A DNA stretch of 55,467 bases from a virus (taxonomy: Duplodnaviria; Caudoviricetes): IMG/VR virus record IMGVR_UViG_3300027732_000027, positions 1 to 55,467 of that record, one strand, 5' to 3'. The position numbers and the translations under genes were made by a program. The notes below the pieces were generated by a model that had not been told where the DNA came from, ran no database searches, and saw nothing but the letters and a program-made list of their open reading frames with translations. How positions within the stretch are numbered: position 1 is the first letter of the stretch; every line of letters starts with the position of its first letter. Of the stretch, positions 1 through 55,467 are shown in pieces.

Positions 1-3
1 TAT

Positions 4-78
4 TCCAGTGTAGCACAGCGGTAGTGCAGTTGACTGTTAATCAATTGGTCGTAGGTTCGATCCCTGCCACTGGAGCCA
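4..78 (+). tRNA. tRNA-Asn(GTT)
   Basis: Acceptor TCCAGTG/CACTGGA, anticodon loop CTGTTAA, GGTTCGATCC T-arm, encoded CCA. Confidence 0.95.
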
Positions 79-92
79 AGATAAGTAGTGTT

Positions 93-740
93 ATGAAACG
101 AATGGCATTATTTTTACACCATCCTGAATGCTCAGAAGATTGTGCATATGCGATGGTCCATTCGTTATCATCTGAGTATCAGATACGAATTTTTACCGAG
201 AGAGAATTAGATGACGATGACTTTTTTATTGGTCTTGATGTTATTGCTTTTCCTGGCGGTATTGGTGATAGCGACTCGTATCCTAATTTCTTCACTAGAA
301 CAAGAGCGAATCGAATCGCCAGATTCATATCAAGTGGTGGTCACTATCTTGGCATTTGTATGGGTGCTTATTGGGCTGGAAGTCGTTATTTCGATATTCT
401 GGATTCTGTAAACCCAGTACAATATATTAAGAGACCAAATGCCACTGTCCGCAGAAGTTATGGAACAGTAGCTGATGTAGAGTGGAATGGAATACAAGAA
501 CAAATGTACTTCTATGATGGTTGTGCATTGATTGGTGATGAAGATAAATTTAAGACTGTCGCACGATATGCCAATGGTGATCCAATGGCAATCATACAAG
601 GAAGAATAGGATTAATAGGTTGCCATCTAGAAGCACCTTTGTATTGGTATGAGAAACCATGGCAATACATAAACAAACATTGGAATGATGGAAGACATCA
701 TACGCTGTTATTAGATTTTGTGAATAAATTGGGGGATTAG
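93..740 (+). CDS. BPL_N / class I glutamine amidotransferase-like protein
   Basis: FPGG and YLGICMGAY nucleophile-elbow motif, GCHLE; start moved to ATG 93 because the upstream extension overlaps tRNA-Asn. Confidence 0.8.
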   Translation: MKRMALFLHHPECSEDCAYAMVHSLSSEYQIRIFTERELDDDDFFIGLDVIAFPGGIGDSDSYPNFFTRTRANRIARFISSGGHYLGICMGAYWAGSRYFDILDSVNPVQYIKRPNATVRRSYGTVADVEWNGIQEQMYFYDGCALIGDEDKFKTVARYANGDPMAIIQGRIGLIGCHLEAPLYWYEKPWQYINKHWNDGRHHTLLLDFVNKLGD

Positions 741-805
741 TATAATTGGGAAAACACTAGCCTTGCACGCTTGAGTCGGGAGTTCGATCCTCCCATCCTC
801 CACCA
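731..805 (+). tRNA. tRNA-Ala(TGC)
   Basis: GGGGGAT/ATCCTCC acceptor with G3.U70, loop CTTGCAC, TTCGA T-loop, ACCA end. Confidence 0.9.
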
Positions 806-855
806 ACAATCGCTCTCACATATGGCGTACAATAGGATAAGTAATATGTGACCAA

Positions 856-931
856 GCCCACATAGCTCATTTGGTAGAGCAATTCACTAGTAATGAATAG
901 GTGGTCAGTTCGAATCCGACTGTGGGCACCA
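856..931 (+). tRNA. tRNA-Thr(AGT)
   Basis: GCCCACA/TGTGGGC acceptor, anticodon arm ATTCA-CTAGTAA-TGAAT, TTCGAAT T-loop, ACCA end. Confidence 0.9.
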
Positions 932-937
932 AATTAT

Positions 938-1011
938 ATCTCTCTGGTGTAATGGCAGCACGTGGGTCTCCAAAACCCTTGGTCGGAGTTCGAGTCTCTG
1001 GAGGGATGCCA
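938..1011 (+). tRNA. tRNA-Trp(CCA)
   Basis: ATCTCTC/GAGGGAT acceptor, loop CTCCAAA, GCCA end. Confidence 0.9.
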
Positions 1012-1014
1012 ATT

Positions 1015-1088
1015 GCGGGGTTAGTTTAATGGTAAAACTGTAGATTTCCAATCTTCCGTTGAGAGTTCGATTCTCTCACTCCGCTCCA
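1015..1088 (+). tRNA. tRNA-Gly(TCC)
   Basis: GCGGGGT/ACTCCGC acceptor, loop TTTCCAA, TCCA end. Confidence 0.92.
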
Positions 1089-1119
1089 AGTTTTTAATGA
1101 GGTAAGAAAAGAGGTAATC

Positions 1120-1596
1120 ATGCGTAAAGATATCGACATCGATGAAGTGAAAGACTTTATCATGGCACAGAGTCCTGAATCAAAGATTTATATCGGTGGT
1201 GACTCTGAACGATTTAATATCGGAAATGAATTCTACGCTGATTACATCTTAGTGATTGTTGTTCATATCAATGGTAATAATGGTTGTAAAATCTTCGGTG
1301 AAGTATCTCGTGAAAGATGCTACGACCAGAAGAAAGATAAACCACGTATGAGATTGATGAATGAAGTTTACAAGATTGCAGACTTGTACCTAAAGTTGCA
1401 TGATGTTCTAGAGGACAGAGAAGTCCAAGTGCATTTGGATATTAATCCAAACGAAATGCATGGTTCATCTTGCGTAATAAACGAAGCAGTTGGTTACATT
1501 AAGGGTATGTGCAATGTTGTACCATTTGTTAAGCCAAACGCATTTGCAGCATCATACGCTGCAGACAGATACAAGTCTTACATGCGTGCAGCATGA
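1120..1596 (+). CDS. RNase H-like YkuK family protein
   Basis: IYIGGDS, RLMNEV, VHLDIN and AASYAAD motifs typical of the YkuK family; GAGG RBS. Confidence 0.8.
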   Translation: MRKDIDIDEVKDFIMAQSPESKIYIGGDSERFNIGNEFYADYILVIVVHINGNNGCKIFGEVSRERCYDQKKDKPRMRLMNEVYKIADLYLKLHDVLEDREVQVHLDINPNEMHGSSCVINEAVGYIKGMCNVVPFVKPNAFAASYAADRYKSYMRAA

Positions 1597-1597
1597 T

Positions 1598-1626
1598 TTG
1601 ACATGCAAGAATTTTTAATGTATAAT
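1598..1626 (+). promoter_or_regulatory. Consensus sigma70 promoter
   Basis: TTGACA-17 nt-TATAAT. Confidence 0.9.
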
Positions 1627-1648
1627 TATTGAATTGAAGGAGTTAAAT

Positions 1649-2233
1649 ATGCAAACAATTAATCTACGTAAAGCAAATGCAATCCAGAGCGAGATCCGTA
1701 AAGCGATCTCTAGTTCAGGTGTTAGCGATACTGCTACCATCACTGAGTACAGCAAAGACATTGCTGGTAGTCTTGAGAAAGCAATGGCAGATTATGCCAC
1801 TGATGTTACTCGCAAAGTAGCATTGAACACTGCGTTGTTTAACATTCGTAAGAGTGTTTCTCAAGCAAATGCTCATGCCGTCAGCGACATTCTTGCTGAT
1901 GTTGAATTGATCGATGCCAAGATCAAAGTTTATAGCGAAGTTGCCACTAAGCAAGTTGCTAAGACTCTAGACGAGATCAATGCTCGTATCGAGAAGATGA
2001 AGGTTGCACCAACTGATGCTACTGGTCGCCATGTAATCTATGGCGATCGTTACAGCACTGTGGAAACATCTGTTGTTGAGCAAAGCACTATTGATGGTGC
2101 CAAGCAAATCGTAAAGCAATTGAAGCGTGAGAAACAAACTCTTCAAGACAAGCTGTTGACTTTGAATGTCAACACCGTAATCAACATCGAGTTAACAGAC
2201 GAGATGGTATTGAAGATAGAAGGTATTCTTTAA
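1649..2233 (+). CDS. Hypothetical coiled-coil protein (194 aa)
   Basis: AAGGAG RBS then ATG 1649; helical heptad-like composition; no recognisable catalytic motif. Confidence 0.85.
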   Translation: MQTINLRKANAIQSEIRKAISSSGVSDTATITEYSKDIAGSLEKAMADYATDVTRKVALNTALFNIRKSVSQANAHAVSDILADVELIDAKIKVYSEVATKQVAKTLDEINARIEKMKVAPTDATGRHVIYGDRYSTVETSVVEQSTIDGAKQIVKQLKREKQTLQDKLLTLNVNTVINIELTDEMVLKIEGIL

Positions 2234-2239
2234 AGTTTA

Positions 2240-2497
2240 GAGGGACAATGCCGATAAGAGAGCAATGAATAGTTGCAACCTATTAACCTGAAAAGGATTA
2301 ATGGAACAAGATTGGTCTTGAAAACCACTCTGCTCAATCGTGCTCAATTCATAGTATCTGCTCCACGGATTACACTTGACTGTTATAGTCGCTGCTTGTT
2401 GCTCCGTGTTATATACTTTTGTGGGCTGTTTTTTGATAGTTGCCAATTGCATATTGCATAGCGACTATTCGCTTAAATTGACTCATTGTTCCTCACC
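2240..2497 (+). ncRNA. Putative ~255-nt structured non-coding RNA
   Basis: Ends pair (GAGGGACAATG 2240-2250 / CATTGTTCCTC 2484-2494); nested stem GAATAGTTGC 2267-2276 / GCGACTATTC 2461-2470; internal GAAA-tetraloop hairpin 2280-2304; no credible ORF. Confidence 0.65.
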
Positions 2498-2513
2498 TTA
2501 TAAGTAGTAATAC

Positions 2514-2588
2514 GCAGGATTAATTCAGCGGTAGAATGTCTCGTTGCCAACGAGAATGCCATCGGTTCGATCCCGATATCCTGCTCCA
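2514..2588 (+). tRNA. tRNA-Gly(GCC)
   Basis: GCAGGAT/ATCCTGC acceptor, arm TCTCG-TTGCCAA-CGAGA, TCCA end. Confidence 0.93.
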
Positions 2589-2601
2589 ACATGGAGATAT
2601 T

Positions 2602-2808
2602 ATGACTGAAGAAATTGCAACAGTACCACTGACCTTTAAAGAACAGTGGGAACAAAAGAAACTTCTTAAACGAGCCAAGAAAAAAGCCAAGCGAACAATG
2701 CAAGGTAAAGGGTTAGGTCGCAGAGAAGCATCAAAAGAAGTCAACAAAGCAGTCAATCGAATTGCTTCAAACAAACCAATACGACTTGCTGCTGGACGTG
2801 GTGGATGA
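2602..2808 (+). CDS. Small Lys/Arg-rich hypothetical protein
   Basis: GGAG RBS, ATG 2602; stop overlaps next start (ATGA). Confidence 0.7.
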   Translation: MTEEIATVPLTFKEQWEQKKLLKRAKKKAKRTMQGKGLGRREASKEVNKAVNRIASNKPIRLAAGRGG

Positions 2809-3482
2809 AACATTTTCCTGCTATTTGTTTTGATGACTTTTATGATGATCCAGATTCAGTTAGAGAATTTGCGTTGAGTCAAGAATTTCTGATAAATGAA
2901 ACTGGATTGTATCCTGGAGTAAGAACAAATTTCTTACATGAAATTAATCCAGAATTGTTTGATGTTTTTTGCAACAAGCTGTTTTCAATATTTTATGATT
3001 TTAATACTACGCCCACTAAGTGGGTCATCAGTACATCATTCCAACTAATAAAACCATTTTCTACTGAAGAACATTCTATAAAAAATCATGGATGGGTACA
3101 TCTAGACGATAACAAAATATTCGCTGGAGTAATTTATCTAACACCGAACATTGACATTAGCACTGGAACATCTTTGTATAAAATCAAAGACAATCCAAAA
3201 TTACTCAATTCAAATGTTAAGTATGAATTTTATAAATCTGGTATCGCCGACGATAGTTATGATAAGATTTTATCAGATCATAACAATTCATTTGTTGAGA
3301 CTGTTAGATTTAACAATGTGTACAATAGAATGATTGCTTTTGATGGAACTACATACCACAAAGCCAATAGCTATTATTCTGAGGGTGAACCAAGATTATG
3401 TCAAGTCTTTTTCTTAGAAGCCTTTCAAACATCAAGCACTACTCCAATACAAAGATCTAAATTATACAAGCTAAAGGATTAG
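2805..3482 (+). CDS. 2OG-Fe(II) oxygenase-like protein (DUF6445-like)
   Basis: DDFYDDPD..YPG.R, HxD (HLD), FAGVIYL, YNR...H..R motifs. Confidence 0.7.
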   Translation: MKHFPAICFDDFYDDPDSVREFALSQEFLINETGLYPGVRTNFLHEINPELFDVFCNKLFSIFYDFNTTPTKWVISTSFQLIKPFSTEEHSIKNHGWVHLDDNKIFAGVIYLTPNIDISTGTSLYKIKDNPKLLNSNVKYEFYKSGIADDSYDKILSDHNNSFVETVRFNNVYNRMIAFDGTTYHKANSYYSEGEPRLCQVFFLEAFQTSSTTPIQRSKLYKLKD

Positions 3483-3483
3483 A

Positions 3484-4338
3484 ATGAAGTTTACGTGGGA
3501 AAATATAAATCGGATTAATTTTGAACTTGATGAAAATCATAACGATTTAAAATCATATAAAGAAGAAGTGCGTGATTACATATCTCAAGTTACTAAAAAC
3601 AAAGAAGTAATACTTATATTCAGTGGTGGAAACGATAGCAGATTTATAGCAAGACAATTAATGGATTTAGATATTCCATTTAAAGCAGTTACCAAATCTT
3701 TTAAATCTACTTTTGATGATTACGACGCTGTTGTGAGTAAACAGTTTTGCCTTGCCAATGGTATTGAGCATGATCTTTTTTATGAGAAACCAAGAGAGTT
3801 TTTTATGAAAGTGAAACAAATTTCTAATGCTAACCATAACCATGTTTACGCACAGTTAGTTTCTTATTACATAGAAACGATACTTCAAAAATATAGGAGT
3901 GATGGATTCACAGGAGTGTTTCTAAGTGGGTGTGGAATGGAGTTTCACTTTCTAAGTGAGATTAAAAAGCTAGAGAAATATTCTGATATATACCTTTATG
4001 CTAGAACTCATCCAAGACAATTATTAGAAAACAATAAACAAGATTTATACACTCCTATGTCTGATAGAATATATTTGTCATACATAAGAAATAAAATTTG
4101 CATTAAAAAACATAACGATGGTCTATCAATTTGGACAGATATAAGAAATGCCATATATCAAGAAAGTTTTGAAGATTTAGATTTAATAAAAAAACAGCGT
4201 CAAGATGACTTAGCCATAGAACAATATTACGTCAAGAACATTATTCCATACATTAAAAATATAAATTGTCTTCCATTTATAACAGAATTCGCAACATTTA
4301 ATTTGTCTGATTACTACAGAAGAAACAAACTAGTATGA
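3484..4338 (+). CDS. PP-loop adenine nucleotide alpha-hydrolase superfamily protein
   Basis: IFSGGNDS PP-loop motif. Confidence 0.6.
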   Translation: MKFTWENINRINFELDENHNDLKSYKEEVRDYISQVTKNKEVILIFSGGNDSRFIARQLMDLDIPFKAVTKSFKSTFDDYDAVVSKQFCLANGIEHDLFYEKPREFFMKVKQISNANHNHVYAQLVSYYIETILQKYRSDGFTGVFLSGCGMEFHFLSEIKKLEKYSDIYLYARTHPRQLLENNKQDLYTPMSDRIYLSYIRNKICIKKHNDGLSIWTDIRNAIYQESFEDLDLIKKQRQDDLAIEQYYVKNIIPYIKNINCLPFITEFATFNLSDYYRRNKLV

Positions 4339-5072
4339 TATTCTTTTTTAAAAAACCCAAGTTAGTTGTAGAATGTTTTACTACATTGGATAGACTACAA
4401 AAGGTAGGCATTCCAAAAGCAAATAATTTTATTCCAGACTGGTGGAAAACAGTTGACAAAAGTTTGTGGAAAAGCAGTAAACATTCTGATATGGCTGTGC
4501 CATATCCAACTATGAAAACATGTCCAGGTTTTACAGATCTTTATAAACGTGGTAACATTCTTCCACTTTGGACAGAACTTCTGATAGAATCAGATCACTT
4601 TGGATACAAGTGGGAGTTTGCTGGCAATAATAAAAATATAAATATTGAACAGCATTCACCTGAACAGTACGCATCAAAAGAATATACTGAAGATTTCAAA
4701 TCACTACATCATGTAAAACTTAATAGCCCTTGGATCTTTAAATGTAAAAAAGATACACCATTTCTAGCAATAGAACCAGTATACAATAATTTACTAAGTA
4801 CGTATGGAATAAAATATTTACCAGGAGTGCTAAATTTTAAAGATCAACACAGCACTAATGTTAACTTCTTTATACCTGCCAATATTAATTCAATTAAAAT
4901 GTTTTATATGGATCCATTGTGCCATTTTATATGTTTAGACAATGATGTAAATGTAGAATTTAAATCGATACTAATTTCTCAAAATGAGCACGATGATTTT
5001 TCTAGAAATATGGGTTTTAGAACATCGTTTCTTAATGATTACAAAAAGTCAAGCAAGTGCCCATTTTCTTAA
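4335..5072 (+). CDS. Conserved phage protein (DUF6065/dUTPase-fold-like)
   Basis: P.WWK, TMKTCPGF, K..SPW and LPG motifs common in aquatic T4-like phage proteins. Confidence 0.55.
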   Translation: MIFFFKKPKLVVECFTTLDRLQKVGIPKANNFIPDWWKTVDKSLWKSSKHSDMAVPYPTMKTCPGFTDLYKRGNILPLWTELLIESDHFGYKWEFAGNNKNINIEQHSPEQYASKEYTEDFKSLHHVKLNSPWIFKCKKDTPFLAIEPVYNNLLSTYGIKYLPGVLNFKDQHSTNVNFFIPANINSIKMFYMDPLCHFICLDNDVNVEFKSILISQNEHDDFSRNMGFRTSFLNDYKKSSKCPFS

Positions 5073-5088
5073 TAACTAAGGAGTGTTT

Positions 5089-5472
5089 ATGAATAACATA
5101 AAATTTAATAGTATATCTGGTAAGATAGAAGACAGTGGCAGAACTGCAGTTTGTGTAGAATTTAACACATGGCATAATGACCAAGGAATAGATTTAACCT
5201 TTTATGGTGACCCTGAAGAAATCAAAACTATATCTTTGTCTAAAGATGAACTGCATTGTATTGCAGTGATTGCTTCTGCGATCAATTACATTGATATTCC
5301 TGAAGCATCTAAAGAAGCTACATCTTTATTAGAAATATCTGAAAAAAGACTAGCCTTAGAAAAAGAAAAATACGAACAAATGGCAGCACCAAATGCACTA
5401 ACACTGTCTGGAGATTTAACTTTATTGTCAGAAGATCTAGAAGAGTCTTTACGTTCATCTTCAACAAAGTAA
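5089..5472 (+). CDS. Hypothetical protein
   Basis: ORF with AAGGAG RBS. Confidence 0.7.
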   Translation: MNNIKFNSISGKIEDSGRTAVCVEFNTWHNDQGIDLTFYGDPEEIKTISLSKDELHCIAVIASAINYIDIPEASKEATSLLEISEKRLALEKEKYEQMAAPNALTLSGDLTLLSEDLEESLRSSSTK

Positions 5473-5476
5473 TGCT

Positions 5477-5484
5477 TATAAATA
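5477..5484 (+). promoter_or_regulatory. T4-type late promoter
   Basis: Intergenic TATAAATA upstream of 5512. Confidence 0.75.
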
Positions 5485-5511
5485 GACAGATACTTTGTAA
5501 AAAGGCGAAAT

Positions 5512-6804
5512 ATGTCAGAATTACTTAATCCTAACTTTAAATCTTCTATTTTTTGGTTACGATCTGCAGAACTAGTGGGTGGCACCGAAGAACAAATCAG
5601 CCGATGGTGGTTGACTCCAATTCCATATGCTCCATTTAATTTAAGAGCACCAATTGAACTATTCAGTCGCACTAATGTTCAAGATTTTAATGCGTTGAAA
5701 TTGTGGTTTAGTGAAACTACTGTAGGTGGTAGTATCATCGATGTTGATTACTTTGAACAAGATAAAACACAAGATGGAACTACAAGTAGCTTTAGAAATG
5801 ATCTAAAGCAATCTACTCTTTTAGCCATTGGTGGAACTGAATCGTTGTTTAGCCGAAACCAGAATCTTGGAACTTTAATCAACTACAAAATTAATACATT
5901 TACTTCTTCTGGAGATTTCTTTGTAAGAGTTGGTGGACCAATAGATTATTTAATCGTTGGTGGTGGCGGTGGCGGTGGCGGTGGATATAACAGTAGCTTT
6001 CCTGTTACTAATGGCAGTAGAACAGATGGTGCTGGTGGTGGCGGTGGCGGTGGTGGCGTTTTATTTGGTTCTATGTTTTTGCCAGCTGGTAATTATAGAA
6101 TTACCGTAGGTTCTGGTGGAACTTCTGGATATGATAATTTAGCATCTCCTCCATTTAGACAATCATCCAATGGTGGAGATTCTGTTGCCTTTGGACTTAC
6201 TGCTTTAGGTGGTGGTGCTGGTTCTTCTGCTGTAATAACAACTACAATTTTTGGTGTCACAGCTGCAGCCCAAACTGGAAGTTCTGGTGGTGGCGGTGGT
6301 GGATCTGTAGAACAAGCTGGTGCAACTGGATATAATGGTCAAGGATTTGGTGGTGGTAATAGATCTGCCACTGGTCTTGCTGGTGGTGGCGGTGGAGCAG
6401 GTGGTGTCGGTGGTAGTGGGGGTGTTTCACGTAATGACACGGCAGGAGATGGTGGTGTTGGAATTTTATCAAACATCACTAGCGTTCCAACATACTACGG
6501 TGGCGGTGGTGGTGGCGGTGCTGTAAATAGTAATACAATTTATGGTACTACTGCTTTAACAGGTGGAACTTTTGGTGGAGCAGGTGGAATCGGTGGTGGT
6601 GGTCGTGCCGCAAATGTATTTCCTTTAGGTGTGGCTGCAACAAATGGAACTGCTAATACTGGCGGTGGTGGAGGTGGTTCTACTAATGGTAATTCTGGTG
6701 GAAGTGGTGGAAGTGGAATTGTAATAATCAGATCTGCAGTAACCCAAAACGATCTTAACAATAAATACTGGCACTACCCTCAAGGTGGCGGTCCAACTTA
6801 CTAA
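5512..6804 (+). CDS. Glycine-rich virion-type protein with N-terminal Xre/MbcA/ParS-like domain
   Basis: YLIVGGGGGGG...NTGGGGGG...GGSGIVIIR glycine-rich domain; N-terminal WWLTP..PFN.R.P.EL motif. Confidence 0.7.
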   Translation: MSELLNPNFKSSIFWLRSAELVGGTEEQISRWWLTPIPYAPFNLRAPIELFSRTNVQDFNALKLWFSETTVGGSIIDVDYFEQDKTQDGTTSSFRNDLKQSTLLAIGGTESLFSRNQNLGTLINYKINTFTSSGDFFVRVGGPIDYLIVGGGGGGGGGYNSSFPVTNGSRTDGAGGGGGGGGVLFGSMFLPAGNYRITVGSGGTSGYDNLASPPFRQSSNGGDSVAFGLTALGGGAGSSAVITTTIFGVTAAAQTGSSGGGGGGSVEQAGATGYNGQGFGGGNRSATGLAGGGGGAGGVGGSGGVSRNDTAGDGGVGILSNITSVPTYYGGGGGGGAVNSNTIYGTTALTGGTFGGAGGIGGGGRAANVFPLGVAATNGTANTGGGGGGSTNGNSGGSGGSGIVIIRSAVTQNDLNNKYWHYPQGGGPTY

Positions 6805-6813
6805 AAGAATTTT

Positions 6814-7167
6814 ATGTCAATAGATATTTACAGTACAAATTTTAGACAAAATGGTCTCTGGAAAAGAGTGGCAGAACTAGTTGGTGGTAATGAACGACTA
6901 ACTGCAGAGTGGTGGTTGACTCCGATACCACTTCCACCATTTAACTTAAGAACACCAAATGAATTAATGATGAATGATGAGTTCGATAGTGTTAGGATAT
7001 ATCTAGAAACACTGACAGATCAATCACAACCGATCGACTATGGACCACAAGTATATTATAATTCTGTCAGAGATGGTTTACAACGAACACCTGGAAACAG
7101 CATATACAAAACTAGAAAAGACAGACGTAAAGCAGGTATACCAGAAGAAAGCATAGGTTACTTATGA
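6814..7167 (+). CDS. Paralog of the N-terminal domain of 5512..6804
   Basis: Shared W.R.AELVGG.E....WWLTPIP..PFNLR.P.EL. Confidence 0.75.
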   Translation: MSIDIYSTNFRQNGLWKRVAELVGGNERLTAEWWLTPIPLPPFNLRTPNELMMNDEFDSVRIYLETLTDQSQPIDYGPQVYYNSVRDGLQRTPGNSIYKTRKDRRKAGIPEESIGYL

Positions 7168-7430
7168 GTGAGATGCATTTATTAATTAAACAGCTTTACG
7201 AACAGTCTTATAAAAAAGAAGACAATGAAACGATATTGTCTCATGCACACAGTAAAATATTTGACATCGATGCCTTTGCACAAAGAATAGTATTTCGTTG
7301 TGCCTTAACAGCTAAACTAGCCATGGCAGAAGGACATGATCCATATGAAAAGATCATTGAAAAGTACGGAGTAGAAACTTGTGTCAAGCCTCCAACAATA
7401 GATTTTGATTCTACAAATGAATTGATATGA
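7164..7430 (+). CDS. Hypothetical protein
   Basis: Translationally coupled ORF (ATGA overlap). Confidence 0.7.
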   Translation: MSEMHLLIKQLYEQSYKKEDNETILSHAHSKIFDIDAFAQRIVFRCALTAKLAMAEGHDPYEKIIEKYGVETCVKPPTIDFDSTNELI

Positions 7431-7780
7431 TAGTTTTAGATTCACTTACGGGTGAGATAGTTGAACTAAAACAAGAAAAAGGTAATTTTTATCCATATAC
7501 AATTGACAATGAAACCAGACTGATACCAATAGCAGTCTATAAAAATCATGAGAAAATACCGTCATTAATTTGGGATGAAGAGTTACTGGTACAAAATGTT
7601 TCTGATATGATGGATATGAATTCATTGTGTGAAAAACGAGTATTGATTGTTAAGATGTCAGAATGGAAACGTGGTAGAAAAGTAGAAATACTAAAGCCAT
7701 TTAGATGTGTAGTTTGTAAAAAGCCAAGTTGTCTTGGAGAATGCGACGAAGATAGTTTTCTAGAGTTAATGTTAATATAA
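7427..7780 (+). CDS. Hypothetical protein with C-terminal CxxC-x3-CxxxC motif
   Basis: Coupled ORF; CVVCKKPSCLGEC. Confidence 0.65.
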   Translation: MIVLDSLTGEIVELKQEKGNFYPYTIDNETRLIPIAVYKNHEKIPSLIWDEELLVQNVSDMMDMNSLCEKRVLIVKMSEWKRGRKVEILKPFRCVVCKKPSCLGECDEDSFLELMLI

Positions 7781-7797
7781 GTATCAAGGAGATATAA

Positions 7798-8067
7798 ATG
7801 GATATTAAAGTAAAAGTAGTTTGGGGTAACGGTATGAATGATGCAAAACGTAACGAGTTTCATGCCATCAGAGATACGTGGGGAGTTTTAAGAGATGCAA
7901 TTAATGCAGGTAAATCAGACCCTGTAGTTGTAGCTAATGATGCTCCTAATGCAATATATGGTGGTACAAGATCATTTACTGATTCAACAACAGCAAATGC
8001 TTGGAAAACCTTTGTAGAAGCAACTGCGTTACAAATTAATGTTCCAGTCACGGTAACTGTAACATAA
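7798..8067 (+). CDS. Hypothetical protein
   Basis: AAGGAG RBS. Confidence 0.75.
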   Translation: MDIKVKVVWGNGMNDAKRNEFHAIRDTWGVLRDAINAGKSDPVVVANDAPNAIYGGTRSFTDSTTANAWKTFVEATALQINVPVTVTVT

Positions 8068-8097
8068 GCAGATTGGTATCTTATAAGATAACAAATC

Positions 8098-8123
8098 AAA
8101 GCAGTGCTAGTCACTGCTTTTTT
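8098..8123 (+). terminator. Rho-independent terminator
   Basis: AAAGCAGTG-CTAGT-CACTGCTTT followed by T tract. Confidence 0.8.
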
Positions 8124-8163
8124 GCATTATAAATTTGTCTTGTAATTATGTTTAGGAGATAAT

Positions 8164-8565
8164 ATGTTAGAGTGTATCATAGCAGGTGATTCAATTGGAG
8201 TCGGTATTGCAAATGTACGTAAAGAGTGTGTGGCATATGTTAAGGGTGGAATTAACTCTAAGCAGTGGTTAGATAAGAATATCTTGTACACTCCACTAAT
8301 TGCAAATCATGTAATTATTTCGCTTGGATCCAATGACCACAAATATGTAAAGACTGAGGAAGAACTACGAACTATTCGTAAACTAACCAAAGCTGATCGA
8401 GTGTACTGGGTAATGCCAAGTGATAAGTTTCCTGCAGCACAATCAGCAGTTTGGCATGTGGCAAATGAAAACAATGATATTATCCTTAAAACGGATCGTA
8501 TGCAAAAAGACAATATTCATCCATCATGGGCAGGATATAAAGAACTAGGAGAAAATGCAAGATGA
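8164..8565 (+). CDS. SGNH/GDSL hydrolase-like protein
   Basis: GDS, LGSND and DxxHP blocks. Confidence 0.8.
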   Translation: MLECIIAGDSIGVGIANVRKECVAYVKGGINSKQWLDKNILYTPLIANHVIISLGSNDHKYVKTEEELRTIRKLTKADRVYWVMPSDKFPAAQSAVWHVANENNDIILKTDRMQKDNIHPSWAGYKELGENAR

Positions 8566-8771
8566 ACATCAAAGACTATCAGATGGAACCAAAGACACCA
8601 CTATCATTTGAAGAGTGGAAAGGTAATATTGCTCCACAATACACTGGAGATAAACTCAAAGCATTCGATCGTTTGCACTCGGTAGACTACGAGAAAGAAT
8701 TCAATGCCATGCTTAAATCGGAGTATGCAGAGTATTTGTCAAATCTAAATGGAGACTGGTTACTAAAATGA
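8562..8771 (+). CDS. Hypothetical protein
   Basis: Coupled small ORF with AGGAG RBS. Confidence 0.7.
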   Translation: MNIKDYQMEPKTPLSFEEWKGNIAPQYTGDKLKAFDRLHSVDYEKEFNAMLKSEYAEYLSNLNGDWLLK

Positions 8772-8953
8772 CTACCTTTACTAGCGAGGACAGAGCTAAC
8801 TCTGAGCCAAAACTAATTAAGTACCGAGATGCAGGAATGCATTCTTACACATACTTCTGGACTATTGATGGTCGAGTTGTTTCACCTTATTTTGACGACG
8901 AAATCACAGCAAAGGAATGGACATATGAAAACAAATCAACAACTGGAAACTGA
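8768..8953 (+). CDS. Hypothetical protein
   Basis: Coupled small ORF. Confidence 0.65.
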   Translation: MTTFTSEDRANSEPKLIKYRDAGMHSYTYFWTIDGRVVSPYFDDEITAKEWTYENKSTTGN

Positions 8954-9080
8954 AGCCATCTTATCAATGGTAGAGAACATGAAGGCATTGGAACAGCAGT
9001 TAGCCGATGCCAAGAAACGAATCACTGATATGGAGTTAATTATTGCCAATCAACGAGCAGCAATAAAGGAATTGCAATGA
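8925..9080 (+). CDS. Small coiled-coil hypothetical protein
   Basis: ATG 8925, heptad-like sequence. Confidence 0.6.
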   Translation: MKTNQQLETEAILSMVENMKALEQQLADAKKRITDMELIIANQRAAIKELQ

Positions 9081-9280
9081 TACAAGAAGTAATACTACAC
9101 AAAGACGATCTGGTTGCAATACTAGAGTTTGCCAACAAATATCCCGATTCCGACTATGTCACAGTGTCTTGTGATTCTAGTTCAGGAATCGGAAATTTAG
9201 TTTCGGCATCACTAAGAGCAATCGTCAACAGTGATCCAGTAATAATCACTAAACAGATCGTGGACGAATCATCATGGTAA
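9077..9280 (+). CDS. Hypothetical protein
   Basis: Coupled ORF, AAGGA RBS. Confidence 0.7.
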   Translation: MIQEVILHKDDLVAILEFANKYPDSDYVTVSCDSSSGIGNLVSASLRAIVNSDPVIITKQIVDESSW

Positions 9281-9432
9281 AGCCTAATGATCCATCTCTT
9301 GCTAATATTCTCGAGGGAGAGAAAATTACCACAGACGATACCACCGAGTACCAAGAATCCACTCTAGAGAAACAAGCAGAATTCGATAAGAAACGAAACT
9401 ACGAGTGGGATCAGTGGAAGCCAATTGAATGA
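9274..9432 (+). CDS. Hypothetical 52-aa protein
   Basis: MVKPNDPS...WKPIE, translated by hand; fills the gap between coupled genes. Confidence 0.55.
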   Translation: MVKPNDPSLANILEGEKITTDDTTEYQESTLEKQAEFDKKRNYEWDQWKPIE

Positions 9433-9698
9433 AAACCTTAGTAATCGCAGGTAATTATGATCAAGCAAACATCTGGATGCACGCTAGACAAAAACGAACA
9501 GTTACTCACACTATCGTTCATAATGTAGACCAGCTACGAGGTAGACGAGATCCCAGTGGTGTATTCATAGGGACATGGCGAAGTCGAAAGGATATATTCG
9601 AAATACTTACTGCGCTGTTGACTCAAATGTCCGACCCTGTCAAGTACAAGATTATCCAAGGTCTACTGGTACAACATATTATAGAGATAACAAAATGA
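9429..9698 (+). CDS. Hypothetical protein
   Basis: Coupled ORF. Confidence 0.65.
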   Translation: MKTLVIAGNYDQANIWMHARQKRTVTHTIVHNVDQLRGRRDPSGVFIGTWRSRKDIFEILTALLTQMSDPVKYKIIQGLLVQHIIEITK

Positions 9699-9799
9699 AA
9701 CTATACGAAATAGCTTATCCAGACAACAGAATGAAACTATACGAAATAACATATTATAGAAACAACGAAATGAAACTATACGAAATAGCTTATCCAGAC
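9673..9799 (+). repeat. Compound tandem duplication of a gene start
   Basis: ATGAAACTATACGAAATA at 9695, 9731 and 9770; AACATATTATAGA and GCTTATCCAGAC each occur twice. Confidence 0.9.
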
Positions 9800-9853
9800 G
9801 AGCACAATAACGATACCATTGAAATACTAACAGAAGATGAACCAAGAGAATAA
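9695..9853 (+). pseudogene. Short repeat-derived ORF (MKLYEI x3), possibly a gene remnant
   Basis: In-frame triplicated N-terminus, 52 aa. Confidence 0.4.
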
Positions 9854-9968
9854 AGAACCCGAAAAAGATCCAGTAGATGATGTGGCCAAACACATACATA
9901 TTGTGTTGCCTATTGTAGGAGCAGTATTGATGTTTATGCTGGCTTTTATTGCTGTTACAATGGCTTAA
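9837..9968 (+). CDS. Small single-pass membrane protein (43 aa)
   Basis: MNQENKEPEKDPVDDVAKHIHIVLPIVGAVLMFMLAFIAVTMA, translated by hand. Confidence 0.65.
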   Translation: MNQENKEPEKDPVDDVAKHIHIVLPIVGAVLMFMLAFIAVTMA

Positions 9969-10041
9969 CAATATGAGTTTTTTAGTCGTGGTGGACGGAG
10001 TAGAGAAAATAGTGATGTTGCAATGAATACAAAGGCGAGGG

Positions 10042-10332
10042 ATGGCATACAAAGAAAAAACATGCCCTAAGTGTGGCGACAAGCACACCAAGCGAGGAGA
10101 ATACTGCTCACGCTCATGTGGGAATACTCGTGCTCACACTAAACAATCCAAGAAAGCCATTAGTGATGCTAAGAAGGAATGGCATGCCACTAGTGAAACA
10201 GCAGCAGTGGTCGCCCATAACTACACTAGTCTAGGTATTAATAAAACTCCAGAGCCAATTGCACCACCAACTAAATCTCCTATCAAGTCAAATCAATTTG
10301 TTCAGGATGGCGATTTGTGGACTGAAGTATAA
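10042..10332 (+). CDS. Zinc-finger protein (CxxC...CSRSC)
   Basis: CPKC and YCSRSC followed by a NUMOD3-like basic segment. Confidence 0.7.
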   Translation: MAYKEKTCPKCGDKHTKRGEYCSRSCGNTRAHTKQSKKAISDAKKEWHATSETAAVVAHNYTSLGINKTPEPIAPPTKSPIKSNQFVQDGDLWTEV

Positions 10333-10431
10333 ATGCAACTTGCAATTTAGATTTGATTTATACTTGACTTTGGTGTAGAATCACTATGTTAGGGTTGATC
10401 GAGAACAGAGAAGGCAACTACTGTAATGGTG

Positions 10432-10460
10432 TTGCCTTTAATTCCATTCTGAGGTAAGAT
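10432..10460 (+). promoter_or_regulatory. Early sigma70-like promoter with TTAATTC box
   Basis: TTGCCT-TTAATTC-N10-TAAGAT, 17-nt spacer. Confidence 0.7.
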
Positions 10461-10478
10461 TATCCCTTTGGAGTGAAT

Positions 10479-10625
10479 ATGTATACAGTGACGACTAAGG
10501 ATGGTAGTACTTTCGTTTTCGAATCTTTTGAGGAAATCGAAGAATTCTGGGGTGAGGTAGTCTGGGCTGAAGGTGCTGAGGACGCAGAAGTAAGTATTCG
10601 CTTCAGTAATCCCTCCAACGACTGA
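10479..10625 (+). CDS. Small acidic protein (48 aa)
   Basis: GGAG RBS; MYTVTTKDGSTFVFESFEEIEEFWGEVVWAEGAEDAEVSIRFSNPSND. Confidence 0.6.
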   Translation: MYTVTTKDGSTFVFESFEEIEEFWGEVVWAEGAEDAEVSIRFSNPSND

Positions 10626-10644
10626 GGGTTATTCCAGAAAGGTG

Positions 10645-10673
10645 TTGTCGTTAATTCCGTTTTGGTCCATAAT
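10645..10673 (+). promoter_or_regulatory. Early sigma70-like promoter with TTAATTC box
   Basis: TTGTCG-TTAATTC-N10-CATAAT. Confidence 0.7.
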
Positions 10674-10704
10674 TCTCTTATTGAATTAAGAAAAGGACTT
10701 TATT

Positions 10705-11592
10705 ATGACTACAGCTATCACCTTCGACGGAACCAACTACATCGCTAAAGTGGGTTCTAAGACCATCAAATCTTACTCTAAGAAATACGTAGAGCGCAAG
10801 GTGCATGCAATGGTGGGTGACATGGAAGTGCACATCGCTGCTGTTGCTGAAAAACAATCCAAGTACGACATCAACACTCGTTTCGGTTTCGTTGAGAAGT
10901 TGGTTACGATGGTTGCCACTGGTGTTCAGCCTTCAGCTGTTATCACTGGTGAAGGTGGTTTGGGTAAGACTTATACAGTGGCTAAAACACTGGCTGAGCA
11001 TGGTTTCAAAGACATCTCTGATTTGGCTGAATTCCAAGTTGGTTCGGTGGTCAATACACGCAAGTGTTTCACCATGGTTAAAGGTTACTCGACTGCAAAG
11101 GGTTTGTATCGTACCCTTTTCGAGAACAACAAGTCGATCGTTGTGTTCGATGATTGTGATGCTGTGTTGCGTGATCCAGTTGCCCTTAATCTGCTTAAAG
11201 GTGCACTGGACTCTTACGGTAAGCGCATCATCTCTTGGAATGCTGACATGAAGGACGACGATCTGCCACGTTCATTCGAGTTTACTGGTCGTGTGATTTT
11301 CATCTCGAACATGGCTCAAGAAAAGATCGATCAAGCCATTCGTTCACGTTCAATGATGATCGACCTGAGCATGTCGTTAGACCAAAAGATCGACCGCATG
11401 GAATTCATTGCAAAGTCGGATGAGTTCTTGCCTGAGTACGATGCTACTATTAAGAGTGATGCACTAAAGCTGATCCGTAGCATCAAGAACGAGTGCAAAG
11501 AGATCTCTCTACGTACCCTTATTGCTGTATCGAAGATTCGTGCCAGCAACAAAGAGTGGAAAGACCTTGCTACATACATGTTAACTGCTTAA
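10705..11592 (+). CDS. AAA+ family ATPase
   Basis: Walker A GEGGLGKT, Walker B VVFDD, IFISN sensor, AIRSR arginine finger. Confidence 0.9.
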   Translation: MTTAITFDGTNYIAKVGSKTIKSYSKKYVERKVHAMVGDMEVHIAAVAEKQSKYDINTRFGFVEKLVTMVATGVQPSAVITGEGGLGKTYTVAKTLAEHGFKDISDLAEFQVGSVVNTRKCFTMVKGYSTAKGLYRTLFENNKSIVVFDDCDAVLRDPVALNLLKGALDSYGKRIISWNADMKDDDLPRSFEFTGRVIFISNMAQEKIDQAIRSRSMMIDLSMSLDQKIDRMEFIAKSDEFLPEYDATIKSDALKLIRSIKNECKEISLRTLIAVSKIRASNKEWKDLATYMLTA

Positions 11593-11602
11593 GGAAAAGA
11601 CT

Positions 11603-11818
11603 ATGAAGATAAGAGCAATTGTGAATGGTGTTAGTTACTACACTACTAAGGCTGCTATTCGGGGTAAGCGCAGTAGCGACTTTTCTCTGCAGAACGATGC
11701 GTTGGCTTACTGCTTACACTGTATGGCTAGTAGTGATGGCTTTGCTACTACAGTTAGATACTACGACCATCAGATGGTACAACAAAAATTCGATGTACAA
11801 TTAAGTAAGGTTGCATAA
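11603..11818 (+). CDS. Hypothetical protein
   Basis: AAGGA RBS. Confidence 0.7.
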   Translation: MKIRAIVNGVSYYTTKAAIRGKRSSDFSLQNDALAYCLHCMASSDGFATTVRYYDHQMVQQKFDVQLSKVA

Positions 11819-12048
11819 TGGGATACTTTAGTAATTTACATCAAAGCATTATCGAACTACACGAAGATGGTCTTACACTAGATCAGATCGCAGTCTCGCT
11901 GAAAGTAGATATTGTTACTGTAGCAGAGATTGTCACTGATTACGAAGATGGTAATTATGATGATTCTATGGATGGTGATCACGATTCTGCTATGAGTTCT
12001 GCTGGCTGGGGCACAGACGAAGACTATGGTTATTATGGCGAAGAATAA
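11818..12048 (+). CDS. Small HTH-like protein with very acidic C-terminus
   Basis: GLTLDQIAVSLKVD HTH-like segment; tail DDSMDGDHDS..AGWGTDEDYG. Confidence 0.75.
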   Translation: MGYFSNLHQSIIELHEDGLTLDQIAVSLKVDIVTVAEIVTDYEDGNYDDSMDGDHDSAMSSAGWGTDEDYGYYGEE

Positions 12049-12161
12049 CTTGACAACTAGTTGACAACCAAATCTGTATTAGATTAAGGCATATATCTGT
12101 ATTTGTCGGGACTCCTACCTTAGCCCCTAAACACAATTAAACCCCCACATCATATAACACA

Positions 12162-12323
12162 ATGCCCACACTGTTACTTTCTATCGTTATCCTTATAATC
12201 GGTTATTCATTCGATTCAAGTCTTGCATTCTTGTGGTGGTTTTTGGCTATCATAGTATTAGTTCCACCATCGATTGTTGTTTGGGCTATAATCTTTGGTA
12301 TTGTTATTGTTGTATTCTTGTAA
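12162..12323 (+). CDS. Very hydrophobic 53-aa membrane protein
   Basis: MPTLLLSIVILIIGYSFDSSLAFLWWFLAIIVLVPPSIVVWAIIFGIVIVVFL; no clear RBS. Confidence 0.45.
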   Translation: MPTLLLSIVILIIGYSFDSSLAFLWWFLAIIVLVPPSIVVWAIIFGIVIVVFL

Positions 12324-12408
12324 TCTGTATTAGGTTGCATGAATTAGAATCAAAATGTTGCAAAAAATTCCCCGAGAAAAATTTTCACTTTAAAAGGTTG
12401 CATATATC

Positions 12409-12819
12409 ATGAAGAAACAGATTATATTTGGTGGTAAGATTATGACAGGATACTACATCGAGTATAAGAATAAAACGGTAAGGATTCTTTCTACTAAGCA
12501 AAGCACTATTAAAGAGTTATCCATTCCAAAGAGTGGTGATTCTAATTATCCTAGATTCGTCTTTATGGTTAATGGTATTAGGATCAATGCAGATGTTCAT
12601 AGGGTTGTTGCTGAGAATTTAGTTAAATTTCCTAAACCCAAGGATATAACTAAGCGAGACTGGGATAAGACTCCGTCCGTGATTAAAGATCATATTAAAT
12701 CTTTGTACTTTGTAAATCATCGAGACCATGACAAATATAACTGTCATCCTAGCAATTTGGAGTGGGTCACGAGTAAGGGTAATGCTTTGGCTTATCAAAA
12801 GCATAAAAATACAAAGTAA
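12409..12819 (+). CDS. HNH endonuclease (free-standing, homing-type)
   Basis: VHRVVA...VNHRDHDKYNCHPSNLEWVT..N motif. Confidence 0.85.
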   Translation: MKKQIIFGGKIMTGYYIEYKNKTVRILSTKQSTIKELSIPKSGDSNYPRFVFMVNGIRINADVHRVVAENLVKFPKPKDITKRDWDKTPSVIKDHIKSLYFVNHRDHDKYNCHPSNLEWVTSKGNALAYQKHKNTK

Positions 12820-12825
12820 AGTTGC

Positions 12826-12854
12826 TTGTCTTTAATTCGGACTCGATGTATAAT
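12826..12854 (+). promoter_or_regulatory. Early sigma70-like promoter with TTAATTC box
   Basis: TTGTCT-TTAATTC-N10-TATAAT. Confidence 0.8.
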
Positions 12855-12878
12855 AATTACATAAACGAAAAGGAACTG

Positions 12879-13076
12879 ATGATGACTACGACACGCACTG
12901 AAGCACAAGAAGAGATCGATGCAAAGTACAACGAACTGTGCTCTGCTCTAACTGCTTTTGATTACAAACTTAGAGAACTCACTCGCTTGTTCGATCCACA
13001 GATCGACAACATCTACCTTAGGACACAACCTTTACACGACCTCTTGCAAGAGATCGATGAAGCACTGGAGAAGTAA
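12879..13076 (+). CDS. Hypothetical protein
   Basis: AAGGA RBS after the promoter. Confidence 0.7.
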   Translation: MMTTTRTEAQEEIDAKYNELCSALTAFDYKLRELTRLFDPQIDNIYLRTQPLHDLLQEIDEALEK

Positions 13077-13077
13077 T

Positions 13078-13296
13078 ATGATCGTTTGGAATGTTCAAGT
13101 ATATCGGGTCAATCCCGAGACTGCTCGCCCTGACTTCTACAAGGTGCTGAGCGAGTGTGAGTTTGTGATTGAAGGTGAGGCATATGGATATGCGGCACTT
13201 TACAATCGTGAGCACTATTACAATTACCCAGCGACTCCTACAGGCTTTGCCTTTGTCACTGGACAGATCGACACTGAAACTGGAGAAAACTTATGA
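13078..13296 (+). CDS. Hypothetical protein
   Basis: GGAG RBS, ATG 13078. Confidence 0.7.
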   Translation: MIVWNVQVYRVNPETARPDFYKVLSECEFVIEGEAYGYAALYNREHYYNYPATPTGFAFVTGQIDTETGENL

Positions 13297-13553
13297 ACGA
13301 ACGAATTAAAAAACTTGCTGAACAGGCTAGTGTATCCTCTCTTTGGATGTCTGGTACAGATCAACAAGGAAATCCAATACTTGAAAAATTCGCCGAGTTG
13401 ATTGTGCAGGAATGTATGAATCAGGTACGAGAACAATATCTACCTGTGCTGGAAGATGAAGGCATGATGAAGGACATACATTGGGCACATTATGTTCAAT
13501 GTGGTGTTGACAGTTATGTAGCAATCAAAGAACATTTCGGAGTTGAAGAATGA
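13293..13553 (+). CDS. Conserved phage protein (MNERIK..AEQA / EKFAELIV.EC family)
   Basis: Recognisable recurrent small phage ORF family. Confidence 0.75.
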   Translation: MNERIKKLAEQASVSSLWMSGTDQQGNPILEKFAELIVQECMNQVREQYLPVLEDEGMMKDIHWAHYVQCGVDSYVAIKEHFGVEE

Positions 13554-13777
13554 AACAAATCTACGAAATTCGCTCGATGTTTAAAGATCCTGTACTTAAC
13601 CAAACTGTCGTGTGGGGTTCCTATGATACCGAGAAGCAAGCAAGGCGAGCATTAGTGGATCTCTCCACTCGTAACTACGCCAATGCCAATGAGATTCGTT
13701 CGCTTGGCTTAGAGTTGATTCAGTACATACCCTTTGCACTGGATCGTATTTCTGCTTTAGATATGGAGGTTGTATGA
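13550..13777 (+). CDS. Hypothetical protein
   Basis: Coupled ORF. Confidence 0.7.
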   Translation: MKQIYEIRSMFKDPVLNQTVVWGSYDTEKQARRALVDLSTRNYANANEIRSLGLELIQYIPFALDRISALDMEVV

Positions 13778-13944
13778 ACGAAGAAGTATTTGAATATCTA
13801 GATGAACTTAGAGAATCAGGTGTAACGAATATGTTTGGAGCAGGTGTTTATCTGCAGCAAGAATTTGGTTTCTCTAAGGTAGAAGCCAGAGATATACTAA
13901 TGAAATGGATGGAGCAATATGGCGAACGTAAAGCAAGGAAATAA
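13774..13944 (+). CDS. Conserved small phage protein (LRESGVTNMFGA motif)
   Basis: GGAGG RBS; 56 aa translated by hand. Confidence 0.75.
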   Translation: MNEEVFEYLDELRESGVTNMFGAGVYLQQEFGFSKVEARDILMKWMEQYGERKARK

Positions 13945-14047
13945 AACATCGGCTCCCCAATGGTGGAGACACCTAAGAGATTGGAAACGAGTGTTTTGGA
14001 AAAGTGAACGACAAGCACAAAAGAAGGATATTAAAAATGAGTCTTGA
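13919..14047 (+). CDS. Small basic Trp-rich protein (42 aa)
   Basis: GGAG RBS; MANVKQGNKTSAPQWWRHLRDWKRVFWKSERQAQKKDIKNES. Confidence 0.6.
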   Translation: MANVKQGNKTSAPQWWRHLRDWKRVFWKSERQAQKKDIKNES

Positions 14048-14378
14048 TGTTTATTTAATGGTTATACAACCCACAAGTATCTTCTCTATGAATATCACTC
14101 ACAATCTTGGAGTGATGGCTAGTGCAGTTGTTCTTGAGAATGGTAAGACTCTGTATGATGTGTTATGGCGACCAGACGAGCATGGTTATTACACTGCCGA
14201 GGATATCTCTGAGTTGTTAGATGAAGGATGGAATATTTTACTTTCCGACCCAGAGAAATATAAAAAGTATAATCCAGAGAACGGCTGGGGTGAGTACGAT
14301 GGATTGTGTAATTTTGTTTATAGCTACAGGAATGCTTGTTGGAATAATCCAGAAGCAGAATTGCGCATATCTAGATAG
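14037..14378 (+). CDS. Conserved hypothetical protein
   Basis: MSLD...NITHNL...NPENGWG.Y motifs. Confidence 0.75.
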   Translation: MSLDVYLMVIQPTSIFSMNITHNLGVMASAVVLENGKTLYDVLWRPDEHGYYTAEDISELLDEGWNILLSDPEKYKKYNPENGWGEYDGLCNFVYSYRNACWNNPEAELRISR

Positions 14379-14386
14379 TTAAATAT

Positions 14387-14611
14387 ATGATACAAATTTT
14401 CATCCCTATTCTAGTTATCTGTATGAATGGTAACTGTGAGTTTATGCAACCCGATAATTACTACACTGTAGAGTCTCAATGCGTGGACTCTATAGATAAA
14501 CAAAAGGAACACATGAGAGGAATCGCTGCTCGTGGTAATGTAACCATTGCTGTTCTTGAAGGCACTTGTGCGCAAGCAAAGGTAAAACCTATAAAGGGTA
14601 AGGAAGCATAA
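14387..14611 (+). CDS. Small Cys-containing, possibly secreted protein
   Basis: Hydrophobic N-terminus, 4 Cys. Confidence 0.65.
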   Translation: MIQIFIPILVICMNGNCEFMQPDNYYTVESQCVDSIDKQKEHMRGIAARGNVTIAVLEGTCAQAKVKPIKGKEA

Positions 14612-14851
14612 ATGAGTACTCTTGCCGAACAGTTTGCTAATCGAGATAAAAATAATCCCAAACCCAAGTGGGTTTATGGAGACAGAGTATTCGCAAAGTG
14701 GGAAGGTGTTCCGCTAGTTGGAATGGTTGTTAGACAAAATGAGTTTGGAGTATTAATTCATGCAGACCTTCCCCTTGGAGAAACCGAAGGTAGACAAGTT
14801 GTTTATTGCAACCCAAAGACAGTTAAAAAATTAGTTGTCTTGCAAGATTGA
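14612..14851 (+). CDS. Hypothetical protein (SH3/Tudor-like barrel)
   Basis: YGDRVFAKW..G.V pattern. Confidence 0.6.
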   Translation: MSTLAEQFANRDKNNPKPKWVYGDRVFAKWEGVPLVGMVVRQNEFGVLIHADLPLGETEGRQVVYCNPKTVKKLVVLQD

Positions 14852-14891
14852 ATAAGGCATAATAGAACATTCTGAACTATAAGGAAACCTG

Positions 14892-15500
14892 ATGAATAAT
14901 ATAGACTGGTGTTTTAGTCATGTAACCCAAGCTAAACCTGAGCAATCTTGGTTAACAGGTTCTGTGCCAAATATTTTCACTAAACAAGAATGTGATGAAA
15001 TCATAAAGTATGGCATCGCTAATTTAAAACAAGCAACAACATATTCTAATACTGAGCCTAACGGATTAGTTAATCTACACATTAGAGAATCTAATATATG
15101 CTGGATAGAGTCTACTGAAAAGTGGGTTTATCAACGCATGGAAGAATATGTAACGATGTTGAATAATAATCTTTTTCTTTACGATCTTACAGGCTTTGCA
15201 GAGAAAATACAATTTACCCAATATGTAGCCCCAACAGGAAAATACGAAGCACATATTGATAGGATGAATATTAATGATGTGGTTAGAAAATTATCACTTA
15301 CTGTGCAATTGTCTGAGCCTGATACTTATTCTGGCGGAGAGTTGCAAATTTTAACTAATCTTGAATATCCAGAAATTGCTTCTAAATCAATTGGATCTGG
15401 CTTTGCTTTTAATAGCATGTTATTGCACAGAGTAACACCTGTAACTACAGGTCGTAGATATTCTTTAGTTGTATGGGTAACTGGTCCACCATTTAAATAA
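14892..15500 (+). CDS. 2OG-Fe(II) oxygenase (prolyl 4-hydroxylase/PKHD-like)
   Basis: HID, RKLS..VQLS, YSGGEL, HRVTPVT.GRRYSLVVW. Confidence 0.9.
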   Translation: MNNIDWCFSHVTQAKPEQSWLTGSVPNIFTKQECDEIIKYGIANLKQATTYSNTEPNGLVNLHIRESNICWIESTEKWVYQRMEEYVTMLNNNLFLYDLTGFAEKIQFTQYVAPTGKYEAHIDRMNINDVVRKLSLTVQLSEPDTYSGGELQILTNLEYPEIASKSIGSGFAFNSMLLHRVTPVTTGRRYSLVVWVTGPPFK

Positions 15501-15503
15501 GTA

Positions 15504-15532
15504 TTGACTTTTATTGCACCTTGTAGTATAAT
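15504..15532 (+). promoter_or_regulatory. Sigma70-like promoter
   Basis: TTGACT-17-TATAAT. Confidence 0.75.
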
Positions 15533-15558
15533 AGTATAAATGATAAATGAGAAATACA

Positions 15559-16419
15559 ATGAAAATCGCAATTTGCTCCGATGTCCATCTTGAGTTTGGA
15601 CAACTTGAATTAGAAAACACCAAAGGTGCTGAAGTCCTTGTTTTGTCTGGTGATATTTGTACTGCTGTTGACCTTCGTGTCACCGACAGTATTCTTTCTT
15701 CTGCTAAAACTGATAGGTATCTTGAGTTTTTTACTGCTTGCAGTAGGAACTTTCCTCATGTGGTTTACCTTATGGGTAATCACGAGCATTACCATGGTGA
15801 CTTTGCAACTAGTGCTGTTCACCTAAGAGATGCCATGAAACAATGTGGTGATAATATTCACTTCCTAGACAAAGAAGTTTGGGAATTGAATGACCACGTG
15901 TTTATCGGTGGTACTCTTTGGACTGATATGAATGGTGAAGATGAGATGACCATGAATCATGTTTCTCGTCGTATGAATGATTTCCAAATCTGTGAGAACA
16001 GTAACAGAGTTGTTAACTACAGATCGTTTGAAGAAGGTAAACCTAAGTTTCATGAGAGAACTGCTACCTTGAGTCCACAAGATGCAGTGGAAGATCACAA
16101 AGCCATGTTAAAGGTTATTGAAGAAGCATACGATGCAGTTCCTCCATGGAAGACTGTTGTTGTTTGCACTCATCATGCACCAAGCAAACTTTCTGAGCAT
16201 CCACGTTACAAGAAAGATCAACTCATGAATGGTGCTTACAATTCTCGTTTGGATGAATTTATTATGGATCGCCCAGCAATCAAACTGTGGACTCATGGTC
16301 ATACTCATGAAGACTTTGACTACATGATTAAAGGTTGTCGTGTTGTTTGTAATCCTCGTGGTTACATCAACTACGAAGATCGAGCAGATCGTTTTGAATT
16401 AAAGGTTGTAGAAGTATGA
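15559..16419 (+). CDS. Calcineurin-like metallophosphoesterase
   Basis: SDVH, GD, GNHE, THH and HGHTH motifs. Confidence 0.92.
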   Translation: MKIAICSDVHLEFGQLELENTKGAEVLVLSGDICTAVDLRVTDSILSSAKTDRYLEFFTACSRNFPHVVYLMGNHEHYHGDFATSAVHLRDAMKQCGDNIHFLDKEVWELNDHVFIGGTLWTDMNGEDEMTMNHVSRRMNDFQICENSNRVVNYRSFEEGKPKFHERTATLSPQDAVEDHKAMLKVIEEAYDAVPPWKTVVVCTHHAPSKLSEHPRYKKDQLMNGAYNSRLDEFIMDRPAIKLWTHGHTHEDFDYMIKGCRVVCNPRGYINYEDRADRFELKVVEV

Positions 16420-16751
16420 GTGACTATACACCTGACAAATGGATAGTTGTTAGAATTACTGGAAAAGATACTCCACCAGTCCATAAAGTTTTTGCTTGTT
16501 GGTATGGTGGATATCTTGGCTCTGATTCTTGGAAACTAAACAGTGGCATCACAAGAGCATATGAAGAAGGGCATTGTTTCATGTTTGACGGAAGCAGTGG
16601 CTCTACCTATGCTTGTCATAAGGCACAATATGGAACGAATGGCTATGGGCAGGGTGTTCTTGTTAACATGATTGCTAATGCTGGAATGAATGGTGTCACT
16701 ATAGAACTTATGCCCGAAAACACTAACTGGTTGGAGATAAACTATGAATAA
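16416..16751 (+). CDS. Conserved phage hypothetical protein
   Basis: W.GGYLG.DSWKLNSGI motif. Confidence 0.75.
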   Translation: MSDYTPDKWIVVRITGKDTPPVHKVFACWYGGYLGSDSWKLNSGITRAYEEGHCFMFDGSSGSTYACHKAQYGTNGYGQGVLVNMIANAGMNGVTIELMPENTNWLEINYE

Positions 16752-16944
16752 ACCTACATCGTGGACAATTACACTTGAAGCAGCAGAAGATGGGAGTGGA
16801 GATTTAGTTCTTCCTCTTACTGATGAAATTATGGAGAGTGCTGGTTGGAAAGCTGGTGATACTCTTAACTGGATAGATAATAAAGATGGCACATGGATAT
16901 TAAAGAAAGTGGAAAATGAACCATCAACTAATCCCACTGAATGA
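16744..16944 (+). CDS. AbrB/MazE-like DNA-binding protein
   Basis: LVLPL..EI...GW..GD.L.W pattern. Confidence 0.7.
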   Translation: MNKPTSWTITLEAAEDGSGDLVLPLTDEIMESAGWKAGDTLNWIDNKDGTWILKKVENEPSTNPTE

Positions 16945-17062
16945 TAAAGAAGAAGCAATTCTTGCATTAATGCAAAGAGTTAGCGAGTTAGAATATGAAA
17001 ATTCTAATTTGAAAGATGAACTTAAACTATTAAAATTATTCGCACAGGAGCAAGACTTATGA
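16916..17062 (+). CDS. Small coiled-coil protein (48 aa)
   Basis: Translated by hand; coupled to the next ORF. Confidence 0.5.
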   Translation: MNHQLIPLNDKEEAILALMQRVSELEYENSNLKDELKLLKLFAQEQDL

Positions 17063-17376
17063 AATATACACTAATTGCTGAAGATGAATTTGGTGGTTCA
17101 ACAACCACTCGTGAATTTAATGCAGATTCTCTAACATATGTTTTAACTGAAATAGAATTGTTCTTAAAGGGAGCAGGGTTTGTCTTTGATGGTAATCTTG
17201 ATTTTGTAGATGACTTTGCTGAACAAGATTGGGATGCACCCATTGAAGATTGGGATGCACCCATTGACTATGATACCATGGATCTTCCAAGTAACAATTG
17301 GCCATTCACTGGTGCGGGTTCTGATGCAGAAATTACTCACTCAAAGCATTATTTTGATACAGAAAGAAACAAATGA
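17059..17376 (+). CDS. Acidic hypothetical protein
   Basis: FLKGAGF motif; internal DWDAPI duplication. Confidence 0.75.
   Translation: MKYTLIAEDEFGGSTTTREFNADSLTYVLTEIELFLKGAGFVFDGNLDFVDDFAEQDWDAPIEDWDAPIDYDTMDLPSNNWPFTGAGSDAEITHSKHYFDTERNK
17225..17267 (+). repeat. 21-bp tandem duplication
   Basis: AAGATTGGGATGCACCCATTG twice, in frame. Confidence 0.85.
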
Positions 17377-17762
17377 CTAAAGTTTTCACAGACGTACAAG
17401 TCTTCATGAGAGCATGCGACCATTTTTATCCACACATTCCTACTAAACCAACAGCGTTATCAAATTTATATAAGTCTTTAATAAAAGAAGAGCAAGAAGA
17501 ATTTTGGGCTGCTGTCGAAGCATCAGATGATACTGAACAATTAGATGCTTGTTTTGATATGATTTGGGTTATTGTTGCATATGCACTATCACGTGGATGG
17601 GATATTAACAGTGCTTGGGATGAAGGAGCTAAATCTAATTTATTTAAAATTGATCAATTATCTGCACGTGTTGTCAGAAATGAAAATGGTAAAGTTTTAA
17701 AGCCAGAAGGATGGGTTCCTCCGAACTTTGAAAAGTTTACAAAAATATCAGGTAATGATTAA
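17373..17762 (+). CDS. MazG-like NTP pyrophosphohydrolase
   Basis: LIKEEQEE...EQLDACFD...SN..K...GKVLKP. Confidence 0.85.
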   Translation: MTKVFTDVQVFMRACDHFYPHIPTKPTALSNLYKSLIKEEQEEFWAAVEASDDTEQLDACFDMIWVIVAYALSRGWDINSAWDEGAKSNLFKIDQLSARVVRNENGKVLKPEGWVPPNFEKFTKISGND

Positions 17763-18216
17763 CACTATAATTTATCTAGAAGTAGATGATGTTATTTGTG
17801 ATGTTAAATCTATGCATAATGAAATTTCATTAGGTTTACCTTATAGTTTTTTAAATCCAATGCCTGATGCTAAAGAATTGTTTAATTATTTACAATGTTT
17901 AAGGCATATTGATATTCAAATACTAACTTGTGTTAGTAGTTCTGACGAAATTAAAGAACATGAACTAAAAATAGAAAAAAAGAACTGGTTAGATCAGCAA
18001 AATCTATTTTATCAAACTAATTTTGTTCGTACACATGAAGAAAAACTAAATTTTGCAAATAAAAACTCTATTTTAGTTGATAATTCTATTGAATGTATAA
18101 ATCTTGTTGAAAAATCTGGCGGATATGGTGTTTTACACACGGATAGCACTAATACTATCTTGAAAATCGAAAATATATTCAAAAAAATACAATATTTTAT
18201 ATCTCAAACCACTTAA
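17755..18216 (+). CDS. Degenerate HAD 5'(3')-nucleotidase-like protein
   Basis: Paralog of the next gene; motif I is LEVDDV instead of LDMDGV, and LVDN replaces LVDD. Confidence 0.65.
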   Translation: MINTIIYLEVDDVICDVKSMHNEISLGLPYSFLNPMPDAKELFNYLQCLRHIDIQILTCVSSSDEIKEHELKIEKKNWLDQQNLFYQTNFVRTHEEKLNFANKNSILVDNSIECINLVEKSGGYGVLHTDSTNTILKIENIFKKIQYFISQTT

Positions 18217-18228
18217 TTTAAAAATAGC

Positions 18229-18257
18229 TTGCCTTTAAATCAAATTTCAGGTATAAT
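18229..18257 (+). promoter_or_regulatory. Sigma70-like promoter (probably gives a leaderless mRNA)
   Basis: TTGCCT-TTAAATC-N10-TATAAT; ATG 7 nt downstream. Confidence 0.75.
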
Positions 18258-18263
18258 TAAATA

Positions 18264-18788
18264 ATGATTACACTATACTTAGACATGGATGGTGTGCTTT
18301 GCAACTTTGACAAGGCATATCGCTCTTTACGCACATATGCAGCTGACGGAAAACGCTTTCGTGCAGCTGTAATGGACTATCACATCTTTGAAGATCTAGA
18401 ATTCATGCCAGATGCACGAGAATTACTGAATTATGTCAGTGCTCTTGATGGTATCAACATTGAAATTCTAACTTCACTGGGCACTTTTGATGTCTTGCAA
18501 GGAAATGCAGCAAAATATCAAAAGATGAAGTGGCTTGATAGTAAAAATATTCCTTACAAAGCCAATTTTTCTCGATCTAAAGAAGAAAAATCAAAATTTG
18601 CTCATGACAGAGCAATTTTAGTTGATGATTCTCCAGGTTGCATCGATCCTTTTAATGTTAAGGGTGGTCATGGCATTCTGCACACAAAATCTTCTGATAC
18701 TATTCAACAAATTCACGACACTATTCGTGGAATCAATGGATTACATGCATTAAAATATGGATGGGATTCGATGGGGTCTTATGCTTGA
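18264..18788 (+). CDS. HAD superfamily 5'(3')-deoxyribonucleotidase-like protein
   Basis: YLDMDGVL, ILTS, K..W, ILVDD. Confidence 0.85.
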   Translation: MITLYLDMDGVLCNFDKAYRSLRTYAADGKRFRAAVMDYHIFEDLEFMPDARELLNYVSALDGINIEILTSLGTFDVLQGNAAKYQKMKWLDSKNIPYKANFSRSKEEKSKFAHDRAILVDDSPGCIDPFNVKGGHGILHTKSSDTIQQIHDTIRGINGLHALKYGWDSMGSYA

Positions 18789-19071
18789 TATTTTTGGACC
18801 AACTTTACAATGGATAAAAGATGATTATCGTTCTAATAACATTCGTTTCGCTGTCGAGCTTTTCGCTTGGGCTATATCTATCGGGTGCTCAATTACAATG
18901 GCAGTTACTGTCCCAAATCCTCCGCTACTTGCTCTTTATCCTGTTTGGATCAGTGGTTGTGCTATGTATGCTTGGGCTAGTTATACTCGGAAATCATTTG
19001 GCATGCTGGCTAACTACATCTTGTTAACTGCAATTGATACTGTTGGTTTAACGAGGATGTTGTGGTTATAG
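18781..19071 (+). CDS. Conserved membrane protein
   Basis: Three hydrophobic segments; RKSFGMLANY motif. Confidence 0.75.
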   Translation: MLDIFGPTLQWIKDDYRSNNIRFAVELFAWAISIGCSITMAVTVPNPPLLALYPVWISGCAMYAWASYTRKSFGMLANYILLTAIDTVGLTRMLWL

Positions 19072-19532
19072 AAACCCAAATTAATTTACCAGAAGATTTT
19101 GCTAGTAATGTTTTGTCACTTCGTGGAGTTGCAGACTCTGTGAAGAGAAGTAACAAAGGTGGATGGCAAAGTGATCGTTGTAATCGTAAAACATACCCAT
19201 GGGCAACTGAGGTTATAGATGTAGTTTGTCATATTGCGTCTATAACCTCAGACATAACTTATTGGTACAATATTAATTCAGGTACTGATTACAATGAGTG
19301 GCATGACCATGACAAAGGTAGCACTGATGAACTTTGCGGATGTCTTTACATTCAGGTTCCAGATGGTTCTGGTGACTTTCAGTATAAACTTGACAATAAA
19401 ATAATTAGCATCAAACCATATGCTGGACTTCTTATTGTATTTCCAGATGATGTATCACATTGTGTATTACCAAACACTGGTACTGGAGAAAGAGTATCAA
19501 TGGCTTTCAATTTTTGGAAAATGTTAAAATGA
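19062..19532 (+). CDS. Putative 2OG-Fe(II) oxygenase (TIGR02466-like)
   Basis: SNKGGWQS, WYNIN, HDH, FP..HCV.PN...R.S.AFN. Confidence 0.8.
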   Translation: MVIETQINLPEDFASNVLSLRGVADSVKRSNKGGWQSDRCNRKTYPWATEVIDVVCHIASITSDITYWYNINSGTDYNEWHDHDKGSTDELCGCLYIQVPDGSGDFQYKLDNKIISIKPYAGLLIVFPDDVSHCVLPNTGTGERVSMAFNFWKMLK

Positions 19533-20557
19533 ATACTGCTAAAATTGGCTTTGCTTGCAAGTGGATTGATAATGCCAGCCAAGTTGATGGTATTGGTCCA
19601 AAAGATGATGCACGTAAGTACTCCACAGGTACTACTACTATTGCTTGGCTTGGTCGTCAATCTCGAGATGTTGCTGAACAAAAACTTTATGACCTAGTCA
19701 AACAAAATCTACAGCACACACTAAACCTTGTGCTAAAGATATCAACATTGCCAGTTGGTTTGCGTATGGTTCGTCTTAGTAGCGAAATCTTACCAGTGTA
19801 CACTCATGCTGATTGGTCTTATTTTTACAAACGTGCAGATGTTATCAAATTAACAGAATACTGCTTTAGTAAAATTGGTGAGGTTGCCAGAACTGCTGGT
19901 GTTCGCTTATCTTTCCATCCAGGACAGTTTACTGTTCTTGCATCAGAGAACGATGGTATCGTTAATAACTCTATTGATGAATTTGAGTATCATGCTGACA
20001 TGGCACGTATGATGGGTTACGGTAAAACATTCCAAGACTTTAAAATCAATGTACATATTTCTGGCAAACGTGGACCAGATGGTATTCGTGCAGCTTATAA
20101 AAGATTATCAACCGAAGCACGCAATTGTATCACTATCGAGAATGAAGAAAATGCTTGGGGTCTTGATGACTCACTAGAACTTGCTGATTTGTTACCAATC
20201 GTTCTTGATGTGCATCATCACTGGTGTCGTGAAGGTGAGTGGATTGATCCAAAAGATACTCGTGTCCAATGTGTGATTGATTCTTGGCGTGGTGTTCGTC
20301 CAACTATGCATTACTCACAATCACGTGAAGATTATCTTGTTGATCATGTAACTAATACACAACCTGATATGAATTTGCTAAAAGATCAAGGATACAAAAA
20401 ACAAAAACTGCGAGCACACTCAGATTTTTACTGGAACACTGCAACAAATGATTGGGTATTGGGATTCTTACCAACTCATGATATTATGTGCGAAAGTAAA
20501 GCAAAAAATCTTGCTAGTTTTGCTTTATACGAAACTTCAAAACAAATCCCAGCATAA
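19529..20557 (+). CDS. uvsE: UV DNA damage endonuclease
   Basis: IGFAC, RLSFHPGQF, IENEE, DVHHH, HYS, AHSD, CESKAK. Confidence 0.93.
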   Translation: MNTAKIGFACKWIDNASQVDGIGPKDDARKYSTGTTTIAWLGRQSRDVAEQKLYDLVKQNLQHTLNLVLKISTLPVGLRMVRLSSEILPVYTHADWSYFYKRADVIKLTEYCFSKIGEVARTAGVRLSFHPGQFTVLASENDGIVNNSIDEFEYHADMARMMGYGKTFQDFKINVHISGKRGPDGIRAAYKRLSTEARNCITIENEENAWGLDDSLELADLLPIVLDVHHHWCREGEWIDPKDTRVQCVIDSWRGVRPTMHYSQSREDYLVDHVTNTQPDMNLLKDQGYKKQKLRAHSDFYWNTATNDWVLGFLPTHDIMCESKAKNLASFALYETSKQIPA

Positions 20558-20577
20558 ATACAATAATAGGAGATATT

Positions 20578-20826
20578 ATGCCAACTTATGTATTTCGTAA
20601 CAAAGAAACTGGTGAACAGTTTGAACAAGTGATGAGAATGTCAGAACTCGACCCATTCAGGGCAGATAATCCCCACTTAGAAACCGTAATTCAAGCAGTG
20701 GCATTTGGAGACCCAACTAAATTAAGTAATACTCGTAAATTTGATACAGGGTTTAAAGAGGTTCTACAAAGAATACACGAAAAAACTCCTGGAAGTCAAT
20801 TAAATAAATCCTCATCACAACTATAA
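20578..20826 (+). CDS. FmdB-like regulatory protein
   Basis: MPTY.F....GE.FE and GFKEVL.RI; CATAAATA late-type promoter at 20553. Confidence 0.7.
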   Translation: MPTYVFRNKETGEQFEQVMRMSELDPFRADNPHLETVIQAVAFGDPTKLSNTRKFDTGFKEVLQRIHEKTPGSQLNKSSSQL

Positions 20827-20835
20827 GGAATTCTA

Positions 20836-21603
20836 ATGGCTCGTACCTCAGCAGCAAAAAAAGTAGTAGAAGTTCATCATGAGGAACGTGATACAAAACC
20901 AGTTGCTAGTAATCAATTAAGATTAAGATTAGATAATTTAAAAACCTTTCAACCCTTAACTGAAAATCAAAAATTATTTTACGAAGCGTATAAGCGTGGT
21001 GATTATTTCGTAGCACTTCATGGTGTTGCTGGTACTGGTAAAACTTTTATTGCTCTATACAAAGCAATAGAAGAAGTTCTTGATAAATCAAATCCATTCA
21101 ACAAGATTATTGTAGTTCGTTCTGCAGTTCAATCTCGTGAGATGGGTCATCTCCCAGGAGATGTTGGTGAGAAGATGGAAATTTATGAGCAACCATATCG
21201 TCAAATTTGTCATCAACTATTTGAACGTAAAGATGCTTGGGATCGTTTAGAAGAACAAGGACATGTTCAGTTTATCTCTACATCTTTTATTCGTGGTATG
21301 TCTTTTGATAATGCAATCATTATCGTTGATGAGATGCAGAACTTAACTTATGAAGAGATCGATACAGTTATGACTCGTGTTGGTCACATGTCTAAAATTA
21401 TTTGGTGTGGCGATTATCGTCAGACTGATCTAAATAAACGTAAGAATGATGTTACTGGTATTTTAAAATTCTTTGACATTGCCCAACACATGAAGGCATT
21501 TACTAGAATTGAGTTTACTGTTGATGATATTGTTCGTTCATCGTTGGTGAAAGATTATATCTTAGCCAAACTTAAATACGAAGACTACGAGGACAAAAGA
21601 TGA
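20836..21603 (+). CDS. phoH: PhoH family ATPase
   Basis: GVAGTGKT, GHLPG, IRG.SF, VDEMQN, TRVG, GD..QTD, IVRS. Confidence 0.95.
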   Translation: MARTSAAKKVVEVHHEERDTKPVASNQLRLRLDNLKTFQPLTENQKLFYEAYKRGDYFVALHGVAGTGKTFIALYKAIEEVLDKSNPFNKIIVVRSAVQSREMGHLPGDVGEKMEIYEQPYRQICHQLFERKDAWDRLEEQGHVQFISTSFIRGMSFDNAIIIVDEMQNLTYEEIDTVMTRVGHMSKIIWCGDYRQTDLNKRKNDVTGILKFFDIAQHMKAFTRIEFTVDDIVRSSLVKDYILAKLKYEDYEDKR

Positions 21604-22220
21604 TTACATCAGATCAATTCCATCACTTATTTCCTAGAGCACAAGATCCAGAATCTTGGGTAGGCTCAATGAATAATGTATTTCCAACTTATGACATTAA
21701 TACGCCACATCGTATTGCAGCTTTCTTGGCTCAGTGTGGTCATGAGTCTGGTGGTTGGACTACATTCGAAGAAAACCTAAATTATTCTGCACAAGGATTA
21801 AATAGTATCTTCAAGAAGTATTTTCCTACACTTGAATCGGCACAACCTTATGCACGCAAACCACAAATGATTGCTAATAAAGTTTATGGTGGTCGTATGG
21901 GTAATGGACCAGAATCATCAGGTGATGGATATAAGTATCGTGGTCGTGGACCAATTCAACTAACTGGTGCTGCTAACTATAAAGCATTCGCACAAGAGAT
22001 GTTTGACGACTGGCAAAATCTATACGATAATCCAGACTGGGTTACATCAGATCGTGATTTTGCTCTTATGTCAGCTATTTGGTTCTGGAATAAAAACAAA
22101 CTTAATGTTCAAGCAGACTCTGGCGATATTAAACTAATGACCAAGAAAATCAATGGTGGTTACATTGGTCTTGAAGATCGCATCAAGCACTATAACGAAG
22201 CAATACACTTACTTGCATAA
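21600..22220 (+). CDS. Glycoside hydrolase family 19 endolysin
   Basis: FLAQ.GHES, EENLNYS, GDGYKYRGRGPIQLTG, KINGG. Confidence 0.93.
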   Translation: MITSDQFHHLFPRAQDPESWVGSMNNVFPTYDINTPHRIAAFLAQCGHESGGWTTFEENLNYSAQGLNSIFKKYFPTLESAQPYARKPQMIANKVYGGRMGNGPESSGDGYKYRGRGPIQLTGAANYKAFAQEMFDDWQNLYDNPDWVTSDRDFALMSAIWFWNKNKLNVQADSGDIKLMTKKINGGYIGLEDRIKHYNEAIHLLA

Positions 22221-22235
22221 CTTAGGAGAAATAAA

Positions 22236-22352
22236 ATGTTAGACACTCTGTTTTGGGTAGCACTTGGTGCATTCGTAGGATGGAATTTTCCACAGCCATT
22301 TTGGGCAAAGATTATTCAAGAAAAAATTCAATCAATGATTGCTAAAAAGTAA
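22236..22352 (+). CDS. Small membrane protein (38 aa) next to the endolysin
   Basis: AGGAG RBS; MLDTLFWVALGAFVGWNFPQPFWAKIIQEKIQSMIAKK. Confidence 0.7.
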   Translation: MLDTLFWVALGAFVGWNFPQPFWAKIIQEKIQSMIAKK

Positions 22353-22367
22353 TGGCTTACTGACTTA

Positions 22368-23021
22368 ATGAAAACATTTATAAATCATGATCTCCCTAAA
22401 CTACAACGTGACACCGCACCAGATGGTACGAGGGTATACAAAACCCCTTCGGGTCGAGCCTATCCCTCCGTTACAACAGTCACGGGATTGCACTCAGCAA
22501 AGGGAATCGCCGAGTGGAGAAAAAGAGTCGGAAACGAAGAAGCCAATAAAATCTCTGGAAGAGCCAGTGCAAGAGGTACAAGAATCCACTCTCTCTGCGA
22601 AGCATATCTCCGCAATGAACAATGTGAACCTGATATTTTCGATAAAGAATTATTTGGAAGTATATCACAGTGGCTCGAAGACATAGATAATATACATGCA
22701 CTAGAAGATCCGTTATACTCAGATTATCTTGAGGTAGCTGGAACTGTTGATTGTATTGGAGAGTTTCAGGGTAAGTTGTCTGTCATAGATTTTAAGACTT
22801 CTAGTAAGCCAAAAGATCGTGATGACATTCATAATTACTTTATGCAAACTGCAGCATACGCAGTTGCTTTTGAAGAAAGAACAGGAATACCTATTGGTAG
22901 ACTTGTTATTATAATGGCAGTAGATAATGATGATCCAAGATTGTTTATCGAAAAGCGTGATAACTGGATCGGTGGATTTAGGAAACTAAGACTAGATTAT
23001 AGAAATTTAAAAAATATTTAA
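22368..23021 (+). CDS. PD-(D/E)XK exonuclease
   Basis: YPSVTT, RGT.IH, AGTVDC, IDFKTS, Q..AY. Confidence 0.9.
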   Translation: MKTFINHDLPKLQRDTAPDGTRVYKTPSGRAYPSVTTVTGLHSAKGIAEWRKRVGNEEANKISGRASARGTRIHSLCEAYLRNEQCEPDIFDKELFGSISQWLEDIDNIHALEDPLYSDYLEVAGTVDCIGEFQGKLSVIDFKTSSKPKDRDDIHNYFMQTAAYAVAFEERTGIPIGRLVIIMAVDNDDPRLFIEKRDNWIGGFRKLRLDYRNLKNI

Positions 23022-23033
23022 AGGATTGCGTAA

Positions 23034-23999
23034 ATGAAATTTGTTATAGGATTGATATCGTTTTTATTATTGACACCATTAGTTTGGGCATGGCAACCAA
23101 CAAAGCCGATTACTGTGATTTTGAATATGCCAGCTGGAACACCATCTGATATCGCATTTAGGATTGTTTCAAAACAAGTTGAATCTAATACTGGCGTATC
23201 ATTTGTAATAAATTATCGTCTTGGTGCTGGTGGTACTATTGGTAATGAACACTTTGCTAAGTCTGCTCCAGATGGTTATACAACTGCTCAAATTCCAATT
23301 CCAGGATTAACTGCTACAGACAGAATGGTTAACCCAAATAAGACATATACAACAAGTGATTTTATTTACATCATGGGCAGTTCTTTTGTTCCGATGACTA
23401 TTATTGCTTCAGCTTCTGATCCAGTTAATTCAATTCAAGATCTTGTAAAAGCACTCAAGACAGAAAAAACTACCATGGGTGATCCAGGTTCGGGTGGTCG
23501 TATTACATATGAATTATTTCGTTCAGTGGCTCAACTAGAAGAAAGTACAGATCGTATTGTTCGTGTTGAATATAAAGGACCAACAGATGTCGTGCAGGAC
23601 GTTGCTTCTAAGAATATTAGGTTTGGCATAGTGCCACTTGCAGCATCAAGCCAATTGCATATTGCAGGTAAGATTAAAATTATTGCTGTTAGCAGTGAAC
23701 AACGTGCACAAGCATTTCCAGATATTCCTACGCTAAGTTCTGTTTACCCATCTATGGTATATACTTTGGGTTGGGCACTTTCTTTACCAAAAGGAACACC
23801 TCAAGATATCGTTGATTGGTACAGTAAAGAATTTGTCAAAGCTACACAATCTAAAGAAGTTCAACAAAAACTTAGTGAAAGTTTCTTCTTTATTGATCCT
23901 AAATTATTAAACTCCAAAGATCTAACTGCTAAGATTCTTGCTGACGAAAAGCGATATGCAACAATTGTTGATAAGGTTTTAGAACAACAGAAAAAATAA
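23034..23999 (+). CDS. Bug/TctC-family tripartite tricarboxylate transporter substrate-binding protein
   Basis: Signal peptide, P.KPIT, GAGGTIG, APDGYT, YKG, PDIPT, PKGTP. Confidence 0.88.
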   Translation: MKFVIGLISFLLLTPLVWAWQPTKPITVILNMPAGTPSDIAFRIVSKQVESNTGVSFVINYRLGAGGTIGNEHFAKSAPDGYTTAQIPIPGLTATDRMVNPNKTYTTSDFIYIMGSSFVPMTIIASASDPVNSIQDLVKALKTEKTTMGDPGSGGRITYELFRSVAQLEESTDRIVRVEYKGPTDVVQDVASKNIRFGIVPLAASSQLHIAGKIKIIAVSSEQRAQAFPDIPTLSSVYPSMVYTLGWALSLPKGTPQDIVDWYSKEFVKATQSKEVQQKLSESFFFIDPKLLNSKDLTAKILADEKRYATIVDKVLEQQKK

Positions 24000-24001
24000 A
24001 G

Positions 24002-24030
24002 TTGTTCTGTAAGAATACATAATGTATAAT
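24002..24030 (+). promoter_or_regulatory. Sigma70-like promoter for the tmRNA
   Basis: TTGTTC-17-TATAAT. Confidence 0.65.
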
Positions 24031-24036
24031 AGTGAT

Positions 24037-24330
24037 ATGGTTGTTTGAAGTTAACCGAAAGGTGTTGCGGACAGGGGTGCAAATCCCCTCACCTCCACCA
24101 AAAGCATAATCGATATGCACATAGCATATAGAGACATAAGAAACGTGATTATGCTTTTGATGGGGGTGTACTCAGTATTCGACGTGGCAATAAGTACGAA
24201 GATGGACAACCCGAGACAGATACTCGTTAAAAGTAAAACAAAGTAAACGCAAACGACTCACAGTTCGCATTAGCAGCCTAAACGCTGCTTAGGGTTTCGG
24301 TAGGTTTCCTCGTAACAGAATAACCTACCA
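24037..24330 (+). ncRNA. ssrA: Circularly permuted (two-piece) tmRNA
   Basis: T-arm and CACCTCCACCA (ends 24100) precede GGGGGTG..TTCGAC (starts 24162); G3.U70 acceptor; intervening hairpin; tag ORF ANDSQFALAA* at 24249-24281. Confidence 0.92.
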
Positions 24331-24355
24331 CTTTTTATAATATAAAGGAAAATAA

Positions 24356-24916
24356 ATGAAATTAAAATTAATCGTTGCTACTTCTCTGGTAGCATTCTCT
24401 GCAATCGCAACTGCGCAGTCTTCAGTAACTGCTACATATGGTGTCCAGTCTCTGGTTACTAGTGATGTGCAAAATCATGTAGTTAATTTTTCTGCAAAAA
24501 CTTCAGTTACTAAAGATATCTCAGTTGATGCTGGTATTCAAAGTACAATTGCTGATGTAGCAAACACAATCACTAATCGTTATGAACTTGGTGTTAGTAG
24601 CGGAATTAGTATTCATCCTGTACTAACTACTGATCTTCGTGTTGCAAGTGGTATGAAAGCAAAATCTGGATCTCAAGATTTTTCATATTACTCTGTAGAA
24701 CCTGGAGTTAATGCAAAGTTTGGTGATGTTACTGCTCGTGTGGCATATCGTTATCGTGATGCATTCAATACTGCCAATGCAGATCGTTCTAACTCTATGC
24801 GTTATTCTGTTGGTTACACTGTAACAAAGACAGATAAAGTTACTCTTGGTTGGGACAATGTATCAGGTGATGGTGCCAACAAGACTACTACTATCGCATA
24901 TACTCGCTCGTTTTAA
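24356..24916 (+). CDS. Outer-membrane beta-barrel (porin-like) protein
   Basis: Signal peptide, alternating amphipathic strands, C-terminal YTRSF. Confidence 0.75.
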   Translation: MKLKLIVATSLVAFSAIATAQSSVTATYGVQSLVTSDVQNHVVNFSAKTSVTKDISVDAGIQSTIADVANTITNRYELGVSSGISIHPVLTTDLRVASGMKAKSGSQDFSYYSVEPGVNAKFGDVTARVAYRYRDAFNTANADRSNSMRYSVGYTVTKTDKVTLGWDNVSGDGANKTTTIAYTRSF

Positions 24917-25065
24917 TTTGAGAGTTGATGGTCTCTTTAAAACCATTATAAATTATTGAAGTCTTTGCTCTAAGTTAGAAACCGATGCCCGATGGCTCTT
25001 GTACTAACATTAAGTGACAACAGTGATTGTATTTTATAACTGTCTTTATTTTAAAAGGTAATCCT

Positions 25066-25332
25066 ATGAAAACATTAATCGCACTAATCGCCCTTGCAGT
25101 ATCATCAATTTCTTTTGCAGCTGAACCAGCTAAGAAAGAAGAAGCAAAGGCTCCAGTAAAAGTTGAAGCAAAGACTGAAGCAAATTGCGTAACTAAAGAT
25201 AAGAATGGTAAATGTCCTGCTGCTCCAAAGTCTGAAAAGCCGACACCTAAGAAAGTAGAAGCAAAGAAAGACGAAAAGAAAGTTGTTGCCCCGAAAGTAG
25301 AAGCACCAAAAGCTGAAGCAGCAAAGAAGTAA
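25066..25332 (+). CDS. Secreted Lys/Ala/Glu/Pro-rich protein
   Basis: Signal peptide ending SFA-AE; low complexity; one Cys pair. Confidence 0.75.
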   Translation: MKTLIALIALAVSSISFAAEPAKKEEAKAPVKVEAKTEANCVTKDKNGKCPAAPKSEKPTPKKVEAKKDEKKVVAPKVEAPKAEAAKK

Positions 25333-25409
25333 TTCCTAAATAATTACACAGTGGGTTGGTGGATCCCAATAAAACCATCTTTTTTAACACACACACAAAG
25401 GAGAAAATT

Positions 25410-25691
25410 ATGGCAAACCTTACGCCATTTGAAATCCGTCTTGAACTTCTCAAGATGGCAAAAGACATGCTTAACGATGAGTACTACGGTAAGCGTGAAC
25501 AAATTAGCAACGACTGGCAAGTGAAAGTCGAATCTGCTAAAATCAATGGAGGCACAATTCCTGATCATCCAGGATTCCCTGCTATCCCAACAGAGACTGA
25601 AATCATTGCAAAGGCATCTGCCCTGAATGGTTTTGTTTCTAACATTCCCCACCAAGAAACAAAGACTATTATTAGCAAAAAGTCCACCTGA
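25410..25691 (+). CDS. Conserved T4-like phage hypothetical protein
   Basis: PFEIRLELLKMAK...II.KA..LN.FVS; AAGGAG RBS. Confidence 0.8.
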   Translation: MANLTPFEIRLELLKMAKDMLNDEYYGKREQISNDWQVKVESAKINGGTIPDHPGFPAIPTETEIIAKASALNGFVSNIPHQETKTIISKKST

Positions 25692-25700
25692 TAGGGAACT

Positions 25701-25732
25701 GGATTGCAGGGTTCACACACTCTGCAATCCTT
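25701..25732 (+). terminator. Strong stem-loop (terminator or processing site)
   Basis: GGATTGCAGGGT / ACTCTGCAATCC; weak T tract. Confidence 0.55.
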
Positions 25733-25753
25733 AACTGTTTTAAGGAGATCAAT

Positions 25754-26266
25754 ATGCATAAACGACTATACAGTTTAGCAGTTATATTTTTAATAAGCAT
25801 TACAATATTATTAAATACAGAGTTAACAAAAGAAAAGATTATCGGCGTAACGTATACACAATTAACATCAGAAGCTAGAATACAGGTTGACTGTCTAGCA
25901 GAAAACATTTATTATGAAGCAGGTTTTGAACCGAGAGATGGAAAAATTGCGGTTGCCATGGTTACATTGAACCGAGTGCAAAACCCACAGTTCCCAAAAG
26001 ATATTTGCTCTGTAGTAAAACAAAAGACAAAATCAACTTGTCAGTTCTCTTGGTTCTGCGAACACAACAAAACAATACAGAATAACTCAGCATACTTACA
26101 AGCAAGAGAAATTGCATTAATGGTATATGCTAACTATGAAAAGATGTATGATGTGACAGAAGGTGCTTTATTTTATCATGCGGATTATGTTAATCCAAGA
26201 TGGAAACTTGAACGAACTACCGTAATTGGTAGACATATTTTTTACAAACAGAAAGATGATTTCTAA
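25754..26266 (+). CDS. Cell wall hydrolase (SleB / Hydrolase_2)
   Basis: CLAENIYYEA, V.LNRV, IC.VV.Q, CQFSW, FYHADYV.P.W, IG.HIFY. Confidence 0.92.
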   Translation: MHKRLYSLAVIFLISITILLNTELTKEKIIGVTYTQLTSEARIQVDCLAENIYYEAGFEPRDGKIAVAMVTLNRVQNPQFPKDICSVVKQKTKSTCQFSWFCEHNKTIQNNSAYLQAREIALMVYANYEKMYDVTEGALFYHADYVNPRWKLERTTVIGRHIFYKQKDDF

Positions 26267-26830
26267 ATGATGAATAAACTAAACATTCAACTCAAAGATG
26301 GTGGTGACGACTCTGCGCATTCGTTTTACCTTTTGATGGAAGAAGTAACATTGCAGTCAGCAAAGACATTGGTTGAATGGATTTTTGAAGCAAACTTCGC
26401 TGAAGAGCGACCAGACTTATTGAATCTCATCATCTGTTCTCCAGGTGGTGATTTAAATGCAGCGTTTGCAGTGATTGACACTATGAAGGGTTCAGCAATT
26501 CCTATTCGCACCATTGGCTTAGGACAGATCGCATCAGCTGGACTCATGATTTTTATCGCTGGTGACAAAGGGCATCGTATTCTTACACCAAATACATCTA
26601 TACTGTCACATCAGTATTCTTGGGGTGCTTTTGGTAAGGAACACGAGTTATTTGCAACGGTAAAAGAGTTTGACTTAACCACCAAGAAAATGATCCACCA
26701 CTATAAAAAGTGTTCTGGGTTATCTGATGCAAAGATCCGTGAGGTTCTTTTGCCACCACAGGATATTTGGTTAAGTCCCTCTGAAGCCAAAAAATTAGGA
26801 CTATGCGATGAAGTTAAAGAACTTTCTTAA
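26267..26830 (+). CDS. clpP: ClpP-like serine protease
   Basis: SPGG, IASAG (Ser), SHQ (His), QDIWLSP.EA..LGL.D (Asp). Confidence 0.9.
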   Translation: MMNKLNIQLKDGGDDSAHSFYLLMEEVTLQSAKTLVEWIFEANFAEERPDLLNLIICSPGGDLNAAFAVIDTMKGSAIPIRTIGLGQIASAGLMIFIAGDKGHRILTPNTSILSHQYSWGAFGKEHELFATVKEFDLTTKKMIHHYKKCSGLSDAKIREVLLPPQDIWLSPSEAKKLGLCDEVKELS

Positions 26831-26999
26831 TTATGTAAAATTCTCTGGTGTATGGGTTGGATTTGTTTTAAATCCTTACCACTGGGAATTTCGAGTAGAA
26901 AAAACTGGACCAACAGATACGGATCCTCATGGATATATGGGATCTGTTTATTTTGGACCAGTTTGGGTTAAGGCTGTCTTAGATGATGGTTCTTGGTAA
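26808..26999 (+). CDS. Hypothetical protein
   Basis: Overlapping small ORF, AGGA RBS. Confidence 0.65.
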   Translation: MKLKNFLNYVKFSGVWVGFVLNPYHWEFRVEKTGPTDTDPHGYMGSVYFGPVWVKAVLDDGSW

Positions 27000-27015
27000 A
27001 TTAAAGGAGATTATT

Positions 27016-27255
27016 ATGAATGATAATGTTTTTACTGGATGTGTCACTCTTGCAATAGTGACACTAATTGGATCTATTACTTTTTATAGTTATAGTGAGT
27101 TGAAGTCTGTAGAGAGAAATGTAGAATCAGCGATTGTAAAGGGAATTGATCCTGTTGCAGTTCGTTGTGCCTATGCAAACCAGTCAGATGTGGTTTGTGT
27201 AGCTTATGCAGCTTCTCATCAACAAGGGGTTTCCACTCCAAAACCCTCTAAGTAA
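27016..27255 (+). CDS. Small membrane-anchored protein
   Basis: AAGGAG RBS; TM segment; GIDP.AVRCAY. Confidence 0.75.
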   Translation: MNDNVFTGCVTLAIVTLIGSITFYSYSELKSVERNVESAIVKGIDPVAVRCAYANQSDVVCVAYAASHQQGVSTPKPSK

Positions 27256-27302
27256 GTAGTTGCTTACTATTCAACCCTCTAGGATACATGTGTTCTAGGG
27301 GG

Positions 27303-27331
27303 TTGTCTTTAATTCAGAATTAGGGTATAAT
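27303..27331 (+). promoter_or_regulatory. Sigma70-like promoter with TTAATTC box (leaderless)
   Basis: TTGTCT-TTAATTC-N10-TATAAT; ATG 7 nt downstream. Confidence 0.8.
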
Positions 27332-27337
27332 TATGTT

Positions 27338-27685
27338 ATGCAAATGCTACATACATCCCTTGGAAAATCTAAGAAAAAGAAACCTACTGCAAAACAACGA
27401 GAGTTGAATGCATCGTGGGAAGCCATGCTAAAGAAGTATAACACAAAGAAGATTGTGACACCAAAGCAATCCCTCAGTGATGTATACTCGCTCGGAACAC
27501 CTGCTTGTCGTGAGACACCTAAGCATCCGAGTCTTCCATTTACTGGTGGTGCATGTCCACTGAAACCAAATCCAGTTTACACTGGCGATAAGATCAAAGG
27601 TATTGGCACCATGCATAAGTCTAATGCAGTTCCAGTCTTTTCTGATCAAGAAGCAAGAGATATTGCAACTATGAGGAGAGGTTAA
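27338..27685 (+). CDS. Conserved T4-like basic hypothetical protein
   Basis: YTG..GIGTMHKSNAVPV...MRR motif. Confidence 0.8.
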   Translation: MQMLHTSLGKSKKKKPTAKQRELNASWEAMLKKYNTKKIVTPKQSLSDVYSLGTPACRETPKHPSLPFTGGACPLKPNPVYTGDKIKGIGTMHKSNAVPVFSDQEARDIATMRRG

Positions 27686-27876
27686 TGAAATACATTATGA
27701 AAATTAGACTGCGCAAAGATGGAACATGGGAACATGTTTATGATGAACTTGAGAATGCACTAGATGAACTAGTTAAACTTTCATATATGGCAACTGATTA
27801 TTTGGAGCAAGCAGTACAATCATCTGGATATAAAGATGCAAAACTGGTAATTGATCACATTAGGGGATTGAAATGA
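27685..27876 (+). CDS. Hypothetical protein
   Basis: Coupled ORF. Confidence 0.65.
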   Translation: MKYIMKIRLRKDGTWEHVYDELENALDELVKLSYMATDYLEQAVQSSGYKDAKLVIDHIRGLK

Positions 27877-28061
27877 GTGAATTTTGTGTAAGATGTTCTG
27901 AGAAAGAATCAGAGATTGAAATTCTTCGTAAACGATATCATGAAGAACTGCAATGTATGAAAGCACAGATTGAGAACTTGCGAAATGAGAATGATGCACT
28001 AATTATGGATGTTGCATTCTATGGTGGCAGTATGATTAATTTGTCTTGCAATAATAAATAG
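27873..28061 (+). CDS. Hypothetical coiled-coil protein
   Basis: Coupled ORF with CxxC. Confidence 0.65.
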   Translation: MSEFCVRCSEKESEIEILRKRYHEELQCMKAQIENLRNENDALIMDVAFYGGSMINLSCNNK

Positions 28062-28106
28062 AGTATAATAGAGTAATCTATTCAACTTGTTAACATAAGG
28101 AAAGAT

Positions 28107-28418
28107 ATGAAAATCAGACAAAAGGTACAGCACTTTGATGCATTAAATTTGGCAAAGCAAAGACTTGAGCAATTTATCTCTAATATTACAGCAAAGAATT
28201 CTTCTATTTTAGATTATGATGAAAACCATACATCTGAAGAAACTGATCATGAAGAAGTGGTTGCTTCAAGAAAAATTCTATTAGATATTATTGATTCGAA
28301 AAAAGCAGAAGTGCAAAAAATTGCTAAAGAATTAAAAGATTTGTCTTACTATTTCAAAACAGCTAGTATTAATTTAGATCGATACAGAAGCACCAATGAA
28401 GATTTTAACGAAGAGTGA
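28107..28418 (+). CDS. Hypothetical protein
   Basis: AAGGA RBS; promoter TTGTCT-17-TATAAT at 28041-28069. Confidence 0.7.
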   Translation: MKIRQKVQHFDALNLAKQRLEQFISNITAKNSSILDYDENHTSEETDHEEVVASRKILLDIIDSKKAEVQKIAKELKDLSYYFKTASINLDRYRSTNEDFNEE

Positions 28419-28422
28419 TAAC

Positions 28423-28647
28423 ATGAACGCTACCTTATATGATAAAAAGTCCAACCTTGTTTTAGAGAAAATGAAAATGGATAAATTCTTTTCTTTATTC
28501 TTAGATAAGTTTGGTGGTAAAATGGATCCTAGTAAACCAGATACTCCAATCTGGAAACTTTATAAAGTTAAATTAAATGAATACGAAAGTCTCAGTCAAG
28601 AAATTAGAAACACCGAATATTGGATATCTAAAGAACGACATGTTTAA
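28423..28647 (+). CDS. Hypothetical protein
   Basis: ORF upstream of gp33. Confidence 0.7.
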   Translation: MNATLYDKKSNLVLEKMKMDKFFSLFLDKFGGKMDPSKPDTPIWKLYKVKLNEYESLSQEIRNTEYWISKERHV

Positions 28648-28855
28648 AACATCTAATGAGTTTTCTTTGTATATTGAACAAATGGTCCAAGATAAAAAGA
28701 TAAACTATATGGATGCTATTCTTGAGTATTGTGAAGAGAATTATCTTGAACCCCAAGATATCGCTAAGTTAGTTAACAAGTCGCTCAAAGATAAAGTCGA
28801 AATGAATTTTCGTGAATTAAACTACTTACCTAAACAAGCACAACTAGATGTATAA
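28640..28855 (+). CDS. gp33: Late promoter transcription coactivator (T4 gp33-like)
   Basis: FS..IE..V....YMDAIL.YCE...LKDK.E....LNYL; synteny with gp59 and gp32. Confidence 0.88.
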   Translation: MFKTSNEFSLYIEQMVQDKKINYMDAILEYCEENYLEPQDIAKLVNKSLKDKVEMNFRELNYLPKQAQLDV

Positions 28856-29466
28856 TGGATGGATATAAAGCATATCGTTATTACTTAGCAATTAAACTAC
28901 ACTTTACCACAGACAAGTTCAATGTTTTTGAAAACAGAGGTAATGTCCGTGGCACTCGTGAAGCATTTAATGCTCGTAATGATAGATACATATTTGAAAA
29001 ATTAGCAAACAAGTATTCTGATGATAAAGAGATCATACAGTTTTTTGTTTCTAATTTTGCATATGGAAATGATACTGCAATATATGCAGGGCGAGAAGCA
29101 GAAGATAACTTCTTACTTTGGAATAAAAGAAAACAAAGTATAACAAAAGTATTTGTAGATGATTTGGCTATATTGCTAACATATATTGAAGTAAACAAAT
29201 TGAATAACCAGTCGCTTTTTAATTTTAATCAGGATGAATATCCTATTATACTAAAACTGTTTATTGGTGGTAAGATTACAATAGAAACTCTAAAGATCAT
29301 AGATGACTGTACTGATATTATCGATGAATGGAATCAAAATGCATCTGTAAAATACATATGGGATAACGAAATAAGAAGAATAAAAAAGTTGACTGGATTC
29401 GTGAAATACGATAAGATTAAGATTAACAGAATCTTTGATGCGTTCAAAGAAGAACTTAAAGAGTGA
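28855..29466 (+). CDS. gp59: Helicase loader (T4 gp59-like)
   Basis: Y..YLAIKLHFT, F..R.D.Y.FEKL, I.IET. Confidence 0.9.
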   Translation: MDGYKAYRYYLAIKLHFTTDKFNVFENRGNVRGTREAFNARNDRYIFEKLANKYSDDKEIIQFFVSNFAYGNDTAIYAGREAEDNFLLWNKRKQSITKVFVDDLAILLTYIEVNKLNNQSLFNFNQDEYPIILKLFIGGKITIETLKIIDDCTDIIDEWNQNASVKYIWDNEIRRIKKLTGFVKYDKIKINRIFDAFKEELKE

Positions 29467-29479
29467 AGAAGTAAAGAAC

Positions 29480-29680
29480 ATGGGAAAGACCTATAAGAAA
29501 CTACCGAAGAGAAATAGGTATGACGATGAGTCCAGTTTGCGATCTGGGCGTGGTAGTATGAAAACGCTAAATAGTTATGTTGATGAAGACTATGATTTAG
29601 ATGATGACTCATTTGACGATGAGATTGAGATTAGTGATGATATTCAGATTCAACATATACAAAACGATAATACAAATTAA
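29480..29680 (+). CDS. Small protein, basic N-terminus and acidic C-terminus
   Basis: ORF between gp59 and gp32. Confidence 0.65.
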   Translation: MGKTYKKLPKRNRYDDESSLRSGRGSMKTLNSYVDEDYDLDDDSFDDEIEISDDIQIQHIQNDNTN

Positions 29681-29704
29681 TACTTTTAATACAAAGGAAA
29701 TACG

Positions 29705-30616
29705 ATGGATATTCAATCTCTACGCAAAATGCGCAACTCTGACTTTGGTGCAATCTCAAATGCATTCGAAAAAGTCGCAAACCCTCAATCCGAACAAAAG
29801 TCTTTTACAGACGATCGCTTTTGGCGACTCGAAGGTGACAAGGCTGGTAACGGAACAGCAACACTACGATTCCTACCTCGTGTAGAAGGTGATGAACTCC
29901 CATGGGTTCGAATCTTTTCACATGGCTTCCAAGGTCCAACTGGAAAATGGTATATCGAAAACTCACTAACAACTCTTGGTGAAAACGATCCAGTCGGTGA
30001 ATTGAACACCACTCTTTGGAACTCTGGTTCTGAAGCAAACAAAGAGATCGCTCGTAAACAAAAGCGTCGCCTAAGTTTCACTGCCAATATTTTGGTTGTG
30101 TCTGACCCAAAGCATCCTGAGAATGAAGGTAAAGTGTTCTTGTGGAAATTTGGTAAGAAAATCTTTGATAAGATTATGGACAAGGCTCGTCCAACCTTTG
30201 AAGATGAAAAGCCAGTCAATGTCTTTGACTTCTGGGAAGGTGCAAACTTCAAACTTCGTATGCGTAAGAAAGATGGTTACGCTAACTATGATGAGTCTGC
30301 ATTTATGGAACCAGCAGCAATTGCTAATGATGATGAATCTATTCTTCACATTGCAAAGTCTCAGGTTAAGTTGTCTGAGTTTACTGATCGTAAGAACTTC
30401 AAGTCTTATGATGAGTTGAAGAAGAAACTAAATGAAGTTTTGTCTGGTGATTCTTTTGCTAGCAAGTCTGCTGCACAGATCGCTGAAGATGAAGATCGTC
30501 CTGTAGCACAAGCACCAAAGATTGCATCTAAACCTGCGCCAGCACCTAAAAATGTTGTCGAAGATGACGATGAGGATGTGATGTCTTACTTTCAGAAGAT
30601 TGCTAAAGAAGACTAA
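29705..30616 (+). CDS. gp32: Single-stranded DNA-binding protein (T4 gp32-like)
   Basis: DDRFW, GNG.A.LRFLP, HGFQGP.G.WYIENSLTT, GANFKL, acidic tail. Confidence 0.97.
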   Translation: MDIQSLRKMRNSDFGAISNAFEKVANPQSEQKSFTDDRFWRLEGDKAGNGTATLRFLPRVEGDELPWVRIFSHGFQGPTGKWYIENSLTTLGENDPVGELNTTLWNSGSEANKEIARKQKRRLSFTANILVVSDPKHPENEGKVFLWKFGKKIFDKIMDKARPTFEDEKPVNVFDFWEGANFKLRMRKKDGYANYDESAFMEPAAIANDDESILHIAKSQVKLSEFTDRKNFKSYDELKKKLNEVLSGDSFASKSAAQIAEDEDRPVAQAPKIASKPAPAPKNVVEDDDEDVMSYFQKIAKED

Positions 30617-30646
30617 TTAACGGAACCACTTATGTGGTATTCGCTG

Positions 30647-30672
30647 GGGCTACCTTTTTGGTAGCCCTTTTT
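30647..30672 (+). terminator. Rho-independent terminator at the convergent junction
   Basis: GGGCTACC-TTTTT-GGTAGCCC-TTTTT. Confidence 0.85.
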
Positions 30673-30676
30673 GTTT

Positions 30677-33382
30677 TTAGAAAGCGTATCTGCTATCCAG
30701 ATACTTTGATTGCGAAGATTCTTGATTTCTAATTGGTGATTTAATTAGTTGAGTTTGATTACTTGTGTTGTTAATCGTTGGCGCAACTACTGCAGTATTA
30801 CCACCACTAGATGATTTCATAGAATCCATTTTTGCTTGTTCATTTTCAGTAGATTTTTTAGATAGTATGTCACCATCTACACCACTCTGAGCACCTCCCA
30901 TGACAGGAGCAGCTGCGATACCTTTTTGCTTATCATACTGTCGCATGACACGTGCGCTATAGTTTGTGCCTCCAGCAATAGCACTACTCATAACTGCTAA
31001 TTGTTTCTTAGAGAGTTCCTGTCCAACAGTCCAAGGCTCACCAGCAATCATTGATGATGTTTGTCCACGTGCAACAGGTGCTGCTTGTACTGGAGCAGTA
31101 CCACCCTCAGCTTGAGCCAATTCTTTATCGAAGGCTGCAGTGTTTCTTGCTGATATTTGTTCTTTCGTTAAATTAGCACCACCAATGGCACCACCAAGCA
31201 AACCACCTCCTGCGCTAATAGGTTTTGATGTAACTGGTACAGATTCGACTGGGATCTTATCTGGAAGACCATCAGCCATTTTAGAATCAATCGCACGTTC
31301 TTTTACCTGTCGTGCTGTTAATGTCTCACGTTTCGATACCTTCGTGACACCTAAGTCATATGCACCAGTACTTTGAGTTCCACCATCAGCACGTGTTTCT
31401 ATTTTAAGAGACATTGGTCCCTGATCCAAGTTACTAACTTTAGAACCATCAGCACGTTTCTCTTCAGAAAACCCATTAAATCCTGGAGTTCTTTCAGAAA
31501 TCAATTTACCATCTTTATCGAAAGTTTTGGTACCACCACCATCTTGAACAATTTTGGTACCATCAGATTTAAAAGTTGATTTGCTGCCATCACCATTATC
31601 AACAACCTTATCACCCATACCAAACATTCCAAGCACACTATTTTTAGCACTACTAAATGCATTACCAACTTTTGTAAGAGAACCACCAGTGTTTCTGTCA
31701 ACAAAATCTGATACGTTTGCTGTAACATTAAAAGCCGTATCACTGATTTTATTTTTAGCTCGTAGCAATCCTTCGCCAGCATCTCCAGCCATACGTGATG
31801 CTCCATCATAAAATTTACTTGCTGTGCTTGATACACCATCATATAATTTACCTGCTTTGTCTTTTGCACCATCATATAAGTTAGAAGCACCTTCTTTAAC
31901 TGACTTATACGCTTTTGGTACATAGTTCATCACTTGTCCAGTCTTTTCACCAAGATAGTCTCCAGCTTTACCACCAAGATAAGATCCACCGATACCACCA
32001 ATGGCACCACCAAGCAAACCACCAATAGCAGTTCCTACAACAGGAACAACTGAACCAAGTGCAGCACCTAACGCTGCACCTTTTAGTGCACCAGCTGCAC
32101 CACCAATTGCCATACCTGAACCTTTACCAACAGATTTACTTTTGCCTATAGTTGCAGTATCTCCAGTTTGTTCTTTTTGTGTAGCAGCTTGTTCTTTTGT
32201 TATCTTTCCTGAAGCAAGGTCAGCATCAGTTTGTGCATTTTCAGTATCTTGTTTATCTCCAGCAGCTTGGTATCCTTTGTATCCTGTATAAACACCTGCT
32301 GCTACTGCAGTACCAGCCATCAATAACGGATTTCTTCCAATAAATTTAGCAGCAGTAAGCGCACCTTTACCCAAGAAACTTCCTGCTGCTTTTACACCAG
32401 TAGCTGCTGCTTTTACACCACCCAATACCTTTCCACCAACACCACCCATACCAAGCATATCCATAAGACCCATACCACCACCAGCTTGGGGTGGTACTGG
32501 AGGACCAGCTTTAGCCTTACCATCGCCACCACCTCTAGTGTTTTCTTCGATCTGAATAAGTAACGAAGTTTGTTCAGCAACCATTTTGTTTTGTTCAAGC
32601 ATGGCTTCTTCGCCACCAGCTGCTGTTGCACTAGTCTTAGACTTAGACTTGAATGGTAATACGTTTTCTTCTGTGCTTGTACTTCCTGATTCAGTATTTT
32701 GTGGTCTAGCATCAGGTGCTACTTTAGCATATTGAGCAGCTAAGTTTTCTCTGGTTTTTAAAAAGCCACCACGTTTTAAACCAACATCAGTTGCACCACT
32801 GGCTTGCAATTCTTTGATCTGTTTTTCATTTTTATTGATTTCAGATTCAATTCTTTTTTGTTCATCAAACTGTTTTGCGAAAGTTTCTTTCGAACCAAAT
32901 GTTGTACCTTTGGTTTTCATTCGCTGATCAACATATTTCTTTTTAGCTTCGCCACGATCTAGATACTCAGAAACTAAACCACCACTACCACGTTTAGCGA
33001 TTCCAGTTTTATCTAAAAAACCTCGCATACTAAAAAAGTCTTTAACATTTGCTTTAAAACCTTCTACACGTGGTTTTAAAGTATTAAATTGTTTCTTACC
33101 CATTGCATTAGTAGTAATATCTCCAACTTGCTGCGTAGAAAGTTTAGTGCTAACTTTAATGCTAGTCTCAATACTTTTGTTTAGCTTTGTTATGTATTGA
33201 GAGAGTTTAATTACGTTACTGTTTAATCCATCACCAGTTTTATCTACAATACTTCTAGCGAGTTTATCATCACCCTTATTTAAATTTGTAGCAACCTTTG
33301 CCTGAGATATTTCTCTGGTTATTGGATTAATAACCGAGTTGCCTGCTGCATTAGATGACTGTTGTGCGAGTAGTTGTTTCAT
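30677..33382 (-). CDS. Tape-measure / baseplate hub protein (gp29-like)
   Basis: 901 aa, helical with Gly/Ala zippers, C-terminal VVAPT.NN; follows gp26 and gp51. Confidence 0.7.
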   Translation of the reverse strand: MKQLLAQQSSNAAGNSVINPITREISQAKVATNLNKGDDKLARSIVDKTGDGLNSNVIKLSQYITKLNKSIETSIKVSTKLSTQQVGDITTNAMGKKQFNTLKPRVEGFKANVKDFFSMRGFLDKTGIAKRGSGGLVSEYLDRGEAKKKYVDQRMKTKGTTFGSKETFAKQFDEQKRIESEINKNEKQIKELQASGATDVGLKRGGFLKTRENLAAQYAKVAPDARPQNTESGSTSTEENVLPFKSKSKTSATAAGGEEAMLEQNKMVAEQTSLLIQIEENTRGGGDGKAKAGPPVPPQAGGGMGLMDMLGMGGVGGKVLGGVKAAATGVKAAGSFLGKGALTAAKFIGRNPLLMAGTAVAAGVYTGYKGYQAAGDKQDTENAQTDADLASGKITKEQAATQKEQTGDTATIGKSKSVGKGSGMAIGGAAGALKGAALGAALGSVVPVVGTAIGGLLGGAIGGIGGSYLGGKAGDYLGEKTGQVMNYVPKAYKSVKEGASNLYDGAKDKAGKLYDGVSSTASKFYDGASRMAGDAGEGLLRAKNKISDTAFNVTANVSDFVDRNTGGSLTKVGNAFSSAKNSVLGMFGMGDKVVDNGDGSKSTFKSDGTKIVQDGGGTKTFDKDGKLISERTPGFNGFSEEKRADGSKVSNLDQGPMSLKIETRADGGTQSTGAYDLGVTKVSKRETLTARQVKERAIDSKMADGLPDKIPVESVPVTSKPISAGGGLLGGAIGGANLTKEQISARNTAAFDKELAQAEGGTAPVQAAPVARGQTSSMIAGEPWTVGQELSKKQLAVMSSAIAGGTNYSARVMRQYDKQKGIAAAPVMGGAQSGVDGDILSKKSTENEQAKMDSMKSSSGGNTAVVAPTINNTSNQTQLIKSPIRNQESSQSKYLDSRYAF

Positions 33383-33558
33383 TTGATATTCTTTAGTCTT
33401 TGTTTTTCTTCTTCTAAGTGACTTAATAGTAAACTAATATAAATGTCTCGTTCATACGGTATCATCTCATCTAACTCATGTAACGAATATTTGTGGTGGT
33501 GCATCAACGCAAAATTCGTTTTATAAAAGTTAGCTGCATCTTCATGGCAAAGGTTCAT
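33379..33558 (-). CDS. gp51: Baseplate hub assembly protein (gp51-like)
   Basis: Translated by hand: YKTNFALMHHHKYSL.ELDEMIPYERDIY. Confidence 0.88.
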   Translation of the reverse strand: MNLCHEDAANFYKTNFALMHHHKYSLHELDEMIPYERDIYISLLLSHLEEEKQRLKNIK

Positions 33559-34274
33559 TAAAAAAAACTGTTAAGTCCCTCTAAAACTTTGTTATGTTCT
33601 TTGGAACACATAGGGCAAGTATAATTAACTCTTTGTCTTAATTTTGGCATCGTCTCAAAAAAAGATTCAATTTTACCAAACTGTTCTGTTGTTAAGTTAT
33701 TAACAAATGTAGTTAATTCTTCTTTGCTTTGTTCATGTGCATGGTAAACTTCTTTGTTATCATAGATGTAATCAATACATTGACATACGATATCAAACAC
33801 CAAATCAATCTCAGAGTCGACACCATATTTTTCTAATGCATTAAGAACATTGATCGATGGATACTTCATCACTATTCCAACATCATTAAATAAACCAATT
33901 TTTGTTTGGTGTGTTGGATCAGTTTCAACTTTTAATTTAGTTAAATCTATACTAATTTTTACTCTTGATTTTTCGTCTGTGCAATCATCACAGCTAAAAA
34001 GTAAATCTACATTCTCACCGACAGATTTGGCACGGATCTGGCTAAAGATGTATTCAAGATCAAAGATAGCTAATTTATCTACATCAATTTTACTTTGAAC
34101 ACAAAGACGAATAACATCTTTAAGTGTATCAGCCATAACATTAATATCTTCACTTTGTTGTGCCAATAATAAAGATTTTTGTTCTTTAATTAGAAATGGA
34201 CGAAACTTAATAGATTCTTGTGTAGAAGGAATTTCAGTTGTATATATTGGGGTGTTTTGTACTGGCAATGCCAT
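33558..34274 (-). CDS. gp26: Baseplate hub subunit (gp26-like)
   Basis: MALP...FRPFL.KE.K, FDLEY.F..IRAKSVGE, FFETMP, LEGL.SFF. Confidence 0.92.
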   Translation of the reverse strand: MALPVQNTPIYTTEIPSTQESIKFRPFLIKEQKSLLLAQQSEDINVMADTLKDVIRLCVQSKIDVDKLAIFDLEYIFSQIRAKSVGENVDLLFSCDDCTDEKSRVKISIDLTKLKVETDPTHQTKIGLFNDVGIVMKYPSINVLNALEKYGVDSEIDLVFDIVCQCIDYIYDNKEVYHAHEQSKEELTTFVNNLTTEQFGKIESFFETMPKLRQRVNYTCPMCSKEHNKVLEGLNSFF

Positions 34275-34275
34275 G

Positions 34276-34689
34276 TTACGCTCCTTTAGTCATGTTATTA
34301 ATTAACTTATTCAATTCAGCAGTGCTACCTACAAAGATAGCATTGTTTGTAACCTGTTTAGCTTTTTCAGCTTTAGATGGTTCATCTAATTTTTGTTTTT
34401 GAGAATGTAGATCTAACAATTGTTGATTAATATCTGCCAATTGTTTCATCAAATTTCCAACAACTTCAAATGCTCTCGGATGCTCAGACTGCATAGCCAC
34501 ATCAAGTGACTTTTGTAGTGCTTCTTGCCCTTGCTGAAGTAAAATACGAAGATTGTTTCGAGTGATATCGAAATCATCTTGAATTCTATTTGTAGAGTCG
34601 TTAATAACTTCTCCAGTCTTTGTTATCACTTCAGTTTTGCCCATTGGTTGAATACCAAACTCGGCAGATAATGTGTCATCAATTTTCAT
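34276..34689 (-). CDS. gp16: Terminase small subunit (gp16-like)
   Basis: DF...R.NL, SEHPRAFEV, TNNAIFVGSTAEL. Confidence 0.82.
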   Translation of the reverse strand: MKIDDTLSAEFGIQPMGKTEVITKTGEVINDSTNRIQDDFDITRNNLRILLQQGQEALQKSLDVAMQSEHPRAFEVVGNLMKQLADINQQLLDLHSQKQKLDEPSKAEKAKQVTNNAIFVGSTAELNKLINNMTKGA

Positions 34690-34699
34690 TATATTTTAT

Positions 34700-35353
34700 T
34701 TAAAAAGTTTTAGGGTTTAAGTCATCAAATGGTAATCCATATGCAGGGTCTCCTGTTTCATAAACTGAGCTGTCATAACCAGAAAAATTATCAACAAACT
34801 CTTGAATATCATTAGTAGTGACTATTTCTTCAGTTGGTAACTGTGCTTTTGCAGAAGTTTCAAAATACTTATACTGCATTGTTATTGACAGTTTCATAAC
34901 GTCTTTAGAAGCATAATCTAATTGAACAGCACCCATAGTTTTAGGATAACATTCAAATAGTTTTACTTCATATTGTGTGCTATCATTTAAGTCTTGAACA
35001 TTAATTACCATATCACAAATATAGTCATCATAATAATTAAATGTTCTTGTGGTAGGATCTTGAATATATGACATCCACTTATCAAAAAGAAGTTTAACTT
35101 TCATATTAGTATCTACATAAAAAGACATACTAATATCACCAAATAGTTTTTCGTAAGGAACTTCTCTAAATTCACCAAATGTTCTATTTTGAATAGTAGA
35201 AAAGTTTAAACTTGGAAGTTGAACTTGATCACAATATAGCAGAACTTGCTGAGCATCTCTTTTCTGTAATGGCGGATTAAAAAATACACTATATCTATTA
35301 GTTCTGGCCAAACCACTAGATTTAACATTAGCGATAAATTGATCTAGGCTCAT
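34700..35353 (-). CDS. Baseplate tail-tube initiator (gp54/gp19-like)
   Basis: GLARTNRY.V, C..V.LP, F..W, L.E.YP...V.L. Confidence 0.8.
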   Translation of the reverse strand: MSLDQFIANVKSSGLARTNRYSVFFNPPLQKRDAQQVLLYCDQVQLPSLNFSTIQNRTFGEFREVPYEKLFGDISMSFYVDTNMKVKLLFDKWMSYIQDPTTRTFNYYDDYICDMVINVQDLNDSTQYEVKLFECYPKTMGAVQLDYASKDVMKLSITMQYKYFETSAKAQLPTEEIVTTNDIQEFVDNFSGYDSSVYETGDPAYGLPFDDLNPKTF

Positions 35354-35955
35354 TTGGACTTCCTAATTAGTTTTCTGGAATCTGTCCAGATTTCTTGTTT
35401 ACTCGCACCAACGAATACTTCAACTGGCAACAACATAGCAGTTGCCCAATTACTAGATTCTACTTGCCTAAATTGTGTTTTAACATGACTCATTAAATAC
35501 TGTTTAACACAAGGTTTCGCAGCAGCATATTTAGAAACACCATCGATAGTTGCCCACGAATACTTTAATTTTGTAGTGTCATCAAACAGTTTATTATTTG
35601 CAAAGATTAACAAACTATCTAACAGTTGGATTCTTAATGCATATGGTAAATAGTGCATATTCAATCCAATAAAACCATCAGGTGTTTTACGAAACGGAAA
35701 TACCAACGGAAACCTATCATAGTAAGGTAGTTCGGCTTTTGTTTTTGGATCGTATCCAAACATGTATAAACTTCCAGGGCGAACAGTACTAACTAACTGA
35801 TTAGGATTACCATTTAATACTCTAGGTGGAGTTAGCCCTTGTTTAGTTATAAGTAAGACTTGCTGCTCGAACCAAGCACGACTCTTTAACATTACAGTTT
35901 TTAAGTCATACTGGTTACGTTCAAAAACGTCTAGTAAAGGTGATTTTTTAGCCAT
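35350..35955 (-). CDS. gp2: DNA end protector (gp2-like)
   Basis: YDPKTK..LPYYD.FPLV, GLN.HYL, PCVK.YL. Confidence 0.92.
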   Translation of the reverse strand: MAKKSPLLDVFERNQYDLKTVMLKSRAWFEQQVLLITKQGLTPPRVLNGNPNQLVSTVRPGSLYMFGYDPKTKAELPYYDRFPLVFPFRKTPDGFIGLNMHYLPYALRIQLLDSLLIFANNKLFDDTTKLKYSWATIDGVSKYAAAKPCVKQYLMSHVKTQFRQVESSNWATAMLLPVEVFVGASKQEIWTDSRKLIRKSK

Positions 35956-35959
35956 AATA

Positions 35960-36391
35960 CTATTTAGGTGTTAGTCCTAACTCGTGTTCTGTTATGATCT
36001 TAAACTCCCATCCACGATCACGTGCATAGTTAGTTGCAGCTTCCCATTTGGCTTGATTTTTCATATAAGTTAATGATTCTACTAAGTACCGATTAGTTCT
36101 TTTTCCAGGATACTCAGGCAATTGAGTTTGTTTATAAGGTTTCACTTCTATTAAATAAGTTTTACCAGTCTTAAGTAACATCTTAAAATCTACAAAATAA
36201 CGATGTATATGATTGTCTGTTGGACAACGATACGGAATAATAGTTTCTTCGGAAGACCACCTTAAAACACTAGGATTTTTGTCACACCAAGATGCAAACA
36301 TAGTTTCCCATGAAGACCTCATTATTATATTAGTTGGGTCTCCAGTGTATTTTTCTGGAAATAATGGGATGTACTTTCTTTTATGGAACAT
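35960..36391 (-). CDS. gp4: Head completion nuclease (gp4-like)
   Basis: KY.GD..I..RSSWE, W.SEE, HRYF.DF, EVKP, NQAKW. Confidence 0.93.
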   Translation of the reverse strand: MFHKRKYIPLFPEKYTGDPTNIIMRSSWETMFASWCDKNPSVLRWSSEETIIPYRCPTDNHIHRYFVDFKMLLKTGKTYLIEVKPYKQTQLPEYPGKRTNRYLVESLTYMKNQAKWEAATNYARDRGWEFKIITEHELGLTPK

Positions 36392-36427
36392 AAATAAGTG
36401 AATAGGAAGAATTAACCTTTATTTAGG
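36389..36427. promoter_or_regulatory. Divergent late promoters for gp48 (+) and gp4 (-)
   Basis: CATAAATA at 36389 on +; CCTAAATA on - at 36420-36427; CCTAAATA also before gp2 (35961-35968, -) and gp25 (43366). Confidence 0.7.
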
Positions 36428-36440
36428 TAAAAGGATCAAA

Positions 36441-37520
36441 ATGGCTGTGTACACACCAAAACCAAAAGCTGATAATCTTTATTCAACAAGAGGTGCACCA
36501 ACAGCATTTGAACGAGATGAAACCAATTCTCAGTATAAAACACAAAACTACATGTATCCAAATGACTTATTTGCTTCTGATGGTCGTTATGGTGGAAGCT
36601 ATGCTATATTCTACATTAATGTGAATATAGATTCTAAATTAGGAAAAGAGATAGGGGATGATTTTGTAAAAAACATACCACCTAGAGATCAAGGTGATTT
36701 TATCGCACAAGATCTAAATAAAATACAATTATTTGCAGCCAATGCTACCCTTAATGCTGGCGGTGCGCTGTTGGGTAATGCATTAGGTATTGGTGGTGCT
36801 TCTGCAGCTGCAGCTGCACTAGGAACAGTTGGTGCTGGTGCAGCAGCTAACTATGCTGCTTCTGCCAGTCGCAAACAGAAAAGATTAAAAACTGCAATTG
36901 CATTACATATCCCAAATCAACTTCAAATACGCTACGGAATGCAGTACAGTGAAGAAGATACATTAGCAATGGCTATGGCTTCAACAGGTATTGACGAACT
37001 TCTTAAAGCAACTCTTGGTGGTGGTAAAATTAAAGATCTCGGGGATCCTGTTCAGGCTGCAGTAACAAATCTAGCTTTATCTAAAGGTCCAGGGGCTGGG
37101 GCGATGTCAAACGCAACTGGATTAGCAGCAAACCCTAAAAAAGAACAAGTTTTTAAAGGTGTAGATTTTAGAACATTTCAATTTGATTATCAGTTTTTTC
37201 CAAGAACTGCAGATGAAGCATTGAATGTTAAAAGAATTTTATATGAATTCAAGTATCATATGCATCCAGAGTTTAAAGATGCTAACAACTTTGTCTACAT
37301 ATATCCAAGTGAATTTGATGTTTTCTATTATCAAGGTGGATTAGAAAATCCAAACTTACATCGACATACAAGTTGTGTGCTACAAGATATGACTATCAAC
37401 TATACTCCGAATGGTAACTTTACTACTTTTGATAATGGCATGCCGACACAAATCAATGTAACACTAAACTTTAGAGAACTTGCACTCCTTACTAAAGATA
37501 AAATCAAGGATGGTCTATAA
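36441..37520 (+). CDS. gp48: Baseplate tail-tube cap (gp48-like)
   Basis: NP..EQ.F.G..FR.F.F.Y.F.PR...E, CVL....NYTP. Confidence 0.88.
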   Translation: MAVYTPKPKADNLYSTRGAPTAFERDETNSQYKTQNYMYPNDLFASDGRYGGSYAIFYINVNIDSKLGKEIGDDFVKNIPPRDQGDFIAQDLNKIQLFAANATLNAGGALLGNALGIGGASAAAAALGTVGAGAAANYAASASRKQKRLKTAIALHIPNQLQIRYGMQYSEEDTLAMAMASTGIDELLKATLGGGKIKDLGDPVQAAVTNLALSKGPGAGAMSNATGLAANPKKEQVFKGVDFRTFQFDYQFFPRTADEALNVKRILYEFKYHMHPEFKDANNFVYIYPSEFDVFYYQGGLENPNLHRHTSCVLQDMTINYTPNGNFTTFDNGMPTQINVTLNFRELALLTKDKIKDGL

Positions 37521-38251
37521 TGTACTTTAAAGAGTTTCCACAATTTTTATATGACTTTAAATATAATGATTATGAGACAAGAACCTCAATTGTAAAAGAC
37601 ATTACACGAAATGTTCGCTTTCGTAAGGAAGTCTTAGAAAACATTTCTGTGTACGATACATATGATATTGTCGATGGTGAAACACCAGAAATTATTGCAG
37701 AAAAGATTTATGGTAATCCAGAATATCATTGGATCATCATGTTGGCAAACCAGCGTTTTGATTATATAACAGACTTTCCATTGGCAGAACCACAATTAAT
37801 TAAAGTAGCTGAAGATGTTTTTAATCCAGCATTTACTGCTACTAGTTTGACGTATAGTGGTACTACAATTACAGTTACTGCACCACTTCATGGATTATTA
37901 GTATCACCATCGACTTCAGTTACATTATCAGGTGTCACTGCTTCTACTAATGCACCAAATGGTACATACATGATAACCTCTTCTACGATAAATACATTTA
38001 CATTCACAGCCAACTCTACCCCAACTGGTACTATTGGTGGCACTATTAATGTTAAATCTACTGGTGTTGAAAATTATATACACCATTATGTTAATGCTGC
38101 TGGATATATTGTAATGTCAACTGCTGCTGGTGCTAGTTCAGTAACTAACATACAATTTTTTAGAGATAAAAATGAAGAGAAGCGCAGAATAAAAATTATC
38201 TCTCCGAGGATTGTTGAAACTGTTCTTAGAGATTACAAAGATTTACTATAA
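37520..38251 (+). CDS. gp53: Baseplate wedge subunit (gp53-like) with inserted beta-rich domain
   Basis: YF..FP, DGETPE.IA..YG..HWII, NE.KR.I.I. Confidence 0.88.
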   Translation: MYFKEFPQFLYDFKYNDYETRTSIVKDITRNVRFRKEVLENISVYDTYDIVDGETPEIIAEKIYGNPEYHWIIMLANQRFDYITDFPLAEPQLIKVAEDVFNPAFTATSLTYSGTTITVTAPLHGLLVSPSTSVTLSGVTASTNAPNGTYMITSSTINTFTFTANSTPTGTIGGTINVKSTGVENYIHHYVNAAGYIVMSTAAGASSVTNIQFFRDKNEEKRRIKIISPRIVETVLRDYKDLL

Positions 38252-39528
38252 TGAAATCTAGTGAAGTATTAAGATTTGCTGGCGATGTCAGTATTGATAA
38301 AGTTAGGATAATAACTGAAAAAGGTTTTTATCAAGATGTCAGTGCGCAAGTAATAAATGTACAGGTTTATGAAGATATATTTTCACCATTTATTACTGGC
38401 AGTTTAATTTTAAAAGACTCTCTTGATTTAGTTAATTTGTTCCCATTTATTGGTGAAGAATATCTTGAATTAGAAATAAGCACTCCTACTCTTGAACAAT
38501 TTAACATTAAAGGTAGATACTATATTTACAAAATGAGTAACAGAGAAATGACTGGAGATAAATCTGTTGTTTACCAATTACATTTTATTTCAGTAGAAGC
38601 TGTTGTTGATTTAAATAAAAAAATTAGTCGTGTATTTGCAGACAGAATATCAAAATTAATTGAACCATTCATTAAAGACAAAACATTTGGTCTTGAATCT
38701 GATAAAAATGTTTTTGTTGAAGACACACTTAATAACTCTAAATATATTTCTAATTATTGGACTCCAATACAAAATATTATGTACTTGGTGTTTTCATCAA
38801 TCAATACAAATAAATCACCAAACTATGTGTTTTTTGAAAATCGTGATGGTTTTTACTTTATAAGTTTAGAATCACTTTATACTAATGCAGTGTCGCAAAA
38901 GTTTGTTTACGACAAATATACAAGAGATGATATTCCACTTGGTGGAAGTGTAAGAAATACAGAAAAAGATTATCAACGTATTCTTGATATTAGTATACCA
39001 ACTGTATTTGATTATATGGATCGTATTCGTTCGGGGATGTTATCATCTAGACAAGTATCTTATGATGTAACAAAAAAAACATATACTGCTAAAAACTATA
39101 ATATGTTCCAGCGTTTTGAACAACAAAAACACTTAAATGAATTTCCAATTAATTCAGATAGTAGTACCTTTAGATCCAATTCAAAAATTATTAATCTTCC
39201 TAAAAACTTTGGAAACTTCAATGGTTTTGGTGATGTTACTTATGCAAAATCTAATCAAGAACGAAATTCATTGATGAAATTGGCAGAAGCTAACAAGATT
39301 AGTATTACAGTTCCAGGTAGATGTGATTATACTGTTGGACAAAAAATTAACTTAGATCTTAAAAGAATTGAACCCTTGTCTAAAAAAGACGGAGATACCA
39401 CAGACAAAATGTTTTCTGGTAACTATATTATTGCAGCTATTAATCATTATGTTGATAGAGAAAAACATGAATGCAATATGGAAATTATTAAAGAAACATC
39501 TATGATGAATATGAACGGAACACGATAA
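38251..39528 (+). CDS. Baseplate hub / tail protein (gp27-like)
   Basis: YED.F.PF.TG, P.IGEE, FFEN..GF.F.S, VPG...VG, SG.Y.I. Confidence 0.75.
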   Translation: MKSSEVLRFAGDVSIDKVRIITEKGFYQDVSAQVINVQVYEDIFSPFITGSLILKDSLDLVNLFPFIGEEYLELEISTPTLEQFNIKGRYYIYKMSNREMTGDKSVVYQLHFISVEAVVDLNKKISRVFADRISKLIEPFIKDKTFGLESDKNVFVEDTLNNSKYISNYWTPIQNIMYLVFSSINTNKSPNYVFFENRDGFYFISLESLYTNAVSQKFVYDKYTRDDIPLGGSVRNTEKDYQRILDISIPTVFDYMDRIRSGMLSSRQVSYDVTKKTYTAKNYNMFQRFEQQKHLNEFPINSDSSTFRSNSKIINLPKNFGNFNGFGDVTYAKSNQERNSLMKLAEANKISITVPGRCDYTVGQKINLDLKRIEPLSKKDGDTTDKMFSGNYIIAAINHYVDREKHECNMEIIKETSMMNMNGTR

Positions 39529-42500
39529 TGAATTTTTACTATGGTATTGTAGAAAATAGAAGTGATCCACTAAGACTTGGCAGATGTCAAGTGCGTATAG
39601 TAGGTTTGCACACGCATGATAAATCACAACTACCTACTGCAGATCTTCCATGGGCAGTTGCTGTTCAACCAGTAACTTCTGCTGCAATGAACGGTATCGG
39701 ACATACTCCGATTGGTCCAGTAGAAGGCACGACTGTAATTATTATCTTTGCAGATGAAGATCAGCAACAACCAATCATGATGGGAACTGTTGGTGGTATT
39801 CCAAATACACCTGTTCCTGTAGACAAATCTGATGATGGTCCAATTACTACAGGAAGTAAAACAGAAGCTGTACAAATAAGAACAATCCCTGGACCAACTT
39901 CTGGAAAACAATTGACATTGTATGATCCAGAAACTGGTAATACTAATTTAACTTCAGGACTAAAAGCTAACATGAAAGTGCTGGCTTTTGGTATTCCAGC
40001 AGAAACATTTATTGTTTCTATTGATAGTGGTACGCAAATTACAATTAGTTATTCTGTTGTTGATTATGTTGAAAATATTCTTAAATTTGAAGATCCACCA
40101 ACTAACTTAGAAGCAGTTACTCAAAGTAAAGTAAATGTACTAACAGATGGATCTGGTAATGTAGTAACATCTGGGGATGGTACACCTGTAACAACAGGAA
40201 CAACTAGTGAAGAAGTAAAACCAACATCAACTAATACTGCAATACCAACAATACCACCTGCAAAATCATCTCCTAATCCAACAAAATCTACTGAAGGCAT
40301 TAAAGCATTAATTGCTGCATGTGATAAAGTAGGGTTGACAACCAAAGAACAAAAGTGTGCTCTGTTAGGTATCGCTGGTGGTGAATCTAGATGGATACCT
40401 CAATTAGAAAGTTTTAACTACAGCGAAAGTAGATTAAAACAAATTTATTCATTTGCTACACCAGAAGATATAGCCACATATTCAAATGCCTCAAAAAAGG
40501 GTATGACAAGAGCGGAGTTTTTCTCATGGGCATATGGACCAACAAAACGTGGTAAAGGTTTTTTAGGAAATCTTACTGATGCAGATGGTGGTAAATATTT
40601 TGGTCGTGGATTTATTCAGTTAACTGGTCGTGGTAACTATAAACGATATCAAAATCTTGCTAATGCAACTGGACTAAGTTTAGATATTATTAATAATCCT
40701 GATTCTTTAGATACGGACATTAATGTTTCTGCACTAGTTGCTGCGCTGTATATTAAAGACAGAGTAAAGGGTGTTACTTCAAGCAAACATCCAGACTTCT
40801 TTCTTGCTGCTAAAAAAGCAGTTGGTGTTAATTCTCCAGACATCTCTGCACTAAAATTATCATATTATGAATACTTCTACGGTAAAGCATCAACTGGTGG
40901 AGTTGAAAAAGATGCTGGCTCTCCACCAGCAGAACCACCAAAAGATGGCGATGATTCTACTCCAAGACCATCCCAAAAGAGTATTGAATCTGGGTCATTC
41001 ACAACAGGATTTAGAGATCCAAATAACAAATATCCACTAAGTGAGTATATTGGTGAACCAGACACAAACAGATTAGCTCGTGGTATTATTGATGGTACTA
41101 TTGTTGCAAAAAAAGATGCAGTACGTGCACGTGGTATTCCAAAAGCACTAGATCTTGGTTCTTGGGACCAACCTGAAGCAACTTTTGGTGCACAATATCC
41201 ATTCAATAAAGTATTTGAAACTGAATCAGGACATGTGCAAGAGTTTGACGATACTCCAGGATATGAAAGAATTAACACATATCATCGTTCAGGAACATTT
41301 TCTGAAATAGACCCAATGGGTACACAAGTAAACTATATTGTTGGTGATAACTTTGTGTTAATGGAAAAAAATGGATGTATACATGTATCAGGTGAATTAA
41401 ATATTACTGTTGATGGTACTGCAAATATCTACTCTAGAACAGATGCTAATATTCAGGTTGAACAAAATGCTAACATTAAAGTTGGAAATAATGCAGACAT
41501 TGGTGTAGCTACTGACTTAACAATAGCTGTTGGTGGCGACATGAAAGTTAAAGTTGCTGGAGATTATTCTATTCAAGCAGCAAACATTTATACTAAATCA
41601 GATGGAGTATCCAATACACAAGCTGTTGGTGCTCTAAGTATTAAAGGTGCTGAAACAAATATTGAATCTGAGGGTGATGCAAATTATCTAAGTGGTGGAA
41701 CCACCAGTATGGATTATTCACAAGGACAGTTTGGTAATGGTGCTGCTGGAGCAACTGATGTTGAAGATGTTCCGTTAGTTCCACCAGTTCTTGGTGATCC
41801 ACTTAATCCTGTTGTTCCATTTTCTATACCACCAGAAAGACAAATTGAAGAAAAAACTACAGCTGAAACTCCTGATGATTATGACACGCCAGAAGGTCGT
41901 GCAGCATCTGCTCAGCAAGCTAGAACTGAGGGTGTAGTTGGTGCTCCAGACCCAAGTGCTTCAGAAGAAGCTGCAGCTATTACTAAACCATCTGCTAATG
42001 CCAAAGAAGTTGACGTAGATACAAGTATTATTAAATCTACACGAGAATTTACAAATGATTATCGTTTGTCTAAAAACTTTACACTAGGCATGTTGATTGA
42101 TGGTGGTGTCGGTGGTAAACATAAACTTGTTAACCAGATGCTTAGAGAAACTAAAGAAGGTCCAGAAATACTATTTACTGTACAAGATATTGTTTCTAAT
42201 TTAGCATTCACTGCGCAAAATTTACTTGAACCTGCTCTTGAGGCTCTTCCAGGTGGTATTGGTGGATATAAAACTCAATGGAGGATTAATTCTGGGTATC
42301 GCCTTCGTGGTCTTGTAGCAAATGAATCTGCCACTTCAGATCATTGTAAAGGCAGGGCAGTAGATATTGGTATCTTATTACCAAACAAAGGGCAAAAAAC
42401 ATATGAATATGTTCAGTTGTTAGAAAAGATACTGCCATACGATCAAATTATTCTTGAATATCGTTACCCAGAATCTATCTGGATTCATATGAGTTATAAA

Positions 42501-42620
42501 GCTAAAGGTACAAGAAAGATGGCATTTACAATGGTGAATGACAGAACTTATAAAAGAGATTCAAAGGGATTTCCTGCTGGATTTGTACTTATTGACAACA
42601 TACCACCAAAATCAGCATAA
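39528..42620 (+). CDS. gp5: Baseplate central spike (gp5-like) with GH19 and peptidase M15 domains
   Basis: OB-fold G.VE.R.DP..LGR..VR, YP.N.V.ETESGH..E.DDTP; internal GRGFIQLTG; C-terminal SGYR..SDH..G.AVD..WIH. Confidence 0.9.
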   Translation: MNFYYGIVENRSDPLRLGRCQVRIVGLHTHDKSQLPTADLPWAVAVQPVTSAAMNGIGHTPIGPVEGTTVIIIFADEDQQQPIMMGTVGGIPNTPVPVDKSDDGPITTGSKTEAVQIRTIPGPTSGKQLTLYDPETGNTNLTSGLKANMKVLAFGIPAETFIVSIDSGTQITISYSVVDYVENILKFEDPPTNLEAVTQSKVNVLTDGSGNVVTSGDGTPVTTGTTSEEVKPTSTNTAIPTIPPAKSSPNPTKSTEGIKALIAACDKVGLTTKEQKCALLGIAGGESRWIPQLESFNYSESRLKQIYSFATPEDIATYSNASKKGMTRAEFFSWAYGPTKRGKGFLGNLTDADGGKYFGRGFIQLTGRGNYKRYQNLANATGLSLDIINNPDSLDTDINVSALVAALYIKDRVKGVTSSKHPDFFLAAKKAVGVNSPDISALKLSYYEYFYGKASTGGVEKDAGSPPAEPPKDGDDSTPRPSQKSIESGSFTTGFRDPNNKYPLSEYIGEPDTNRLARGIIDGTIVAKKDAVRARGIPKALDLGSWDQPEATFGAQYPFNKVFETESGHVQEFDDTPGYERINTYHRSGTFSEIDPMGTQVNYIVGDNFVLMEKNGCIHVSGELNITVDGTANIYSRTDANIQVEQNANIKVGNNADIGVATDLTIAVGGDMKVKVAGDYSIQAANIYTKSDGVSNTQAVGALSIKGAETNIESEGDANYLSGGTTSMDYSQGQFGNGAAGATDVEDVPLVPPVLGDPLNPVVPFSIPPERQIEEKTTAETPDDYDTPEGRAASAQQARTEGVVGAPDPSASEEAAAITKPSANAKEVDVDTSIIKSTREFTNDYRLSKNFTLGMLIDGGVGGKHKLVNQMLRETKEGPEILFTVQDIVSNLAFTAQNLLEPALEALPGGIGGYKTQWRINSGYRLRGLVANESATSDHCKGRAVDIGILLPNKGQKTYEYVQLLEKILPYDQIILEYRYPESIWIHMSYKAKGTRKMAFTMVNDRTYKRDSKGFPAGFVLIDNIPPKSA

Positions 42621-43063
42621 TGGCTTGGACTCCTTCATTAACAGATCTAGGATCAGTAAATGAGAATGTAACAATATCTCATACTATAACATATATTGAC
42701 GATATCACTGCGCTGCCTTACCCAGTTATTATAACTGTAGATCAGGTTAATCCAAATACCATTGTTATCTCTGGGAATACACTTTCTGGATACTACAAAG
42801 ACTCTTTTAATAATACTATTACATACAGAACACCAGAAGGTACTTTTCCCGTAGTTACTAGGTTTAACGAAATAGATTTAAACAACCTGTATCAAATGAT
42901 TTCATACAAGGCTAGTCCTGTTACGTCTAAGACTTTTACATATACTGCTAAAGCAATGGATGGAACTACTGTACTGAGTACTCAAGTATACAGTAAAACA
43001 GTTACCAATGACTGGACCGAAGGTAAAAATAATTTACAAACTTTTGTAGGGTATACCACATAA
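42620..43063 (+). CDS. Hypothetical structural protein
   Basis: Thr-rich ORF between gp5 and PAAR. Confidence 0.7.
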   Translation: MAWTPSLTDLGSVNENVTISHTITYIDDITALPYPVIITVDQVNPNTIVISGNTLSGYYKDSFNNTITYRTPEGTFPVVTRFNEIDLNNLYQMISYKASPVTSKTFTYTAKAMDGTTVLSTQVYSKTVTNDWTEGKNNLQTFVGYTT

Positions 43064-43365
43064 TGCCAGCCATTAGTAGGATAGGAGATATGAGTACAGG
43101 GCACGGATGTTTTGCTCCGACTGCACTTATTCAAACTCCAGTAACAAAAACTTTTTTTAATGGTAAATTAGCTTCTGTGGTCAATACAGGATGCCTTCAT
43201 GCTCCTCATGTATGTGGGGTTGTTACCCACGCTGGTGCTACAAGATCTCCAAATAGTGGAGCGAGTAAAACCTTTATAGAAGGTAATCTAGCTGCAAGAA
43301 TAGGGGATAATATTACATGCGGAGATGCAATTGCCGAAGGATCTAGTAACACTTTTGTAGAATAA
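43063..43365 (+). CDS. PAAR-like spike tip (gp5.4-like)
   Basis: R.GD..GHG, H.C...H, AARIGD...CG..IA.GS. Confidence 0.9.
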   Translation: MPAISRIGDMSTGHGCFAPTALIQTPVTKTFFNGKLASVVNTGCLHAPHVCGVVTHAGATRSPNSGASKTFIEGNLAARIGDNITCGDAIAEGSSNTFVE

Positions 43366-43379
43366 CCTAAATAAACAAT

Positions 43380-43772
43380 ATGGCAAGAAATACAAGAATC
43401 TTTTCAGATCTAGACCTTAACTTCACTAAACATCCAGTGACGGGAGACATAACTCGCCGATATGACGACAATGCTATCAAGCAGTCCATAAAGAATTTAT
43501 TATTGACCCGAAATTTTGAGAGACCATTCCACAGTGAAATTGGTTCTCCGATTCGAGCAATGTTGTTTGAAATGCCTGGACCAATGTTTACAAATATGTT
43601 GCAACGAGCAATTATTGATGTTATTAATAACTTTGAGCCAAGAGTAGAAATTTTAGGTGTCAGAGTAGATGATTCTGTGGATACTAACTCTGTTTACATA
43701 ACATTAGAATTTAAAATAGTTAATACCGAGAGACCTATAACTCTTGACCTAGCATTAGAGAGAACCCGATAA
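43380..43772 (+). CDS. gp25: Baseplate wedge subunit (gp25-like)
   Basis: DLDL.F..HP, AIKQS..NL, ERPF, FEPRV. Confidence 0.93.
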   Translation: MARNTRIFSDLDLNFTKHPVTGDITRRYDDNAIKQSIKNLLLTRNFERPFHSEIGSPIRAMLFEMPGPMFTNMLQRAIIDVINNFEPRVEILGVRVDDSVDTNSVYITLEFKIVNTERPITLDLALERTR

Positions 43773-45619
43773 TGGCAAATAATAAAAGAATTAAAGTATC
43801 AGAGTTAGACTTTGATACTATTAAAACGAATTTAAAGACATTTTTACAATCACAGAGTGAATTTTCAGATTACGATTTTGAAGGATCTGGATTAGCTGTA
43901 CTTCTAGATGTTCTAGCATATAATACCCACTATAACGGTATCTATACAAACCTTGCTGTTAATGAGTGCTTCTTAGATTCTGCAAGTAAAAGAGCTTCTG
44001 TAGTTTCATTGGCAAAAATGCTAGGCTATATGCCACGTTCAGCTTTAAGTGCCAAAGCCACAGTTAATGCAACAATAACTTCACCAACTACTACGCCTTC
44101 TACTGTTACTATTCCAGAGATGCAGCCATTTTTGACATCAATTGATAATGTTACGTACACATTCTATAATAGATCTTCTACAACTGTTGCTATTTCTAGT
44201 GCTGGTACTTATACTTTTACTGGGTTGGTTCTAACCGAAGGTACTCCACTTCAATACAAATATACTGTAGCTGCAGGAGTTCGCTTTATTATTCCTAACG
44301 CAAATGTAGATTTAAGTACTTTAACAGTTAGTGTTCAAGAAAATTCTTCTTCAGGTGTTTATCAAAACTTTACTCGTGCCGATACAATAACTGATATTAC
44401 AGAATTTTCTAATGTATACTTTGTTAAAGAAATTGATGATGGTTTATATGAACTTTCTTTTGGTAACGACAACATAGGTAAAGCACTTTTTAATGGTAAT
44501 GTTGTTACACTAGATTATATGGTTTCTAGTTTAGAAGAAGCTAATCTTGCATCTTCATTCACATATGGTGGTGTTTCTATTGCAGGAAGTAGTTTATCTG
44601 TAACAGCAACTGCTACAGCTGCTGGTGGTGCCAGCCCAGAGAGTATTGATGAGATCAAGTTCAATGCACCAAAATATTACGCTTCTCAAAATCGAGCAGT
44701 AACAACAGAAGATTATAAAGCAATTATATTAAAAAACTTCTCAGAAGCACAAACAATTTCAGTTTGGGGTGGCGAAGATAATGATCCACCAATTTATGGA
44801 AAAACATATATTTGTATTAAACCAAAAGAAGTAGACAAACTAACAGATGTCCAAAAACTGTTTATTACTAACAATATCTTAAAATCTAAAAATGTTCTTA
44901 CAGTTATCCCAGAAATTGTAGATCCAAAATTTTTAAACATTCGTGTTACTTCTTTTGTTTATTATAACCCAAGATCAACTACGAAAAGTGCTGCCCAAAT
45001 TGAAACTCTAGTTAAAAATTCTATTATATCTTACAATACTACTGATTTAGAAAAATTTGATTCTATGATGCGCTACTCTAAATTACTTAGAATTATCGAT
45101 GAATCAGATCTTTCTATCATTAATAACTTAACTCGTGTAATGATTCATTATCCAGTTGATGTTAAATTTAATATTGCGTCAAGATATTCTTTTAATCTAA
45201 TTAATCCAATTTCTCAAGATGGCGGTGCACAAGGTTCTGTCTTTGCATCAACAGGATTTTATATTCCTACTAGTAATGAAATACATTATTTGGATGATGA
45301 TTCTGCTGGAAATATTCGTTTATATTACCAAAGCAGTACCCAAAAAATTATTGTTGATCCATTTATTGGTACTATTAACTATAGCTTGGGTACTATAGAT
45401 ATTAACAATTTAAATATCTCGAAAACTTATAATTCAGATTTTGAATTGCAGATTAAACCTGAATCTTATGATATAGTTTCTGCATTTAATAATATCATTA
45501 GAATAGATCAAGAACTATTAGAAGTAACTGCTATTGCTGATGATACGATTAATGGCGATTCACAAGCTGGAACTAATTATCAGTTTAATTCTATTAGAAC
45601 ACTTTCAACGGATTCTTAA
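43772..45619 (+). CDS. gp6: Baseplate wedge subunit (gp6-like)
   Basis: LDFD.IK, DYDFEGSGL..LLD.LAYNTHY, QNRAVT..DY, WGGEDN.PP.YG. Confidence 0.95.
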   Translation: MANNKRIKVSELDFDTIKTNLKTFLQSQSEFSDYDFEGSGLAVLLDVLAYNTHYNGIYTNLAVNECFLDSASKRASVVSLAKMLGYMPRSALSAKATVNATITSPTTTPSTVTIPEMQPFLTSIDNVTYTFYNRSSTTVAISSAGTYTFTGLVLTEGTPLQYKYTVAAGVRFIIPNANVDLSTLTVSVQENSSSGVYQNFTRADTITDITEFSNVYFVKEIDDGLYELSFGNDNIGKALFNGNVVTLDYMVSSLEEANLASSFTYGGVSIAGSSLSVTATATAAGGASPESIDEIKFNAPKYYASQNRAVTTEDYKAIILKNFSEAQTISVWGGEDNDPPIYGKTYICIKPKEVDKLTDVQKLFITNNILKSKNVLTVIPEIVDPKFLNIRVTSFVYYNPRSTTKSAAQIETLVKNSIISYNTTDLEKFDSMMRYSKLLRIIDESDLSIINNLTRVMIHYPVDVKFNIASRYSFNLINPISQDGGAQGSVFASTGFYIPTSNEIHYLDDDSAGNIRLYYQSSTQKIIVDPFIGTINYSLGTIDINNLNISKTYNSDFELQIKPESYDIVSAFNNIIRIDQELLEVTAIADDTINGDSQAGTNYQFNSIRTLSTDS

Positions 45620-47463
45620 TGAGTCACATTAATACAATAAGAACACCGATTGCTTCGGTAGTAAGGTCACAGCTTCCTGAATTTGTCAGAGAAGATTATC
45701 CTACCTTTGTTGCATTTGTAGAAGCATACTATGAGTTTTTACAAAATCAAGGGGTTGATCTTACTGAATTTAGAGACATTGATAAAACTCTTGAAAGTTT
45801 TGTAACAGAATTTAAAAAAGAATTATCATATAATCTTCCTACCATAGTTGAAGATGAACGCTTTTTACTTTCTCGCATCAGAGACCAGTATCTTGCAAAA
45901 GGATCTGAAGCATCTTATAAATTATTATTTAAATTATTGTATGGTAAAAATGTTCGTATTTTATATCCTGCTGAACAAAGGTTAATTCCTTCTGACGGTA
46001 ACTGGAATCAAAATACTACAATTTTTGTTAAAGTTTTGTTTGGAGATGTATCTGTAATTGAAGGTAAAACTGTAGAAATTGAACAAGCAGATACCATTTT
46101 GCGTGTTGGAATTAAAAAGAATGAACGCTTAACAGGTGATATTAATAATATCCAATTTGTGGGTGAAGATCTATATGAATTATTTTTAGATAAAAAAATA
46201 TACGGTGCTATCGATATAGGTGATTTAATTCGCTATAAAGATCTATTCAAAGCAGAAATTTTATCAACTACCTCAACAGTTAAGATATACAGTGGTGGCT
46301 CTGGATTTCGTGTAGGACAAGTATTCGAATTAAAAAGTGGAAGTGGTTTTGGAACTTTAATTAAAGCAACTAAAGTATCTGCAACAGGAGCACTCCTTAA
46401 TATTCAAGTTATTAAATATGGAATAAATTATCCTTTTGACTTTACAACTTCTATATTACCTAGTAATTCTATAACTTCCAAAGATATTGTAGAAGTTGAT
46501 CTAGGTTTATCTCCTATAAGAATTAATAATGGAATAAATGATTTTATTGTTGGTTTAGAACCAAAATTAACTGTATCAGAAAACGGATTTATTAATAGTG
46601 TAGATTACATCACATCAACTTATGTAGATGGAACATATGCAGGTACCATATTAAAAGAATTTTCTTTTTCTAATGAAGAGATACCTGCTAATTCTTCCCC
46701 TGCAATTATTGATGTTACTTTAGGTACACTAGCACTATATCCAGGTTATTTTGAAACAAATAAAGGATTCTTATCAGATTCGATTTATATACAAGATAGC
46801 AAATATTATCAAATTTATTCTTATGTTATTTCTATCGATGAAAGACTATCTTCATATAAATCTGCAGTAAAAACGCTGATACATCCAACTGGAGTTGCAT
46901 TATTCGGTGAATTTGAAATTTCTAATAACTTTGATTTGTCTATAGAATTAGAATCTTTAATAAAATCTTTAGGGTTGGGTTTCGAAGAAGTAGAATTACT
47001 AGTTACAGATGCTAAGACTTTAACATTTTTCAAAGGCTTATCTAGTGATCCTCTTGTATCGACAGATAATATAACATCAAAGGTATTCAGTGCTGCGAAA
47101 ACTGATAGTGTAACAGCAAGCGATTCGGCAGGTTTCTTAAAGACCTTTTCTACAACTAAGACAGATAGTGTAACACTTTCAGATTCTGATTTTGTTGCTT
47201 CGTTTGGTTTAGTATTAGGAACTACGCAAAATATTACACATGCAATACCTACTTTTGAAACAGCACTAAATAGTTTAGTGTCATCACAAACACTAGAAGA
47301 AACTAATTTAGTGATTAGACGAGATCAAGATGTTTTCTTCGTATTACCTATTCAGAATATATCTACCACAGAATTTGGATATGTAGTTCTGGATCCATAC
47401 GAAGAAGGGAACTATTTTGAGGAAATATATTTAAATAACAGAGATGCTATTTTTAGCAATTAA
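45619..47463 (+). CDS. Baseplate wedge subunit (gp7-like)
   Basis: QLPEFV...FV..YYE, Y.AKGS..S...LF, IQDS.YYQ.YSY, L.HP.G. Confidence 0.75.
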   Translation: MSHINTIRTPIASVVRSQLPEFVREDYPTFVAFVEAYYEFLQNQGVDLTEFRDIDKTLESFVTEFKKELSYNLPTIVEDERFLLSRIRDQYLAKGSEASYKLLFKLLYGKNVRILYPAEQRLIPSDGNWNQNTTIFVKVLFGDVSVIEGKTVEIEQADTILRVGIKKNERLTGDINNIQFVGEDLYELFLDKKIYGAIDIGDLIRYKDLFKAEILSTTSTVKIYSGGSGFRVGQVFELKSGSGFGTLIKATKVSATGALLNIQVIKYGINYPFDFTTSILPSNSITSKDIVEVDLGLSPIRINNGINDFIVGLEPKLTVSENGFINSVDYITSTYVDGTYAGTILKEFSFSNEEIPANSSPAIIDVTLGTLALYPGYFETNKGFLSDSIYIQDSKYYQIYSYVISIDERLSSYKSAVKTLIHPTGVALFGEFEISNNFDLSIELESLIKSLGLGFEEVELLVTDAKTLTFFKGLSSDPLVSTDNITSKVFSAAKTDSVTASDSAGFLKTFSTTKTDSVTLSDSDFVASFGLVLGTTQNITHAIPTFETALNSLVSSQTLEETNLVIRRDQDVFFVLPIQNISTTEFGYVVLDPYEEGNYFEEIYLNNRDAIFSN

Positions 47464-47477
47464 CAGGAGAAACACTT

Positions 47478-47930
47478 ATGCATACACTTAAAGAAACAGC
47501 TAAATTCACAGGTTTAGTGAATCTGAAAAGAATTAATAGTTCTGGAGAAGTAATCCAGGAAATAGAAATACCAAACTTGGTAGTTACTACTGGTAAAAAC
47601 CATATTGCCAGTAAAATTACTGCAACTACTAATACCCCTGCTTCCATGACGCATATGGGTATCGGCACTGGAACTACTGGTGCAGTTTTAGCTAATACTC
47701 AGTTAGAAGCACAAACTGCACGTGTGGCATTAACAGGAAGTACTCCTACCAATAATACTATCACTTACACATGCACATTTAACGCTGGTGTTGGAGATGG
47801 AGCAATCACAGAAGCTGGAATTTTTAATGCTTCAACTGCAGGAACAATGTTATGCCGAACTACATTTCCTGTTGTGACAAAAGGTGCTGGCGATACAATT
47901 GCCATAACTTGGGTTATCACAATTAGCTAA
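47478..47930 (+). CDS. Virion structural protein (tail-fibre collar-like)
   Basis: NLVVT.G, M.IGTG, ITEAGIFNA, I.ITW.I. Confidence 0.7.
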   Translation: MHTLKETAKFTGLVNLKRINSSGEVIQEIEIPNLVVTTGKNHIASKITATTNTPASMTHMGIGTGTTGAVLANTQLEAQTARVALTGSTPTNNTITYTCTFNAGVGDGAITEAGIFNASTAGTMLCRTTFPVVTKGAGDTIAITWVITIS

Positions 47931-47950
47931 TCAGGAAATTAGGAGTTTAA

Positions 47951-50608
47951 ATGCCCCATACTGTAGGTCATTCGTCTTTAATAAAGACTATCTTGCATAA
48001 AACTCTTGCAGAAGGGCTTTATAATGATATTGTACATCAATTTTCTAGTTTTTACTATTTTTTAGGAAAAACTATACAGTGGAATTATGAAAATACTCCT
48101 CCGTATCCAACAGATAGTTTACAGTATGAAAAAGAAACCAGAGATGAAATTATTACATGTAAACGAATTAGACCGAATGATGTAGCATTTGTTATTCCAC
48201 GTAATAATTGGACTGCTGGAACTAGATATGATATGTATGATAATGAATACAATACAGAAATTCTTGGTTTAAATATTACCAATGGAGGTTCTGGGTATTT
48301 AACAATACCTACTATTACAATTACTGGTGGCGGTGGATCAGGTGCTGTATTTACAGGAGTGATTGATAATGGTTCTGGAAAACTTGTTGGCGTAGATGTA
48401 GTATCACGTGGGTATGGATATACATCTACCCCAACAGTTACAATTACTGGTGGCGGTGGTTCAGGTGCTGTTGCAACTGCAGTATTAAATTTATCTGTGA
48501 CTGGAAAACAAAAACTAGAAGAATGTGTATTCTATGTTATGACATCAGACTTCAATGTTTATATTTGTTTAGATAATAATTTAAATAGTCTGTCAACAGT
48601 TATACCAGTTGGTTCACAACCGAATTCATTTAGTTTATCAGATGGTTACGTTTGGAAATACATGTACAATGTACCAATCCCATTACGTACTAAATTTTTA
48701 ACTGAAGATTACATTCCTGTAACATCAGCATTAACAAATACGTTTTATAATAATGGTGCTTTAGATGCCCTTACTATACTTAACAAGGGTTCTGGATATA
48801 CTTCGGCTCAAATTTTAGTTAATGGAGATGGTTTTCTAGAAACAGATCCAATTTTTATAAATCAAATAAATATATTAAGTGGTGGAACAGGATTTACAAC
48901 AGCAACCGCAACTTTTTCAGATCCAGTTTTAAATACGTCAGCTTTTATTGCGAATGCTTCTGTATTTTTAGGACAGAAAATTTTCAATACAAACAAAGAT
49001 TTTTATGAGGTCGTAACACCTGGAACTTTCGGTGCAACTGCGCCTTCACATAAAAAATCTATAGCTAAAAATGGAACTGCTGTTTTAAAGTATATTGGTA
49101 CTACTTTAAAAGGAACACTAACTGTTTCTTCTGGTGCAATTTCTGCAATAAATTTAACGGCTTCAATTAGAAATTATACTATAACTAACAGCGGTTCTGG
49201 ATATTTAACAGTACCAACAGTTACAATTAGTGGTGGCGGTGGTACAGGGGCATCAGCAATTCCAAAGCTAAACAATGGAAATGTTTTATACATATCTCCG
49301 ATTAATGAGGGTGATGGATATACAAGTATACCTACAGTAAAAATAGGAACTGCATGGACAGCTTCAACTTCACTTACATTGAATAGTCAAGTCACTAATG
49401 CTTTAAAATTATACACAGTTACAACAGCAGGAACTTCTGGAACAGTTGCACCAACGCATACTTCTGGCGCAGTCACTGCCACTGGTGGCACTGCTGTATT
49501 AACTTTTGCTGGAGCAGAAGCTACTGCCACAGCTGTTAGAAAGTTTGGAAGTGGATATTCAAGTGTTCCGACTCTGACTGTTACTGGCGCAAGATCGACA
49601 GAACCAGAATTTCAATTCTTAACAGAAAAATCTTCTGCTATAATTATTCCAGTTATAAATAGTGGACAACTTGATTCCGTAATTATAGAAAATCCTGGTA
49701 TTGGATATAGTTTTGCTGCTTTAACTGTTTCTGCTCAAGGTGGTGCAGGCAGTGAAGCCGAATTAATAGCAGATTTATCTGTTGGTAATATAGATTCTTT
49801 ACAAGCAAATAGTGAGATGTTAACTACACCTGGAACTATTGAAGCAATAAAAATTATTAGTAATGGTTACGGATATTCTACTGCAAATGTTCGTATAGAA
49901 GGAGATGGAACTGGTGCAAGAGCAACAGCAACTATCAACTCTGTCAATGGAAGTATATCTAAAATTAATATTACTAATAAAGGTACTAATTATAGCTATG
50001 CAAATGTTACTATTGTAGGTAATGGATCTGCAGCAACGGCAAGAGCTATACCATCACCAAAAAATGGACATGGTAAAAATTCTCCAGATGAATTGTATGC
50101 AAGAAAGCTAATGTTTTACGGCAATGTTTCTGTTGACTTAAATCAAGGTTTACAGATTAATAACGACTATCGTCAATTGGGCATCATTAAAAATCCAACT
50201 GCATATAATTCTACAAATTATTTTAACGACTTACTTGGTTCTTCATGTTTTATTTGTGCAACTAGTATTAATGTTAATTCCTTTCCAAAAGATAGTTTAG
50301 TTTTTGTTAATAGAACTTTAACTGTAACATCTGGGGCTACTGATATAACACAAGTTATTGTTAAAAAATATAGAGTAGTTACAGCAACATCTTCAGCGAT
50401 ATTATTGTTATCATTAGATAATGATGTTCCTCAAATTAATGATACCTTTTTTAACGGTAATAGTCCACCTCAGACGTTTATAGTTAATACTGTAGGTAAT
50501 CCTGGTATAGATAAATACTCTGGACAGATGATGTTTATTGATAATAAATCTGCCTTTACACCATCTTCACAAGAAGTGGTTACACTAAGAACAATTATAC
50601 AATTTTAA
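47951..50608 (+). CDS. gp8: Baseplate wedge subunit (gp8-like), expanded by repeats
   Basis: PR.NW..G..YD.Y, VY.CLDN, DGY.WKYMY, P..GHG, NDYRQ.GII.NP; many GSGY repeats. Confidence 0.85.
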   Translation: MPHTVGHSSLIKTILHKTLAEGLYNDIVHQFSSFYYFLGKTIQWNYENTPPYPTDSLQYEKETRDEIITCKRIRPNDVAFVIPRNNWTAGTRYDMYDNEYNTEILGLNITNGGSGYLTIPTITITGGGGSGAVFTGVIDNGSGKLVGVDVVSRGYGYTSTPTVTITGGGGSGAVATAVLNLSVTGKQKLEECVFYVMTSDFNVYICLDNNLNSLSTVIPVGSQPNSFSLSDGYVWKYMYNVPIPLRTKFLTEDYIPVTSALTNTFYNNGALDALTILNKGSGYTSAQILVNGDGFLETDPIFINQINILSGGTGFTTATATFSDPVLNTSAFIANASVFLGQKIFNTNKDFYEVVTPGTFGATAPSHKKSIAKNGTAVLKYIGTTLKGTLTVSSGAISAINLTASIRNYTITNSGSGYLTVPTVTISGGGGTGASAIPKLNNGNVLYISPINEGDGYTSIPTVKIGTAWTASTSLTLNSQVTNALKLYTVTTAGTSGTVAPTHTSGAVTATGGTAVLTFAGAEATATAVRKFGSGYSSVPTLTVTGARSTEPEFQFLTEKSSAIIIPVINSGQLDSVIIENPGIGYSFAALTVSAQGGAGSEAELIADLSVGNIDSLQANSEMLTTPGTIEAIKIISNGYGYSTANVRIEGDGTGARATATINSVNGSISKINITNKGTNYSYANVTIVGNGSAATARAIPSPKNGHGKNSPDELYARKLMFYGNVSVDLNQGLQINNDYRQLGIIKNPTAYNSTNYFNDLLGSSCFICATSINVNSFPKDSLVFVNRTLTVTSGATDITQVIVKKYRVVTATSSAILLLSLDNDVPQINDTFFNGNSPPQTFIVNTVGNPGIDKYSGQMMFIDNKSAFTPSSQEVVTLRTIIQF

Positions 50609-50620
50609 AAGAGAATTTAA

Positions 50621-53600
50621 ATGCCTATAGATTTTAATAACGAACCATATTATGATGATTTTGCTGAAAGCAAAAAATTCTATAAAATTTTGTATCGTCC
50701 AGGCTTTGCAGTTCAAGCAAGAGAACTCACGCAGATGCAAACCATTCTGCAGAATCAAATTTCCCGTTTTGGAGACTGGGTATACAAAGAAGGGGCAATG
50801 GTTGTTCCTGGAAATTCTTCTGTTGATGTTGATGTTGATTACGTTAAATTACAAGCTACATATAATAATGTTAATGCCGATACTGTTGTTGAAGAATTCG
50901 TTGGTTTAACCATTGTAAATGCAACTGGTCTACAAGCTGAAGTAATTCACTACGCAAAATCTTCTGGAGCAGATCCAGCAACACTTTTTGTTCGTTATAA
51001 AAATTCTGGCACTAGTGGAACTGAGAAAACTTTTGGTGTTAATGATATTATTAGTGATGTAGATGCAACTTATACTGTCCAAGCTGCCGCAAGTGCACCT
51101 TCAGGCAAGGGTTCACTTGCAATAATTGAACTGGGTATTTATTATATTAAAGGTCACTTTGTACTGGTAGAACCACAAACAATTGTTCTTGACAAATATA
51201 CAAACACACCAACATACCGTATTGGTTTAACTTGTACAGAGCAAATTATTACTTCTGAAGAAGATGAAACATTATTTGATAATGCACAAAACTCATTTAA
51301 CTATGCAGCCCCAGGTGCGCATCGTTTTAGTATAGATTCTGTATTAACTAAGCTAACAGAAGATAGTACTACTGATACTGATTTTATTGAATTAATTAGA
51401 GTTAAATCTGGACAAACAACACGTAACACTAAAAGAACAGAAAATTCTGGTTTAGAGAAAACTTTAGCTGATCGCACATATGATGAATCAGGTAATTATA
51501 CAGTTAAGAATTTTGAACTTGATGTGCGTGAATTTAGAAATAATAATCGCTCACAATGGGTATCAGGTAGATACTATCTTAGTGGTGATGTTGTATCAAA
51601 TGCAGGCAATACTTATGTAGCCAGAAACAGTGGTACGTCAGCGTCACCTAATCCACTTACTCCACCAATTCACGCTGCTGGAACAGTTAATGATGGTCCA
51701 AGTAATAGTGGTGTTTCATGGGAATTTGACAGTGAACCTTTTTATAATCGTGGTATTAATTCTCCAGGGAATGCTGACATTCAAGCTACACATGAAGCAA
51801 ATGAAGCAAAACTTGCTGTTGGGTTAGAACCAGGAAGAGCATATATTCAAGGTTATTTGGTTGAAAAACCTTCTACCACTTATGTTACTGTTCCAAAAGC
51901 ACGTGATGCAGTACAAGTAGAAAATGCTTACATTCCAAGCACTGTTGGTAATTATGTATTGGTAACTAATGTTAATAGTTTACCACCGATAAGCACATTC
52001 GGTACAGTTACACTATATGATAGATTAGTATCTTCAGTTGGTGTTGCTCCTTCAGGTGCTACTGCAATTGGTACTGCTCGTGTTAGATTATTAGAGTGGC
52101 ATAATGGTACTATTGGTACACAAACTTCAATTTATAAACTAGGTTTATTTGATGTTAAAATGAATGGCACATTTGACTTTAATCGTAAAGTCAAATCGGT
52201 TTTCTTAAGTGGTGGCACTGCAGCACTTTCTTTTTCTGCAAACATTGATCCTATACTCGGTCGTATCGTCGGTAGTGCTACTGCTGCAAATTCTGCAACA
52301 ATTACTGGTACACAAACTTCTTTCCAAACAGATCTTATCGTTGGTGATGTGATTTCTTTTGGTGGTGTATTACGTCGTGTTGACACGATTACAAGTCAGT
52401 CTCAGATAACTGTTGATACTGCTATTACTATCACTGGTTCTACTATGGATCGTGTATCAACTGTAGTTTATGAACCAGAAAATACTTCATTGGTATATCC
52501 TTTACCATATTATGCAATAAAAAATGTACGTGGTATCTCTGGCGGAGTTCCTGGTGCTGGTGGGAATGATACTAATTATACTGTTTATCAGCAATTAGAT
52601 GTAACAACAATTAGTGGTGGCTCTATAAATCCACCTGGATTGGGTTCTGGAGTTTTTGCTTCAGCTGCTGAAACAGACAACTATATTGTTTTAAATAATA
52701 CTACTGGTGGGATAATTTTACCAACTGGTACTATTACTGGCACAGGAACTAACACTTTAGCTATCCCAGTAAATTCTGCTCTTAATGGTAACACTGCAAT
52801 AGTTATTGCAGCTGTTAATAAAACTGGTTCGACTTCTACTGAAAAAACTAAACTCCTACAGTCTTCTGTTGATGTTTTATTTACAACTCAAGCCACAGCA
52901 CAAGATTCTTCTTTATCATTAGGTGTTGCTGATGGTTATCGTTTAGTTTCTGTTAAAATGAGAACTGGAACATTCGCTGCACCAACTGGTACTTACAGTA
53001 TTGATATTACAGATAGATATGAGTTTGATTCTGGACAAAGATCTACTCACTACGATATTGCTAGAGTTAATTTAAAAAATTCGTATGCTCCTCCAGAAGC
53101 ACCAATTACAGTAACTTTTGATCATTTTACACATACTGCTGGAGATTATTTTACCAGAGATTCTTATCCAAATACTGTAGATTATAAATTAATACCTTCT
53201 TTTAACGGACTATCATTAAGAGATTGTATCGATTTCCGCCCAAGAATTAATAATGCTGGTACTGAATTTTCTTCAACTGGAGCATCCGTATCATTAGTTC
53301 CAAAACGTGGTATCGATATTATCACAGATTTTGCATACTATCTCGCTCGTAAATCTAAAATTGCTTTAGATCTTTCTGGTAAATTTGTTTCTATTGATAG
53401 TGTTTCTTCGTTAAATCCAGGAGAACCAGCAGACCTTGCTCTTGGTTTAAGTTTGTATAGTTTAAATCTTGAGCCTTATACATTTGGAACGACTAGTGAT
53501 AATGTTGTAGTTACTCGTTTTGATAACAAGCGTTATACGATGCGTGATATTGGAAAACTAGAAAAGCGTATTGATAACTTAGAATATTATACTTCATTAT

Positions 53601-55467
53601 CATTATTAGAACAGCAAACAGAATCACTTGAAGTTATAGATTCAGATGGTGACACACGTTTTAAAAGAGGATTTATTGTAGATAACTTCTCTGGACATAA
53701 TACTGGAGATACTACATCTCCAGATTATTTAAATTCTATTGATATGGAAAATGCTGAATTGCGTCCATTCTATTCAATGAATAATATTAATTTAGTAGAG
53801 AAAAACTCTACTGTTGAACAGCGTAATGCTGCAAATTATAAACTGTATGGTGATGTTATTACACTTCCAGTTGTTTCTAATATAAAACTTATTGAACAGC
53901 CTTATGCTACTCGTTTAGAAAACATTAATCCATTTGCAGTATTTACTTTCCTAGGTGATGTGAAAATTAATCCTTCTTCGGATGATTGGTTTGAAATTGA
54001 TCGTCGTCCAGATTTAGTTATTGATGTTGAAGGTAATTACAATACAGTTAAAAATCTTGCTGAAAAGGCAGGGGTTCTTGGTTCTGTTTGGAATGCTTGG
54101 CAAACTTCATGGAGAGGAACTCCAGTAACCACTCAAGTCACCCAAAGATTTAGCGGGGAAGGTATAAGAGTAATAACTACAGAACAAACTGCAACTCAAG
54201 TTGGTCAAACTCGTACTGGTGTAAAAACAACACTTGTTGCAAAAATTGATCGACAAGTTATCGGAGATCGTGTTCTTCAAACTGCTGTGATTCCATATAT
54301 CCGTTCTAGAAATATATTAGTTCAGATTCAAAAATTAAAACCTTCTACTCGTTTTTATCCATTCTTTGATGGAATTGATATTGCACAGTATTGCACACCA
54401 GCTTCTAAAATTGTTTATGTTCCTGTGAGTGGTACATTTAATACTGATACTAATGTTGGTTCTCTTGCTACTGGTGTACCACGACGTATTGCTGGTGATG
54501 CCCAAGTTTGTTTAAATCGTGGTGATATTATTACAGGTGGCACTTCTGGAGCAACTGCAGTTGTAGTTGGAAAAGAATACAATCCAGATACTAATGCATA
54601 TGCATTATTTGTAGTAAATATTATCGGAACATTTAGTACAGCTGAGACTATTACAGGATCAGTCTCTGGAGCAACAGGAACTGTTGGCACTAGAACACTT
54701 GCTTCTACTGGTGGAAATCTAGTATCTAATATTAATGGTGATTTACATCTACTATTCAATATTCCAAATACTGATGCATTAAGATTCCGTTGTGGTTCTC
54801 GTGAACTTAGACTTGTTGATGTACCTACATCAGATGGTTTATTTACTTCTCGTGCTCGTGCTAACTATCATGCTGAGGGCATTTTAGAAACTCGTCAACA
54901 AACAGTACACTCAGTTCGTAATGCTGAACTAGTTGAAGAACAACTGTCAGGAAACCAAGTTATTGTTCAGAATTCTGAACGAGTTGTTGCTGATAGTGGT
55001 TGGTTCGATCCTCTTGCTCAAACATTCTTAATCGAACAAAGGGGTGGATGTTTCTTATCTAAAGTTGATATATACTTTGCAACAAAAGATCTTACTATTC
55101 CAGTTATGTTAGAAATACGTGAAGTTGTAAATGGATATCCAGGAAAACTTGTTCTACCATTTTCTCGTGTAACACTAAAGCCAGAACAAGTTAATGCACC
55201 TGTAGCTGGTGACACCATCAATACAGCTGTATATAATACAGTTACATTAAATGGTACGACTGTTGCTAAGTGGGATGCACCTACAACATTCACATTTCCA
55301 TCTCCAGTTTATGTTCAAGAAAATACTGAATATGCCATTGTTTTAGCATCTGATTCTAATGCTTATAATGTTTGGATATCTCAGGTTGGCGAACAAATGC
55401 CTGGAACTGCTCGTACAATTTCTGAACAACCTTATCTTGGTTCATTGTTTAAATCTCAAAATGCTTC
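50621..55467 (+). CDS. Large virion structural protein (VrlC / DUF4815-like), truncated at window end
   Basis: PYYDDF...L.RPG.AVQARELTQ.Q, YTMRDIGKLEKRI.NLEYYTSL, DPLAQTF; frame from ATG 50621 is consistent with the window end. Confidence 0.88.
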   Translation, partial: MPIDFNNEPYYDDFAESKKFYKILYRPGFAVQARELTQMQTILQNQISRFGDWVYKEGAMVVPGNSSVDVDVDYVKLQATYNNVNADTVVEEFVGLTIVNATGLQAEVIHYAKSSGADPATLFVRYKNSGTSGTEKTFGVNDIISDVDATYTVQAAASAPSGKGSLAIIELGIYYIKGHFVLVEPQTIVLDKYTNTPTYRIGLTCTEQIITSEEDETLFDNAQNSFNYAAPGAHRFSIDSVLTKLTEDSTTDTDFIELIRVKSGQTTRNTKRTENSGLEKTLADRTYDESGNYTVKNFELDVREFRNNNRSQWVSGRYYLSGDVVSNAGNTYVARNSGTSASPNPLTPPIHAAGTVNDGPSNSGVSWEFDSEPFYNRGINSPGNADIQATHEANEAKLAVGLEPGRAYIQGYLVEKPSTTYVTVPKARDAVQVENAYIPSTVGNYVLVTNVNSLPPISTFGTVTLYDRLVSSVGVAPSGATAIGTARVRLLEWHNGTIGTQTSIYKLGLFDVKMNGTFDFNRKVKSVFLSGGTAALSFSANIDPILGRIVGSATAANSATITGTQTSFQTDLIVGDVISFGGVLRRVDTITSQSQITVDTAITITGSTMDRVSTVVYEPENTSLVYPLPYYAIKNVRGISGGVPGAGGNDTNYTVYQQLDVTTISGGSINPPGLGSGVFASAAETDNYIVLNNTTGGIILPTGTITGTGTNTLAIPVNSALNGNTAIVIAAVNKTGSTSTEKTKLLQSSVDVLFTTQATAQDSSLSLGVADGYRLVSVKMRTGTFAAPTGTYSIDITDRYEFDSGQRSTHYDIARVNLKNSYAPPEAPITVTFDHFTHTAGDYFTRDSYPNTVDYKLIPSFNGLSLRDCIDFRPRINNAGTEFSSTGASVSLVPKRGIDIITDFAYYLARKSKIALDLSGKFVSIDSVSSLNPGEPADLALGLSLYSLNLEPYTFGTTSDNVVVTRFDNKRYTMRDIGKLEKRIDNLEYYTSLSLLEQQTESLEVIDSDGDTRFKRGFIVDNFSGHNTGDTTSPDYLNSIDMENAELRPFYSMNNINLVEKNSTVEQRNAANYKLYGDVITLPVVSNIKLIEQPYATRLENINPFAVFTFLGDVKINPSSDDWFEIDRRPDLVIDVEGNYNTVKNLAEKAGVLGSVWNAWQTSWRGTPVTTQVTQRFSGEGIRVITTEQTATQVGQTRTGVKTTLVAKIDRQVIGDRVLQTAVIPYIRSRNILVQIQKLKPSTRFYPFFDGIDIAQYCTPASKIVYVPVSGTFNTDTNVGSLATGVPRRIAGDAQVCLNRGDIITGGTSGATAVVVGKEYNPDTNAYALFVVNIIGTFSTAETITGSVSGATGTVGTRTLASTGGNLVSNINGDLHLLFNIPNTDALRFRCGSRELRLVDVPTSDGLFTSRARANYHAEGILETRQQTVHSVRNAELVEEQLSGNQVIVQNSERVVADSGWFDPLAQTFLIEQRGGCFLSKVDIYFATKDLTIPVMLEIREVVNGYPGKLVLPFSRVTLKPEQVNAPVAGDTINTAVYNTVTLNGTTVAKWDAPTTFTFPSPVYVQENTEYAIVLASDSNAYNVWISQVGEQMPGTARTISEQPYLGSLFKSQNA

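What the first reader, a model, noticed from the sequence alone, without database searches (positions are those of the whole stretch)
1598..2497. Candidate new protein-RNA system: coiled-coil gene followed by a ~255-nt closed, multi-stem non-coding RNA inside the tRNA array
Seen: a perfect sigma70 promoter drives a 194-aa helical protein. Six nt after its stop begins an ORF-free region whose ends pair (2240-2250 with 2484-2494, 11 bp). It has a second nested stem (2267-2276 with 2461-2470), a GAAA-tetraloop hairpin (2280-2304) and a hairpin TGACTG-TTA-TAGTCG near 2377-2391, with further possible arms. Several pairs are G-U, which favours an RNA-level structure over a DNA palindrome. The closing stem is followed by ACC, resembling a tRNA discriminator/CCA end. 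The phage is otherwise gene-dense, so 280 nt of non-coding DNA is conspicuous. I cannot match the region to tRNA, tmRNA, RNase P, SRP, 6S or an intron. Inference: a co-transcribed protein and RNA that form an RNP, or a type III TA-like/decoy pair, released by tRNA-processing nucleases.
Basis: partly seen in the sequence, partly recalled or inferred. Interest (0 to 1): 0.85.

Follow-up and report, generated by a model that had tools for sequence, protein, structure and literature searches.

The report
Phage heptad-repeat RNA with partner protein
Inside this lake phage's tRNA gene cluster, a small helical protein gene is followed by a real, intricately folded RNA of about 260 bases that matches no catalogued family, and the two stay side by side across very different phages, which suggests an undescribed protein-RNA particle.

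Summary
A 12/12 sigma-70 promoter (1598-1626) precedes a 194-aa helical ORF (1649-2233). Six bases after its stop lies a ~264-nt non-coding RNA (2234-2497), 16 nt before tRNA-Gly.

Seven helices (P1-P7) are supported by covariation. On 36 distinct sequences 95.9% of cells pair, against 35-48% in slid controls, and 42 of 49 pairs change on both sides.

Invariant single-stranded features:
- a CUUGAAA loop identical to the phages' own tRNA-Ser(UGA) anticodon loop
- UGCUCC
- four UUG triplets at exact 7-nt spacing

Rfam 15 has no match and the protein has no Pfam family.

RNA and protein stay adjacent: 17 loci have the RNA just downstream, 15 just upstream, 4 about 450 nt away. In 5 of 5 large phage records each is single-copy and adjacent. 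A cultured Brevundimonas jumbo phage has the pair outside any tRNA array.

The protein is predicted to form a homodimer. Freshwater metatranscriptomes hold the RNA.

Best reading: a new phage ribonucleoprotein. Binding is not shown and the function is unknown.

This scan had noted the same kind of pair on other DNA (e1-5730055, e1-5355777, e1-5525465). I found no paper describing it.

The parts
1598..1626 (+). Sigma-70-type promoter, TTGACA-17 nt-TATAAT
   Evidence: 12 of 12 consensus matches, the only such site in 1-4400. It is not conserved in relatives such as L001, where a tRNA ends 36 nt before the ORF.
1649..2233 (+). Gene for a 194-aa helical protein of an unannotated phage family
   Evidence: There is no Pfam family and only a weak PHROG hit (phrog_25230). 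The family has 564 clusters at 50% identity, all about 185-195 aa. A homodimer is predicted with ipSAE 0.45, best control 0.00.
2234..2497 (+). Structured non-coding RNA (type A heptad-repeat RNA), from the leader AGUUU to the 3' tail ACC
   Evidence: Covariance model R1 matches 2234-2499 at 233.7 bits. Covariation is shown. Rfam has no match.
2240..2250 (+). P1, 5' strand (pairs with 2484-2494)
   Evidence: helix 1 has 11 pairs, 99.5% of cells paired, and 10 pairs with changes on both sides.
2253..2262 (+). Conserved junction GAUAAGAGAG between P1 and P2
   Evidence: It is also retained in distant matches.
2267..2276 (+). P2, 5' strand (pairs with 2461-2470)
   Evidence: helix 2 has 10 pairs, 93.7% paired, 7 with changes on both sides. 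Indels are compensated in L042 and L037.
2279..2304 (+). P3 hairpin, variable in sequence and strongly covarying
   Evidence: in helices 3 and 4, all 8 pairs change on both sides.
2313..2327 (+). P4 hairpin with the 7-nt loop CUUGAAA (2317-2323), identical to a tRNA-Ser(UGA) anticodon loop
   Evidence: CYUGAAA is kept in distant homologues. The phages' own tRNA-Ser(UGA) genes carry the same loop.
2342..2345 (+). P5, 5' strand (pairs with 2423-2426)
   Evidence: helix 6 has 4 pairs, 99.3% paired, all 4 with changes on both sides.
2359..2368 (+). Invariant UGCUCC running into the P6 5' strand (2363-2368 pairs with 2404-2409)
   Evidence: UGCUC is at 95% or more; helix 7 has 5 of 6 pairs with changes on both sides.
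2378..2390 (+). P7 hairpin GACUG-UUA-UAGUC
   Evidence: helix 8 is 97.4% paired, with 4 of 5 pairs changing on both sides.
2391..2403 (+). Conserved single-stranded GCUGCUUGUUGCU
2419..2429 (+). Conserved UUGUGGGCUGU, which overlaps the P5 3' strand
2433..2460 (+). Heptad array: UUG at 2433, 2440, 2447 and 2454, an exact 7-nt period, predicted unpaired
   Evidence: all four UUG are at 95% or more across 37 sequences. TRF reports period 7; the Brevundimonas phage RNA has five phased UGC heptads at the same place.
2461..2470 (+). P2, 3' strand. It can alternatively pair with 2386-2392.
   Evidence: The alternative helix is 96.3% paired but shows little covariation.
2475..2481 (+). Conserved junction AAUUGA between P2 and P1
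2484..2497 (+). P1 3' strand followed by the tail ACC
2514..2588 (+). tRNA-Gly(GCC), 16 nt after the RNA

Best explanation
The window encodes a two-part phage module: a ~260-nt stable structured RNA and a ~190-aa helical protein that works with it.

Proposed mechanism:
1. The module is transcribed with the tRNA array, here from its own strong promoter.
2. The RNA's 3' side is freed when RNase P cuts the tRNA that follows within 4-20 nt. The long P1 helix with its R-C-C tail is then left as a tRNA-acceptor-like end.
3. The protein forms an antiparallel coiled-coil dimer, possibly a higher oligomer. It docks on the unpaired array of (U)UG(C) triplets spaced exactly 7 nt apart.
4. The folded core (P1-P7) displays a tRNA-Ser(UGA)-type anticodon loop. 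Through it the particle would engage some component of the host or phage tRNA/translation machinery.

Shown: the RNA is real, structured and + stranded. It belongs to no catalogued family. It and the protein gene are single-copy neighbours in diverse phages. DNA or RNA of it is present in metatranscriptome libraries. The protein is predicted to self-associate.

Inferred: co-transcription, processing by tRNA enzymes, binding of protein to the heptads, and any cellular target.
For: RNA reality
- 95.9% of cells pair against 35-48% when the partners are slid. 42 of 49 pairs change on both sides. 0 of 500 shuffles reach the observed score (37 sequences, model-fitted alignment).
- On a plain MAFFT alignment of 23 close relatives: 95.9% against 33-51%, 11 pairs with double changes, 0 of 500 shuffles.
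- No frame is open across the homologues.
- No Rfam match.

Linkage, starting from the protein
- Of 73 sources searched, 72 loci with a protein relative plus the window, 36 have a model match at E < 0.01. All are on the protein's strand: 17 start 2-5 nt after the stop, 15 end about 25-65 nt before the start, 4 lie about 445-463 nt downstream.

Linkage, whole records
- In 5 of 5 phage records of 125-192 kb there is exactly one protein match and one strong RNA match. They are 2-22 nt apart: 3 downstream, 2 upstream.

Linkage, starting from the RNA
- Of 26 metagenome loci found by an RNA-only motif, 24 of the 24 with enough upstream sequence encode the protein.
- Of 96 new viral loci from a second RNA-only motif, 9 are real. 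Eight lie on contigs where the protein is adjacent. The ninth is cut 13 codons upstream, and those codons end in the family's C-terminal motif.

Outside tRNA arrays
- In cultured Brevundimonas phage vB_BpoS-Domovoi a distant protein homologue is followed by an unannotated 313-nt gap.
- The full-length model match in that gap has E 1.2e-4.
- Its unaided fold gives the same closed architecture, z = -4.07 with 0 of 200 shuffles as good, and leaves five phased heptads unpaired.

Protein
- Predicted homodimer: ipSAE 0.45, 0.50 and 0.44, best of 3 controls 0.00. The runs agree in at least 95% of contacts; partner pLDDT is at least 81. This mark was reached by 20 of 30 proteins solved as pairs and 1 of 23 solved as single chains.

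Expression hint
- 19 runs on record as RNA, all freshwater or lake metatranscriptomes, hold part of the stretch.
- In run X3 an exact contig covering 2249-2476 has word depth 117. Neighbouring contigs have 23-37. Contig depths are a weak measure.
Against: - No binding data exist.
- The protein is not basic: mean pI is about 6.7 over the 33 members of A5. It has no recognisable RNA-binding domain.
- In 5 of 5 other phage records that encode the protein, the RNA model finds nothing at E <= 1.
- In 22 of the 80 loci from the protein search, a different conserved ~340-nt non-coding stretch ('type B') directly follows the protein. So the protein is not tied to this RNA alone. Some adjacency may simply reflect shared residence in a cluster of RNA genes.
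- Many of the 36 loci are near-duplicates and closely related, so the independent events are few: at least one order reversal, one displacement, and one occurrence outside a tRNA array.
- 37 of 73 sources gave no match at E < 0.01.
- The model-fitted alignment leans towards the structure.
- Metatranscriptome libraries can contain DNA.
Confidence: 0.5

Rival explanations
1. A stand-alone stable RNA of the tRNA cluster. Like the small stable RNAs of T4 and T5 or the large GOLLD RNA, it acts by itself, for example as an RNA-only assembly or a sponge for a host factor that reads the phased UUG triplets. The neighbouring protein has an unrelated job.
For: - T5's tRNA region is annotated with eight 'stable RNA with unknown functions' features.
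- GOLLD RNAs (192-207 bits) sit in the same arrays in related loci L155, L176, L180 and L188.
- The protein occurs without a detectable copy of this RNA in 5 of 5 records, and with a different RNA in 22 loci.
- The protein is not basic.
Against: - Adjacency survives an order reversal and a move out of the tRNA array.
- Every testable RNA copy found by RNA-only motifs has the protein next to it: 24 of 24 and 8 of 8.
Confidence: 0.27
2. A cis-acting transcript element. One option is a processive antitermination signal that lets RNA polymerase read through the long untranslated tRNA array, with the protein as its factor. Another is a stabiliser or regulator of the protein's own mRNA.
For: - Untranslated arrays are exposed to Rho (established knowledge).
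- There is no terminator-like site between ORF, RNA and tRNA.
- By recall only, the invariant UGCUC and UGUGGGC resemble short boxes of ribosomal-operon leaders, and the gene for lambda N lies beside its nut site. None of this was tested.
Against: - The RNA is closed by an 11-bp terminal helix with a tRNA-like tail and sits flush against a tRNA. That fits excision as a discrete molecule.
- It lies either 5' or 3' of the ORF, which a UTR regulator would not tolerate.
- In Domovoi no tRNA array is annotated within 2.5 kb.
- One exact RNA-library contig confined to the RNA has higher depth than its neighbours (weak).
Confidence: 0.1
3. A type III toxin-antitoxin-like pair: the protein is a toxin and the RNA its antitoxin.
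For: Only the juxtaposition of a protein gene with a structured RNA.
Against: - The window protein has no Pfam match above cut-off and no PADLOC match. Two relatives gave only weak PADLOC hits (E 0.0042 and 0.00016) to non-toxin models (PDC-S15, Cas8b).
- The predicted fold is an all-helical coiled coil.
- The RNA has no tandem 30-40-nt repeats, only 2.1 exact copies of a 7-nt unit.
- The RNA usually follows the gene rather than preceding it behind a terminator.
Confidence: 0.03
4. A degenerate or expanded tRNA-Ser(UGA), or another tRNA-derived relic, that stands in for a missing tRNA.
For: The CUUGAAA loop on a 4-5-bp stem equals a tRNA-Ser(UGA) anticodon arm loop. P1 plus an R-C-C tail resembles an acceptor end.
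Against: - ARAGORN and the Rfam tRNA model do not call it.
- I could not identify a T arm when reading the sequence and alignments.
- Two related near-complete phage records carry a normal tRNA-Ser(UGA) in the same array.
- Strong purifying selection on non-tRNA motifs.
Confidence: 0.03

Closest known systems
Small stable RNAs of phage tRNA clusters (T5 RNAI, RNAIII, RNA1, RNA2, RNAX and others; T4 species 1 and 2)
   Same: - Non-coding RNA genes interleaved with tRNA genes on the same strand.
- Presumably cut from array transcripts.
- Function unknown.
The T5 features are from the GenBank annotation. The T4 RNAs are recalled.
   Different: - No sequence or structure match to T5: the best model hit in 28 kb of the T5 tRNA region has E 0.88.
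- Those RNAs are not known to travel with a dedicated protein.
- T4 was not tested.
HutP with hut RNA, and TRAP with the trp leader (oligomeric proteins that read phased triplets)
   Same: An unpaired run of a three-base motif repeated at a fixed short spacing. Here it is four UUG at 7 nt, invariant across 37 homologues. It lies beside the gene of a self-associating protein. The comparison itself rests on recall.
   Different: - The protein is a helical coiled coil with no similarity to either family.
- The triplet array is embedded in a large closed seven-helix RNA.
- No terminator/antiterminator is evident.
GOLLD and ROOL large ornate RNAs of phages (PMC12286853; I saw the search listing and the start of the abstract only)
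   Same: Phage-borne, highly structured non-coding RNAs of unknown function found near tRNA genes. GOLLD occurs in the same arrays of four related loci.
   Different: - About 260 nt rather than 400-800 nt.
- No Rfam match to either.
- Tied to a protein gene, whereas those are described as RNA-only assemblies.
Ro60 (Rsr) with YrlA-type Y RNAs
   Same: A protein gene beside a stem-closed RNA that carries a tRNA-like module, in phages and bacteria (recalled; also raised by earlier notes of this scan).
   Different: - The protein is not a TROVE/vWA ring.
- No Rfam YrlA match.
- The tRNA-like part here is only an anticodon-type loop and an acceptor-like end.
   Same: An earlier follow-up (e1-5525465) said it covers the first 86 nt of a heptad-repeat RNA next to a helical protein in a gut phage.
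   Different: Not met here. No Rfam family other than tRNA reaches E <= 10 in 2150-2600. None reaches E <= 1 beside the protein in 12 related loci.

Membership tests
Any Rfam 15 family (tRNA, tmRNA, RNase P, 6S, SRP, introns, GOLLD, ROOL, RAGATH-27, YrlA and others) | The covariance-model score reaches the family's gathering score, or at least a low E-value. | tested here: not met
   Searches (gathering, whole window; E <= 10, 2150-2600): only the tRNA-Gly at 2514 matches; nothing beside the protein in 12 related loci.
tRNA | A cloverleaf with D, anticodon and T arms, recognised by ARAGORN or RF00005. | tested here: not met
   make no call over 2234-2497. Only an anticodon-type loop (2317-2323) and an acceptor-like P1 with an ACC tail are present.
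Type III toxin-antitoxin (ToxIN-like) | An endoribonuclease toxin of a known toxin fold or family. | tested here: not met
   No Pfam match above cut-off and no PADLOC match for the window protein. The predicted fold is all-helical.
Type III toxin-antitoxin (ToxIN-like) | An antitoxin RNA made of tandem repeats of about 30-40 nt, upstream of the toxin. | tested here: not met
   the only tandem repeat is 2.1 copies of a 7-nt unit. In the window the RNA follows the gene.
HutP/TRAP-type phased-triplet riboregulation | An unpaired RNA with a triplet repeated at a fixed spacing. | tested here: met
   UUG at 2433, 2440, 2447 and 2454, each at 95% or more in 37 homologues. The array is unpaired in the consensus and in the Domovoi fold.
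HutP/TRAP-type phased-triplet riboregulation | A protein homologous to HutP or TRAP. | tested here: not met
   Searches show no such match.
HutP/TRAP-type phased-triplet riboregulation | The protein binds the triplets and switches a terminator. | not testable with these tools
   There are no binding data, and no terminator-like site at or after the RNA.
Ro60 with Y RNA | A TROVE/vWA ring protein. | tested here: not met
Phage tRNA-cluster stable RNAs | A non-coding RNA gene inside a phage tRNA array on the tRNA strand. | tested here: met
   77 of the 80 protein loci hold at least one tRNA within about 2.5 kb.
Phage tRNA-cluster stable RNAs | Accumulation as a discrete stable species. | tested here: inconclusive
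   laid contigs only. An exact contig at 2249-2476 has depth 117 against 23-37 beside it in one run.
Lambda N/nut or ribosomal-operon antitermination elements | Box elements bound by Nus factors, and terminator read-through. | not tested
   The resemblance is recalled only. No model of these elements was available to me.

The most novel reading that the evidence does not exclude
This is a new, widespread class of phage ribonucleoprotein. A coiled-coil protein polymerises on a ruler of 7-nt-spaced triplets. The folded RNA presents a tRNA-Ser-type anticodon loop and an acceptor-like end to the host's tRNA-directed machinery, such as anticodon nucleases, modification enzymes or the ribosome. The phage would use it to protect or reprogramme translation. 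Related modules with other RNAs, such as the 'type B' RNA, would be variants of the same system.
Probability: 0.25. Interest if true: 0.9.

Novelty: categorically new. Interest (0 to 1): 0.78.

Why it matters
Large phages commonly carry tRNA arrays, and the non-tRNA genes embedded in them are largely unexplained.

What this case offers:
- A strongly covarying ~260-nt RNA family with no Rfam entry.
- A protein family with no Pfam entry that comprises 564 clusters at 50% identity.
- Genetic coupling between the two in uncultured freshwater phages and in cultured Brevundimonas jumbo phages.
- Structural relatives of the protein in cultured Caulobacter, Erwinia and Vibrio phages.
- The RNA stretch is held, in whole or part, by 19 runs on record as RNA, all lake or freshwater metatranscriptomes.

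If the pair is a ribonucleoprotein, it adds a new kind of viral RNA-protein machine. It would have a distinctive recognition logic, triplets phased at seven bases, and a built-in tRNA look-alike.

The question is directly testable, because a cultured phage-host pair carries the module.

Tried and rejected
- **Coding region.** Rejected: no frame stays open across 37 homologues.
- **Replacement for a missing tRNA-Ser(UGA).** Rejected: two related near-complete records have that tRNA in the same array.
- **Phage T5 link, suggested by earlier notes.**
  - My RNA model's best hit in 28 kb of the T5 tRNA region has E 0.88.
  - My protein profile's best ORF has E 0.041.
  - Profile comparison with T5.085 gives probability 0.2.
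  - T5.085, a 212-aa protein that I judged helical from its sequence alone, is followed by an unannotated 363-nt gap with short phased repeats. It looks analogous, but homology was not shown.
- **RAGATH-27.** No match. The paper search for the name found 0 papers.
- **DIP1984/DUF6847 lead.**
  - Foldseek's best PDB hit is 3kdq at E 0.02 with TM 0.38-0.46.
  - NCBIfam DIP1984 matches 1 of 33 members at E 0.077.
  - Pfam PF20935 finds nothing in the window.
  - The Atlas shows it in 19% of members of one neighbouring cluster.
  - It remains a lead only.
- **YdcH/DUF465.** One PDB chain at E 0.02 over 50 residues. Not taken further.
- **Pseudoknot between the leader AGUUU and the junction AAUUGA.** 94.8% paired, but 45 of 500 shuffles reach the covariation score. 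Not claimed.
- **Alternative helix 2386-2392 with 2461-2467.** 96.3% paired with little variation. Possible, not shown.
- **Parts of the window without contig cover in the RNA runs.** No conclusion drawn.
- **The 78 of 104 metagenome stretches that matched the first RNA-only motif but not the RNA profile.** Not examined.
- **Paper searches.** None found a description of this RNA or protein. I read no paper beyond listings and abstract starts, and supplements were not seen.
Full report
**Anatomy in the window.**
- tRNA genes, all on the + strand, lie at 4-78, 731-805, 856-931, 938-1011, 1015-1088 and 2514-2588.
- Between the last two lie an RNase H-like ORF (1120-1596, PF04308, E 8.8e-17), a 12/12 sigma-70-type promoter at 1598-1626, and an ORF at 1649-2233 of 194 aa.
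- After the stop come 280 nt in which no long frame is conserved.
- No terminator-like site lies between the ORF, this stretch and tRNA-Gly.
- On its own the + strand folds to -72.8 kcal/mol, z = -2.45, with 3 of 200 shuffles as good. The - strand gives z = -1.46.
- Rfam 15 finds nothing there at E <= 10. At gathering thresholds the whole window yields only six tRNAs and a permuted tmRNA at about 23994-24372.

**Homologues and structure.**
- Close relatives of the protein on 7 viral contigs all keep the downstream stretch at 74-81% nucleotide identity.
- An RNA-only motif scan of metagenome contigs added 26 loci.
- The alignments show blocks of invariant sequence separated by indels that are not multiples of three.
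- I derived seven helices by eye and from RNAalifold, built covariance model R1, and used it to align 37 homologues (36 distinct).
- On that alignment 95.9% of 1613 cells are standard pairs, against 35.4-48.2% when the 3' partners are slid by 1-3 columns. 42 of 49 pairs show changes on both sides. The covariation score is 0.384 against 0.045-0.068. None of 500 shuffles reaches any observed measure.
- That alignment is fitted to the model, so I repeated the count on the plain MAFFT alignment of 23 close relatives. Result: 95.9% against 32.6-51.2%, 11 pairs with double changes against 1-4, 0 of 500.
- G-U intermediates are common, so the molecule is a + strand RNA.

**Architecture, in window coordinates.**
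- P1: 2240-2250 with 2484-2494.
- P2: 2267-2276 with 2461-2470.
- P3: hairpin 2279-2304.
- P4: hairpin 2313-2327.
- P5: 2342-2345 with 2423-2426, enclosing P6.
- P6: 2363-2368 with 2404-2409, enclosing P7.
- P7: hairpin 2378-2390.

**Conserved unpaired features.**
- The junction GAUAAGAGAG.
- The P4 loop CUUGAAA, which is CYUGAAA in distant members.
- UGCUCC, GCUGCUUGUUGCU and UUGUGGGCUGU.
- Four UUG whose G stands at 2435, 2442, 2449 and 2456.
- The junction AAUUGA.
- A tail of purine, C or U, then C after P1.

The CUUGAAA loop is the same as the anticodon loop of the tRNA-Ser(UGA) genes carried by two related phages. Those phages therefore have that tRNA, and the RNA is not its substitute.

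Two further pairings are compatible with the sequences but lack convincing covariation, and I do not claim them. One is a leader-junction pseudoknot. The other is an alternative partner for the P2 3' strand.

**The protein.**
- It matches no Pfam family above threshold, only phrog_25230 (unknown function, E 5.3e-6), and no defence model.
- The word-indexed search found 597 relatives, none carrying a Pfam domain among the 120 listed.
- The exhaustive search found 564 clusters at 50% identity, nearly all 184-199 aa and matched end to end.
- AlphaFold gives a helical model: mean pLDDT 75.7, a 62-residue central helix, and short terminal strands.
- The best solved-structure match is an uncharacterised Corynebacterium protein, 3kdq, at E 0.02.
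- Among predicted viral structures there are nine matches at E <= 0.001, all uncharacterised. They include proteins of Caulobacter phage CcrColossus, an Erwinia phage, Vibrio phage Vp_R1 and two giant viruses.
- Two copies are predicted to form an antiparallel dimer along the long helices: ipSAE 0.45, 0.50 and 0.44, best of three controls 0.00. The runs agree in at least 95% of contacts, and partner pLDDT is at least 81. This mark was reached by 20 of 30 proteins solved as pairs and 1 of 23 solved as single chains, and my own alignment was used. This supports self-association but does not demonstrate it.
- Mean pI is about 6.7, which is not what one expects of a classic RNA binder.

**Is the RNA tied to the protein?**
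- *Protein first.* 275 viral stretches encode a relative, and the best 80 were fetched. 77 of those 80 loci hold at least one tRNA within about 2.5 kb.
- R1 searched on 73 sources gave matches at E < 0.01 in 36, always on the protein's strand. The RNA starts 2-5 nt after the stop in 17. It ends shortly before the start codon in 15. It lies about 450 nt downstream in 4. The weaker matches keep the hallmark motifs.
- *Whole records.* In 5 of 5 phage records of 125-192 kb there is one protein match and one strong RNA match, 2-22 nt apart, in either order.
- *RNA first.* 24 of the 24 metagenome loci with enough upstream sequence encode the protein; 2 further loci are cut at 98 and 7 nt.
- From a second RNA-only motif, 9 of 96 new viral loci are real. 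Eight lie on contigs already known to have the protein adjacent. The ninth is cut 13 codons upstream, and those codons end in the family's C-terminal motif.
- *A cultured case.* A distant protein homologue in Brevundimonas phage vB_BpoS-Domovoi (352 kb) is followed by an unannotated 313-nt gap. R1 with filters off places a full-length match there at E 1.2e-4. The unaided fold reproduces the nested P1/P2 closure and leaves five phased UGC heptads unpaired, with z = -4.07. No tRNA is annotated within 2.5 kb, so the pairing does not depend on a tRNA array.

**Evidence that tempers this.**
- 37 of 73 sources gave no R1 match at E < 0.01.
- Five further whole records that encode the protein gave none at E <= 1.
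- In 22 of the 80 protein-search loci a different conserved ~340-nt stretch directly follows the protein. This 'type B' stretch starts CAGACCCCG and, in most copies, ends in a tRNA-like T arm.
- In some phages both RNAs flank the gene: L169 and L172 have type A upstream and type B downstream, and L153 has type B followed by type A.
- So the protein lives in a small, shuffling cluster of RNA genes, and which RNA it serves is open.
- Many loci are near-duplicates, so the number of independent rearrangements is small.

**Expression.**
- 19 runs on record as RNA, all freshwater or lake metatranscriptomes, hold at least part of 1598-2600. Four runs hold half of its sampled words or more.
- I laid contigs of four runs. 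In run X3 an exact 228-nt contig covering 2249-2476 has word depth 117.2, whereas contigs over the protein gene and neighbours have 23-37. Runs X8 and X10 also have exact contigs confined to the RNA.
- Contig depth is a poor measure and such libraries can contain DNA. This is only a hint that the RNA outlives the mRNA.

**Interpretation.**
- I take as settled that this is a real, selected, structured RNA of an uncatalogued family, genetically coupled to an uncatalogued protein family.
- The most economical mechanism is a ribonucleoprotein. The strictly phased, unpaired, invariant triplets are the kind of signal read by an oligomeric protein. The comparison with HutP and TRAP is from recall. 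The neighbouring protein is predicted to self-associate along a rod long enough to span several heptads.
- The flush position against a tRNA, the long closing helix and the R-C-C tail suggest that tRNA-processing enzymes define the ends.
- The tRNA-Ser-type loop suggests contact with something that reads anticodon loops.
- None of these steps is shown.
- Rivals are a stand-alone stable RNA, a cis-acting transcript element such as an antitermination signal, a type III toxin-antitoxin pair, and a tRNA relic. The last two are disfavoured by direct tests.

**Relation to earlier notes and to print.**
- Notes from this scan describe the same kind of pair on other genomes (e1-5730055, e1-5355777, e1-5525465) and the motifs on this window (e1-6349107).
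- I reproduced the general picture independently.
- I could not reproduce the proposed links to phage T5 or to RAGATH-27 with my models.
- Four full-text searches found no paper describing the RNA or the protein. I saw only listings and abstract starts, and supplements were closed.

Noticed in passing
window 23994-24372 (+): The phage encodes a circularly permuted, betaproteobacterial-type tmRNA. Rfam gives tmRNA_permuted 116.8 bits and beta_tmRNA 104.4 bits. ARAGORN reads the tag ANDSQFALAA. Related loci L180 and L206 carry one too. It hints at a betaproteobacterial host.
   Followed up: partly
L155:3068-3404, L151:1023-1367, L169:3068-3415, L149:3071-3365 and 18 further loci: A second conserved non-coding stretch of about 340 nt ('type B') directly follows the same protein family in 22 of 80 loci. 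It starts CAGACCCCG and has a conserved GGACAGAGUAAC...CUAGGGC core. In most copies it ends in a tRNA-like T arm plus an acceptor-like stem. There is no Rfam match in L149 or L155.
   Followed up: partly
L155:357-820, L188:3946-4409, L180:476-937, L176:4585-5048: GOLLD RNAs (192-207 bits, above the gathering score of 150) sit in the same tRNA arrays as the protein in four related phage loci. Each contains an embedded tRNA. None is present in this window.
   Followed up: no
L203:21143-21505 (-), phage T5 record 43142-43504: T5.085 is a 212-aa protein that I judged helical from its sequence alone. It is followed by a 363-nt stretch with no annotated feature that contains short phased direct repeats. 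The arrangement is analogous, but I could not show homology.
   Followed up: partly
L134:4088-4162 and L135:4058-4132; L134:2341-2435, L135:2336-2430, L137:2342-2436, L143:2349-2443: Related arrays carry a tRNA with anticodon CUA, which ARAGORN labels Pyl and which may be an amber suppressor. They also carry a 95-nt tRNA-Ile(UAU), long enough to hold an insertion or intron.
   Followed up: no
window 856-931 (+): A tRNA-Thr with an A34 anticodon (AGU), present in the window and in most related arrays.
   Followed up: no
window 1120-1596 (+) and 93-740 (+): Two protein genes are embedded among the tRNAs. One is an RNase H-like PF04308 protein (phrog_11311, E 5.9e-59). The other has a biotin-protein-ligase N-terminal / class I amidotransferase-like domain (PF09825, E 2.2e-13).
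   Followed up: no
window 2386-2392 with 2461-2467: The 3' strand of P2 is also complementary to the 3' strand of P7 plus two bases: 7 bp, 96.3% paired in homologues. A mutually exclusive alternative fold is therefore possible, but covariation is too thin to judge.
   Followed up: partly
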